Made by a program: the position numbers and the translations under genes | Notes under the pieces: generated by a model | Seen by the model: only the letters and a program-made list of their open reading frames with translations | What the model was told of the DNA's origin: nothing | The model's database searches: none | Part shown: positions 1-64,000 of the stretch, piece after piece | Layout: each line of letters starts with the position of its first letter | Numbering within the stretch: the first letter of the stretch is position 1 | From: Fimbriosthenelais zetlandica | Lineage: Eukaryota | DNA length: 64,000 nucleotides | Direction of reading: 5' to 3' | Assembly (NCBI GenBank): GCA_977030845.1 | Contig: OZ365113.1 | Coordinates: forward strand, 28,954,001 to 29,018,000

Positions 1-605
1 CTAAATATTCAGAGAAATCTGAAATTATTCAAGTTCACACCGGGTCTCTAAAATGGCGAAATTTGAAGTAAAAACAGGAGATTGACTCTTATCATCTAAG
101 TGGAGATGGTTATCACCTGAAGTTCATCTGATTAAGATGGATTCATTCACTTAGAGTATTATGTTTTATTTTATTATCGGTTCCAATTGGGATTTCAGTC
201 TGGTCCTTATCGGTATATCGTCTTAATGGCAAATTTATCTATACACATTCCAAATTAGATTATCATAAATGTGTCAAGGATTTGTCAAGTCTAGGCCCAC
301 AGTACAAGTTGCTAAATACATTTTTTCTTAACCCTCCCTAATAATAATATAATATATCATTACTTCTTTTTTTTTAATATATATAATATTATATTATCCC
401 CCCAGGACAGGGGTCCACCACCTGCTAGGCCTCAGGCTTCCAATGGACCTTGTGTTCTGTCAAACTTCTTATAATTCAATGCAATCTTTTATTTTTTCTC
501 CTTTTCTTTCTTCCACATTATGCCCGGTATCCATGCACGTTATTTATGAAAAAGATGACAGCTGCCTTTCCCATCAGTGTCCCCTCAGATAGGAAAAAGG
601 CTCAC

Positions 606-780
606 CTCTGTTTTGAGATCTTTAAGTTGAACACGGAGGTCGAAGAGCTCGGTGGAGGTGAGTAGGATCGTGCTGAGGGTCTGAATCATGTGAGCAGCAA
701 ACTTGAGATCGTCCTCATGTTGGAGGATCTCAGAGCAACACTTATAGATGTCCTCAGACCGGAGTAACAGGCACAGCTGT
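606..780 (-). CDS. VAC14: VAC14 coding exon 13 (gene continues left of window)
   Basis: tctacag|(R)[58 protein letters not shown]|gtgagc; 175 nt. The C-terminal exons are not in the window. Confidence 0.96.
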
Positions 781-1042
781 CTGTAGAACAGATAAACAGG
801 CAGTTATTTAATAGGCACATAAACAGGGAGATATTTAACAGGCACACCTGTCTGTATAACAGATAAACAGGAATATATTTAAGAGGCACAGCAATCTGTA
901 CAGCAGATAAACAGGGAGATATTTAACAGGCACAGCTGTCTGTACAGCAGATAAACAGGGAGATATTTAACAGGCACAGCTGTCTGTACAGCAGATAAAC
1001 AGGGAGTTATTAAACAGGCACAGCTGTCTGTAGAACAGATAA
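766..1042. repeat. 44-bp minisatellite spanning the VAC14 intron 12/exon 13 junction
   Basis: Unit aacaggcacagctgtctgtacagcagataaacagggagatattt; copies start at 766, 810 (partial), 837, 881, 925, 969 and 1013 (partial). Confidence 0.95.
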
Positions 1043-1088
1043 TCTCTTTTTAATTTTTTAAAAATTTAATTTAAAAACAAATATTTAC

Positions 1089-1378
1089 CTGATGATGAAT
1101 GCGCCTCGCTCCTCCAGTAGCTGTCGATCCGTACTGAACAGTTTGAGCAGGCTCACCATGAACTTGGTGAAGTAGGCATTCATACCGTGCGAGTTCTCTA
1201 CCGCTTTCTTCACCGGGCTGGGGAGAGTGGCGGTCCCTGACTGACCTGGGGCCAGTTGACCCGCCTGAGACGATGAAATCTCGGCCAGAACTTCAAGGTC
1301 TAAGAGAACCACCTCGTCGGAGGGGTCACTGAGGGCTTTTAATAGTAGGGGGAAGAGTTCATCTACATGTCTGAAAAT
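1089..1378 (-). CDS. VAC14: VAC14 coding exon 12
   Basis: catctag|[40 protein letters not shown]...[31 protein letters not shown](R)|gtaaat; 290 nt. Confidence 0.96.
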
Positions 1379-1398
1379 CTAGATGAAGGAGGGAGTGA

Positions 1399-1440
1399 TT
1401 GGTTTGAGGTCACAGCAACGATCAAGGGAGAAGTTGCAAA
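1399..1440. repeat. Dispersed repeat fragment (second copy at ~4204-4252)
   Basis: gattggtttgaggtcacagcaacgatcaa vs gattggtttgaagtctcagcaacgatcaa. Confidence 0.7.
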
Positions 1441-1775
1441 ATCCAATAACTGTTTTATTATAACTTTGGTATTGATCTCTCATAGGTTTATAGTCCAGGA
1501 GATTTACGCTCAAATGGGGGGTAACCCAAAACAAATTGCAATACGAACGAACCATATACCAAATGAAAGCTCAGGAAATGCTCTATTACATAACAAAAGT
1601 TTACAAAAATATACTTAGTGGAATAGGTCTGTTTCCATGGAAACACATAACAACCTCCTTATTTTAGGGTGTTTAAAAAATATTATATTTTAAAAATAAT
1701 GTTGGTATGAATGTTGATGCAACCTAAGCATGTGATACCTCGTATGAAAGAACTCCAAAAGGGCATTCGAATTAT

Positions 1776-2041
1776 GTTCAATTATTCTTCCCCAATTGCA
1801 TCAAAAATCATTGGAAGCCACTTCAGAACCCCCTAAAACACGCGTGGGACGATTTGAAGGCGTTTGAGAATGAAAAAAAATTCATCATTTTTGGCCATTT
1901 TCGACACACCCGGGGCTTACTCGAAAGACCAGATTTCCCAACATTGAAGGTTCAATTATTCCTACCCAATTGCATCAAAAATCATTGGAAGCCACTTCAG
2001 AACCTCCTAAAACTCGTATGGGATGATTTGAAGGCATTTAG
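1776..2041. repeat. Direct duplication of ~92 bp (period 174 bp), probably internal repeats of a non-autonomous transposon
   Basis: gttcaattattc..ccaattgcatcaaaaatcattggaagccacttcagaacc..ctaaaac..gggacgatttgaaggc occurs at 1776 and 1950. Confidence 0.85.
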
Positions 2042-2224
2042 GAACGAATTATTCCATAATCTTTCCTGTATTGGACTTGACTGGCCTTGTACATGCCTAT
2101 AGCAGCAGACCAAGGCATCATACACATCTGAGAAGGACGATGATAAATTTAGAGGCCGCTTGGCAGATGGCATTCAGTTTGAAAACTGTATCGTCTGACA
2201 CTTTCTAATATGAAGAGAACTTAC

Positions 2225-2363
2225 TTTATTGGGAGTTTTGATGTGAAGATGGTAGATCCAACGTAGGGAAGCTATTCTAGTCTGCATAGATTCGTGTAGA
2301 AGTTGTCTGGATAAAACATCTACCATGGACGCTATGTCTAGCTGGATAGCATTGTTCGTATTA
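2225..2363 (-). CDS. VAC14: VAC14 coding exon 11
   Basis: ttttcag|(H)NTNNAIQLDIASMVDVLSRQLLHESMQTRIASLRWIYHLHIKTPNK|gtaagt; 139 nt. Confidence 0.94.
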
Positions 2364-3079
2364 CTGAAAAAATATTAACAATTTTTAATATAATCCTCTA
2401 TTCTTCATGCAAAATCCATTTAAAAGATTTTTGGGTTGAAAAGAATCTTATGCAATCAACTGAGGATAAATAAAATGATTTAAAAAAAAGTAATTCTTTT
2501 TTTAAAAGTAATTCTATTTTATACACAGCTAAATTCCCCAAATAGTTTGCAAAACATTTTAAACAATTTAAATTAAGGGAAACATAATTTTAATCCCATT
2601 TGTCAAAATAAGCCAAAAAGAACATTTGTGGTCTTTAAATCTTCCTATATATTATAAATCCAGGGGAAAACTACTGCGTGTTCTTGACTTAATAATGAAA
2701 TAAACAAACAAGATGATGACTCGTAATTTCACACTACATGAGCTGGCTTCTAGCCGTACTTTATGCCATAGTTTTATAGTCTTGGCACTTTAAGCTGGCA
2801 AGTTGCCAAGAGTAACTCTTATGGGTGTGTATAAGCCAAAATCAATCCAGATCAAAGTGTTTTCTTAATCATATTAAATACATGTAGTTGTAAAGCGAGT
2901 AATTCCTGTTTGTCAAGTAGATAGTCGAGTGATCCAGTGGATATATACAATGGTGGGGCCTGGAACAATTTTTTGAGATTATAACGAGCGCATAACGAAC
3001 ACATTTAGCGTAATATTTAGCCCAACATGCGCCACAAATTTAGCCCTATTTGTTCTCGTTTAGTTTATTGACGACTTAC

Positions 3080-3161
3080 TGGTCTGTGGTTCCACTCTCA
3101 GCTTCTTCAGATTTCTCCTTCGATGTGGATTCTTTCTCTGTTTTTGAGATGACATCTTTAT
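3080..3161 (-). CDS. VAC14: VAC14 coding exon 10 (charged low-complexity linker)
   Basis: cttgcag|(N)KDVISKTEKESTSKEKSEEAESGTTD CA|gtaagt; 82 nt. It is needed to bridge phase 1 (exon 9) to phase 2 (exon 11). Confidence 0.85.
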
Positions 3162-3403
3162 CTGCAAGAATTTCTTTTTTAATTACTAATGTAAGAAGGA
3201 CAACATGCTGTATTCATTTCATTGAAATATTATTTAATATATATTTGCGATTTGGCATGATTTCCCATTAATATTAGTTTAATATCAGTCTGCTCGTGAC
3301 CCTATTAAATTTGCTGTATAAATATTCTAAATTAAAAAATATATAAGAGCCAATGCATCCCAGTTTTTCAATTGTTCATCATTAAAAAAAAATGTAGACC
3401 TAC

Positions 3404-3505
3404 TTTGGATGTTCTCCTTTGAGGGAGATGTGAGATCTTGATCGTCATCTGGACCGACTAGTCTCATGAGACTGGTGTTCACTGCCCGAGCTGCCTCACG
3501 AATAT
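3404..3505 (-). CDS. VAC14: VAC14 coding exon 9
   Basis: gttgag|(N)IREAARAVNTSLMRLVGPDDDQDLTSPSKENIQ A|gtaggt; 102 nt. It aligns by eye with human [23 protein letters not shown]. Confidence 0.92.
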
Positions 3506-3855
3506 CTCAACACATTAAGGCACACTTAACCCATTTCATTATTAGTGAGATTATCGCTTTAATACGTTGGTCGGAAAGTGAGGCTCCACTATCCCCCAAA
3601 AGAGCAAATAGGATTAAAGTATTGACTCAGATTTTGGGGGATGTTCTCAGAACCCATTGGTTTCAAAAGGGTCCTATCTTATCTTCTGAAACTTGGGGAA
3701 CAAATTCCATGTTGACAAATGAGAGTAGTCCATATTAACGATCATGATTACATTACTTTAGCCAAAGTATATGGAAACAAATTTCTACTGTATTCAATGA
3801 TAAACTTATCTGATAAATGTTGGTCCTATATATTTATTGAGTGTTTAAAGGATAC
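3506..3855 (-). other. VAC14: U12-type (minor spliceosome) GT-AG intron, VAC14 intron 8
   Basis: The 5' splice site is GTATCCTTT, an exact U12 consensus. Branch site TGCCTTAAT (3522-3514) lies just before the terminal AG, and there is no polypyrimidine tract. Confidence 0.93.
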
Positions 3856-3993
3856 TCTTTCGTGTATCATCATCGTAGGATAAGCAGGGGAGTACGGCAG
3901 TTATGATACCAGAGGCAAAGGGAAGCATGGTCCGTCCTGACAGGAGGACAAACTCCCGCAGCCAGATAATGGACGTATACTGTATGACATCAT
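3856..3993 (-). CDS. VAC14: VAC14 coding exon 8
   Basis: attacag|(D)[46 protein letters not shown]|gtatcctt; 138 nt. Confidence 0.96.
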
Positions 3994-4502
3994 CTGTAAT
4001 TCAGAAAAAAAACCAGTTCAGATACAGTGCTACTTCACTATCTTGGATCCAACGTTATTTTGGCCATTATATTAAATGACGCAACCCAAGGCGGGATGCC
4101 CCAAACGCCACTTTCAGAGAAGAACTTTTGTCGTATAGATAGTAATTTTAAGGGCGATAAAACTGGACTCTCACATTTGTCAGAAAAATATACGGATAAG
4201 ATTGATTGGTTTGAAGTCTCAGCAACGATCAACGGAAAATGGTGACGTTGCATGATCTTGCAAGCACTCACACTCCACGAGTGAGAAGATAGCGTTGCCT
4301 ATAGCATAATTATAATAGATTCTATTGATGAATTTGTATTGATGAATTTGGAAGATGACCATTGTTCAGCTGGGCTCCAACATCGCCATTTGACTTAGGG
4401 CGAGGCTCCTTCCATAGGTTTCATCATAGACATGGGGAGGAGTTTAAAGGTATGGCTTAGAACAAAAGGGTAGAAGTTGTTTCCCTTATACTGGTGACTT
4501 AC

Positions 4503-4609
4503 CCACTGACTGACTGTGAGTGATCAATATGTTGATCATACTGGAGTAGTCCACTCTGGACGGTGATTTCTGGATGCCCTGGAGGAACTCCCCCAACACT
4601 GCCTCACAC
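4503..4609 (-). CDS. VAC14: VAC14 coding exon 7
   Basis: ttttacag|G CEAVLGEFLQGIQKSPSRVDYSSMINILITHSQSV G|gtaagt; 107 nt, follows an 8540-nt intron. Confidence 0.95.
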
Positions 4610-5402
4610 CTGTAAAATATTAATATTAAAAAATTTAATATTTTCGAATAAAGCTTTGATAATTATGTGACAAGCGTTTATATCGTTGACCTGGATTGGA
4701 TGGTCATTGGTCATTGGTATCACAGATTTGTTCACACATAGCCCCAAGTTTCAGTCAAAACATAAAGTAGTGACAATAGATTACAATGCACCGGAGGCGA
4801 CCGACAACTTGTCCAAAATACATTCACAAAATATAGATCAACTCATATTTCTTTTTAGTTTTGAATAACAAAGATTGTTTACAATGATTTAGGGTCTACA
4901 ACACGCTCAAGCAATAAACTTCCTAGTTATAATGCAGTTAGAAGTCACTCTCCTAGTACAATGATATATTCATTAATATATTTTATATTCATAAACATAA
5001 CCATGTAGACAAGGTTATTCCATTAAGCAGGATGTGCGAATAAAAGGTTACCAGAAGTATAATAGATAATTTGAATGATATATAGTTCATAATAACCATT
5101 AATTTGCCCTGGATTCGAGGTCAAGTCGAGATCTTGACCCAGCGTCAATTATTATGTAATAGATTAAGATGCAGCATACAGGGAACACAAATAGTAGATT
5201 AGTTAGAAGTGGTTCATGAATTGAAATGGTCCTTCCCCGATCTGTTTAAATATTTTAATGAGAGCTAGTCAGAATAAATGTTGTATATCTTTGTTAAAAT
5301 GAGGCAGTTACTATTATTAGATATTTCCAATCTTTAATAATTTAACTCGATTTATAATATATTGGTACAGTACTACAATATACGGAATCAATGAGTGCAT
5401 TA

Positions 5403-5489
5403 ATGGATAAATGAATGGATGAATGAATGAATGAATGAATGAATGAATAGATGAATGAATGAACGAATGAATGAATGAATGGATGAATG
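5403..5489. repeat. (GAAT)n/(GGAT)n microsatellite
   Basis: Direct inspection. Confidence 0.95.
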
Positions 5490-5809
5490 GGGGGGGGGGG
5501 ATTTGTGATTGATGGCAAGAAGTAGAGAAAAGGATGAAAGGAAGGACATAGTCATAGGACAGGGAAAACGAGGGGAAAAGAAGGGATTACAGGGGAATAA
5601 AGGAAAATAATGAATAATTGACCCATTGAAAAGAAAAGAAGCATCAACAATATCTCATGTGTATACTCTCCACTCTCTGAAAACTTTATTTTTTCTATAC
5701 AAAATAACAATCACACGGATTAAAAAAGAACTCTCCAAAATTCACATGAAGCACACAACGCAAATCACTGAATCACTGTCCTTTCAACTCACATGCTAAA
5801 ACAGTAATC

Positions 5810-6388
5810 TTACTTTGCCCAGACGGAGTCTTGAATGTCACACGAGACTTTGCCTTGATCGAGGGAGAGCACATAAGTACTTTTTCCTTTAAACACAAGT
5901 ACTTGATGAGAGTTCTTCATGGTATAGCTATAACCCCAAACATATGGACCATTTAACAGTTTCAATGCCTTCTGGTCCAAGACTCTCTCTTCAACTTCTC
6001 CCTCTTTCTCGGTGAAGAAAATGTCCTTAGTTTTAGTCTCTAAGAATGGTAATTCCGCTTCAAATTTCTTCTCATCCAAAAATACATTTTGTAATCCATT
6101 GGATTCACAGAAATCTGCTTCACCGTGGTCTCTTAGTACCGTTTCTTCAATATTGTCCGTTAGAAACCCCATCTGGGCCATGTTTTGGGTATGTGATCTG
6201 TTTTTCAAAGGAAAAGCCTCCAAAGAAATTTCCTTGATTCTGCCTTTCCTTCTCTGATTGGCCTCCAAAGGGAAGTCCTGGGGGGCCATTGTAAATAATT
6301 GTCTTTGTGTGTTTTCTGCCTTCAGACAATTTCCATGTTGGTTAAGGCGCTTAATTTTGTGTATAATAGTATCTGAATCGTCAGTCAA
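5810..6388 (-). CDS. Orphan intronless ORF, 192 codons (unknown; possibly viral/mobile-element derived)
   Basis: Second-longest ORF in the track, K/E-rich and protein-like (…LNGPYVWGYSYTMK…). I recognise no family motif. It begins at TTG, with a short ATG-led ORF (6456-6385) overlapping in another frame. Confidence 0.45.
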   Translation of the reverse strand: MTDDSDTIIHKIKRLNQHGNCLKAENTQRQLFTMAPQDFPLEANQRRKGRIKEISLEAFPLKNRSHTQNMAQMGFLTDNIEETVLRDHGEADFCESNGLQNVFLDEKKFEAELPFLETKTKDIFFTEKEGEVEERVLDQKALKLLNGPYVWGYSYTMKNSHQVLVFKGKSTYVLSLDQGKVSCDIQDSVWAK

Positions 6389-6483
6389 TGAATAATTTTA
6401 TGTACAATCTCACGGCAATGACCAACGTAATGGCAACCAGTCAAGGCAAATTCCATATTTGATCCGACTTAGTTTATCTTATG

Positions 6484-6585
6484 TTACCGGCGCCAAGTTT
6501 CTTCATGTTTGCATCTTTTTCCATCAAGCCAAATAACTAAAATGGTGAATATTCCAAGCAGTGTCAGCAGCACGAACACTGCCAT
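6484..6585 (-). CDS. Putative single-TM microprotein S2 (33 aa)
   Basis: MAVFVLLTLLGIFTILVIWLDGKRCKHEETWRR*; start context AAAATATGG (A at -3, G at +4). Confidence 0.4.
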   Translation of the reverse strand: MAVFVLLTLLGIFTILVIWLDGKRCKHEETWRR

Positions 6586-6914
6586 ATTTTGTTGGGCGTC
6601 AAAATTTTACAATTAAATGTGCACAAACTTATTTTTCAATCGTAGTATATCGAGGGAATTCAATATATTTTTTATAAATATTACTAGCCACTATATCACA
6701 CTTTTACACAGTCAGGTCAAAAATCATGAAAAATATGTAGACATGTATAGTCTTTAGGAAACAATGATGCGTTAAATTCCAATCCGTATTTTCAGTTCAT
6801 ATCAAAAATGACATCATCTGTATTCCAGTTCCAGTGTCCGTTGAATTTATCCAAGTCTGTACCAGGATTTTTGAGCTGGGGAGATAATTAGAGATAATGG
6901 TTCATAGATAATTA

Positions 6915-7031
6915 TCATACCTCTTCGTATTCCGCTCTGGCTCTGCGTCCTTCAAGCCAGCATTGGTAGAAAGCTAGACCAACCATAACGCCAACAATGA
7001 CAAAAGTTACTGTCAAAATCACCACTACCAT
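6915..7031 (-). CDS. Putative single-TM microprotein S1 (38 aa)
   Basis: MVVVILTVTFVIVGVMVGLAFYQCWLEGRRARAEYEEV*; start context ATTATGG (A at -3, G at +4). Confidence 0.4.
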   Translation of the reverse strand: MVVVILTVTFVIVGVMVGLAFYQCWLEGRRARAEYEEV

Positions 7032-7429
7032 AATTACCTTTAAACACCCTATTCTAATGTTCAGTTAATTATTAACTTGATTTTTGTAGTGGTTTCGCTC
7101 TCCTTCCGACCTCACAGGTTGTGAGTCTTTTATCAGTTGTGAAGCAAATTGATGTCAAAATGAAGTACAAGTAATGAATTTGAATTTATATCTCAATGTT
7201 TATCAATGATATGGATGGGTATTTGAGTAGGTCCAATGTCTAAGCTGCCATATTCGGGCAACTACACTCTCACTCTGTTGTCCATGAAAATATCCTGAAT
7301 ATTTCAATTTTCATCCAAAGTAATATTTCCTTTGAATACAGCGCTCTTCAAGCCATTGTGAAATTGGCTAGATAACAAAAATCCCATGAAAGATAATATT
7401 ATATTGATTAGCCTAATGTGTCGACCAAG

Positions 7430-7690
7430 TGGGAATTTCTCCAGTGGTCCAGACTGGTCCAGAGTGTGTGGGCACAAGTGTAGGTCCTCTCAGCTGGTGT
7501 AGAGGTATTTGTGTTATAGGTTATAATCTATGGTATATGGAATATGTCTCATGCTCTCAGAAGCAGCTTGCCACACATGTAATGCACCAGAGAGAAAACG
7601 TGCGGCCTTTTAAGCGAACTAGTGGTCAATTCATTGTTCTAGACCAATGGGCTCTTAGCTTAAGGTATATATTTAGAGTATGATTAAGGG
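7430..7690 (-). mobile_element. Decayed LINE 3'-end fragment
   Basis: The minus frame gives KAARFLSGALHVWQAASESMR with stops, resembling the C-terminal 'CYAGATEWNALP' segment of the adjacent LINE ORF. Confidence 0.35.
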
Positions 7691-8265
7691 GATGCTATTG
7701 GTCGGTGTAAGGGTGGGTGTGAATGCTTGTGTAGGGGTGGGGCGGGGGGGGGGGGGGGTGTTTGTTATGTGTGGATTCGGGGTAAGAGTGACAGTGGATA
7801 GGATGCTGAAGGGGTGTGGCTTAGCGTGCATCTATAAATGGCGTATTGTTTTTACGCCTTTGTATGCCTTGATGTTGTTATGTTTTCTTTCATCCAGCCA
7901 AAGTTTGTGTTTAATGTATTCCTTAATTATTCTTTCCCTTTCATCTATTCCACCAATAGGTCTCATCTTTAAATTCTTCCTCCTCGATTTTCTGCCTTTT
8001 CAGTGATTTAAAAAAAATAAATTTTCATAATTTCCAGGTATTATTATACAGCCGATATCTTGTGCAATATTTGTTTTTTGTTTTTGAAGCATACTGAGGA
8101 TTCATACACAATAATAAGTTTTTCAAGCCTAGTTTTGAATAATTGAATATTGCGTCATGGGATTTCCGGTAAGGATGATAATACATGTAGTGCATTAATT
8201 AAATACAAGTAGGCATTGAGAGAAAGCTAAACAGGTAGGGGTGGGGTTTAGATTAAGAAGTTATA

Positions 8266-10645
8266 TTTTTTTTTTTTTTTTTTTTATTTAGAATATTTAT
8301 ACAGCCAAATTAAGAGGAGTTTGCTAGGCTCACGGGGCAAAAGTATTATTACCAGTCATGATTTTCAGCCTAGGGCTGTGTTAGTGCAGGAACTTAAGCT
8401 AAGATGAGATGAAAGGAGTGCAGTGATAGAGAGAGGAGAGGAGAAAGAGACAGATTTTATAAAGGTAAAGAATGAGATATATATAAGATATCTGTAAACA
8501 CACATATACTATATATATACACAATATTATGCAGCATAGGCGAAGGTGTTATTGGAGTATGTTTTGTAGTAGTGAGTGTTTGTTGGGTGGGTGTCATGTG
8601 TGATGTGTTTTGAAGTTTTTAGCCCTGCTATGGGTTCTGATTAGTAGTTTGGGACTGGGAGCGGGGTTGGTGGGGGAGCTGTGCTAGGCTTGGGATTGGG
8701 CTTGTTGGCGAGTGGCAGGTGGGCCAGTCATACCCAGGTGCTTCTTTAAATTCCTCTTGAATGAGTTGGGGTCTTTTAGTTCTTTAAGACTGTTTGGGAG
8801 GGCGTTCCATTCAGTAGCTCCAGCATAGCATGGTGAGCGTTTGAGTAGCTCAGTTTTGGGATGTGGGATGGGGAGGTTCATGCCACATGTTTGGCGTGTG
8901 GTTCTGGTGACCTTCTCAACTTTCTTTTGGGAGTGGAGGGTAGCTCTTTTATGCATGAGGGTGAGAGTGAGATATTGTCTGCGTGTGGAGAGGGGGGCAA
9001 TATTAAATTTTGAAAGGGTTTCTTTAATACTGGTGTGTTTGCGTGTCAGGGTGGCAATTCTGACTGCACGGTTTTGCAATCTATCTAGTTTGAGTAGGTT
9101 TGCTTGGGTTGTATAAGAAAAGAATGCGCAGTTGTAGTCTAGGACAGGGAGAATAGTGCTTTTATATATGGTTATGGCGGTATTTATGTCAATTTGGGGT
9201 CGTATTTTGGCTAGGATGGCAAGTTTGGCATTTACAGATTTTAGGGTTGCTTTGATTTGGTCCGAGCAACTAAGTTTGCAATCGATTGTCGAGCCTAGGT
9301 ACTTGTAGGAATCGACTACTTCTAGTGGGGTGTGTTCAAGTATGAGGGGTGGAGGGGGGGATATCCGAGCTCTGGGTCTGTAGAGTGGCATTGTTTTGGA
9401 TTTGCTTATGTTGATTGTGAGTTTGTTTATTTGACAATAGGTGGATAGGTTGTTCAGTGCTGACTGGAGTACATTGTGTGTCTCAGCACGGTTTTTTTTG
9501 GCACAGTAAATAACGGTGTCATCGGCATATAGCTGGACAGGGGTGTTGGGTAGGTGGGAGGGGAGGTCATTTATGTAAATGAGGAAGAGAAGTGGTCCAA
9601 GAATAGACCCTTGTGGGACACCAGTTTTGATTGGGAGTGGTGGTGAGATGGTGTCAAGATAGCGGACCTGTGAGCTCCTATTTGTGAGGTAACTTGAGAA
9701 CCAGTTTAGTGTGGTAGGGTCAGGGGTGGTTTCAGCTAGTTTTCTAAGTAGGATGGGGTGGTTAAGGGTATCAAAGGCTTTTTTAAAGTCGATGAATACG
9801 GCAGTTGGGTGGAGGGCAATGTCTAAGGGATTTGTAAGGTCATCTAATAGGTCACAAAGGGCCTGGTGTGTAGATCTACCTTTCCTGAAGCCATGTTGTT
9901 TGGGATCCAGAAAGTTAAGGGATTCGAGATGTGCGGAGGTTTGCTTGTGGACAAATCTTTCTAGGACTTTACCAGGGGTTGGGAGGAGGGAGATTGGTCG
10001 GAGGTCTGAGGGGGATGAGGGTGAGTTAATTTTGGGAAGTGGGGTAATTATTGCCTTCTTCCAGGCATCGGGGAAGATCCCGGTTTTGATGGAGGTGTTG
10101 ATGGTATGGGTGAATTCAGGAATAAGAAATAGTAGGGCATCCTTTAGTATCTTGGTGGGGAGCTCAGGGATACCAGAAGATTTGGTGGAGGACAGTTTAA
10201 GGACTTCTTTCCGGACGTCATCAGTCGTGACCGTACCGAGCTCAAGTGGGATATGTTTTGTAGGAGTGGAGGGTTTTGGTGGGGGAGGGGTGTGAGGAGT
10301 GGGTGGGATTTTTTCGGCCAATGAGGCCCCGATGTTAGCGAAAAATTTATTTATGTATTCGGCAGTACCGTCTTGGGGGATTTCTGAGCCATCAGTCTCA
10401 GTGAGGTGGAGCGTATTAGAGGATTTTCCATTACCTAATATGTTGTTCAGTTCTTTCCAGAATTTCTTTGGGTCGTCTTTATTATTGTCAGCCAAGTTTT
10501 TGAAGAATTCAGACCTAGTATGTGATACTAGATTTTTGGCTTTATTACGGAGGGCTCGGGCCATGTCCCACTGGTCAGGGTTGTTGGATTTTTTGGCTTT
10601 AAGAATGAAATAATCCTTATCTTGGAGGGTGTTAATGAGATCATC
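8266..10645 (-). mobile_element. 5'-truncated non-LTR retrotransposon (CR1/L2/Jockey-group LINE) with poly(A) tail
   Basis: Uninterrupted RT ORF, ~400-nt 3' UTR, then an A20 tail at 8285-8266. No endonuclease domain and no clear TSD were found. Confidence 0.93.
8684..10564 (-). CDS. LINE reverse transcriptase ORF2, C-terminal part (open frame extends upstream to at least ~10640)
   Basis: Motifs RPISLLPTPGKVLE, QHGFRKGRST, VFIDFKKAFDTLNH, GVPQGSILGPLLFLIYINDL, YADDT and YKYLG; 626 aa without a stop. Confidence 0.97.
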   Translation of the reverse strand: MARALRNKAKNLVSHTRSEFFKNLADNNKDDPKKFWKELNNILGNGKSSNTLHLTETDGSEIPQDGTAEYINKFFANIGASLAEKIPPTPHTPPPPKPSTPTKHIPLELGTVTTDDVRKEVLKLSSTKSSGIPELPTKILKDALLFLIPEFTHTINTSIKTGIFPDAWKKAIITPLPKINSPSSPSDLRPISLLPTPGKVLERFVHKQTSAHLESLNFLDPKQHGFRKGRSTHQALCDLLDDLTNPLDIALHPTAVFIDFKKAFDTLNHPILLRKLAETTPDPTTLNWFSSYLTNRSSQVRYLDTISPPLPIKTGVPQGSILGPLLFLIYINDLPSHLPNTPVQLYADDTVIYCAKKNRAETHNVLQSALNNLSTYCQINKLTINISKSKTMPLYRPRARISPPPPLILEHTPLEVVDSYKYLGSTIDCKLSCSDQIKATLKSVNAKLAILAKIRPQIDINTAITIYKSTILPVLDYNCAFFSYTTQANLLKLDRLQNRAVRIATLTRKHTSIKETLSKFNIAPLSTRRQYLTLTLMHKRATLHSQKKVEKVTRTTRQTCGMNLPIPHPKTELLKRSPCYAGATEWNALPNSLKELKDPNSFKRNLKKHLGMTGPPATRQQAQSQA

Positions 10646-11490
10646 TTGACAATGACATTCACCAATAGGACAATAACGAGCATTGGGAGAAAGAACAAAG
10701 CTAAAAATAAAGGCAACAAAACTAACGCCAAACAGAGAAAAAGCTTGAATACCTTAGGGTCTAAATTTATCCTGTTACGCCTTTGGAGTGACACGGGAAC
10801 AATTGGAAGCATCTATGGAGCTTTATATTTTTCAAACACTTAATTCATCAATAGTAGGCCTATGCCAAAGCTGTCTATTTTTATATGTACAATGGACACT
10901 ACTTTGGGCCAATATTTCAGTAATATTTTGGAAATCATCTATTTTTGTAATAAATCAGAATGTATCTCATGATTATTTTGGGACTATTTTTTAAGTAGGC
11001 ATAATTTACGTTTCAATAGCATCGTAGGACTCAGTTTTCAAATTAGTTTGCGAGTCGTTGATGAAAATATGACACATTATATTGCATGTTGGCATGGGAT
11101 GTGAGAGACATCTGTGAGCGACAAATAAACCAAAAAACAAAATGGCGGCATTTAGAACAAGCTGCTTTACACTACGAGATAAAAGGACGTAAAGGAGCCA
11201 GGTGGTTACCTTGACATCCTCGGCCAAGAGGACGTCAGAACGTGACAGGTCATGACGATAGTGACGTCACTATCTGACATGGTCAGCGCGTCTGAGAGCA
11301 CTGGCCATTTATGTCTGGTGCATATTAGAGTTTTATATACAGTAAAACCTCTGATTTAGGTGAACAGTGGACACTGTAAATTGTGTAATCAAGAAATACT
11401 TTCATAATTATAGTGAACAGTGTTTAGAAGTTGATAGAGAAATGTCACATAAGATCTTCTCAAATCCAGGTTTATATAGTATTTATTTGT

Positions 11491-11529
11491 TCCAATGCAT
11501 TTCGGCCGTAGGGGGCCTTCATCAGGGAG
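11491..11529 (-). ncRNA. Minimal type I hammerhead ribozyme motif of Penelope-like-element type, CpG-decayed
   Basis: Minus strand reads TCC-CTGATGA-A-GGCC-CCCTAC-GGCC-GAAA-TGCA-TT-GGA: core boxes, 4-bp helix II, TCC/GGA helix I and palindromic ATGCAT helix III. AATAAA follows within 10 nt. Confidence 0.65.
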
Positions 11530-12928
11530 TGTTAAGAAGTTCTTGTTATTCTATTGATTATTCTATTGATATGGATCATTTCACACATTTGCTCCGTCTC
11601 CAGACTATCCATTACACAGAGGATTTACTGTAGTTATAATCTTGGCAAGATTTTAGATGCCCTAGAAATTCTGCACTTAATTACATTAAATTGAAATTTT
11701 AAAAGAGCGCTCCTAAAATCTCAGTAGATATGTGATGAGAAATGGAGTGCAGATGGAGATGAATTTCACAAATAAAGACATTCATTTCTGTTCAGTTTTC
11801 TTTAAAAAAAAAATTACTAAAAACATACATTGCATGAATGGACTTGATTCAGTGAACACCCATAGCGGTGAATCTCCTCAAAAAGGGTGCCAAAGAGACA
11901 GGCTTCACTATGGAATGAAACGACTAGACAGCCCCGCGCCAAAACAAGCATCACAGACGAAAATATCAATTTAAAAAAAATACCAACAAAACAATTTAAA
12001 AAAAAGGATGACAAGGAAAAAATACATGAAAGACTAGACTACTCTTAGCCTAGGAAATATGCCGCCTTTTAGTTAATGGGTGGAAAAGTGGTCTGAAACT
12101 TCTCACAAAGACTGTCAAGGGGTGTGGAAATTTCCGCATTGATAAATTATTGGTCATTATTGCTATGACAGAATTCGAAATGACAGGAGTTAAAACTCAG
12201 TTTAAAACCCCATCTTATTTTTTTAAATGTATAAATGCTGAATTAAATTAATTAAAAAAGGAATTATACACAGAAAAACCTCCATTAGAGAACACCTCTG
12301 ATTAAACAACTGCATACACTTTCCCACAGTCCCAAGTATGTAGCCCCTAAGGAACACCTTATAGCATTTTTCCGTAGGCCTACTATACAGAGATTTTATT
12401 GCAGCAGTGCCGCAAAACAAAAAGATAAGTCTTCCCGGATAGACTATGGAAGTATTCCAGGATAGATTATGAGTTTATGAAGCAATAGCCATCGTTCCCA
12501 CATAGTAAGCTCCACCAGTCATTCTTATCAGCAATGGCGCGAAAATCTTTGGCTTGGATTTACAAATAAAAAAACTTCTGTCAACAAATATCAACGTTTG
12601 GGTCGAGTGCGCGAGAACTGGCTGGTCTCAAAACGAAATCTCCAGCCAATATTTTGGAGAAAAGTTGAGTAAAAATTGACAACAAAGGGGACATATGGTG
12701 GTAAGATCAGTGGTGCCCTCCTACTGAGATTTACTCACACTAGACTGGACCGGAAGACGATGGGGGCATGTCGTTAAGATGTTGTGACGTCACATTATTC
12801 TGGGTCATTTAACGTCACACTTTTTGGGTCTCTAATGACCTTTTGAAGGTCAATAAATTATTTCCGTTCCCATCATGTCTTAGTGCTTGGTTAGCTTAGA
12901 AGTCCGGTAGTATGTAGACTATGCTAAG

Positions 12929-13100
12929 TTGGATGGATGGATGGATGGATGGATGGATGGCGGGATGGATGGATGGATGAATGGATGAAAGGGTCAATGG
13001 ATGGATGTATGGATAGATGGAAGGATGAATGGATGAATAAATGTGTGGATGAATGAAAGGGGAGAATGAGTGGATGGATGTGTGGATGGATGCATGGATG
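12929..13100. repeat. (GGAT)n degenerate microsatellite
   Basis: Direct inspection; it starts ~50 nt after the VAC14 exon 6 donor. Confidence 0.95.
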
Positions 13101-13149
13101 GATTGAGGAATATGAGTTGAGATGAGAAACTGAAGTAAGTTGTACTCAC

Positions 13150-13259
13150 ATTTTACGTATCTCAGTATTTGGTTCTGCCAACATTTGGAAAAGTCCATCG
13201 AGGATCTCCGGCAGGAAGATGAGCATATCTATATCTGGTACAGCATCAAGCGTGCTCAC
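13150..13259 (-). CDS. VAC14: VAC14 coding exon 6
   Basis: ctgcag|[36 protein letters not shown](M)|gtgagt; 110 nt, ends phase 2. Confidence 0.96.
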
Positions 13260-13475
13260 CTGCAGATTGGGAAGATCATTAAGAAAAATCAGCGACTTCA
13301 GTATTTATACTAACATTATGAGCAATTATAATCACGAAAATGGAGAATTTGATCTAAAAATATTACAATGAGAAACTTTATTAAAAAAAATATGTTTCAT
13401 CGAGGAGTGGAAAAATTCTGACATGCTAGTTCTGGATTTGAACCCATCATCTCTGAGTCTGATAAATAAACTTAC

Positions 13476-13583
13476 CCATGAGATGATAAACTGTCTGGCA
13501 AAGGGATCTTTGGTATAGACTCGGTCTCTGATCAAAGGCATGAAAGCTACCATGTCGAAGGCGCAACTCTCAGTTACTATATC
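13476..13583 (-). CDS. VAC14: VAC14 coding exon 5
   Basis: ttcgtag|[36 protein letters not shown]|gtaagt; 108 nt. Confidence 0.96.
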
Positions 13584-13948
13584 CTACGAATAGACACAAA
13601 AAAATAATCATTTTCTAAACATTCCAGGGAATTATCATTGGTATTTCTTATCAAATTTACAATTATATAATGTCAGGCAGGCAAATGGTGCCCTAGGGTC
13701 ATGAGTCTATGAATTATGGAGAACATTTTGATTCATTAAGTTAGGTTTACATTTTAGGGGTTGGGTTAGAGTTAGGTTTAGGGTTAGGTTTATACTAAAA
13801 TGACAAATTAGGCTCTGATTAATTCCTTTGAAATTATTCTGTTACTAACTGGCCCTTAATCTTAAGGTATAGTTGTACCTTTACATTTTATATATTTATT
13901 GAATAGAAATATTCAGAATGATTTTTTTGTTTTAATGTGGTGTTTTAC

Positions 13949-14011
13949 CTTCATAAGGCGGTCGAGTAACTCTGAACCACTCCTCACGTTCTGGTCCGGG
14001 TCAGCTGCCAA
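13949..14011 (-). CDS. VAC14: VAC14 coding exon 4
   Basis: atttcag|LAADPDQNVRSGSELLDRLMK|gtaaaa; 63 nt. Confidence 0.96.
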
Positions 14012-14213
14012 CTGAAATCACAGAACGGAAACATCGAAGCACAAACAAATAAATAAAGAATCAGACAAAAGTCATAAGTGACATGATTTAACAAACCATT
14101 TTTATGGAAGCGAGCAGTAAAATCATATCATTTCAAAATATATAAATATATAACATTAGTCCAAAATATTTAATCCGCGCGCAAGTTTTGAGAGTCGGGC
14201 ATTCCCGACTTAA

Positions 14214-14428
14214 GCCAGGAATACACTAATCCGTTTCTCTATCCGGAGCCATCCGATAGCTGTCCGAAACTATATTTCTATTCGCACCAAATTCTTGCAA
14301 TTTGAACAGTCCTTTACACCTAGGTAAGGCTAACCACTGACAAAATTTCAATCTTTAGATGACATTAGAAATAGGGTATGTGATGGCGACGGATAGGAGA
14401 ATCGGATTAGTGTACATGTATTCCCGGC
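14214..14428. mobile_element. MITE with ~45-bp imperfect TIRs and TTAA target-site duplication
   Basis: TTAA-gccaggaatacactaatccgtttctctatccggagccatc … gatggcgacggataggagaatcggattagtgtacatgtattcccggc-TTAA. A partial second copy lies at ~27045-27135. Confidence 0.8.
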
Positions 14429-14439
14429 TTAAGGCCTAC

Positions 14440-14607
14440 CTTGCTAAGTCCATCAAAGATATCGTTGAAGAAGGGGAGGACTGCACTACGGGCCACTTTG
14501 ACGATATTATACAAGGACTCACAGCCGTAATAACGTATACGACTGTCAGAGTCAAAGAAACACGTGAGAACAGGCTTCACCAGGTCGTTCACGTACATCC
14601 CAGAGTC
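14440..14607 (-). CDS. VAC14: VAC14 coding exon 3
   Basis: ttgcag|[56 protein letters not shown]|gtaggc; 168 nt, HEAT repeat. Confidence 0.97.
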
Positions 14608-15663
14608 CTGCAAAAAAAGACATTCATTATTCGTGTGTAGAGTCCGAAAGTCGGTCGAATTTTGATTCCTTTTTATCATATGACATATAGAAATATCTAG
14701 ATAGGTGTTGTAAAGGTTGATGTATAAAAATACTACCTAATTGTGCATGATTTTCTTGCTCGTATCTTATTGATTTATAAATAATACTATGGCATACTAT
14801 GCAGCTACTGCTAATGAACATTATTAATCTCTGTTTTTCCGTTTTGTATGTTATTTGACCAAAATAGAATTTTACAATACATCATGAAAAAACAAGGTCT
14901 TTTTTATTCAGAAAGCATCATATAAGGATGCTTTGTTGCTGTAACGTACCAGCCTGCCATCTTGTGTCGATAGTTGACACTAGTTAATGTTAGACCTCTC
15001 TCCATGGGAAATTTCAGAATTATATAATTTAACTGGAAGGTTTAACCTCTGAATAAGCATCTGGTCTTTATTCCTTTGAATAAGCACCTGGTCTGACATA
15101 TTCAACATAGACAGGGTGGCCTACTTGCCACACATAGGTCATCAGAAAACAATTTACTGACTTGTCCATGACTCATGAATTTTGTTCAGATTGCATTTGC
15201 AACAGATCTGTATAAAAGTATCGATAGAAAAAGAAAATAAAATCAACTGGGGAAAAAATGTGAGGGACACCTGCCTTAACGCATTACAAATGTAATTTAT
15301 AGTTATTAATCAGAAATGGCAATCCCTAAAAAATAACTCATTCCAAGCTCTATACTAACGGACCATAACGTAGCTAGATTTCTAGGATGAAAATATCTTA
15401 AAAACTGACAAATAAGTATAATGTGTTGCAATGTAGTATTCGTGTACTGCAACAATTATAATCCTGTATGGGAAGTCAAGCCGAAAGTAGAGAAAGGAAA
15501 GTGAAACTTATTCCCCAGCAATAAGACTGAATGACAAGGCGAAAGAAATGCAATATTTATTATGTTTAAGAAGGAACACGGCAGTGTATCATATTTGTTT
15601 TTAATTATTTGTAATGAAAGCATCATGTTTAACAAAACTTTTGTGTACAATAACTGAAAACGC

Positions 15664-15878
15664 AAGGGCAGATCCAGAGGGGGGCGGAGCGGTTGTAGGG
15701 ATGATCCCGTGCAAATATACCCCGTTGATTTTTTTTATTCAAATGACAAAAAATAAAATCAAGGGTGAGGGGTGGGTATTGGGAGTGTAGGTGATCAGAA
15801 GTTTTACTCTGTAGGGGGACGAAAGGAATCAAGACTTAACATAGTACCAGATCAAGACCAGATCTGGATCCTCCCATG
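15664..15878. mobile_element. Short non-autonomous element with GGC(A/G)GATCCAG…CTGGATCC termini
   Basis: aagggcagatccag … ctggatcctcccatg inverted termini. A similar right end, ctggatccatccctg, occurs at ~33565. Confidence 0.55.
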
Positions 15879-16840
15879 AAGAAACTTAGTGCATGAAATA
15901 TACTATAAAATACTTGATATATTTTTGGTGTAGAAGTGTTAAAACAGGATGGATTTACCGGTAGAATATAAAACAGCTTTAAGTAAGAGACACATGTTGG
16001 TGAACGAACACGAAATGATAAACATAATACAAGTTCACAATGAATAGAACTGAGAGTCCATAGATAACCTAGGAACATGCAAACATAACCCCTAGAACTG
16101 AAAATGATTCAGCTAATATTTTACCTTTCCTGATTCAATTGACTAAATAATAAGCAGAAAAGAGAGGGGACATATTAAATGGAATCACAGGGATCTAAAT
16201 CCAAAAAAAACTTGGTTTTCGTACATTTTATTTTTTTTCTAGACAGTAAGACTAGATTTGTCATGGTAAGACTAAAAACCATGAAGATAGGAAATAAGCA
16301 TTTCACAAATATATGAGAAAGCGAACAGAAAATGAAGTACATCTATATTTAGAAAGGCAAGGGGCAAAGCTTAGATTGCAAAAATAACACTAGGAGTAAA
16401 AAAAATATATATTTTCAAATACATTTCTGATAAATGAAAAGGCCACGGAGACTGTAGGCCCTCCACGGATTTTACTAGGGGCCCTTGGTATGTACAGAAA
16501 TATAATATTTAATAGATCTATGCTTCTTAGACTAGCTAGAATCATTTCCATGAAGACTAATATTATAATCTAGTGAACCTATTTGATCTCTGTATAGAGA
16601 ATTTAAAATAGAAATAAATAAAACAGTAAAACAGTAAAACCTCTGAACAATTTTAGGATTTCAAAGAACTGTGAACATTGACTGTGAAATATGTGTTCAC
16701 TAATGTACACAGAGGTGTTCACAAATCTGAGGAGTTCACTAATGGAGGTTTTACTTTATTATGCAGGCAGAATCTGGTGGGTAGCAGCTTGTAACATAAT
16801 TGATGGAAAAAATCAATGAATGTAATTTATATTTCATTAC

Positions 16841-16991
16841 CTTTCCTAACGCTATAGCAATGGCCGCCAGACCGATGAGACCACCTTTTCTACTGTTAGG
16901 ATTTGCAGATCTAGTGAAGTCCTTCCCCAAGACTAGAAGTAAACGCCGTATTTGGGCAGTATTGTTTGTGGCCATGAATTCTTTTACCATC
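16841..16991 (-). CDS. VAC14: VAC14 coding exon 2
   Basis: ttttacag|G MVKEFMATNNTAQIRRLLLVLGKDFTRSANPNSRKGGLIGLAAIAIALGK|gtaatg; 151 nt, phases 2->0. Confidence 0.97.
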
Positions 16992-17227
16992 CTGTAAAAT
17001 AAAATAGGAAATTCATTAGGCCTAACACTGTAACAGGTACATTGTACATCAGGTAGCCAAACATTTCTTACAGTAACACTGAACCTCACCACCATTAATT
17101 TTAAATTAATGTTTTATAAAAAAAAAAAAAAAAAAAAATGAAACTCCATTTTATTTCTACATGCAATTATCATCGACATTTATGATACCTGTAATTTGAT
17201 ATCATATTAATGTACAGCTGGGGTACT

Positions 17228-17412
17228 TGGCTGAGCCTGGGCATTTTAGCCGCCTATAAATATTCTATCTGTATAACAGGACCCTTCTCTGAACTTGACC
17301 TAGTCAGAGATCTATATTTATTGTTTACGTTTTCAGCTATATCAGTTTGTGGTTTTATGTTTACTTTAGTTTAGGCCCCTGCCCTGGGTCTGTCTTGCCC
17401 AAGGCCAAGCCA
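17228..17412. mobile_element. Possible degenerate MITE
   Basis: Imperfect inverted termini tggctgagcctgggca / tgcccaaggccaagcca. Confidence 0.3.
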
Positions 17413-17645
17413 TGGATGATGAAGTATTTTGTTTGATACCGAAATATTTACATTCGAATTTAAATACATTTTCAAATAGATGACCATGAGGTACCTTTAG
17501 CATCTAGTTTTGTCATCCTATCACCATTGACCAAAGCAAAAACAATAGAAAGGGGACACGCCCCTCTACAATTTCTTGTTTGATATGTGGCGGTGAGCGA
17601 TAATGAGAGCATCGGATGAAAAGGCGGAACACATGACCAACTTAC

Positions 17646-17746
17646 CTTTCGATTTCCAGCGCCCCGACCTTTCTTTTCTCATAAAGCTTGTCATTCAAGG
17701 CCCGAACACACGCCGGGCCGAGGGGAGAATAGTCCTTGTCACTCAT
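17646..17746 (-). CDS. VAC14: VAC14 coding exon 1
   Basis: [33 protein letters not shown](R) matches the conserved VAC14 N-terminus ([11 protein letters not shown]). It ends AG|GTAAG, phase 2, 101 nt. Confidence 0.97.
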
Positions 17747-18369
17747 CTTGCCCCCTGGTTTCCTCAAATCATAAGAAAGAGGATAAAATATCAGCCCATC
17801 AAAACAACCATCGGTATCATATGATGGTTGGCCGCTTACATCAACTAAAATGATAATGCGGCACTGTTGTTCTACAAAAAAACAAAAACGTACACAGCAA
17901 ATTCGAATGATTTTCAATTATTCTCCGTCACGTGTGAATTATGATACTAATATACGCCCGAAAATAGCCAAACCTGGTGAGAGTATTTTTGACAGCTGTT
18001 TTCATTGACGTAAGCGGGCCACTTCCGCCCCACATGTCACTCATAACAAATGAGCCGCGCTCACCTAACTCAGTTTACTCCCAGCTGCGAAAAACACACT
18101 TTTCAAGCACCAAGGTAGGAATTATTTACAAAAGGAGTTTATAAAAGAACCAAGGACTTTCCTCTGGACGTTTTCTGTTAATTTACACAGTATTTAACTC
18201 CCTGAAAATGGTCTTAGCTTGACTAATTTCACCCACCCTCGTGTAGCCACTTTGCATCCCCATCTGACTCGGAGAAACTCGGCAGCCAGCTCAGCTGCCC
18301 GTGCTTTTCAACAACAAACAAACAACCAGGTATTGGAATTTGTGCTTTAATAATCACTCAGAGGTGAAA
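17747..18369. promoter_or_regulatory. Probable bidirectional promoter/5' UTR region (VAC14 and MARVEL-like gene)
   Basis: The divergent ATGs are 623 nt apart and the region retains CpGs. Motifs: E-box CACGTG (~17929), CRE-like TGACGTAA (~18006) and ETS ACTTCCG (~18021). Confidence 0.75.
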
Positions 18370-18696
18370 ATGGCGGACGGAGATGAACCGACGGAGACGA
18401 CAAATCTCAATTTAGGAGAAGGGGATCCGGATGATGGAGACTGCGGTGCCCAGGTACCCATGGTATCGGTGACTAACATGCAGTCGCTGCCTCTTGCCGG
18501 GAGGAGAGGGCCTCACGGCCGGCATGGTGACCACCGTGGGCCCGGGGAGAGGGGCGGGGCAGGCGTGGAAGGGGAGACTGAGGAACTACACCCAGATGGG
18601 CGCTTGGATAACATACAGGTGGAATACGTTGTGGTTGTCAGGTTTGATGATACATACCTGAAAACGATGGCCGGAATTATTCGTTTCTTGCAAGTG
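18370..18696 (+). CDS. First coding exon of a probable MARVEL-domain protein (CMTM/plasmolipin-like)
   Basis: gaaaATGG start; MADGDEPTETT… Gly/His/Glu-rich N-tail, then FDDTYLKTMAGIIRFLQV, resembling the 'YL.T..G.L+..++' start of MARVEL TM1. It ends GTG|gtgagc, 327 nt, phase 0. Confidence 0.7.
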
Positions 18697-20804
18697 GTGA
18701 GCATTTTTTTCCCAACATTTTAATTTAGGTAGGCTAGTTAAGTTGTTTTATTCCAGAAAATAATATTAAGAATTTGCCTGTGGATAATGAATCCGATATA
18801 CTTATGTTTAGGCTGGCCCCTAGGCATAGTTACCTGGTTAAGATTAGAACCGGATGAATGAACTGATCCAATAGGCCTGTTTCTATTGTAAGATTAATCA
18901 TGTTAACCGCACTGGTTGCCATTAAAAGCGACTTATAGTTTTCTGGACCGTAGAACTTTGTGTATTGGATAATTCAGGTTACAAGGGTTGGCCTGCATCT
19001 TAAGGCGTCTTGTCAGCCTCATATTTCTGGCCTCCTACAATGTCATTTTAATCTACCTTCTATTATATCAGAGATGTTTTAGACCAATAGACAGACATGC
19101 AGTCAGATAGATTTGATCAATTCTGCACTCTGTGGCATATATATGCATTGTTTCAATTACCACTATCATAATTATTTACCACTATGCACTATGATACTCT
19201 ATTGTCTAACAAACATCCTTTCCTTTACCTTTGCTGAATGTATGATCATATCTTACATCTCAAAGGATCAAAGACCAAAGGCTTGGCAAAGGGAAATCAA
19301 TAAACTATTGACCATAATATTACCTTATGATATTGACTATAAACGTATGATTGGTGTATTCTGTAAGGGGTATGTATATGGCCTACACCTCGGTCATGAT
19401 TCTGAAATGAGATCCTTACACCCTTTCTCTATCTAATAACGTCCACCCTTTTCAGAAGAATATGTTAACATACAGAATATTTTTTACCAGACTTCATTCT
19501 GAATTACAAAAAAAATTACACATGATCTGAAATGATTTGAGCCCCAGATTTGTATTCCAATATTGATACATATCCATCTTTTGCACGCGAGTGGCTTAGT
19601 ATTATGAGGCAGCTCCTGCAAGCTTTCATGCATGCCTGCACTCACCCAGTCTTTATCACGGATGAGTGGTTTTCTGGACAGGCATCGTTCAGACAGACAG
19701 GGATCGTGCCCTCTACAATCCTTCTTAGAGTTCCCACACTCGCGCCTGTAGGCCGCTAGCCGCTCATTCCAGTGCTTGGTAGGCCAGAGCATGGTCCAGA
19801 CCAACACAATGAGAAAATGTTTCTGCTTATATAATCTGAATATTATTATTATTATAAATCATAATTAAATTATGATTTTTAGGTGATTTTAATTTTAACT
19901 AATGATAATTATGGTTAGCATTAGCATTCAAAATTAGCATTCAAAATTGCACATTGTTTTAGGGGTAAATTCTCAAAGTCTTGATTAAAAATACAGTAAT
20001 GTAACTTAGATTTGAGTTGATACAATCACTATATTAAAATATAATTTAGTTGAATGCACAGTGCATGCATGGTCATAGTTTCTTGGGTCTTGCAATACAT
20101 TCTCAAGAAGAAACTATATCCATGATTCCCTGGCCTAACTCTAAAATGGTACTGATTGCGGTAAGGCCTCACAAGCCCTGTGTCCATTAGGCTGCACTTA
20201 GTATGGTTGTATTGTGACTACATGTCGTGAGAGTGGTACCCGCTACACTCAATTGTGGCTTTTAGGTGGATAGGGTGAAGGTTTGAAGGTGCTGTCACAT
20301 TGCAAAATGACCTGAATCTTTTGTGACTGAAACATGGACGAGATAGGTCAGCCAATGCATTTATGCATTAAAAAGGAGGAGACATTTTAGATACGAGTGC
20401 TTGACTAAGTTTCATCATGATCCCCGTGAAAATATTCATAAAATTGAAACCTAAAATGCTGTATCCTGATCCAATTCCCCATTTCCCTGTACTACTACTA
20501 TATATACACACAAATGTAAGTAGTATAAAGGAATGGCACTGTGCACAGGGCCATTCGGCGCTACAGGCCTGAAAGCGTTGCACACAAGGCACTTAATTTT
20601 CTTAGCATTTTCGCAATAAAAGCAAGGATGCAATGCTTTTACCATTTTTGTGAGTGAAATTGAGAAAAGTTCCACTTATGGAGATCGGATGGTAGTGTTG
20701 ATCAGGCAGTAGTGTGTTCACCTTGAATGCAAGAGGTCCTAAGTTCAATTCCCCAAGCATTCCCTAGGCACATGACATCATAACTCAGTGACAGTCACCC
20801 AGTC

Positions 20805-20866
20805 ACCCGGTTCGAACGAGCGACCTTCCACACACAGGGCGGGCACTCACCACTATACCGCCGTGG
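20805..20866 (-). mobile_element. tRNA-derived SINE head
   Basis: A-box-like GGCGGTATAGTGG and B-box GTTCGAACC at tRNA-like spacing, but no complete cloverleaf. A second degenerate head lies on + at ~20700-20755. Confidence 0.6.
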
Positions 20867-23559
20867 TGATCCTCTATGTATTGTACTTGCGATTATATAG
20901 GCTAAATCATTATCTGAAAATCCCAATCTCATCTGCCTCATCTCATGCACATATATTCAGATATATCACAGTGTTGCTTCACCAATGACAATGACTATAT
21001 GATGACAACCCATCTCTATCCATCTTGATTATTACTTCATTTTCTAATGATAAATCATGTGTAGGGGTGTTGTGGGGAGCCAATTCTGACGGCTGCTAAC
21101 ATTACCCGGGCGTCTCCACAAAGCTTCCCTCACCTCAGACTATCCATCTCTGGCACACATTCATAAATTACCGGTACGTTCCCACGGGAATGAGTTTTAA
21201 CCTAGAATATGTATAGGTGCATATATAGGGAATACAGAAAATACCATCGTGTCCTCTTATTATTGAGTTGGGTTCTTGAGCTGTACCTATAAGCAAAACC
21301 ATTTGGGTTGTCAGATAATTTCATTATTTTTTTTTGATACGGTCGCATTGAAGTGGGGACCTCGCTCTTTTTCTATGTTGTTCATCTGGATAATTTCATT
21401 ATGTTTTGAGTTTTTACACTCTTCTGCGAAATTGAACACTTTTCAGGAGATGTCGTTTCTGTAACGTCTTTATCCCTGAGTCTGACCATATATCATATGA
21501 AAGCCTTCAGATGTCTTCTACCCATGAATACACCATGAATACCCTTCTACCCATGTCTTTCTACCCTTCCTATAACGTCTGAAGACCTACATTTTAATGA
21601 CTACTTTTTTTGACAAAACTACTTTTTTGACAAAAAAAAGTGTTGCAATATGATACAAATAAATTTAAAAATGTATGTCCTTCATACTATTTGACTGTAG
21701 GCAATTTTGAACATACAGAGAATATAATTATGCTTAAGGAAATATTTCTTTTTACGAACATGGTCCTTAGTACGGAGTCTTATTCCATTAGCAACAGTTC
21801 TGTGTCAGCTCTTTTTCCGGGAAAATGGCAATAGCTGGAAGGGATGCCATTCATAATATATAGAAAACATTGAAAGCTGAAAGCTTTGAGGCCCGAGACG
21901 GAGCTGGAATGGGACACAATAGAAACTGACATGATATGTTTCTCCTACATCCTTCGTGATGGAAGTGTCTTGTCCGCGATCTCCACCAGAGGTCGCGGGG
22001 ATGGGCGACCCAGGCAATTTCCGGGCAGAAGCAATGTACACAGAAAGCATTCAGTGTGGCGATAGCTGCTACAAGTCCTCGGCAAACAGGTATTAGTCTC
22101 AACTCTTAATCTAGATGTCAACCAGGCCTGAGAAATTCTCTCAAAGGCCATCCTGGCTGGAAGCATTTCCTACAGGATCAAGTTGGATCCTCTATATGAT
22201 CAATACTACATACTGTCTATTGTTATAGAAGATGGAGAGAGGAAATGAGTCCTTATAGCTGATGAGGTCCAAAGGGACAAAGTTTCAATGTGTATTTGCT
22301 TCTGATTCAGCAGACAAGGAAGTGCATTTAATTAACTACACGTATTTCTATTGTTATGTATTTTGGAGTGCCATGCCCCAAACAACCCCTTATGTGTATA
22401 CACATAGAACATTAAATATTGCTCTAATATTTAAAATATAAATTGGTTTGACATATGCATGGTATCAATTTACATTAGGTAGTGATCTAATCTTCATGAA
22501 TATGTGGATGGGTGGGAAGATGAATAAGTGAATGGAAGATGGGTTGAGATAGGGAGACATAGAATATGGCTTCATTCTTTTTAGGCAAATATTTGTCATT
22601 TATAATATAATAAATGTTGAAATTGGTATTAGAATAACTGAGAAACTGGGGTTCCATGCATGTTAACGATCTGTAGTTTTCAGTTACAAAATGAAATTAG
22701 TTTTTTTTATTCCTACCCAACTCATATGTCACATCACACTCTGAAACCATGGTAACAACCTGAAGGAAATATGTGCAATTCCTATTGGATCACATCCAAT
22801 CAGATTCCACCTTACATCATTCTGACAGCCTCGGTCCTTGAGCTCCTCTAAGCTATAATGCAATTGGTTCCCAGCTCTGCCATCCAACAACCATTGAAAA
22901 TAGCCCCCTCCCTTACCACGGCAACGTTAACTCTGGTGGCGAAGAAGAAAAGCAATATGTGATTAGTTTGATTGAAAGTCGAGTGAAATAGGATAGAATG
23001 AGATCGTGTGGGGAAGAGGGAGGAACAGTCCTTGGGGCTGGGTCTTAGATTTGGCAGATTACTTTGATGTGACGCTGTCGTGACACATGTAAGGTCACTC
23101 TGTGTCTTTGTAACTTGTTACCTCAGAACATGACGTTGATGCCCTACCTTTCAATGCTTTTCAACTGATGAAAGACAGTCATTTCATATGCAATTAATCT
23201 CAAGATCAAAGTACACTCAGAGAACCATATTGCAGCCAAATTGATGGCACGAGTGCCTGTGAGTTTATACTAATGGTCTGAGATTATCTGACATTGTAAT
23301 TTTTAAAGATTTGGCCCATAATGTTTTCTGATTATTTTCTGTTTTTTTCTGTTCCCGCAATGGTATTGTTATGATCATAAGACAATGTGTTTATTTCATA
23401 TAATATTGTTCTGAATACCCTTGGTAGCAGGCATGGCGTTAAACCACCTTTCATTCATTCTAATTTGAGATTTCCAGGATATTATTCTTTTTTCGGCCAA
23501 GGTGAAATAGGATCCACGATCCAACTTCATGTATAAACGTGTAGGTCTAAGTTTTCATT

Positions 23560-23850
23560 GAATTTCTCAAACCCTTGTATAAAAGCGATTGCTTCCTTTG
23601 ATGCCAGGGAACGCACGACCCACATTGTAGGATTTCAGGTGACTGGGAAGATTGCCAGGCTGGAAGTTCATTCATTTGGACAGTCCTCGCATGTCACTGA
23701 AATTGATAGTCTCTGCGTGTCTTGTTTTAGATTTTCCTTGGTAAATTTAAAGCTTTTTAAAACAAGATCCCCGCTACAATTTCTTTACATTCATTTGCTT
23801 GAAATGTTCTGTGGAGTCTGCTCTTTTACTGTGGCCCAAAATCATACAAC
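23560..23850 (-). mobile_element. Decayed LINE ORF2 C-terminal remnant
   Basis: MILGHSKRADSTEHFKQMNVKKL… and …NLPSHL, with stops and frameshifts. Confidence 0.4.
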
Positions 23851-24489
23851 AACCATTTGAAATGAAAACACAGCAACCCATAATTTCAAAGTATCATTTT
23901 AATATTATACTATTCCAAGGAAATAATAATTTAAAGAATCTTAGATATGTTTTTGCAAATCCCTCAAGGAACACATAATGCATAATGTATAGAATATCAA
24001 AGCCTTGCAGATGGGCAAAATGTAGTGAAGGATGGGATAACAGATGCGTTCTTTTGTGTTCACAGAGCCTTTTGTCACAGTGACCATATCCTCAGTCTAC
24101 CTCATTAGTTAGTGTCCCTCACTAAAACCGTTTCTGAAGATCTAGTTGACTTCCACCTTTCTGCTACTATATATACTCCCCGAGCACGGTGATTAGCCTT
24201 GCCTGCGTTCATCTAGAACATAGAACAGTTTGCATTGTCACTGGAAACTATGGCAATTTTCCAACGTGAAGTGTCCATTGAAATATAAAAGTTTGAAAAA
24301 TATGGAATGAATTAGCTGTCATTGAAAAAATGTATGTATGAATGCATACCTGAATTTTCTTCATAAAATGCTATGCAAAGAAACTATATTTTAAAGTGAA
24401 GATTTAATATTAAATATTTTCTTTCCAAATTCCCCCGTTGTTTTAGCATTGATCAGCAGGTTAGCATTCAATAATCTTAACTTGATTAT

Positions 24490-24700
24490 CAATAATTTCA
24501 TCCTTCCTGTCTGGTTTTCTACCAGTGATCTTTGACAAATGAATAGGTTTAAGTTTTATGACGATTATTCATTCTTCTGTGATTTGAATCCATTCTCGTC
24601 TAACTAGTCCAACCTTGTTGACAATTAGTCACATCACCAACAGTCAATATCTCCCATTACACTGGCAATTATCAGATATCTTCATTATGATGCCAGACTC
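24490..24700 (+). mobile_element. Decayed LINE RT remnant
   Basis: QMNRFKFYDDYS resembles the R(W/F)KYVDD RT catalytic motif; many stops. Confidence 0.3.
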
Positions 24701-25873
24701 CCTATTTGCAAAACCGGCGCCACTTTGCTAATAATGAAATGTTTTTACTCATTAAGGCAGAAAAAATGTTTGGTTAGCTTCACCAGCACCTGGCCAAAAG
24801 TGATATGGTAATTTAATGATTTTCCATCCTTTGGCAACACAGTTATAATGAAAAGAAATGAAGACTCATAAATTATGGAGATACAAGTCCTTTTCGTTAT
24901 TTCCATGGAGGAAAAACAAAAAATATAAATTTCTAGAATCACCACCAAACCATTGACATACATGTAGAGTTCAGCCTAAATGACCTAAATTTCAACCTAA
25001 ATTACCTACATCTTGACGACAAATTTTTTGGGAAAAAAAAGTATATTGTACCATCTTTAAAGTGTCGCGCACAGTGGCTGTAAACAAAAAATGTATTTTT
25101 TGGCCTAACTATTCAAACAAAGGCTCGCGTCAATTGGCTCTGACTCCATGACAGTCTGGACTTCATGAATTCCAACATAACCGATCGACTCGAAACACAC
25201 TGACAAAAATATCTTCCCTGTCCTCTCTCAAAAATATAACTGATGAGGTTTACAAAAATGAAACATCTGAAAAATCATTTGCATATTGAGAAGTGTTGTG
25301 GTCTAGAGAGGGAAGATGACAGTAGATAGTGTCTCCTTTTAAAATGCATCTATCGACATACCTTTTTTAATTTAAAAGAATTAAAGCAATTTCCGAAGAA
25401 ATGTCCCAGCAAGGACAAAGTAATTTATCTTTTCAATAATTATTTTTATGACACCCCTTTAAATTTCTTAAAGGGGACCCGTGTTGGCCTATGGATCTCT
25501 GATGCTTGCACTTCTTACGTATCCCCAATGATGTCAGTTCAATCGGCTTCTTCCAGATGAGCTACATGAAATGTAATACCATAATGTGATTTTCCAGTTT
25601 ATTCTTCTCCCCTCTTAACTCCCAATCTACCACTCAGCGATTCCTTTTCATCATAATTCCTGTCTTCAGTGGCAGAAACCTTTGATAGTCTTTTGGGCAA
25701 AGGAATCTTGAAAGGGATTGGTTTTCGTTATGAGAATGTCTGCTTTCACATTCATGTACCAATGATTGAAGGGTTGGTGGTTCAATCCCCAAGTTTTCCA
25801 AGGGATTTTGTTTACCTCCCTCTTCAAAGTGTATGTAGTAGGCCTACATTTTAGAGCACCTTTACATGATATA

Positions 25874-26046
25874 CAGGGTGTCAAGACATTGATTCATATT
25901 TTTCCTATTTTTTCTTAATATTTTGTTTTTATTTTCCAACCAATTTTTTCTAGTTTCTCCTATTTTTTGGACCTTCTCTGCTATTTTTCATCTTTGATTT
26001 CATATTTTTTCTATTTTCTGGAGCTCTTACGCAACTTGACACCCTG
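25874..26046. mobile_element. MITE with perfect 12-bp TIRs
   Basis: CAGGGTGTCAAG … CTTGACACCCTG flank a T-rich interior; no TSD evident. Confidence 0.7.
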
Positions 26047-29000
26047 GCTGTCCCATTCCTGGGACAGCCAGTGAGCTAGAGATGGCACAGAAGGCAACAC
26101 TGAAAGGGCCCCAAATGCTAATGGATGCTTACTTTGAAGAGAACTCACTGCTTCCAGCCGATCCGTGTTTCCTACCATAGGCAATAGTATTAGGACGTAG
26201 AGTGAAGGCAGTAAAGGAAATTACTTTCTATTGATCATACAAGGGCTTTTATTGCAATGAATATTGGCTCGGAATCAGATGGCAATTATCTGGTGATATA
26301 TGCTGAGTACATAACTGGGATATACATAATACCTCAAGGCAATATGGCCATTCTTGGGAGAGCCAATGAGCTAGATGACCTCCCCTCTTGTTCTAGATTT
26401 CCTACATTTCTCACAACATTTCTGCTGCTAACTGCTCTTCCTGGTTGTCAAAAACGACTAAACCATAATACGTTCAGCTTCTATAAAAAACATTTTTTGT
26501 TGTTCTTTGAAGGAAAGATGTCTTTGGCATCACGCAATACAAAAAGGATGTATCTTATTCTATAACTCTGCTATATGATAGCAGACTTCATAGCATTGCG
26601 TGTCCCAATGTTATGCTTGATCTTCATAAGAATCTTTGTACATCTGTCATATGTTCAGTTGTCAGGGAAACAGATGCGTGTCAGACAGGTAGTCTTCTGC
26701 TTTTATTGTACTTTTCCATGGCAAGCACGTAAGGAAAAGTCACCTCTTTGAAAATCGTTTTTTTCTTGATAGGCCACGCAAAGCATTTCATGGGAGTAGC
26801 ACAGTGCCACAATCATGAAAGTAGATGTCATGGCTTATATTTTTGTTTTGCAAATTTTATTTTAAACATGTTTTGAAGTAAGCATTCCCAAAACAATCCC
26901 TCTGACATTTTCTAAGAGGAATGAACTCGTACTTTCTCGATAGCAGCTTGGATCAATTTTTGATGTCTGATAGATTTTTCTAGCAATGAACAGGAATATT
27001 ATATTCATGAATTACAACTTATAGGTGCCTTATGCTTGTAATTTGAACAGTACGTTTACCTATAGGTAAAGGTAACCACTGATACAATTTCAACCATGCA
27101 TCGGATGGCGACGGATTGGAGTATCGGACCAGTGTGAAGACACCTTTATTGTTAAAAGGAACACCAACATTGGTGGTGATTGAACACCATTTTAGTGTAT
27201 ATGAACCTCCTGTGCCCTGATGCCGTCTGTGGGAGAGAGTTAATTCTTTATGATTGATAACATATCAAAAAGTCTGTCAGTAACAACAGTGGGTGGAGGT
27301 GGGTATTTGGGGTGGTGGGGGTGGGTGGTAGAAACCATTACTCATGTATGGATCATGATACATGAGCCCATGAATTGATGCAAATCACCGCCTACCCCCA
27401 AACCTGCCCCCACTCAATCTCCCATAGGTATGTACTCTGCATATAATTTCCACCCCACCGCCGCACACCCCTATATACAGTCTTGTGTTTTTTGTTATAT
27501 CATTTATAAAAGATTTCTACTAAATTTTGGAATACCATTTTCACAATCTAATCTGACGATTCCTTATATGGTATATAGGGCCTATGTTATCGTTCCTGAC
27601 AAAAATATAACTTATTCTCAGATGTTTGCTATAGAACGTACAAACTGATGGAAACAGGCAAAGCCATTATATAGTCTATGGAAATCATTGGTAACTATGT
27701 TTGGCTTGCGTAAAGTTCTGCAGTCGTTGAATTCAATCGAATAATAATTATTATTGCAGAAAACAAAGTGTTAAGATTGATCATTTAACTAACTGCATGT
27801 GTGCACTGAAAGTCATTCATGTATGGGTGTTTGGTAATTGATACACTTCTTCAAGCTGTTCATTTGAAAAATGCTTTGAAATCCAGCTGTCCTAGGCCCT
27901 AGATGATAAATCGGATTAAACCTATAAAACATTATCAATAGTTCTATATTAGGCCTACTTCTAAATTGAGTACCTCCAATAGTCAACACTTTTTTCTTAT
28001 GTCTCTTGAAATCCAAAAGCTTCATAGCAATAATATTCATGCATGCAGGAATTTGCCATTCCATTTGCAAATCAATATTCCTTTGAATTAATTAGGCAGA
28101 GCAAGAGAGTGAAGTATTATCAAATTTACAATATCTTCCTCGCGCGCTCTTCGCATTGGTAGAGAATTAAAATCACAGATTCAATTAGAGCCGTATAAAC
28201 TAATGAGGAATTGGTCATAGGACCATTTCATCTTCTTGGAATGGACTCTATGAATCGGTAAGGGGAGAAAGGGGCCATTCCTTTATCGGGCTTGATTAAG
28301 TCGACTTTGGCACGGCAACTGATCTATTTCCACCGATTCGGTTTTCCATTTTAATCCCGGAAAATGAAGTTTCCTGAAAGTGGACCTCTTTGCGGGCCCT
28401 TTATGGCTCTGCTCCTATTGTGTTAGCGGAGAGATGCTTGCCCGACTAAGCATGAAATGAAAATAGTCAGTGAAAGAAAACAGCTCTGATTTCTCTATGG
28501 ATGTAACGGATTTGGTTGCAATTCAGATTTATGCATAATATTGGGTGTGATTTTTCGAAAGTGATTTTAGAGTTTTTTCTGTCGGTGAATTTTGAAACTT
28601 AGAGTCCTGAAAGTTGACACTTTTATCGATTAACGTATTTAAATTTTGTTACAATTTTCCGATTCACAAATGTATTTATAAACCTTGTGTATCAAAGGAA
28701 TGTATTACATGTATGTAGATGAAGTGTTCAAACATGAATGAATCAATGAATGGGAAATGAAAGGATTCTACAATGCAACTAGGGAAAACCACTCTCAGAG
28801 TACGAAAATTATTCGATATTTCTAAATTTCCCAAATAAGACGTGAACATACTATGTGAACAACTCTCGCCCACGTGGCCTATATAGATTTACCAATACAC
28901 AAGTAGCCTCTGACCATATTAAAGGCATTAAGAGCATACAACTGAATAATGGTTCGAGTGCTGTCCACAGACTCTCGTATGGTCCTCTGACACTAAGCAG

Positions 29001-30427
29001 CCCTATTGATCATGTCTCAGTCCAAGGACCTTTAAATACCTTGAAGCTGATGGAGTGAGGTATTTTTTTATCTCTCACTCCTCACCTTTAGGGAGAGCCC
29101 CTGTCGGTCAAGCTTGCAACTACACAAGCAGCTTAGGCTTTTGATTTAGGGACGCTAGTGCCACTCCTAGGGTTTCCCCTGGGAGGTCCGCGTAGACTGG
29201 GGAGGTGCAGGATTTATTCAAAAGGCAATGCACAAAGGCAAATTTGATGTAAATGTGAAACCGTTTCAATTGATGTTCGCTGTTTCACTCATGTCTTCGA
29301 GATATCGCCTAGAATTTGAAAGTAATTTCGTCGCTAAATTTCTTTCACATTTTACCCAGGTATTACATTTATGATAGCTGTTTTAAAGAAGCAATTTTTC
29401 CCAATTAATTTAAAGACATTTTCGGTCTTTAATTAAGATCATTGTTTCTATGTAAACTCATTAATTTACTCTGGACAAATCTCAGTCTAAATACATCCTT
29501 TGAAATTTTGCCTTAAACCTGCCTTGGACTTGACCTACAGAAAAAGATCTGTTGTGGCATCTCCTCCTTGAGGCACAAGATTGCTTTTGGCTAAAAACAG
29601 ACCTTTCTTGCTTAACAGAAAACACTGTCCCTGGTGAAAGGGAAGAAAAGAAGAAGAAACTGACTTGAAGCTCTTGAGGGAGAAGTCTTTGACAGAGAGG
29701 GATTTGCCAGTGTCATGTGCAAATTGAAAAGCGGTGATCCTCTGCTTAGTATTCAAAGCATCTTTAAAGTATTTTTGGTCATTTTCAAGAAAGAAAACTA
29801 ACTTATACATATGAGAACTGGTATTTATGAGCCGAACCATTTTCATTTGCATCAGCAATTTCTTTGTAAAAAAAAAACGTGAACGTGATATTCTTGCAAA
29901 GCCTTTTAAATTATATTATCTTGTTGCCTGAGATAAGAAGATTATTTTTTTAGGAATATCTCAAGATTCACGAAAAATGTGGTTGGCATTCCTTTCTCAA
30001 GTTTGAATTCAATATATTGACAAACCTCCCCTGAAATCGACTGATGAATCCTCAGATAAAATCAAATCATCTAACAGATTCATCACTAGAAATGATATAA
30101 GGCTCAGTTCTAGATTTCCTAGATGAAATGGAGCCATTAAACACATTTTCAGCACTGTCTTCTCTCCGGCAGTCCCAGATTTGCTTATCGTCATTGTAAT
30201 ATTAAAAGAACTCGAGCAAGCCCTGGAGAACTTTCCGACTTGATCACTGTGCTAGGAAATCCATTTAAAAATCCTATTCATAGCACATCCATCCCGGACA
30301 TTAGAATTAAATTGGAGGACTAGTTCCACAATAGACCCTTTATTAGTGGTGGTCCTTGGCCTGTCCGCCTCACACACACCCCTTATTATATCAGGTTCCA
30401 CTCACCCGAAATTTCAATCAATAATAG

Positions 30428-30675
30428 TTTATATGATTTACCGTCACTTTCAAAAATTATTCAGTTATATCATGACGGTGACTACTTGTGACAGCGAGAC
30501 CTATGCCCTTTTATAGTGCTGCCTCACATGTTCTAGGCACATTACATGGTACCTCACCGAGTCACATTATCCTGACTCCAGGCCGACCAGTCCTAGTGAT
30601 GTCTTCTTATTGCTGAGGACCAAGCGAGGGAGCCAATAGTTCCACTTTTGTATAGTCTTTGCTTTGATCCAGCTG
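30428..30675 (-). mobile_element. SINE body and tail (tail also at 59995-60042, + strand)
   Basis: Core GGACTGGTCGGCCTGGAGTCAGGATAATGTGAC…GAGGCAGCACTATAAAA. The tail CACCGTCATGATATAACTGAATAATTTTTGAAAGTGACG is roughly 80% similar by eye to 59995-60042. It resembles invertebrate tRNA-SINE cores; the family is not assigned. Confidence 0.65.
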
Positions 30676-31690
30676 AAATTTCAGAATGTCGCTTTGAAAT
30701 TGACAGACTACTGCCTTAGTGGAAACCAAGCATTATGGAGGTGTCCTGGTAAATATCAATGCACGTTCGATTCAACCACATCCCTGTGGAGACAGGCCTT
30801 CTGTTCCTCCCTTGTCGCTTCCCCTTGTCTGTCAATCACACGAGCGTGAAAGCTCCTACACATAAGGATCAATTCTCATGAAGAGAATGTTTGTTAATAC
30901 CTCCCTTCAGGAGCAATCGTTCCTTCTGTGAGGACTGGCCGAAAAAAATGTTGTTTAGCCATGGCCTCGCTGCATGAAGATGCTTGGAACGGATTGTTCA
31001 TATCTATCAGATATTTACGTTTCCTCGGAAAAAATGAAGAGGAATTAGCACAGAAATTTTATTCTATTTAATGAAAAGAATGTAATTATCTTTATTGGGA
31101 AAGTTACTTTGCGGAATTCAATATTGTGAAATAAAAATAAACTGATCAATAAAGACAAGTTTGTTCATATGGATGCATTTCTCAGTGTATGACATAACAT
31201 TCATTTTGTCCTGTTCGTCGGATCTAGATGAACCAACTCCCTCAGCAATAACTGACCGAGTAGGGTTAGTCCTTGACCAGTGATAATACGAGCGTCTGCC
31301 AACGTTTAGATGAACAATTGAGAAAGCTGTTTCTTTATCGTCCAACATGCCAGTGGCTAATAGATTTACGAGTGACTACTTGTTGGGATGTCACGGGCAA
31401 TGGCCCCCACTAGGCCATAATCAGGGAGGCAGTCTCCCCGCCAGTCAGTGGAATGAATCTTTCATGAACCTTCTACATGCTAGCAATTCACAACATGGAG
31501 CCCGACTGGAAGCTTTGGTGCGGTTTATTACATTTTATGACACGTGTGCCTGTCTTACCGTGTATTATGTTCACAGCTTAATCCAGCTTCATTCCCCAAT
31601 CAAACCGTTCCCACTCAAACCCTTCCATCAGTGCTCATCGTATTCAATAAAAAATGCAATTTACATTTTCCATGATTGTTCTGCTATGTT

Positions 31691-31771
31691 TCCTTTCTAT
31701 TAAACATCAATCCTTTCTATTAAACATCAATCCTTTCTATTAAACACCAATCCCTTCTATTAAACACCAAT
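31691..31771. repeat. 20-bp tandem repeat x4
   Basis: tcctttctattaaacatcaa repeated. Confidence 0.95.
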
Positions 31772-34700
31772 GGACAACATAACTGCCACATGAACCATGA
31801 ATACAATTTACTCAATTAGATAAAACACAATCTTATCTCTCAGAATTATAATCAAGTGTTGCCAAGTCTTTTTATTAGAAAGTAGGCTAAGACTTAACTT
31901 CCCACAAATGAAATGACAGTGTTCAGAGGGTATAATTATGATAATTACAGTTCCTAATTATATTCCGTCGCAAATTTGAGTGAATACATCCATATCATTT
32001 GAGTTGTAGATTAGCCATGCAGAATATCGTAATGCAACCATCCCTGGGACTGAACTGAAGCCATACTGTGGTCGTCTACAGGAAAGAATTTGCTCCTGAC
32101 CTTATAAGTATTTTTTTTTTGCATTTTTGTTCTTTAGAAGGAACTCCTATGTATATAGGAAAACTGTACAGTATGTACTCTATTATGCTCTATATGAAAT
32201 ATTCGCAGCTCTGCTTATAATCCACGCCTGTCATACGACCAGCTGCTCTGAGCACCTCCCGCCTGCTCTTGACCCACTTGTTGAGTCGCTAATTACTCTG
32301 CGTATTGAGTATGGCACCCTTACAGCCAGAGCCAACAGCTACTCCCCCCTATACCCCAATCTTTAATAGGCTGAACCACTAATAATGTAATGGCGTATAA
32401 GCCTGAAGAATTAAGCACTAATGAGTCAGTGTCAGTATGTGTTAGTTTCCTAATTGTCAAACCTTGGTGAAAATGTCCTCAGGTTCTAAAGTCCCATGTA
32501 AACTAATCCCTTTTCATCGTGTAGCCCTACATCGGGCCTTCTCAAGATAAGTGCTGTGCATATCAGGAAAATGACTCGGTTGAAATAGGGCTTAACAAGT
32601 TTGCTTCACAACATTGCGTGTTTCAAATCATACTTTACTTCAAAATAAGCAATTACTTTTCCTGATGTACCTTTTAACATCAGAAGGCCGGAATTTATGT
32701 TTAATGCCTGTTCTTGCATCATGCATTATTCCTACTTCTGGAGCGTATTGCAGTGCCTAATGCCGACTAAATCCCCATTTTCCTTAAGTATTCCTCTGAT
32801 AGATATCTGGACCACTCCCTTAGCACTATATATAGGAACGGCAGCTCTATATACTGTATGGCAGTATAGTGGCACTAATAGCTTTCTAGCATATCATTTT
32901 ACATGTAAGCTAGTGGCTATTTGATGGGGCTAGCGTAATGGTGATTGGATTCCTATAAGCATGCAAGGAACCTTTCAAATAATAACTTCTTGGGTGGTAC
33001 TCGCTGATAATTCATCTTGGAATTCTGTCTGGATACTGATTAGATCTCCACTTATAGACTATTTTATGGTTATTGTTATCAGCATGTTTTATATAGAATG
33101 GATTAGTTTCTTATAGACACTTGCAAGAATCGCAAGGCAATGATCTCTAGTGTTAACTTAATTCAAATATCCGCTCATTTTAGATATCCACTAGATATTC
33201 ATGACTTGCAATTCTTGCAATGTTTCATAATGTCCTCTGGGTGCAGAATGCAGGCAGGCAGAACAAAGGGCCCTCTTCAAGCTGCCTTTTTAAAAAGTTA
33301 TTTGTGATTTCTTGTTTTTCATTTCTTCTGCTCGGGCGCAACATAATTTTGTTTTTACTGAGGTCAGAAAGAAAAATAATATATTTTTATATGGATGCCC
33401 TAAGATAATTTTTTGACCAGTGACTGGAGAACTGGGGACAGACTTTTGCTGAGTTCAGCTCTCTGATGAGCTGAGAGTCTTAAGACCTGGACCAGTTTTG
33501 CACAACAACCGCCCCCGCCCCCCCCCCGCCCTCCCCCACCCTCATCCCCCTCTTTGGCCAGAACTGGATCCATCCCTGCCAGCCTGTTTAGCTATTCCAA
33601 GTATTCATCTTACTTCCATATTACTGGACCCAGTAGGCTCTAACTTCAGCAGCCCGTATCTTAGCTATATGGTCTAACGAGCAACCTCAGTGGTCCCAAT
33701 CCTGAAGCAGAATCTGAATTAGCCACGTGAATACATATATACCTGAAAGTAGGGCCAGAAAATCCCCCAGGACTTCTAACTTCACTGTTATATTCTAAGT
33801 CATTACTTGTGATTTCTCTTTCAGTTTAAACTTTATACTTTAAAATCCTACATTGATATAGGTGGTATTAGGCTTGGTTCGGGTATCTATATCGGCCAAT
33901 GTAGAACCGATCATACATGCGTTTGCTTTTAGTATGACCAGCTCTAGATCCATGTCCTTAAGCCTGCACAGGCTGCAGAAATGTGTTACAGCCCATTTGG
34001 TTAGAACCACAGCTCATTCAGGGCGTTAACTTTGATCAGATGTTGAAAGTTCAATCCCCAAGCTGCCCAAAGCTTCCCTCCACAGGTGGCATGTATAATG
34101 TTCTATATAGCACACAGTTCTGAACTAGAGGAAATATTGGTTGCACTGAGGAATTGCAGACCTAATATATATAAATTTTATTATATATTCTTATTCAACC
34201 TGAACAGTCCATGTATGCAAACATTGCAAGATCCCCTTCAAAGTGTTGAATTCCATGGCAGGCAGGAGTTGCCATTTAAAAGCCTGACTAGCCTGATCTA
34301 ATCTATGGACACTTTGTAATGCTGCTGATCCTGCCACTCATTTATCTGCCATTTTTGTGTGTTGTAATGATTGTCGGGGTGTAATTGAGAAGGAAGGCTT
34401 CACATTGATATTCTGGTCAGGTGGCAAGTGATGATAGACCAATACATCGTTCAACCACCAGCTTCTGTTAATGGTATAAAACTGTCTCCTGACTACAATC
34501 ATTAAGGCCTTGGTTCACCGGAGTCTTAAAGGCTTAAAAGTGTCCACACACCAATCCAACAGACACCGACTGACCTTCAGTTTTCAGGCAAATGTTGATG
34601 TTCAGGCATTTTGAAATTTCTAAAATTTCCTGATTTTATTTCTTGACATTTTTTAACACATGAACTACATTCTCAATTGAGGTAATTATTATCTAGAGAA

Positions 34701-36939
34701 AATATAATGATTTAAAATGATTTGTAAAATTTATGCTCTAAAAAATTGCCTATTTTCTTCAAGTTATCTGCCACCTTTAAGAACTCGGTGCATGTTTGCT
34801 ATAATGGACACATATCACTCGGGGGGCTGTCTTCTTGGGCATAAAAGATCTTCTGACTGTGGGCAACCATTAAGAGATGACATGGCACACTTAAAACCCC
34901 ACAAAAGCCGCTCTTCATATGAGGTTTTCATATCCCTCAATGATGAATGCCTTCAATTCTGTCAGTGCATGCTCTTGGGTGCAAAGCAGTTCATAGTGCA
35001 AAGCAGTTCATAAGCTCCTTCCAGATTTTCAGCTGGTTGCTCCTTCATCCATCTATAGGTGCATGGAACCCTAAGTGCACTGAGCTGATGATGTGATAGA
35101 AAAACACCCCAAGACAGTTCAGGGTTTGAACCCTTCACCTTTGTCTTCGTGATCTTAGTAATTTGTCCAGGGACCAAAACCTTGTGTTGATACTGGAACC
35201 TGCACAGTCGACCTAAATTTAATTTTGTTCAAGTTTTGTTCCAATGACAATATTGTCATTTCCCAAGATTAATAATGGAAATACTACCACAAGAACTCAT
35301 GCAATTTATGCACCAAGCCAACTGGCCGGTCGATTTATTCCATTCCATAAAATCAACAGATGAAATTGTGTGGGTATTTTTTGTTAAAAGGGCCAATCCC
35401 TCGGTTAACTAATTTTCCCCATGAACTTAACATGGGATTAACAAAGAAATACAGGCCCCAGGTGGGTGTGAGCCTGTTGATAATCGTAAGAAATAAATCT
35501 CTACTACATGGTGTTTTCTCTAACTATGGATGGATTATAAAGACATTGGCAGGTCATACAAAGATCCGATCTCACACCCCACCAAGGCTACCACAAGCCT
35601 GGGGTCTGAGACATGTGTCAGCCAAGATGGCCCCGGCCTAATAAGATTGTACAAGCTGATGTATTGGGTGGCTTTCCACGGGCCAGCCCAAGTGTAAACT
35701 GTACATAGATCAGAGTATAAGGCAGATTAGGCCTGACCGACCCCTTCTTATAGCTTTGTCATACAAGATGCTGGAATAATTGGAGTTGGGCCAGATTGGG
35801 CATCTATTGTATGGTGGCTGGGGTCGATAGCCATGAGGTGGTTGGTTGCAAACGTCTGCAAGCTATATATAGGCCACACTTGATCAAGTTCTCACCAATA
35901 TTCCGAGACATAACCATATTTGATGGATCCATGTCACCTCAGGAAACCTATAACATGGTTCCTTGTTTTGGACATTGTATGTACTTGTATGTTCTTTGAA
36001 TATCAGATATCACGATTTTATTGCATTCCAAATACTGTTTCCTTAAGTCAAGATTAATTTTTAAGTAGATTTTGTGACAATTAAACTTAAAAACATAAAT
36101 AATGCAGTAAAATTAATAGACTTTCAGGCTCCAACCTTTCAGCTTCCATTCATAGGAAATCCCTGTGGAGCCTTTTGAATTGTCTGCCTGACATTTAACT
36201 CCCCTTACCCAGTTTACACTTTACTTGATGAATGGCTGAACCTTACGTCCAATGTGCCCATGATTTTGATTACCTTAGGGGAAATTATGTAATTGCTGAA
36301 GAATGACCATTGAGGAATTTCACCTACAATAACATTGTTCATAATCCCCATAGATCTGATATGGGCAAATGTTGCTATTTCTTGCTATTTCCAAGGACCA
36401 AACTAGGAATAATCTAATTTTAGGATCTGTAGGAGTAATGTGGGTAAGAATAATTTCCACATAGCCTAGGGCTAGTTTCCATTTTGTCTCAATTTCCAGA
36501 AAGATATTTCGTAGATACTTCTATATGACTAAATGCCTTTCCCAAAAATTGCTTTCTGATACAAGAAATCTTATGACACCTACACGCTTTTATTAGCCAA
36601 ATTTAGTCTGTCGCACAATGGGAACCGCCTTGCGTATCAAATGCCAACATGGCAACTGTGCACATTCCAGGATTTCATAATTACATATATATGGAGACAG
36701 CCTCACCTGAGGCTAAACTAATTATCTATTGAGATGTCCCTGACAGTATATTATTGTAGAAGGTTGTATTAATATAGAAAGGACTATAATAAGAGTTCGT
36801 TATATATGTACAAGGTAAAAGGCGGGAGGATTTGACACATGCTATAGAGCACCAGCACATTGCAGGGGTCACCAATAGACAGTCGCGTCAGTTGGCCAGG
36901 AAGGAAAAACATGCTACGCAAGGTTCTTTTACATGCCTC

Positions 36940-37200
36940 TCACCACAGTGGATGGGAGACATGGCTTCATGGTCTCTGATATCCTAGTTAGCAGCACTGT
37001 GTGGAGAACAATAGCGAATTTGGAGAATGCTTCAAAGTGTTGGCTTGGTGTGTGAGGGCCTTCATGGGATTGTCTAGCGTTATTGCCGACCTTTGTATTT
37101 ATCTGATGATTGGGGTGAGGCAGTTGATGGACTAGTTGTATTGAATAATCTGACCATTATGCCGGTACTGTGGTCTTAATTAAGATAAGGCCTCCATATT
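36940..37200 (-). mobile_element. Decayed LINE C-terminal remnant
   Basis: RQSHEGPHTPSQHFEAFSKF…CLPSTVV resembles the 'TRQSH…FF.RT…WN.LP.TVV' end of CR1/L2-type ORF2. Confidence 0.4.
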
Positions 37201-39099
37201 AGACACACCCTACACCGGCCAATGTCTAAAATTTTGTCCAATATGGAAATCGGGGATAATTTAGTCATAAATATTTTCAAAAATACAACTCTAGGGAACA
37301 ATAATGTTAATAACATTAATGTTTCACTGCATTGTTATAATATTATGCCAAATGTTGAAAATTAAAAATTATTATGGAGAGAGACCGAGAGAGTTCTAAA
37401 ATCGGGATCTAAAATAATTTAAAATCAGATTTGATTTTGTTTTCCAAGCGTACGTAATGCATTGCTGGCCTAATGTTCACCAGGCTGTGGGTCTTTATAT
37501 TACCATATTAAGCATGATTTAACATGTAGATGTGTCCGTGTAGGGGATGGTAAATTTCCAATCCAAGCCGTGTAAATCATTCCTATCTTAATGCGATCTC
37601 TGAATGAAGCGTGAAGCTGCCAGACTGGCCACAAAACGCTCTGCTACGACGAGGCGAATTTCTCATACACCAATCCGACAGTCGCCGACAACCAACCGTC
37701 AGATTTTGGAGCTTTCTCTCATAATTATTTCATTTGTAGGGAGGCCCCCGTTTATTATTTATTATTATTACGATTATTTATTATTTTTAATATCGGACTA
37801 ATACAAATATGCGTTTCATTACACAATTGTGTATTAAACATTTGGGGGCGTAATTCAATAAATCCATGTCATGTCAAATCGAAAATGGTGGTCCGGCCAA
37901 CATGGTTGTCAAGCAAGTCAATTTGGCCTAACTTTGTTCGATCTATTTCGGTAATTTCTTTAAAAAAAAATTTAAAAAAATATTTTAAAACCGCAGGGGA
38001 CCATCGAATAAAAACTAAACGCCAGGGATGGGGATGAACTCGCTACTCAAAAAATGCATTACTCAACTCGCTGACAGTAATGGTTCACCCTGGCGTTGTG
38101 TTATAATATTCATCTTTTGCAGCTTTGTTACATGGTACAAATATAAGGGCTACAGCACCGATAAGCCGGCGATTTGCCTAATCCTTACCCATCTCCCACT
38201 CTTAATCCGAGGCATTAGCAAGCGTTAAGGACCACTGATCAAGAAAGCTTGATGCCAGACTCTAGAAGGACCCTTGTAATGGGCTCTGTTGGAGCATAGC
38301 TGGAAAATCCAATTCCCAGAGCTGTGCCATTCTACCTAATCAAAGAGTATGTATACAGGCAACGGCTGGAAAGTGCTCCCCAAGAGATCCCGGCCAAAAA
38401 GATTAAATTCTGAGTTGTGCCACATGTGAGTTTCATCTGAGGGGGATGAAGATAAAACATTCATAAATTCAAACCAAATTGACAGATTTTTGGAGCAAAA
38501 CATATATATTCTAGGTCGATAGATGTGTGGATGGATATTATATTTCAGTTTGCATAAATGGACGGGTAGATAGATTGAGAATATGGCAGGTTGAGAACAA
38601 ATCTGAACAGATGGTCGTTTGTTGGTCAGATTGATTAAAGGAGATAGAACCTTATATCTTTCAAAGCCCCAATTTATTTATCTTTCAACTTATTTTAATA
38701 TAGTTTCCCTTTTTCCAATCAATGAGAAATTTAATAAATATATTGCATAGATCTGATAATGTCAAAAACCCCATTTAATTCGATATGTCTTAGGTGAGGA
38801 GGACCTCGACAAAACTTTATTTATTTCTGTTTTGCCCTGAGAGAAGCATGAAGTGTGGATGGCAGCGAGTGTCCCTTGGCTCTCGGGAGTCCAGAGATAC
38901 AGATGCTGGCTGGTTGATAAGCCCTGTTTCCAGGAAGGACCGCTTCTTTTCAGAAGTAAAAGGTCTGGAGGTGCCGTCTTAATAGAGGTTGTGCTCCTTT
39001 GGGATGAGACACGCAGGTTAGTGGGATGGACTGACTGGGGAAGTCAATACATAGGAACCTACCATTGGGGGGCTTGTTTGAAACAAACATTTGCAGAGT

Positions 39100-39292
39100 A
39101 CTGGCGAACATTTATAATGAATTCCAAATGTTCAAGCTCCTGAGTCCAACAAGACCGGTTTTTGGAAGAAGGCAGTTGCAGAACAAGGCGAAAATGATGC
39201 ATTCAAAGTGTTCAAGCACCAGCAAAACCGGTTTTTTGATGCAGACAGTTGCAGAAAATGATGCATTCCAAATGTTCAAGCACGTCCAAGTT
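39100..39292. repeat. Degenerate ~65-75-bp tandem repeat x3
   Basis: aatga(tgc)attccaaatgttcaagc..c recurs three times. Confidence 0.7.
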
Positions 39293-40199
39293 CGTTCGTG
39301 TTGATAATGTCTGCATTATAGCATACTACATATATACCGGTGATTGTACAACCATAGGCTAAAGCGTTGTTGTGCAACACAGCCATGATATTATAAGGAA
39401 GTCGTATACATGTACATCTACAGAAATATATTGAATTTGTAAGGTAGGCCTATATATTTGGCTCGGTATGATTTGGCTTAACGCAAGCAAAATATAACAT
39501 TATCCGGGCAGATTTCAAAATTCAAAATGCACCAGAAAAACATGAAATTTTATTCCCAATCTAGGTGTAAAGCGACACTTTAAAAGTAAGACATGTTTTA
39601 GTGATTGGAGGCTCATCTTCTTTTCTGTAATGCTAGAAGGTTCCGGGCAGAGATCAAATTTTAACCGAGATAGACTTTATAAAACTCTGCTGACAATACT
39701 GACTGAGAACTATGTTTTCCACAAAGTTTTAATTTGAATCTAGCAAATCAAATGTGGCAGAGATCTACCAGAACAGGTTGGGCAGATGCACAATTGAATT
39801 GGCCGCTACTAATCACTTTGCCTCGTGCTAATCAGTTTAAATTCAGAGCACTTGACAGCCTGAGTCGGAGCTATAATGAATTCCAACTGAAAACAGCACC
39901 TCTAGAGAGAATAAGTTGGCAGAACTGGATCTTGGAAATGACAGACCGACATGTTTAAGCAGTGTGTGAAATTAGAAGTGTGCCATGCATGCACTATCCT
40001 GCAGTTTACGACTTTTGCCCAAGCCACACTGGTATCCTGAGTTTAGATATTTCATTTGATGAAAAATTTGTATGATTTGTCCAAGTTCATATAGAACTAC
40101 AGTTGTGTCATCGTAACTGAAGATGATCTATACATGTACTAGTAATTTGATGAACCCCTGCCGCCTCTTTGACCTAAAATTTGCATTTTTTGACCCAGA

Positions 40200-40720
40200 T
40201 TCTAGGTTGGGCATTGGCTGGGAATATCAGCGAATCGCAGTTTAGACCTCATAGTAAGTTCCAGTGGCCATGTGTAAGGTGCTGCCAAAAATACGAGCAT
40301 TGGAGCATTGACATATTGAGAGCCAAAAGGGTGACAGCGTTGCTTTAAACCTTGAAATCTCTGGCTCTGACTTTGCTTTAACTTAATAAAAAGGTTCCCC
40401 GGACGGAGCCCTTCTCTGATTCTCATCTACTCGGTATTCCATGATTTCTTTGCCTCAAACAAGGACTGCTAGTGCAAAGTGGTGTTTGATTACACGACCC
40501 GTTGGTCCACACTGCAGCTGGAGCATACTAACTGGGTGGTCTGCATAGTGTTCAGGGGCAAATGCTTCTTCTCTACTATATAGGAACTTCAAGTGACAGC
40601 AAAAGGGTGCCAAATAGAACAACATAAAGCAGGGATGTACCTCATTGGTTGTCTGGGTTGTCCCAACAACACAATTATTTCCTATGGTCAACCTGGATAA
40701 ACCGAGGGACAAGCTAATGT
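40200..40720 (-). mobile_element. Decayed LINE ORF2 remnant
   Basis: TLCRPPS*YAPAAVW resembles 'TLVRP.LEYA..VW'; frameshifted. Confidence 0.45.
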
Positions 40721-42519
40721 GGAAGAGAAATTACTGAGTTTTGAACAACAACCTAAATTTCCTGCGGAAAACCTTGGTCCGGGAAGCCGGACAACCCATA
40801 AAAAGTAGATTCATCCGCGAAAGGTAAATGTAAAATAATAAAAATAATGCAATTTACCCTTGATGAAATGGCCAACACATTTTAGAAGGCCGAGTAGGAT
40901 ATTTTCCTTTCGCCTACCCCAGATACCCCCAGAGAAAACCACTCCACTGTAGAACAAACCAGACTTCTTCTTACAAGTTACCATGGAAACCAACCTATTG
41001 AATTTCCCTAAACGGGGAATTCTGTTTGTTATGCAAAGTGGCCGGAGAAGTTACCTGAACATTTAACTTAAAACCATCATAATGGTCCGATTCCTGTGGC
41101 ACTTAATGTCTTCTTTTTACTTTCTTTTTTTTAAAACTTCAGTTGAAATGTTTGACGCACTTTTAGGAAAGAGAATGTCCTCCTCGCATTGATTTGTATC
41201 TGGAATGAATAATTGGCCGGCAAATTAAATGGAATGCCCTTGGCCACGGAGAATACCAAATTTCATTTGCTTTTCGATTTTCCAAAACTTTTAGCCATTT
41301 TTGGTTTCTCACTTTATCCTAATACCTCGTAAATAATCAATTTCCCTTAAGATATATCTTTAAAAATCAAATATTTTTATTGATTGACAATATCTTCTAT
41401 AATATAATTATGCCCTTGACAATGGAAGATTCAAACGAAAAACAGGTTCCAGACATTAGAGACGGTTGCCTGGCACAATTTAGGAGGATAAAATAACTCC
41501 ACCTGTCCACAACTCAATAAACTGACACTATGAAATTGGAAGTTGATGATCAGGTGCACAAAGGTAGAGTTTGTATGTCCCAATTATTTGGCAAGGACTT
41601 CAGAAGTGTAGGCCTAACTTGAATGTTGCCTTTTAAGTGGAAAGTCCCGAGGCATTGCATCCGGCTGTGTCAGTAAATATCTCCGTCTAGCCATAATATT
41701 CAAGTTGGTCCACACCAAGCCGACCAAAAGACAGATGAACATTTTGTATAAATGGGCCGAACACCCGATGTTGTATCATGGGCCATATCATATCATAGCA
41801 TTATGGGCCATATCTCTAGTCTTCTTGGATGTGCCTCGGTAAAAAACGTAAAACAGCGGCATGTGTAGACATTATAACAAGTCAATAATTATTTCCTCAT
41901 TGCTATCTATATAGTAGGAATGTTCTGGTTCTGTCTGCCTGCAAACCAATTATGAAATGATAGAACTCTACCCACTCGGAAGGTCGGTTAACGTCCATTG
42001 GTCATAGAACCTGTATAGTAACTATACTTGTGTATTGTAACAAAATGTACATGTACATTTAAAAGAACATTCTAACAGAAACAACTAAGATAATTCATTT
42101 CTTCCTAGTGATATACACGGCTTTTTTCTTCGTCATTCCCTTCTTTTATTAAAACACTTTATCTCGGAACAATATGAATACAACCCATGAAAGGAGATAT
42201 ACGTCCTGGAGTAATTGGGAAGCAAATCTCCAACCAACAATATTCACTTTTAATGATGACAAATGCAGTTTAAAAAATCTCCTCTTAGATAGACTGGCTT
42301 CATCTCTTGCCTCATTCCTATGCACTCCCAATATCCACTTCTTGCTGATAGTGGAGATGTTTTTCATCCACTTAATTCCTAGTGCCATATGAGGATTCTT
42401 TTATGGAATTAAAGGGAGAAAAAACTTGCTCCGAAAGAGGCACCTGGGTTCTCCAAGATTAGGTACTTTGTAAACCATCGATCGGTCTCAGAATTGTCTC
42501 AGAATTGGCCCATGAAAAT

Positions 42520-42650
42520 GCCTTGGTCTGCCCGGGCATTGAACAGTCAACCCTTCCATCTGAAGTAACCCCCTTGATGGGCTAGTGCTCTCACTGACTG
42601 AATAAACCCCTGAATGACCTGGTGCTCTCACCGACTGAGCTAACTCCATC
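42520..42650 (-). mobile_element. tRNA-derived SINE head with duplicated A-box unit
   Basis: GGAGTTAGCTCAGTCGGTGAGAGCACCAGGTCATTCAGGGG, a second diverged unit, then B-box-like GTTCAATGCCCGG. Confidence 0.6.
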
Positions 42651-43274
42651 CCACTTTAGCCTCAAATGCGACCGAATGCAGCTACACATTATTAATATGA
42701 TTATAGACAATACACAGTGCTCTCTTCCCACTTTGAACTTCCGCTACATTTTATGCATTCTTAGAAGAAGCAACCATTCGCCTTTATCAAGAAATTCCGT
42801 TTTTCTCCTTCAGTGATTAAAAAAAAAAGCTTTTATCAACATTGGATTCTGGATGGGGGCAGAGTTGGGGGAGGGTATTGTTTATAATCCATTGGGGATC
42901 TTTGTGATAAATTTCTGTGTTTTTTCCGATGGGCTTGGTGGATGAAAGGGCTTTGAAGTGATGGACTGAAAGCAAGATCTACTAGGCCTTTGGTAGTAGC
43001 GAGCGGGGCAGCTTCATGGACAGATTCCAATACTAAAAGACAGGTCAAATAAATCTGTCCAGTCTGTCTTCGATGTTTTGGTTTTATGCTGGTTCATGCC
43101 ATACGAAGGCCAGCTATAACCTATAGGTCTCCCATTGGCGAGGGTGAGAGGGATAGGTGTATGCTTTGGGTCTATTTTACCAGTATAGATCCATGTATTT
43201 TTACTTACATATTTTAATGAACCGCCTTTCACATTTCAGGTAAGTGTTCCTAATGACGTCCTTAACTCAATCAA

Positions 43275-43342
43275 CCCGAGACCCGAGTTAAACCGGGTTT
43301 CCTGCCATTTCATATAGCCCGAGACCCGAGTTAAACCGGGTT
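43275..43342. repeat. 25-bp direct repeat x2 (cccgagacccgagttaaaccgggtt)
   Basis: Copies at 43275 and 43318; probably a subterminal repeat of a transposon. Confidence 0.8.
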
Positions 43343-45680
43343 AATTAATATTTATTAGTTACGACGTCATGATCAATAAAATTCTCTTTCTGGAATAATT
43401 TTTTTTACAAAATATTTGACTGATATCTATCCCGATTTGTTTTTGTGTTTGTAGGATGTTTCAAGTCCATTTTCTAAAAATATTTTCTTGATTTATTTTA
43501 GTATTTTCCCTTTTTATATTAATTATACCTAATAATCCATTAGTTATCAAAATGCTGCAAAATATCTAATGTGCCAATTTTAGGGTTCTGAATTTATCCC
43601 TTTAACAGAATATTCCCCACAAGAGAACATATTGTATGCTATTATAAGTCTTCTTATTTATTTTGTCCATGTGACAAATATTAATTTACAATTTATTAAA
43701 ATGTTATTCAATAATATGACTGGATGAACAGCTTTGTTGAGATTTTCGATTTTTTCTGATTTCTGGGAATCCTGTTGTCATAGCAACAGATACCCTGGTT
43801 GACATGGCGAACAGATTTGTGTTCAGTGCAAAATGTTAATATTTTTATAAGTTTTTTACTTGAGATAACTAAAAATTCAAACATTCAGGAGTTTAGTATA
43901 ACCATTGATTCATGACATAACTTGAAATATGGTGAATTTCCTTGAAATTCCTCAGGGTACAACGACTTGTCCCATCGAAATTCTTCAGGGTTGATTGAGT
44001 TAAGGCAAGAATGAAATTTTTAAAGGTAGGAAACTCATTAAGGCATAAAATCCGCTTCATATACCTGTCAATTATAATCCGCTACATATACCTGTCAATT
44101 ATTACTGGGAAGTGGGTTTGCTACTTTCACCAGAAGCCATCAGATATAATTAGCGATGCACAAATGTGTCATAGGCAGCTCTATATAATAAAAAATAGGA
44201 CAGTATTTTAAAGTATAGAAAATAGGCCTACATTAGGCCCTAAAGTGGAATCAATTTCTGCTTACATCATCTAGCTTTGAAATATGGGGAAAATAATCAT
44301 AGAAATTAGTATAGATGACAACTTTCTTTGTATCTTGATGCACGAATGTGTGCAATAAAATGTACAAAATATAAATAATTATTTGCAAAATGCACAATAT
44401 TTTTGTGCAAAATGTACACTATATCTATCGGGCTTACATAGAATGTACAATACTCATTTGCAGAGTTTGCAATATTTACGTGCGATATTTCTCTTGCACC
44501 TATAACGGGTAAAAGACTGGCAGAAACACCGACAGACACACAATCAAGAGAATTGATTGAACATGTTCACAAGTCTCTCTCGGCTACACCCATTGACCTA
44601 TACAGGACCCACTCAGCCCCCAACCCTCCTACATCCAGCCCCACCTCGACCTCCACCCCATCCTCCCATCCACAATCCTCCCTCACCTCCCAAATACCAG
44701 CTCCACCCCCTTCTCCAGCCCCATCCACTCCCACCCTACCCGAACACATCCCCTCCTCCCCCCCCCCCCTCCCACCCTCCCCTCACCTCACACCCCCACT
44801 TTCCTAAAACACCAAATGAAGCTGGCTCAATGAGAACAGCTCATGATCTCCATCCACTCATCAAACTGAGCTGCTCACTGTTTTTTTTACCTCATTCCCT
44901 GAGCACCTCCAGCAAATCCATTCACCCCACTCATACCATCGTTGTTCCCACAGAACCACTGTCAATGATAACGGCTTTTTTTTGCTTTAACATAACTGCC
45001 ATGGCCTGGCATTTTACAAGCAATCAGTGATCAACTTGTCCTTTATTTTTGTAAATTCCAAAGTTCAGTGTACATTAGAATTTTATGATGATGTGTACAT
45101 AGCTGCACGTTTTCAATTAATGGAAGCTAAAAGCTTAAAAACGGCAATTCTTGATTGTTTTCTTTCTGTTTGGCCGTAGTTGCCAGATACATTAGAGAAA
45201 ATGGCAAATAAATATGTCATGAATGCTTTATGGGCTACTTTGGCTCTAAATGCAATCAATATTTGGGAGAGAATTCAAGAGATCTATAGTATATAATTAC
45301 GTCAGAAATTATGATAGGCTGTTCTAGTACAGTCACCATATTTGTCGTTGAAACTTGAAAGGTTTAATTCATATCCCGCTATGTTACCTTACATGTTATT
45401 GTAGCCACCACGATGATTATTTCTGTGGGATTGCCTGTTTCCTCCTATGTGATATATAGATTATTGTCTGCTAATTGGTTCTTCTACACGCCCCACTATT
45501 ATCGCCATCAGACTAATGTCTCTTTCTCATCCCATGCTTGTCATGTCGTTTATCTCCCCCTCTCTATTACTCCCTCATGATATGGAGATGGGCAAATCTC
45601 AATCTCTTATCTCACCTCTGATCCCATCCCCACATTAACACTAGGTGCTAATAACAATATCCAAGATCCATGCCAGAATC

Positions 45681-45824
45681 NNNNNNNNNNNNNNNNNNNN
45701 NNNNNNNNNNNNNNNNNNNNNNNNNNNNNNNNNNNNNNNNNNNNNNNNNNNNNNNNNNNNNNNNNNNNNNNNNNNNNNNNNNNNNNNNNNNNNNNNNNNN
45801 NNNNNNNNNNNNNNNNNNNNNNNN
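45681..45824. other. Assembly gap (144 N)
   Basis: Run of n flanked by pyrimidine-rich low-complexity DNA. Confidence 1.
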
Positions 45825-48800
45825 CTCCTCGCACTTCTGTCCCCTCTCTCCCCCAGCTTCCTTCCTGTCGCTTCTCCTTCTTCCCGTATCCCTATCACCG
45901 TTTCCCCTCACTCCTCCCTTTATTGACGGATGTGTTCCATTTTACACTTCGAAACAAGCAAATTCAACACATATTAAGCAAGAACAAAAGTATATACGAA
46001 AATGACATAAATGCATGGGATAAAAATAATCACCCCACCCCTTCCACATTGCCTCCCCGTAAAAGGCCAATGATAACGCAATAATATCATCCATTACACC
46101 CTCGCCCTGTCTGGCAACAATCCTAGTGACAAGTCGAGCAAATAGTGAGCAGATAAAACGAGCTGAGGGGAGCAAATAAATATCAATACTCACCTCGTGA
46201 GCGATGGACGGGGAGGGATATAAGGGATGGGTCATGTATTGGTCACAGCCTTATAGTATAATAGTTGCGTTGAATTGATTTTGATACTATAGGGTCGGGG
46301 CTGATGATCATGGACATGGTTTGTGTTATTTGGCTTTCCATAATATAATCTTCAGTTGTATTCAAAATCAGGATTTTATATGGGGAGTGGGTGTTGGGTA
46401 GGGGCAGAAGATACATGTATGTAGTAGTGAAAGGGTCGGCCTCTCTGTTTGTGTCTCTCTTTCTCTCTAGCTCTTCTTTCTCATATTTCTGTCTGGACCA
46501 CCATGGTGAAGTATTGCTGGAAAGCAGTGCCAGGTTTAAAAATGCATTCCCTTTTAATTGTGAGGCAGTATTCTTACTCTTAGTCCTAGCCATAAAGATT
46601 TTAAATGTATTCCCCCATTGGGTACATCAATCATAGTTTTTGAAAGTATATCCGAGGCATACCAATCATGACGTTAGATTTCTCTACCCTTCAGTGAACA
46701 AGGAACCAATGGCCTGTCACAATATGGGTCACATGCAAGGCTCAGCATTCCACTTGCAACCTCGAAGGTCTGTCCCCCGAGGCAAGGCTGCTGACCTCGC
46801 CACAACAGATGCTGTCATGAGGTAAATTGCCTCCTCGAACAGATACAGCCAATTGGGAGTCGCTGATTTCCCCATGAGACCCACCAGTAATCTCAGCAAT
46901 GTCGTTGCTGTTGGTCTATCTGTCAAAACCTGTGTTTTGAAAAAACGGCATCATCATCTTCCATATGCAGTGGTCGCCTTAGGGGGAGTACTGTATTATT
47001 AGGGTTCAGGTCGCAGATGACAGAATGCATGCATTAAATGTGCATTTGTCTTTCTCAGAATTATGCCTGGCTCACTACATGAGGTGCAAATATTGAGGAC
47101 AATCTCAATAACAGAAAGAAAAGTTATTTATTCAGGACGTGAATCATTTCCTGTCAGAGATAGTTCTTTTCTTTCATTTAGAACTATCATTTTATTTAAG
47201 TCTTGTTTCCAATTATATCAATCCTTATGTAAGCTTGCTTGAATTCCAATTCATCAATTGCAATGCATTTATCCCGATTGTAATTTTTGCTAATCTGTAT
47301 GAAGTTAGTAGCACTTTGGCAATTGTTTGCAATTAAAGGCCAAAATGTCTGTGGCATGCAGGGGGCATCATTTTGAGAACCTATTATTGCATATGCATGA
47401 CCTTTTCGTCCATGCAACTAATGCAGTTCCATTGTTTGGAGGTTTGCAGTAGCTGGGAAGGTTCCCAGGCTTTTGTCTATAATATGGTACTATTCCCACA
47501 GACGTATACCTTTCCAGAGCCTGTATTTCCCACATGTATCTGACCATTACATTGCCCTATCCCTGACCTTCTTTTTTCTTCCTGCCATTTGTTGCTTTTC
47601 TCTTCTGCTTTCCCAAGAGGCTCAGCATGCAAACTAAGTGGCGCTACATCTGTAGTAAGCTTTCGGCATAATACTGTTGGTTCTGACTTTCATTAACTTG
47701 CGTGTGCTCTGGATATATTGTAAGGAGGTAACACACAGGAGGCGTGCGGCGTGTGTTTCTTAGTGTGTTATTCATGCGTCTAGAATGGAATATATGAGAT
47801 GCGTTTAAGGACGTTCCAATGAAAAATAAAAGTATTGAAACCGGAGTAAATGCCCATTTCACTCACAGAAACAGTAACACTATTTTATTCATTCTGCTAA
47901 AGCAAAAATGTTAAAAGCAATAATTTACATAATATTTGTATGTAACCCACTTTCAAGCCTGTAGCACTGAATGGGCTGTTAGACTCATTTACCTACAAAT
48001 AATGGCTGATTCGAGCATCTAGCGATTCACATTTCCAGAATCGTATCACCACCCACACTCGAATGTCTCGTACATGTATTTCTGTGATTACCAGAGACGC
48101 CTACATTATTATTATTTTATTATAGTTTTAGAGTATGACCGATAATATAAGTTACACATGTTGAACCAAACTGCACAGATGTTTTTACACTGGTGTTCAC
48201 ATGTGAAATTTGGCCTGTCAGACGCCTCCACTGTGGAGCTAGCTTAACACCCGCTGCCAGTGAAAATGTGGCTTTTCGTGCAGTAAGTCTGATGACAACA
48301 TGGTGTGGCATGCTCGTCATTTGTCCTCATATAGAGCCTATGAATAATGCTGGAAAATTTACACAGTGACAGCTATCTATTACTACGAGTCCTGTCAAAG
48401 TATGAATATGTTTTTATGTGAATTTCGCCCGGAGGTTTTAGATCAAATCTAGGCGTAGTGGGAATGCTGTGTTTTTACATGACATGTGTCAAAGAATTAT
48501 TATGTTTGCAAGTTCTATGAATGGCAGGTCATTAAAATGTTTAACTCGCAGGGAAGTACTGACAAATCTTGCTGATCATAATGTCATATTTAACATGTTT
48601 TGGCTACAAATTTAAGGCACTCCGGCCTTTCTTGCCTCTGTTGCTTTTCCTAAATAACCCCCCAAAAGGCACCTGTTGCACAAATGTCAATAAGGAAATG
48701 CACCCAGACATGAAAAGCTTCCTGATTGGACAGATCATGGCTCCAGCATGCATTCTTTAAATTCCCTCCACTCCAACATCCTAACTACTAGCTTGGCAAA

Positions 48801-51349
48801 AATGAACTCCAATTCAGATTCATTTCAAAATCCATGCCACACCTCCTTCTGTGGAAGATGTCATTCAAAGTCATTAACCTCTATCTCCCTTTTCCCTTTC
48901 CCCTGGGTCCACCTCCTTTTCCCCTCAGGTTTCCCTTCACCCCAATTATAAGCCACAGTAATGTGGGGAAGGCTTTGAGCTGGATTTCCCTGTTTTAATC
49001 ACCCATCCTATTACTGAGCTCATTAGGGTTTCATGCTCCTGGCCTTAAGCTCTCCCCACCTAATAGCAATAAGATTATTACCGTTACTCATTAGCATCTC
49101 CTCTCCTGTCAAAATATGTCACCCTTTTTACACCATCAGCCCATCAAATTTTGACACAATCCTTATTAATGTTGAGATTTTTCCCCAGACCCTATTAATT
49201 TTTTATAATAATATTATTTTTTTAGTACAATGGAGTCTAAATGTAATTCCACAACCTTGGAATTGAATTAAGTGAGGTTATACATATTACAAACATGATC
49301 GCTTAAATTAGCTAGTAACATGTCCATTATAAAATATGTTTTGGGACCAAAATAAATTTTGTATACATGAGGGCCGTTCTCCGCTAAGATAAAACCACTA
49401 ATCTGACTTCTTCTATGAGCTTTACACAAAGGAATTAGCTCACAGCCAATTTAATTGGTTGTCACCTTTGCATAATTTGTTTTGTAGTCTGGATGTGCAT
49501 TGGGTATTTCTGCATACAGAATTGTTGTGCAAGAAAATTGGATTCATTGTTGATCATTTGTGTTCAGTAATCCTGTACCTAATCGTGTTTACAGTGTTAA
49601 ATTTCTGCGTTGACCTTCATATACTTTATGTTTTAGTAAACCTAATCTCTGCCATAAAGTAAAATTCTACTTTTGTTTCGAATTCTCTGTTGGTGGAATG
49701 ATGTCTATTTTGCCATTAGAAATGTCCCATTTACGCTTATGAGCGATACTGTTATGCACAATTAATTGGAGTAAAGCAAAGCTGATAATGAATTTAATAT
49801 GTGGGAATATTATTTATCGACACAACACTGAATCCCTCTGATCTGGGTACATGATTTGGTAAACATTTTTGTCACATACGGTTTTCTCTATACAAAGTAT
49901 GTATGTCTAAACAATGTCAACCATTCTGACCATTTACTGGTCGGATAGTGAGATGGTTGCTTTAGTGAGGTGGTCTTTATAAGTGACACTGCACTGTACT
50001 TGGAACTTTTAAAGTTGAACTTTTCCTTCACTCAAAAAGTTCATATCAAGTACGCCTACTAATATTGAAAATTATATTAATTTCTCTGGTCGAACCAGGA
50101 CTTCTATCTAGGTAGCACAAGGAATATAACTAATAACAGTTTGGAAATTCACTTTTCTGGTTTGTGTCGATGGGCAAACAGAGGCAATAAAGCGTGGTGT
50201 TGTTGATTTCTTTGGGAGTGGACTGCTGACCACTGATAAGCCATGTCCAGACACGTGTAGTGGACAGAAGGTGGGACTGACCAACCAATCAATATACCGA
50301 GCCCTAATTCAATACCATCGTCTCTCCTCCCCCTTTATTGTGATCCCTATCTGGCCTTACCAGGCATGTCTTCCATCTAATAATGCCAACACCAATCACA
50401 ACTCTCTACACTCATAAATACATTTCCTCTTTTTTTTTGGCCATCTGGAAATTGGCAGAATATTTCCCGCGAACAATCGCAAAACCTTGTCTCAAGGTGA
50501 ACAGATTGCAGAATATGGTGTGCAAAATGTATTCCATTTTCATCAATTTCTGCAACCTGTTTGTCTGATGGTCAAGATTTTTGAGTGTGTGGGATCCTGC
50601 TGCACCCTTCATGTCGCAGATATTCTGTGGAAATGTCCAGTTCCTTTTCGGGTGTAGAAGGATATGATCTTCCATTGACATGTCCAAAGGTGACAGCAGC
50701 CTAATAGGTGTCACCTCAGTGAAGGGTGTCTTACTATTGGCGTGACACTGGGACGTGTTGTGTATTGAATTATGACAGCCATTGCCATTACCGACCACAA
50801 CATTGTTTGCCTCGGACAAACACATTTCCCGAGCTCTAAGGCTTTGACAGGCCTTTAAGAATTATGGATATTTATGCAGGCATCAGCAGCCTTGTTCCAA
50901 TAACGAGAAAGTGCACTGAAAATAGGAAACCGAAAGCTAACATGAATTGTGGGGATTTTGTTGAGTTTTTGTAATGTCCTCGGCCAGAATTTTCCTATAT
51001 TTAATGTCAAATATTATTAGAATTGACATATCAGGCATGGATCTGTTATGCATATCAGGTTTCAAACCAAATTCATGGAGTAATAAACTTATGACTTATT
51101 TCACTTTAATAGAAGTGAAAATACAACAAAATCTGGCTGGGACTAAGGCCTGCAAAGTTGCAAACAAGAATCTATTTCACTATGTACTCAGATAAGATTG
51201 GTTCCCACTATCAATATTGATTTTTCAGGCACTGCTTCTTCCCCATTTCCTTATATCATTGATATTGTATTGTATGCTTGGCTTAGAATCGCATCTAGAT
51301 TATATAATAAATCTATAGATTGTTTTCAGGGAAGGTTGATGACAGTGAG

Positions 51350-51540
51350 AGGGAGAATGAAAGGCTGAGAGCCAGAGAGAGCGAGACTGAGAGATGGGAG
51401 AGAGAGAGAGAGGGGGGGGGAGGGAGAGAGAGACTGCATTGGGGAGAGAATACAGCAAGAGACAGGGGATGCGGGGCGAAGAGTGTGTAAGAGAGGGAAA
51501 GAGAGAGTAGAGTGAAGAGGGAAGAGAGATAAAGAGATGG
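51350..51540. repeat. GA-rich purine tract
   Basis: Direct inspection. Similar purine or pyrimidine tracts lie at ~44620-44810, 53850-54100, 56700-56910 and 58830-58990. Confidence 0.9.
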
Positions 51541-52160
51541 CCAGGGCATCGCATTAGAATGAATCAATTACTATTGATTAGAATTGATTAGAATTGCTGA
51601 CCATCCATAACGAGTCAAGTGACAAACTTTGAATTTCTATTTTTGAAATAATCCGTTTTGCTGGATTCTCCCGAAGAAAATCTCCACACAGCTGAAGAAA
51701 AGGGCATTAAATGTATCAAATGCCAGGAAAAGACGTCCTGTAATGACACAATATTAAATGAAAAATGGTTTTAAAAACCCAGAAAATTGAAAAAATGAAA
51801 GAACAAAGAAAACATAACCTTCTTGGTCATATGATCTACAAAGAGACAAAACGTCGTTACTAATGCATTCAAAATGTCAGTAAAACCTGGACTGGCTGTA
51901 ACTCGTCCACTGGGAGGTCTTCATGAGATACTCATTCCTGAGTCACTCACCTAGTGCATTACAAGCTTGTGTTAGGAGAGGACACGGTCCCCAGACCAAC
52001 AAAAGATAAAATGATCATTCAGGTCACTTCTAACCTTACCACTCCTTGCATGTCAAGGCCAAGATCATTGCTTAGTTTCTTGTAACAGTACAGAATTCCA
52101 ATTTATAGCCAATGAGAAGAAACTCCCTGAATTAACTGACACTCAAACCTAAGGAGCCAA

Positions 52161-52465
52161 CACCCTGAATGTTTTGGTGCTCTAACCAGCTGAGCTAACC
52201 TCCTGAATGAGCTGGTGCTTTAGCCAACTGAGCTACCACCCTGAATGAGCTAGTGTTCTAACCAGCTGAGCTAACACCCTGAATGTCTTGGTGCTCTAAC
52301 CAACTGAGCTAACATCCCGGATGAGCTGGTTCTTTAACCAGCTGAGCTAACCTCCTGAATGAGCTAGTGTTCTAACCAGCTGCGTTAACTCCCTGAAAGA
52401 GCTGGTGCTCTAACCAGCTGAGCTAACCTCCTGCATGAGCTGGTACTCTAACCAACTGAGCTAAA
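52161..52465 (-). repeat. 38-bp minisatellite x8 derived from a tRNA/SINE A-box
   Basis: The minus-strand unit is ~GGTTAGCTCAGCTGGTTAGAGCACCAGCTCATTCAGGA, in 8 copies. It is the same unit family as 42570-42650. Confidence 0.9.
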
Positions 52466-54099
52466 AAAAAACTCCCAAAAGCTAATCCTTTCCAAAAGAC
52501 ATTATAATTAGAAGAAAACTTTGGAAGAAACAAATATTATATTGCCCACCCTCTCCTCTCCATGCATGCCATGCCGAGTCGCGTGTCCCTCTTCCCTATT
52601 CTTCCCCTCCCATTCTTCACTATAGGAGGCAAGCTCCCGAACCCGGGGGTCATATTCTCAATGCTTTGGAGACAGGACATCTCTGGGTAAGCGATATGCT
52701 GGTTTTGAATTGATCCATGTAGCGTCTCGGATGGAGCATTAGGATTTAAGGATTGACCGCCAGACATGCACTAGGTATCGACTCCATGACAAGGCAGTGG
52801 ATTAGGGAGGGGGGGAAACAAACCAGTACACCTAAATCCCAGCCCCTCTAACCTTCTGACCTCCAGCGGATGTAGAATTCTAGAGAGATGCAAGAGGATT
52901 TTCCCTTGTCTGATTTATACAGCCTTTGTCAGTACACAATCTGAAAATGATGATGGACGGCTTCCTTTAGGGCCCGCTTCTTACTTCAATAACGATCGCA
53001 TAACGAACATTCAGTTAAAAACCTGAAATTTTGTGCAATTGGGTCAATATATTATAGTTTTTTTCATGACTACATGAGCAGTTTTTTCTCGAAATTATCC
53101 CATCAAATTTTTACATGATGTGCACAAGATACACTTACAAGTTACTTACAAGTAGAAAGTGATGGGCAACTTATTTCCTAACATTTTCCACTTTTCAATA
53201 TAGACTTTCCGAAAAAAGAAATTCTCGATTAAATATCACGCATAAGCTTTATTTTCGGATGTTTGGACCTCGTTATAAAGGCCATAGAACTGATGAAGAT
53301 AAGATCTATGTCATTTTGTGTAGATGCCCATCTTTATTGGATACTTTGTTCGGCGTATATTGTTGGATACTGTGGAGGGCCCACACAGCCTGGCCACCCT
53401 CCTGGCTGGACTATTTGATTCCAGCAGATGAGGGACCTCCCCATTTACTGGCCTAGGACAATCAATGTTTCTGTCAATACACATTTGTTGAGATGTTCCT
53501 TACCAATCCCCCTTTCCTGCTTGATGTATTTTCCCCTCTCGTCCTGCCTACTTCTTCTTGTGCATTGATAAGAGAATTGAGTCGGTAAAGAAATTGATTC
53601 ACAATTAAAGGACCTTGTGCTGTTTATATTCACAGGCCTAACTTCATTTAAGGTAATTGTTCATTGCTTCATTGCACTATTTGTCAATTCATCTGCTTAG
53701 CATTTTCTCGATTGATTTTTCCGTCGTCCCTCTTCTGCTTGACCTCTTTTCCGTCATCACATATTCCGTTGCTCGCTCTTCCATTCCTCTTCCCATATTT
53801 TCATTCATTTCTGGAGTATTCTGAATTCTCGCCTCCCCCTCCGCTTCCCAATCTCCCTGTCACTCGCTGCCCCCTTCCTCTTCTCTTCTCCCTTTCGTTT
53901 CCTACCTTCCCCTCTCTCTCTTGTCCCATTCCTTTTCTTTTCATTCTCCCTCCTTTCCTTTCCCCTCTCCATCATCCCTCTCTTCCTCCCATTTTCCCTC
54001 CTCTTCCCCTCCTTTCATCAGTATACCCCACCACCCACCACCCACCACCACCTACGCCCAGACCCCCCCCCCCCCCTCATGCACCACCTCCCCTTTAGC

Positions 54100-54600
54100 C
54101 TTCTATCTGAATAGAAAAACACCTCATGTACTTAATGGTCAGTATTGGTCAGTCCAAATGTCCCCAGTCTGCCGTTATATATATAGAAGCTGGAGATTGA
54201 CCACTCCAGGGTTAAGTCCTGGCAGAGAGGTCACCCTGACCGTCAGAATAAGTGCTCTTAGGAGCTTCCATATGTAGGCAAGTGCTTGACTGACACTCTC
54301 ACTCTATAGCTGAACTGGAAGCCACCTTATTGCCAATAACTCACAGGTCACACGTGTTTGGAGCTGTGTTGGTAGGTGTTCTCCACCAGTTTGTAGTGAA
54401 ATTTAACTACTTTAGAACCAATCCAGTCCCAGTTTGGTCAAGTCGCCAGGGGTTTGGGGCCAGGGAGAGAGTGACAGGTGACGAGGTTTGCAGAGTGTTT
54501 AACCCAACCTCCTCAAACATTTCCCGTCTGTTCCAGGAAGGAATTGATTTTCTAATCCTTACCAGGCCACTCGGAGAGACCTAGAAAAGGGAGGTATATC
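54100..54600 (-). mobile_element. Decayed LINE ORF2 C-terminal remnant
   Basis: LAIRWLPVQL resembles 'LHWLPV'; VVKFHYKLVENTY occurs in another frame; many stops. Confidence 0.4.
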
Positions 54601-57600
54601 ATTCTGGGATATTTTCCCCAGTGGACTCATATCTCTCCCATATCACTCTGCCTCTCCCCATCCCTCCAGCGGTCTCGAGGGATCTATACCTTACCTTAGC
54701 TGGAGGCCTAATCCTTTAAGTTAATCTTTATCCAAATAGAGCTTAATGCCCTGATAATGTTTAACCCATGAAATTAAGACTTTGATTCAGTGCAGTTGCT
54801 TCCTTTAAGGCTGCGCCAGCCACATATCCAACCTTGTACTTTTATCAGATTTCTTGCAGGCGCATCCCTTGAGACAGATTCTTCAATGGTATACTTGAAT
54901 CTCTTACCTATACCACCACTACGTTCATTCAGTACATGTATCAGTAAAAGTGGGAAACCTAAACCAACATAATTAGTATTAGTAAGCTGAAATGAAATAC
55001 GAATATATGAATTACAGGGGGTGCTGCAAAATTAACAGGCCCTTGTGAGTTAATAATAATTCAGTTCTGTGAAAAAAGATTTTTATAAGGACATGAAAAC
55101 GGGACCCCCTTGTAAAATTTACATGACGTTTTTGCCCAATGAAAGACCATAGGTGTATGGGGAATGGCACCAAGACATAATGAAAAGACCATAATGAAGC
55201 CATGTCCGATTAGAGGGCCCAACCATGACATCACAGCCTAACATCAGAAACCTAATAAACAACGAAGCCTCTTCAATGCAGACTTTAATGCTAGGCTAGA
55301 TAACGAACACTTAATTAAGGGCTATCCACGCTATACGCCAGCCCCTTGCTCTTTAATGATGTTAAATTGAAGGAACTGGTCTATGTTCTGACAAGTGGGA
55401 GATATGAAGCCAACCTACTTGCATGGACTCAATATACTGATGTCATGGTATTGATTATTTGTCGGAGATGAGTCTAAAATTTCAATAAAAATAGGGGAAA
55501 AAAGTATCGCAGTGTAGGCGAGTGAGTTGATGGCATCTGACTGGCTCCATATTGACTTGAAAGTCATTCTTAGGCCAAGGGAAGGGAATGTTGCTGGCCG
55601 GGTTGCTGGTAACATATCTAGCCCACCACATCTTGTAACATGCTTGAAACATGTATCTTACCCTTCTTGAACTGCACTGCCTGCACTCCGTTATGGCTGA
55701 GAAATGAAAATTACCCTTCTTTGACTTTGTTCTAAAAATGCATCATGAGTTTCTAATTACATGTATAGGGAACACAGATTAAAAAGTACGGCTGCAATAT
55801 ACAGTCCTAATCGATTCCCTCCTGTGATACATATAATATATGTGGTGTGTTGCACATTGCTTACAATTTGTTACAAATGAGATATTGAAATGACACAAAG
55901 TTTGGATGAAGAAACTTAGTGATTTTTTTCTCTATTTTGAGGATACACAGCACATCCATTAGTCTCAGTGTGAGGTCCTTTTACCACGTTCTTGTAGGAA
56001 ACCACAAAACGGAAGTCCCTTTTAACCCGTGGTATTGCCCCATAATGCTTTAGTCTTCCGGCCGTGTCCCCCAACTTCCGTTTCTGTGACATTTCCTTGA
56101 CGTTGAATTCACAGGGTCCTGCATTAATGCTTTAAGCTATTAAAAGCACTTTTAGCACTTTAAGTTTTCCGATTAGAAAAAAAAGTAGCCTATGAATGTA
56201 TGATGGTATAAGATCATGGACAAGTGGGAAAGGTCATAGGAAAGTCATAAAGATTAGTCAGTTTGCCAAGAAGTCATGGCTTTGGCTTTTGTCTTGTCTT
56301 TCAATCCCACTAAGATTGGTCATGGTAAATGCCAAAAGTCATGGCCTTGGCCTTTGTCGTTAAATCACGGCGTGAATATAGATAAGGGTCAGAAAATCCG
56401 TTCAAAAAGAACATTTTCACACCAGTTTTGGGAGCTCCAGCAAGTAAAAGCGTTGGTATCATTCCTAGCACGTTGTTTCTCGAGTTGTTACGACAGTTAC
56501 AACAGCGGAGACAACAAGTAGAAGATGTTGTGTCAACATTGCATGCTGTCTATAATTCATCTGCGTAGTCTCGGCCTTATGGCGTCTGCTTTACAGAAAT
56601 ATGTCACTAATCGAGTTAGAGATGGAAGGCGGGAAGAAGGCACATCTGAGGCCCACTGATGAGGCGCTATTATTCCTCTCGTGGGAGCTATGCTGAAGAG
56701 ATGGGAGTGGGGACAGAAGTCGGGGGGTGGGGGGTTGGGGAAAGAGAGGGGTGGGGAGGGAGGGGTGAGGAAGTGGAAAAGAGATGTGGTGGGGGTCTGA
56801 GACAGACGGAGAATGATGGGGACAGGGAGGGAGAAGTGGGAGTGGGAGAGGGACGATCCAAAGAAGATAAGGGATAAGGGTGAGAAAGAGATAGAGAGAC
56901 AGAGAGAGACGTAGCAAACTATGAAACAAATTTGACCATCTTGTTGCCGGGCGCAGCCCCTTCCTCTCCCACTTCAAGGATGGGTAGGATATACAAGGAC
57001 TACTGACGAAACGGTGATCCAATCCCATCACCATACACAGTTGCACTTCACTAATGCGACATTGAATAGTGTCCCAAAGCGACCATCATAATATCAAGAT
57101 GGTCGCTAGGCCTATATATGTCTGAAAGGGCTACGCGTTACATAAGCAATTTATTTCGCTTAACATTTTATTTTGCATTAACAGCAAGTAGATATATGTA
57201 TACATGCAGTCTTTTTACTATTTCTGCGGGTAGAATGGAAAAAGTCCAACTTTGTGTGTTTTGTCCTTCAAGATCCCCATGTGCTATACATCAATGCTCA
57301 GATGGCGAGATGGTCACTTTATTGAGGTGGCTTTAGCAAGAATCCACTGTAGAAGTTATTAACATGAATGGCTGGCAAATGGTGAATGATTAGTCTCAGT
57401 GATCGTCTCGAGGCGGTGTCTCGCTTCTATATATAAACACTTCATGAATTATTCATCATCTGATGCTTGTAGTGGATATCGGAGATGATCATAGCTATGT
57501 GAGAGATAATTATGAATGTTATCAGAGAACAATGTGATCAGATTAGGCTTATAGACTTGATTATCTATCCCTCTCTGCTGACTTATCAATACATAAATCC

Positions 57601-57789
57601 TACTATTAATATTCTTTAATCACAGGGGTGTGATAATAAAGATTTTCCCTGCTGAAGTTTTATATATTGAATATTTTATGTTCCTGCCCATTTCTCTTAA
57701 TAGTATGCTCTGAAAAATCGTTGAAAGAGACGTTAAAAACAAATAGAATATAGCAAGCCCCAGATGGTTTGGTGTGGGCTTATAAGCTT

Positions 57790-57980
57790 AGAACTTTCCT
57801 GGCAGATGGCAAATGACCAAGAGATTTGAGACTTGGATCCTTCTGCTTTTATTGCTACATTCTGCGAAATCTGGAATGCAAATATATGTGAAATTATTTT
57901 TAAACCCCTTGTATTTACCCAATATGGTGATAATTGAGTCTGTGGACACTTGGGAAGTTTCCTTTAGATCTAGCACCATG
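57790..57980 (-). mobile_element. Decayed RTE-like LINE remnant
   Basis: NNFTYICIPDFAECSNKSRRIQ resembles 'FTYLGS.I..D..C..EIRRRI'. A possibly related piece lies at ~60660-60950. Confidence 0.35.
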
Positions 57981-60900
57981 TTAGAGATTCAGGCATGGAC
58001 TGTAAGGTGGTTGGAGGTTCATGATAGATATATTAGTTAGAGAAGCTTGTCCGAGGCTGGCCTCCAGGTCGAACCGAGCCAAGGACCCACACCTCGGGTC
58101 GCCGAGGCAATTTGTCGCCACCGTAGACGTACTACTAATTACCTTATTCCCTCATTACTCACGTCTCCTGGACCTCTCTCTACCTCCTACATTATTCTCT
58201 ACTGTCTCCGGAATCTGTTAGCGGGTAATTTACACCAGGTCCTCTCCCAGACCGTCTTGTCACACCCTCCGCTATGTCTACTTGAAGATGAAGGGTAGTG
58301 TGTTCAACTTATGTGTGGAAGCTCTCACATTCAATTCCATTCTACAAAATTCTACAAAATTACATACTCCTTAGCTAAAATTTGCTCACTGGCCGTTCAC
58401 CAAAATCTTCACCCCTGCGCCATAAGGCATTTTCATAAGTATTTGCTCCAGTTTGGAATTAGTATTTTAAAATATTGCACGTCTACAGAGTGAAAATTGA
58501 TAGCGTAATGAAATGCCTGCAATAAAATAGCTTCAAGTGTTGACCTACATATTATGATCGTCATCTATAATATGATCCACTGCCATCTACTTTTTCCTTC
58601 ATATCCTACGTTTTCTGCGTATATGTGCATACTTTTTCAACTCTGAAGCCTGCATAGCTTTTTATTTCACAAGAATTATGGGAAGTGCACAGAAGTGCGA
58701 TAATATTAGTATCGCGCAGTACCCGGGAAAAATAAACCTTCTGGTCGGCTACTTGCTTAAAGAAATGATGAAAGAAGGATTAAATAAAAAATCGAACTCC
58801 CCACTCCCACCGTTTCTTCCGTGCTACTCCTCCTTCTCTCTCTCGCTCTCTCTCTCTCTCTCTATCATTTCCCTTCTATCTCTCGGTTTATCTCTTCTCC
58901 ATGTATCTGTTGCCCTCTCTCTTCTCTCTGTTTCTGTCGCCCTTTCTCTCTTACTCTCTCAAATTCCACTTTCTCCCCCATCTCTCTGTCAGTTTCCCCA
59001 CTCTATCTCACCCCTCTATTTCATACATCCATGCTTGCCACTCGGCTAGACTCCACCAGATTATGCGTCACACACCGGTACTATTTTATTCATCTTTTAC
59101 ACAGTTTAAAGCCCGCAACGAGCAAAAAAAACCCTTCATTTTCCCATGCTTTGTACATCTGTGCCTTCCTTCGTTTCCCATTACCAAAGCAACTGCTCTG
59201 TTCTCATGGCTACAAAAGATGCAGTTGGAAATAAGTTTCAGAGTTGAAACAATCCGTAACTGCAATGCAGCGATTGAAGCTCGTTGGATTTCTACAAAAG
59301 CAACAGCTTAAAATGCATGCCCGATGTCTTTTTTTCCATTTCAACCTTTTCCATTTAAACAATGCCCTGTTCAGTTGGCCAACCTTTTCCATTTAAACCA
59401 TTGATAGAACAGAGAACAAAATACCCAGTTCAGTTGTTGCACTAACCTTTATTGTGGTTCCCTTAATTGGGACTAGTCTCTCCTTCCATCCAAGCCCCTC
59501 TACTGATTGTGTAGGGGGAGGTGAAATGGAGTGTGTTCTTGCTTAATGAACCTTCCATTATGTTGAGCCTGCTTGACGGCTCCCATCCACTCCTCTTAAA
59601 TTCTGATCTCACACTCTTGGATTACGTCTCTATGTATAGGTTTCCCTATTCCCTGGCTTTGTAGTAACAGGTTTTTGGATTTTGTAAGTTATCTATCTGG
59701 GTGATTTAGATCTTGATGACTTAAATACTGAAAGTTCTAGTCCCTATATTTAGTGAAGTCGATAGTGAAGCCATAGGGATCCTCCAGTATGACATGTGCA
59801 AATGCCTGGCCAGTGCATTCTTGCGAATGTTCTGAGAATGATCGCAAGCAATATCGTCATATTGGAGGAGGCCAAGGTTGCGAGTCATGGTGGATCAGAG
59901 GCAAATTTCACTACAAAAATCATACGATTTTTATAATGGATATGACTGCTTGCAACATGCGATTGATATTCGCAAGCTCTCGGTCAAAATTAAGCACCGT
60001 CATGAGATAACCGAAAAATTGTTGAAAGCGACGTGAAACCCCCATGCAACTACAAAAATTCCTGTAACATTGAATAATACTTAATTTTTCATTTGTCCTC
60101 CAAATGTCTAAAAATAAATGACAAATGTCCTATCCAAAAGTACAAACAAACCTCATTCCCCAACACCTATAGAACTATAGGCAATAACATGTGAAGGAAA
60201 TGCACCATGCCAGTCAGCCACTGGATGGTTTGACAGTGAGTAGAGGGGTGGGAGGTGATGTGTCAGGGGTTAGAGTAGTCATTGATTTCCCCCCAACTTA
60301 ACCCAGGAGGGAGTAGGCAAGAGGAGGTACAGGAGCAAGGCTCCACTGGTCAGTCACTTGATTGCTCTGTCCACTAAAGACTGAATGACCACTCTGGTAC
60401 TCGGTCTTTCGTTACTAGGTTTGGCCAATTTTAAGGGCATTCAACACTAGACTGAAAAATCATGTCTTTAGATTCTGAACACGAATACAAGCGCAGCGGT
60501 TTTTGAAAACATTGACGCGTTAACATTATGTTAATTATCATGTTAATTAAGGTATTTTCTGTTAAATCTCTGTGAACTGCATAAATATCAAGGTGTTTTT
60601 TCATCAGATTAAACGTTGTGTTTAGGACCTAAACACACGTTGTTTTTCTGTAGAGCCTTGTGTTTAGGTGGACCATTCTGATGAAAGGGGCACAGGAATT
60701 AACCATCCTCCCCACAGCAGGGCATGTTTCCTCCGTTTCCTCCTGGACCTGCAAGAGGAGGGTGGAATTAACTTGATTGTGGTAACTCCTGTACTCCATA
60801 TATTCCCCAAATGTACCATTGCACATCCATCTTTCTCCACCCGCGCTGCTAACTGCCCCAGGATACCGATGGCCAGCCAGGTCTCCCTCTCTATAATATG

Positions 60901-63900
60901 GTGCGAGGCATGTCTGAAATTAAATGTGTATAATTCATTTTCAAAAACTTCACTCAAAAGCTTATGTGGTAGTTTAATTAAGGCATACTATTAAATGCTG
61001 TCATTGGGTATGACAGTGAAGTGACACCTAATCACAGCTGTCATTTTATTTAGAAAATGGTTCGTTCTTGTTCATTTATAGCCGTGACACTTCTTGCATA
61101 ATTTAAACACGAACTGTAACGTCTGCACTAAGCAGAAATTTGAAGCTATGACTGGAACGAAAATAAATATAATCTCACTAATTTTTGCTTACTGCAAACT
61201 CAGATTGGTTGGTCTATTGCCCAACCGACAGATGGATTGATATCAGTGAGTATCGGCCAGTTCGGTGTCACAAGCGAAGCCTCCCCAACAGTGAGGAATT
61301 TAATGTTTAGTGAAAATAGGGTGTTAAGCTTCAGATAGACTGATTTAATTAATTAAATCCCAACAGTCAGGATAGTGTGAAAACGCCTTAATATGAACTG
61401 TGCTGTGGAGGGAGGAGTGAGTGATGGTTGTGTTGGAGATGGAGCTTGCTTGCTGGCTGGCTTGTCAAGCTCCAGCCGAGGGCCTTTTATCCTGACCCCT
61501 TTCCTTCAGGAGGCTGTAGTGGTCTGATCTATGGGTGATTGATGTGTTGACAGGAGAGCTTGGTTTGCTACTTTCCACTGATGTGACTTACAGTCAAAAC
61601 TCATTCCCTGACTCTATAAAACAATCCCGTAAGTCCATCAGCTGCACCCTTACAATTACCCAACAAAATCTCTCTTGATAATTATTAGCAAAAAAGTATT
61701 TCTCGTTTCTTATCTATAAGATGAAGGAAGAAGTTTATTTTTCTTCGAATATTTTTTTTCTGGGTTTACTTGGGTTATTGAAACTTTTTCTTATAGACGA
61801 GACTCATTCTGCAAATCCATACAACAATTAAAAAAATCCACGAAAAAGTGTCATTTTCAGTAAAAGAAATCTTTCTTGAGAATGTCTAAATAAAATTGAC
61901 CTTTATTGCTAAATATATCCGAATAGAATCCTTCCATTATCACATAGAATTTACCTGAATTAAATCTAGAACAATTGAAAATCGATGGCAAATGCGAAAC
62001 TATAGAATTGTGAACCCAAGTGAAATTACAAAAAAGGGGCCAAGAAAATTCATTTAATTAACTTCACCTAAAACCTTATCAACTGATTTCTCCTGTGATC
62101 GTTCTCCTTAATCCCACAACTAAATTTAGGCCCATTAAAATGGCATTAGTCATTTTGCCAATTAACTTTTATAAGTGGGGGCTTTGGTATGGGATAGCAA
62201 AGGAAGGAAGCTTAGGAATCCCATTAAAACAGTAGTGAAAAAGAATGATGGCCAGGTCTATTGTTTGCCTTCCTTCAGACAAATTCAGTTATCCCTGAGA
62301 TGAATAGGCCCACATTTTGATGCTCTCAGGGACGATATGGCTGAATCGCAGTCATTCCTATTGGAAAAGATGAAAAATTTAATCATTTCAAGCCAGCGGA
62401 CCCATCAATGCTTAAACTGCGGCTAAAATCACTATTGATTCTTATGGCCTCTTTTTCCCCTTCAAGGACATAAATTTAAATCTCTTTTCCGCTGACAAGA
62501 ATTCTTCCCGCCAACAAGAATGGAACGGCCCAGAAATAGAGTTTACAAAAAACGGCTCTGGTGAACGTTTGAAGGCCGTTTCCTCCCAAGCGGTTCCTTC
62601 TTTTTCTCGCTTGATGATAAGCATGTGTGATCCCTTCCACTTGCAGATTACTATGATTCTACTTTTTCCATTCATTCTAGCACGTGATGATCAATAAGTC
62701 TTCTGATTGGTTTATTCTAGGCCTTGTTATTGGTCTTTAATATAGACCAATAATGAAAGAGGAAAGTCGAAGAAATAGGCATGCATTTGACTAAATATGT
62801 TCACCAAATCCTAATCAATGCTTTGGCGTAATTGGTCAAAATGCTCCAGAATCTTTTTCATTCTCAGAAGCCCCACATCTCGAGTGACGATTCCAACGCA
62901 TTCTGTTAACACAAATTGTATGGTACTGTAACAGAACTCTAATGTAAGCTTGATCATTGCAATGGAACATTAAGATTTGCTATCCCAGGTCAAAAGAACA
63001 AATTTAAAAGAATTTTATTTTAATTTGTTCCCGAAATATAATACTCCCTTGTTAACACTTTCTTCTCGAAATTCATCCCCTTTTGATCCCACCTGGGCAA
63101 TATCTGTTTCAAGACAAGGAAATTCCCTCTCGGGCATTCCTCTTATTTCTATCTATGAATAAATAATGAAAATGTCCGTGGTCAATCTTATCCTTTCCAC
63201 CCCCATCACACATCCCTATTTCCAATTGTGACTCCCTACATAAACAAGTTTTCCCACCATATCCCAAGGAAATAGTTCCTTCTAATAATATCTCCTCTAC
63301 TTTCCTCCGCTGCCCAACCCACGATGCCCATATGCCTTGCCTCGATCCTCTGCAACATCTATAACTTCTGCTATACGCGCATGTTGAATGGACCAACAGC
63401 GAAATACGCCCGGCAAGAAAATCTCTTATCGAATTTCACCTCACCAATCACTCTAACTATATTGCCGGCTTGGTCCTATTGCAGCTGAGTTCGATATTAG
63501 CTCAGGCTAGCTGCTGCAGTGTCATTATGGGCAGAGATAGAGGCAATGGCATAGGGCGTTTATACATTGTGGAAAGCCATATGCATGCTTACAAGCAAAG
63601 GAAATAAATTTGAGAAGCCATATGATCCATACTTATGATATATTCGTAGCAAGTGATTATCTGCACTAGTACAACCCATCACCTTGAGCAATTGTGATAA
63701 CAAGTTGTGATATAACAGTCTTTTCTATGACCTGGAAATTGGATCTGATATTAGATCTAAATATATCAAAGTATCATAACCGGTGGAGAAGGGTTAGAGG
63801 GATTTAACCATGTATCGGAAGCCATATTCATGCTAATACCAGAATGACTGGAAGGTAGGATTTGTCACCTGTCATGGGAAGCCATATGCATTTTATATGA

Positions 63901-64000
63901 TGCATGAATTCCACCGTCATGATTACCGGAGATAGCATAACAGCAAATTGCTCCAGCATAAAAATATCATTAATTTTTGATTTTCTCTTTTTATGAAAAG

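What the first reader, a model, noticed from the sequence alone, without database searches (positions are those of the whole stretch)
5810..7430. Virus-like cassette of tightly packed, co-oriented, intronless ORFs inside VAC14 intron 6
On the minus strand the order is: a stop-riddled frame (~7430-7080); S1, a TM microprotein (7031-6915); 10 nt later a ~70-codon frame broken by isolated stops (MNHYL*LSPQLKNPGTDLDKFNGHWNWNTDDVIFDMN*KYGLEFNASLFPKDYTCLHIFHDF*); S2, a TM microprotein (6585-6484); and 27 nt later MEFALTGCHYVGHCREIVHKIIH running into a 192-codon ORF. Three ATGs have A at -3 and G at +4, and two share AAATATGG. This polycistron-like packing is unlike the host genes here and matches no LINE/LTR/DNA-transposase motif I recognise. 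It suggests a partly decayed endogenous viral element or the cargo of an undescribed mobile element (inference). A same-strand nested gene is the alternative.
Basis: partly seen in the sequence, partly recalled or inferred. Interest (0 to 1): 0.7.

Follow-up and report, generated by a model that had tools for sequence, protein, structure and literature searches.

The report
Hidden microprotein gene cluster inside VAC14
Inside one intron of an animal's VAC14 gene sits a single-copy cluster with two related reading frames for tiny membrane proteins and one for a 159-residue protein of an unnamed family, likely kept working by the host rather than a dying virus remnant, though its origin and its expression are untested.

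Summary
Partly confirmed. Three ORFs are real. U starts at MAPQDF (6289), not at MEFAL; it is 159 aa and has two database relatives that keep the first six residues and a C-terminal ~55-aa domain ending WAK. S1 and S2 rank first and second of 444 small ORFs in the window for hydrophobicity and are paralogues. The upstream stop-riddled frame is likely a decayed copy of U. The MNHYL and MEFAL frames do not rise above chance. The cluster is single-copy; no element ends, viral hallmark gene, family or fold match was found. U, S1 and S2 carry 0 stops in 230 codons beside 10 in 154 in the decayed copy, which points to host selection. Best reading (0.5): a host-maintained nested transcription unit built by local duplication, ending at AATAAA 5690. 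New rival (0.22): U's stop lies in a strong phase-2 splice donor that is in frame with VAC14 exon 7, so U may be an alternative first exon. Passive viral fossil: 0.18. No RNA data could be examined.

The parts
4610..13149 (-). VAC14 intron 6 (8540 nt, phase 2), the host intron
7037..7498 (-). P1: stop-riddled frame, likely a decayed copy of U (10 stops in 154 codons, only 3 in the first 118; no start codon at the matching place)
7185..7190 (-). TATAAA, 159 nt before the S1 start (candidate promoter, weak)
7074..7085 (-). junction motif 1 (A5-T-n-AAGTT), about 49 nt before the S1 start
   Evidence: suggestive only
7032..7040 (-). strong donor-like site (99.7th percentile of GT sites) at the matched end of P1, just before the S1 ATG
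6915..7031 (-). S1: 38-aa ORF, N-terminal hydrophobic segment then WLEGRR tail; predicted single-pass membrane microprotein
6684..6905 (-). MNHYL frame (P2): not above chance; coding status unsupported
6671..6676 (-). TATAAA, 91 nt before the S2 start (candidate promoter, weak)
6626..6636 (-). junction motif 2, about 46 nt before the S2 start
   Evidence: suggestive only
6484..6585 (-). S2: 33-aa ORF, paralogue of S1 (WLDGKR tail); predicted single-pass membrane microprotein
6385..6456 (-). MEFAL: 23-codon ORF with strong start context; at most an upstream ORF
5810..6289 (-). U: 159-aa ORF of an unnamed family; conserved N-terminal MAPQDF, variable acidic middle, C-terminal helix plus four-strand meander ending WAK
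5808..5816 (-). donor-like site containing U's stop codon (99.0th percentile; phase 2, same as intron 6)
5682..5714 (-). acceptor-like site (98.1th percentile, first exon base 5694), junction motif 3 and the only AATAAA (5690-5685) of the cluster, 120 nt after U's stop
4503..4609 (-). VAC14 exon 7, the in-frame splice partner in the alternative-first-exon reading
8267..10760 (-). young 5'-truncated LINE with poly(A) end; unrelated neighbour

Best explanation
The region is a single-copy cluster of three open reading frames (S1, S2, U) plus one likely decayed copy of U, likely built by local tandem duplication and likely kept by host selection as a nested transcription unit inside VAC14 intron 6. 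Inferred working: promoters inside the intron (TATAAA at 7190 and 6676) start overlapping transcripts that share one 3' end at AATAAA 5690; S1 and S2 are each the first strong start on their transcript and make single-pass membrane microproteins (lumenal N-terminus, basic cytosolic tail); U, which lies behind several strong starts, would be reached by re-initiation, by its own start site or by a 5' UTR splice. U is predicted to be a two-ended adaptor: a fixed N-terminal six-residue motif, an acidic linker of free length (total 106, 159 or 257 aa in the three members) and a small helix/beta-meander domain. Shown: ORFs, homology, paralogy, copy number, motifs. Inferred: transcription, translation route, selection, adaptor role. 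Whether the module came from a virus or arose in the host is open.
For: U relatives P0004 (E 8.7e-20) and P0007 (E 1.4e-5) keep both ends, with 26 invariant columns across 4 rows. S1/S2 rank 1 and 2 of 444 and align from the junction motif through the tail, a score reached by 1 of 1000 shuffles and 2 of 1779 window pieces. A-3/G+4 at S1, S2 and U against 7% background. 0 stops in 230 codons against 10 in 154 (Fisher 9e-5) or 3 in 118 (Fisher 0.038) in the adjacent U-like copy. No AATAAA in 1950 nt of the cluster where other VAC14 introns have 1.85 per kb, then one 120 nt after U's stop followed by G/T-rich DNA and no genomic poly(A). No strong acceptor upstream of S1, S2 or U (best 94.7th percentile at 6372). 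Single copy with a working positive control (versus 58). No longer fused form among 7991 candidates of 451-2000 aa (weak by the tool's own note).
Against: No expression data were examined. The selection argument assumes that P1 is a U copy (look-elsewhere p about 0.01-0.06; the family profile does not detect it, and P0004/P0007 do not resemble it) and that it decayed in place; the three open ORFs were also picked for being open. The source organisms and genomic context of the two relatives are unknown, so they could be viral. U's stop lies in a donor-like site matched by 0.9% of 1581 random stops, which this reading leaves as coincidence or as a composite exon. Strong start contexts upstream make U hard to reach by scanning, and no TURBS-like motif was found. 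The C-terminal model is only moderate (pLDDT 66, pTM 0.47).
Confidence: 0.5

Rival explanations
1. U (and perhaps S2) is an alternative first coding exon of VAC14. A promoter in intron 6 starts a transcript that splices from the donor at 5813 to exon 7, replacing the first 233 residues (the Fab1/PIKfyve-binding HEAT repeats) with the U domain while keeping the Fig4-binding half. Unspliced read-through to AATAAA 5690 would give free U (composite exon). A variant is a two-exon U gene using the acceptor at 5694 (119-nt intron, 12 more residues).
For: Donor score 8.5, 99.0th percentile of 3174 GT sites; 0.9% of 1581 random stops score as high. Phase 2 equals intron 6, and the frame stays open through exons 7-13 (503 codons, 0 stops). 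The U-like copy P1 also ends at a 99.7th-percentile donor at nearly the same distance from its matched start (461 against 476 nt). S1 and S2 stops also sit in weaker donor-like sites (5.2, 3.8). A phase-2 donor read on genomic DNA usually gives an immediate stop (follows from the GTRAG consensus), so the shared WAK-stop end of the relatives does not prove a true C-terminus. PMC2600653 (passages read): HEAT repeats 1-10 bind Fab1p and Vac7p, repeats 10-21 bind Fig4p.
Against: Noticed after the fact, among many features looked at. The splice models rest on 12-13 host sites. No longer U-containing protein was found (weak). S1's donor is phase 0 and gives no fusion. The 3' part of P1 has 6 stops in 33 codons, so its frame at the donor is not reliable. 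No paper with Vac14 + isoform + alternative promoter was listed.
Confidence: 0.22
2. A passive endogenous viral fragment: an accessory-gene block of an unknown DNA virus or negative-strand RNA virus, with viroporin-like S1/S2 and gene-junction signals, integrated once and now decaying.
For: Tight intronless packing, small membrane ORFs, duplicated accessory-like genes and no match to named families are all features described for rhabdovirus accessory regions (PMC4334499, section 9 and passages read). The motif A5-T-n-AAGTT occurs 3 times in 128 kb (both strands), all on the coding strand near the cluster's gene junctions, and 0 times in 70.8 kb of other loci. Only two relative clusters exist among billions of proteins, both on short unnamed contigs (3343 and 2162 nt).
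Against: No hallmark gene. No relative in IMG/VR in 5 scans (one weak hit was off-frame in a phage tail gene), PHROGs or phage records. The unbiased test of the junction motif is not significant (12 of 200 shuffles, 29 of 201 genomic triples), and the first copy lies inside the U-like frame. Open U/S1/S2 beside a broken copy does not fit uniform neutral decay. S1/S2 lack the aromatic N-terminal domain and central helix of rhabdovirus class IA viroporins. P0007's middle is a repeat expansion, more typical of DNA genomes (inference).
Confidence: 0.18
3. Cargo of an undescribed mobile element, or a 3' transduction by the neighbouring LINE.
For: The intron holds other insertions, including a young LINE about 770 nt upstream on the same strand.
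Against: Single copy in DNA, protein and pattern searches. The best terminal inverted-repeat candidate is matched by 80% of 577 background pieces. The LINE ends in its own poly(A) and 2 of 2 other copies examined have unrelated 3' flanks. No poly(A) after the cluster.
Confidence: 0.05
4. Chance ORFs in intron DNA.
For: True for the MNHYL and MEFAL frames on present evidence.
Against: U has relatives at E 8.7e-20; S1/S2 ranks, paralogy and start contexts.
Confidence: 0.02

Closest known systems
Rhabdovirus accessory-gene blocks (ephemerovirus alpha1-alpha2, hapavirus PMIP genes; PMC4334499, section 9 and passages read)
   Same: Small membrane ORF followed by a soluble ORF of unknown function, expansion by duplication, no database homologues, possible junction signals with short A runs.
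   Different: No N, P, M, G or L gene or fragment; S1/S2 have an N-terminal helix without aromatic ectodomain; no TURBS; junction motif not significant in an unbiased test; ORFs look maintained in the host.
Polycistronic microprotein loci of animals (sarcolamban, tarsal-less/pri, hemotin/stannin; recalled, not read)
   Same: Paralogous short single-pass ORFs in tandem with strong eukaryotic start contexts.
   Different: No sequence membership (best Pfam hint Hemotin E 0.26, below cut-off); here they sit on the same strand inside an intron of a housekeeping gene and precede a larger orphan ORF.
Composite terminal exons / alternative first exons (IgM secreted-versus-membrane type; recalled)
   Same: Donor site directly followed by an in-frame stop and a downstream intronic AATAAA; frame compatible with the next host exon.
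   Different: Here the exon would be a first exon carrying a non-host-like domain; splicing is untested.
Domesticated endogenous viral genes (general class; recalled)
   Same: Single copy, intronless, open frames beside decayed neighbours.
   Different: No viral donor family identified.

Membership tests
Endogenous mononegavirus/rhabdovirus element | Homology to N, P, M, G or L, or to a named accessory protein | tested here: not met
   No Pfam, PHROGs, NCBIfam, PDB-sequence or IMG/VR match; sensitivity to remote accessory proteins is low
Endogenous mononegavirus/rhabdovirus element | Conserved gene-end/gene-start junction between transcription units | tested here: inconclusive
   Motif 3 times in the cluster only, but 12 of 200 shuffles and 29 of 201 genomic triples do as well
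Endogenous mononegavirus/rhabdovirus element | TURBS (UGGGA/UGAGA) before consecutive ORFs | tested here: not met
   None within 90 nt of the P2, MEFAL or U starts
Class IA viroporin (rhabdovirus type) | Central helix, aromatic N-terminal domain, highly basic C-terminal domain | tested here: not met
   Helix starts at residue 1-2; only a short mixed-charge tail (definition from PMC4334499)
Class IA viroporin (rhabdovirus type) | Oligomeric pore activity | not testable with these tools
   Needs assay
Polinton/adintovirus or other DNA-virus insertion | pPolB, integrase, capsid, ATPase or protease genes; terminal inverted repeats | tested here: not met
   Only RT ORF in the intron belongs to the LINE; no repeats above chance
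Any known fold | Structural match of U's C-terminal domain | tested here: inconclusive
   No Foldseek hit at E <= 0.001; best VIA Z 5.2, rmsd 6.8, 64 aligned; model pLDDT 66
Mobile-element cargo | Dispersed copies, ends, target-site duplication | tested here: not met
   1 match in each DNA and protein search; pattern hits at control level and none extending; control LINE 422 candidates
Element with an alternative genetic code (TGA sense) | Frames open specifically when TGA is not a stop | tested here: not met
   Coverage p 0.70 and 0.78 against 1000 shuffles; TGA is abundant in all phases
Nested host gene / polycistronic microprotein locus | Open frames, eukaryotic start contexts, poly(A) signal | tested here: met
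Nested host gene / polycistronic microprotein locus | Transcript and translation; orthologues at the same locus | not testable with these tools
   No runs could be laid; no relatives' genomes held for this window
Alternative first exon of VAC14 | Start codon, donor site, frame compatible with exon 7 | tested here: met
Alternative first exon of VAC14 | Junction-spanning transcript | not testable with these tools
   Needs RNA-seq or RT-PCR

The most novel reading that the evidence does not exclude
A captured, possibly viral, gene module was duplicated inside VAC14 intron 6 and now serves as a set of alternative first exons: U or the membrane anchor S2 is spliced onto VAC14 exon 7, swapping out the PIKfyve-binding repeats and producing re-targeted or membrane-anchored scaffolds that keep FIG4, while intronic polyadenylation releases free U and microproteins from the same locus.
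Probability: 0.15. Interest if true: 0.8.

Novelty: new variant of a known kind. Interest (0 to 1): 0.46.

Why it matters
It gives an unnamed three-member protein family and a pair of paralogous membrane microproteins that annotation would miss, hidden on the same strand inside an essential trafficking gene. If host-maintained, it is a compact case of new genes growing by duplication inside an intron, with a decayed copy as an internal clock. If the splice to exon 7 is used, it would be a lineage-specific rewiring of the PIKfyve-VAC14-FIG4 lipid-signalling scaffold. One stranded RNA-seq library and one sister genome would separate the readings.

Tried and rejected
TGA read as a sense codon: rejected. 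Terminal inverted repeats: chance. LINE transduction: rejected. MEFAL as a paralogue of a P0007 segment: not significant (p 0.34). P1 versus P2 paralogy: not significant (p 0.25); family profile versus P1 and versus the S1+P2 frame: probability 0.2% and 0.1%. IMG/VR hit L012: off-frame inside a phage tail gene, rejected. P0005 and P0006 (2 of the 4 hits): repeat proteins matched through many weak stretches, dropped before alignment. Single-sequence word search with the 195-aa frame: nothing among 139 candidates. ESM Atlas: no usable hit for U or P0004. JGI metagenomes, GTDB genomes, phage records, Rfam: nothing. Fold searches: no listed family stands out; this excludes none. RNA fold upstream of U: z -0.06. 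Sequencing runs: none was listed; no RNA holder listed, which is no evidence either way. A 45-nt intron joining S1 to P2: acceptor not in the top 12% and far shorter than the shortest host intron here (216 nt). Paper searches (listings and abstract starts only) showed no description of a nested gene or alternative promoter in VAC14; subscription papers and supplements were not seen. Earlier scan notes: nothing on this locus or sequence.

Full report
Setting. The window is G000:C19:28954001-29018000 of a 447-Mb animal assembly. Thirteen exons on the minus strand read as one 578-codon open frame, with Vac14_Fab1_bd in exons 2-3 and Vac14_Fig4_bd in exon 13. Intron 6 runs 13149-4610 and is phase 2. 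It holds a young LINE (8267-10760; RVT_1; 422 candidates) that ends in its own poly(A); the 2 other copies examined have unrelated flanks.

What is real. The long frame is 195 codons stop to stop. Searching its 159-aa part from the ATG at 6289 against 1.84 billion representatives gave 4 hits. Two (P0005, P0006) are repeat proteins and were dropped. P0004 (106 aa, Logan) and P0007 (257 aa, ENA) share the first six residues MAPQDF and a C-terminal domain ending WAK. A profile search found only these two clusters among 1893 candidates of 58-450 aa and nothing among 7991 longer ones (weak). So U is a gene of a tiny unnamed family, and MEFAL is not its start. S1 and S2 rank first and second for hydrophobicity among 444 ATG ORFs of 25-70 aa in the window, share a WL[ED]G[RK]R tail right after the helix (E 3e-4), and align at DNA level from an upstream motif through the tail (1 of 1000 shuffles, 2 of 1779 window pieces). 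S1, S2, MEFAL and U have A-3/G+4, which 7% of ATGs have.

What is not. The MNHYL frame has 4 stops in 73 codons against 4.1 expected and no codon periodicity (p 0.15); MEFAL has p 0.10. Reading TGA as sense does not open the region beyond chance.

The upstream frame. P1 (7498-7037) has codon periodicity in the named frame (p 0.004; 0.011 for best of three), gives the best non-self local score to U in the whole six-frame window (48, next 47), and a global score reached by 8 of 17,292 background pieces and 3 of 1000 shuffles. After allowing for the search over the upstream region this is p about 0.01-0.06, and the family profile does not detect it. I take it as a likely decayed U copy (about 0.75). 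It has 10 stops in 154 codons, 3 in the first 118.

Copy number and ends. DNA, protein and motif searches of the genome return only this locus; the 10 other pattern loci are at control level and none extends into a U- or S-like ORF. No terminal repeats stand above chance. There is no genomic poly(A).

Viral tests. No match in Pfam, PHROGs, NCBIfam, PDB sequences, phage records, JGI metagenomes, GTDB or IMG/VR; the one weak IMG/VR hit is off-frame in a phage tail gene. The C-terminal domain models as a helix plus four-strand meander (pLDDT 66) with no clear fold match. A motif A5-T-n-AAGTT occurs 3 times in 128 kb, all in the cluster, two of them 49 and 46 nt before the S1 and S2 starts; an unbiased three-way test is not significant (12 of 200, 29 of 201). 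Rhabdovirus accessory blocks (PMC4334499; section 9 and selected passages read) are the nearest architectural likeness, but S1/S2 do not meet that paper's viroporin description and no TURBS is present.

Selection. U, S1 and S2 have 0 stops in 230 codons; the adjacent U-like copy has 10 in 154 (Fisher 9e-5) or 3 in 118 for its best part (0.038). If P1 decayed in place, its neighbours were protected, which means host function. The caveat is that these ORFs were picked for being open and that P1 could have been broken before insertion.

Transcript signals. The cluster has no AATAAA over 1950 nt, against 1.85 per kb in other VAC14 introns, and then one 120 nt after U's stop with G/T-rich DNA behind it. 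The two TATAAA in the cluster lie 159 and 91 nt before S1 and S2 (the count is no more than chance). This fits overlapping transcripts with a shared 3' end. U sits behind several strong starts, so it needs re-initiation, its own start site, or a splice such as 7037 to 6372; none is shown.

The splice rival. U's stop codon lies inside a donor-like site at the 99.0th percentile of GT sites, matched by 0.9% of 1581 random stops. It is phase 2 like intron 6, and the frame stays open through exons 7-13. P1's matched end also has a 99.7th-percentile donor. A genomic read-through of such a donor gives an immediate stop, so the shared WAK end of the relatives cannot decide. If used, the splice would replace residues 1-233, which include the Fab1-binding region, and keep the Fig4-binding half (PMC2600653, passages read). 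The splice models rest on 12-13 sites and the pattern was noticed after the fact.

Verdict. A real, single-copy, likely host-maintained cluster of an unnamed 159-aa protein and two paralogous membrane microproteins, grown by local duplication in VAC14 intron 6. Nested transcription unit 0.5; alternative first exon 0.22; passive viral fossil 0.18; mobile cargo 0.05; chance 0.02. The origin is open because the DNA around the two relatives could not be seen and no RNA could be examined. The names sarcolamban, tarsal-less, hemotin/stannin and the IgM composite exon are recalled and come from no call, apart from the weak Hemotin hint. Interest 0.46.

Noticed in passing
window 8267-10760 (-): 5'-truncated LINE with a 689-codon open RT frame and poly(A) end; 422 candidates in the genome, many 99-100% identical, so a recently active family.
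   Followed up: partly
window 792-1042 (-): 5.2 copies of a 44-nt unit that appears to repeat the acceptor and first bases of VAC14 exon 13, giving tandem decoy 3' splice sites.
   Followed up: no
window 17746 (-) and 18370 (+): A second gene starts head-to-head with VAC14, about 620 nt between start codons; its first exon had no Pfam match.
   Followed up: partly
window 5385-5489 and 12930-13103: Related ATTC/ATCC microsatellites lie near both ends of the inserted material in intron 6, perhaps one old tract split by later insertions.
   Followed up: no
window 5552-5644 (-): A 30-codon hydrophobic ORF starts about 43 nt after the third junction motif, like S1 and S2 after theirs, but has a poor start context, no charged tail and ranks only 12th of 444.
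   Followed up: partly
P0004 and P0008: Two variants differing at one residue are both listed with a longest contig of 3343 nt, which would fit a molecule of defined length or a unique stretch between repeats.
   Followed up: no
window 52154-52464: Tandem array of a 38-nt unit, 8.2 copies.
   Followed up: no
window 45681-45824: Run of 144 N.
   Followed up: no
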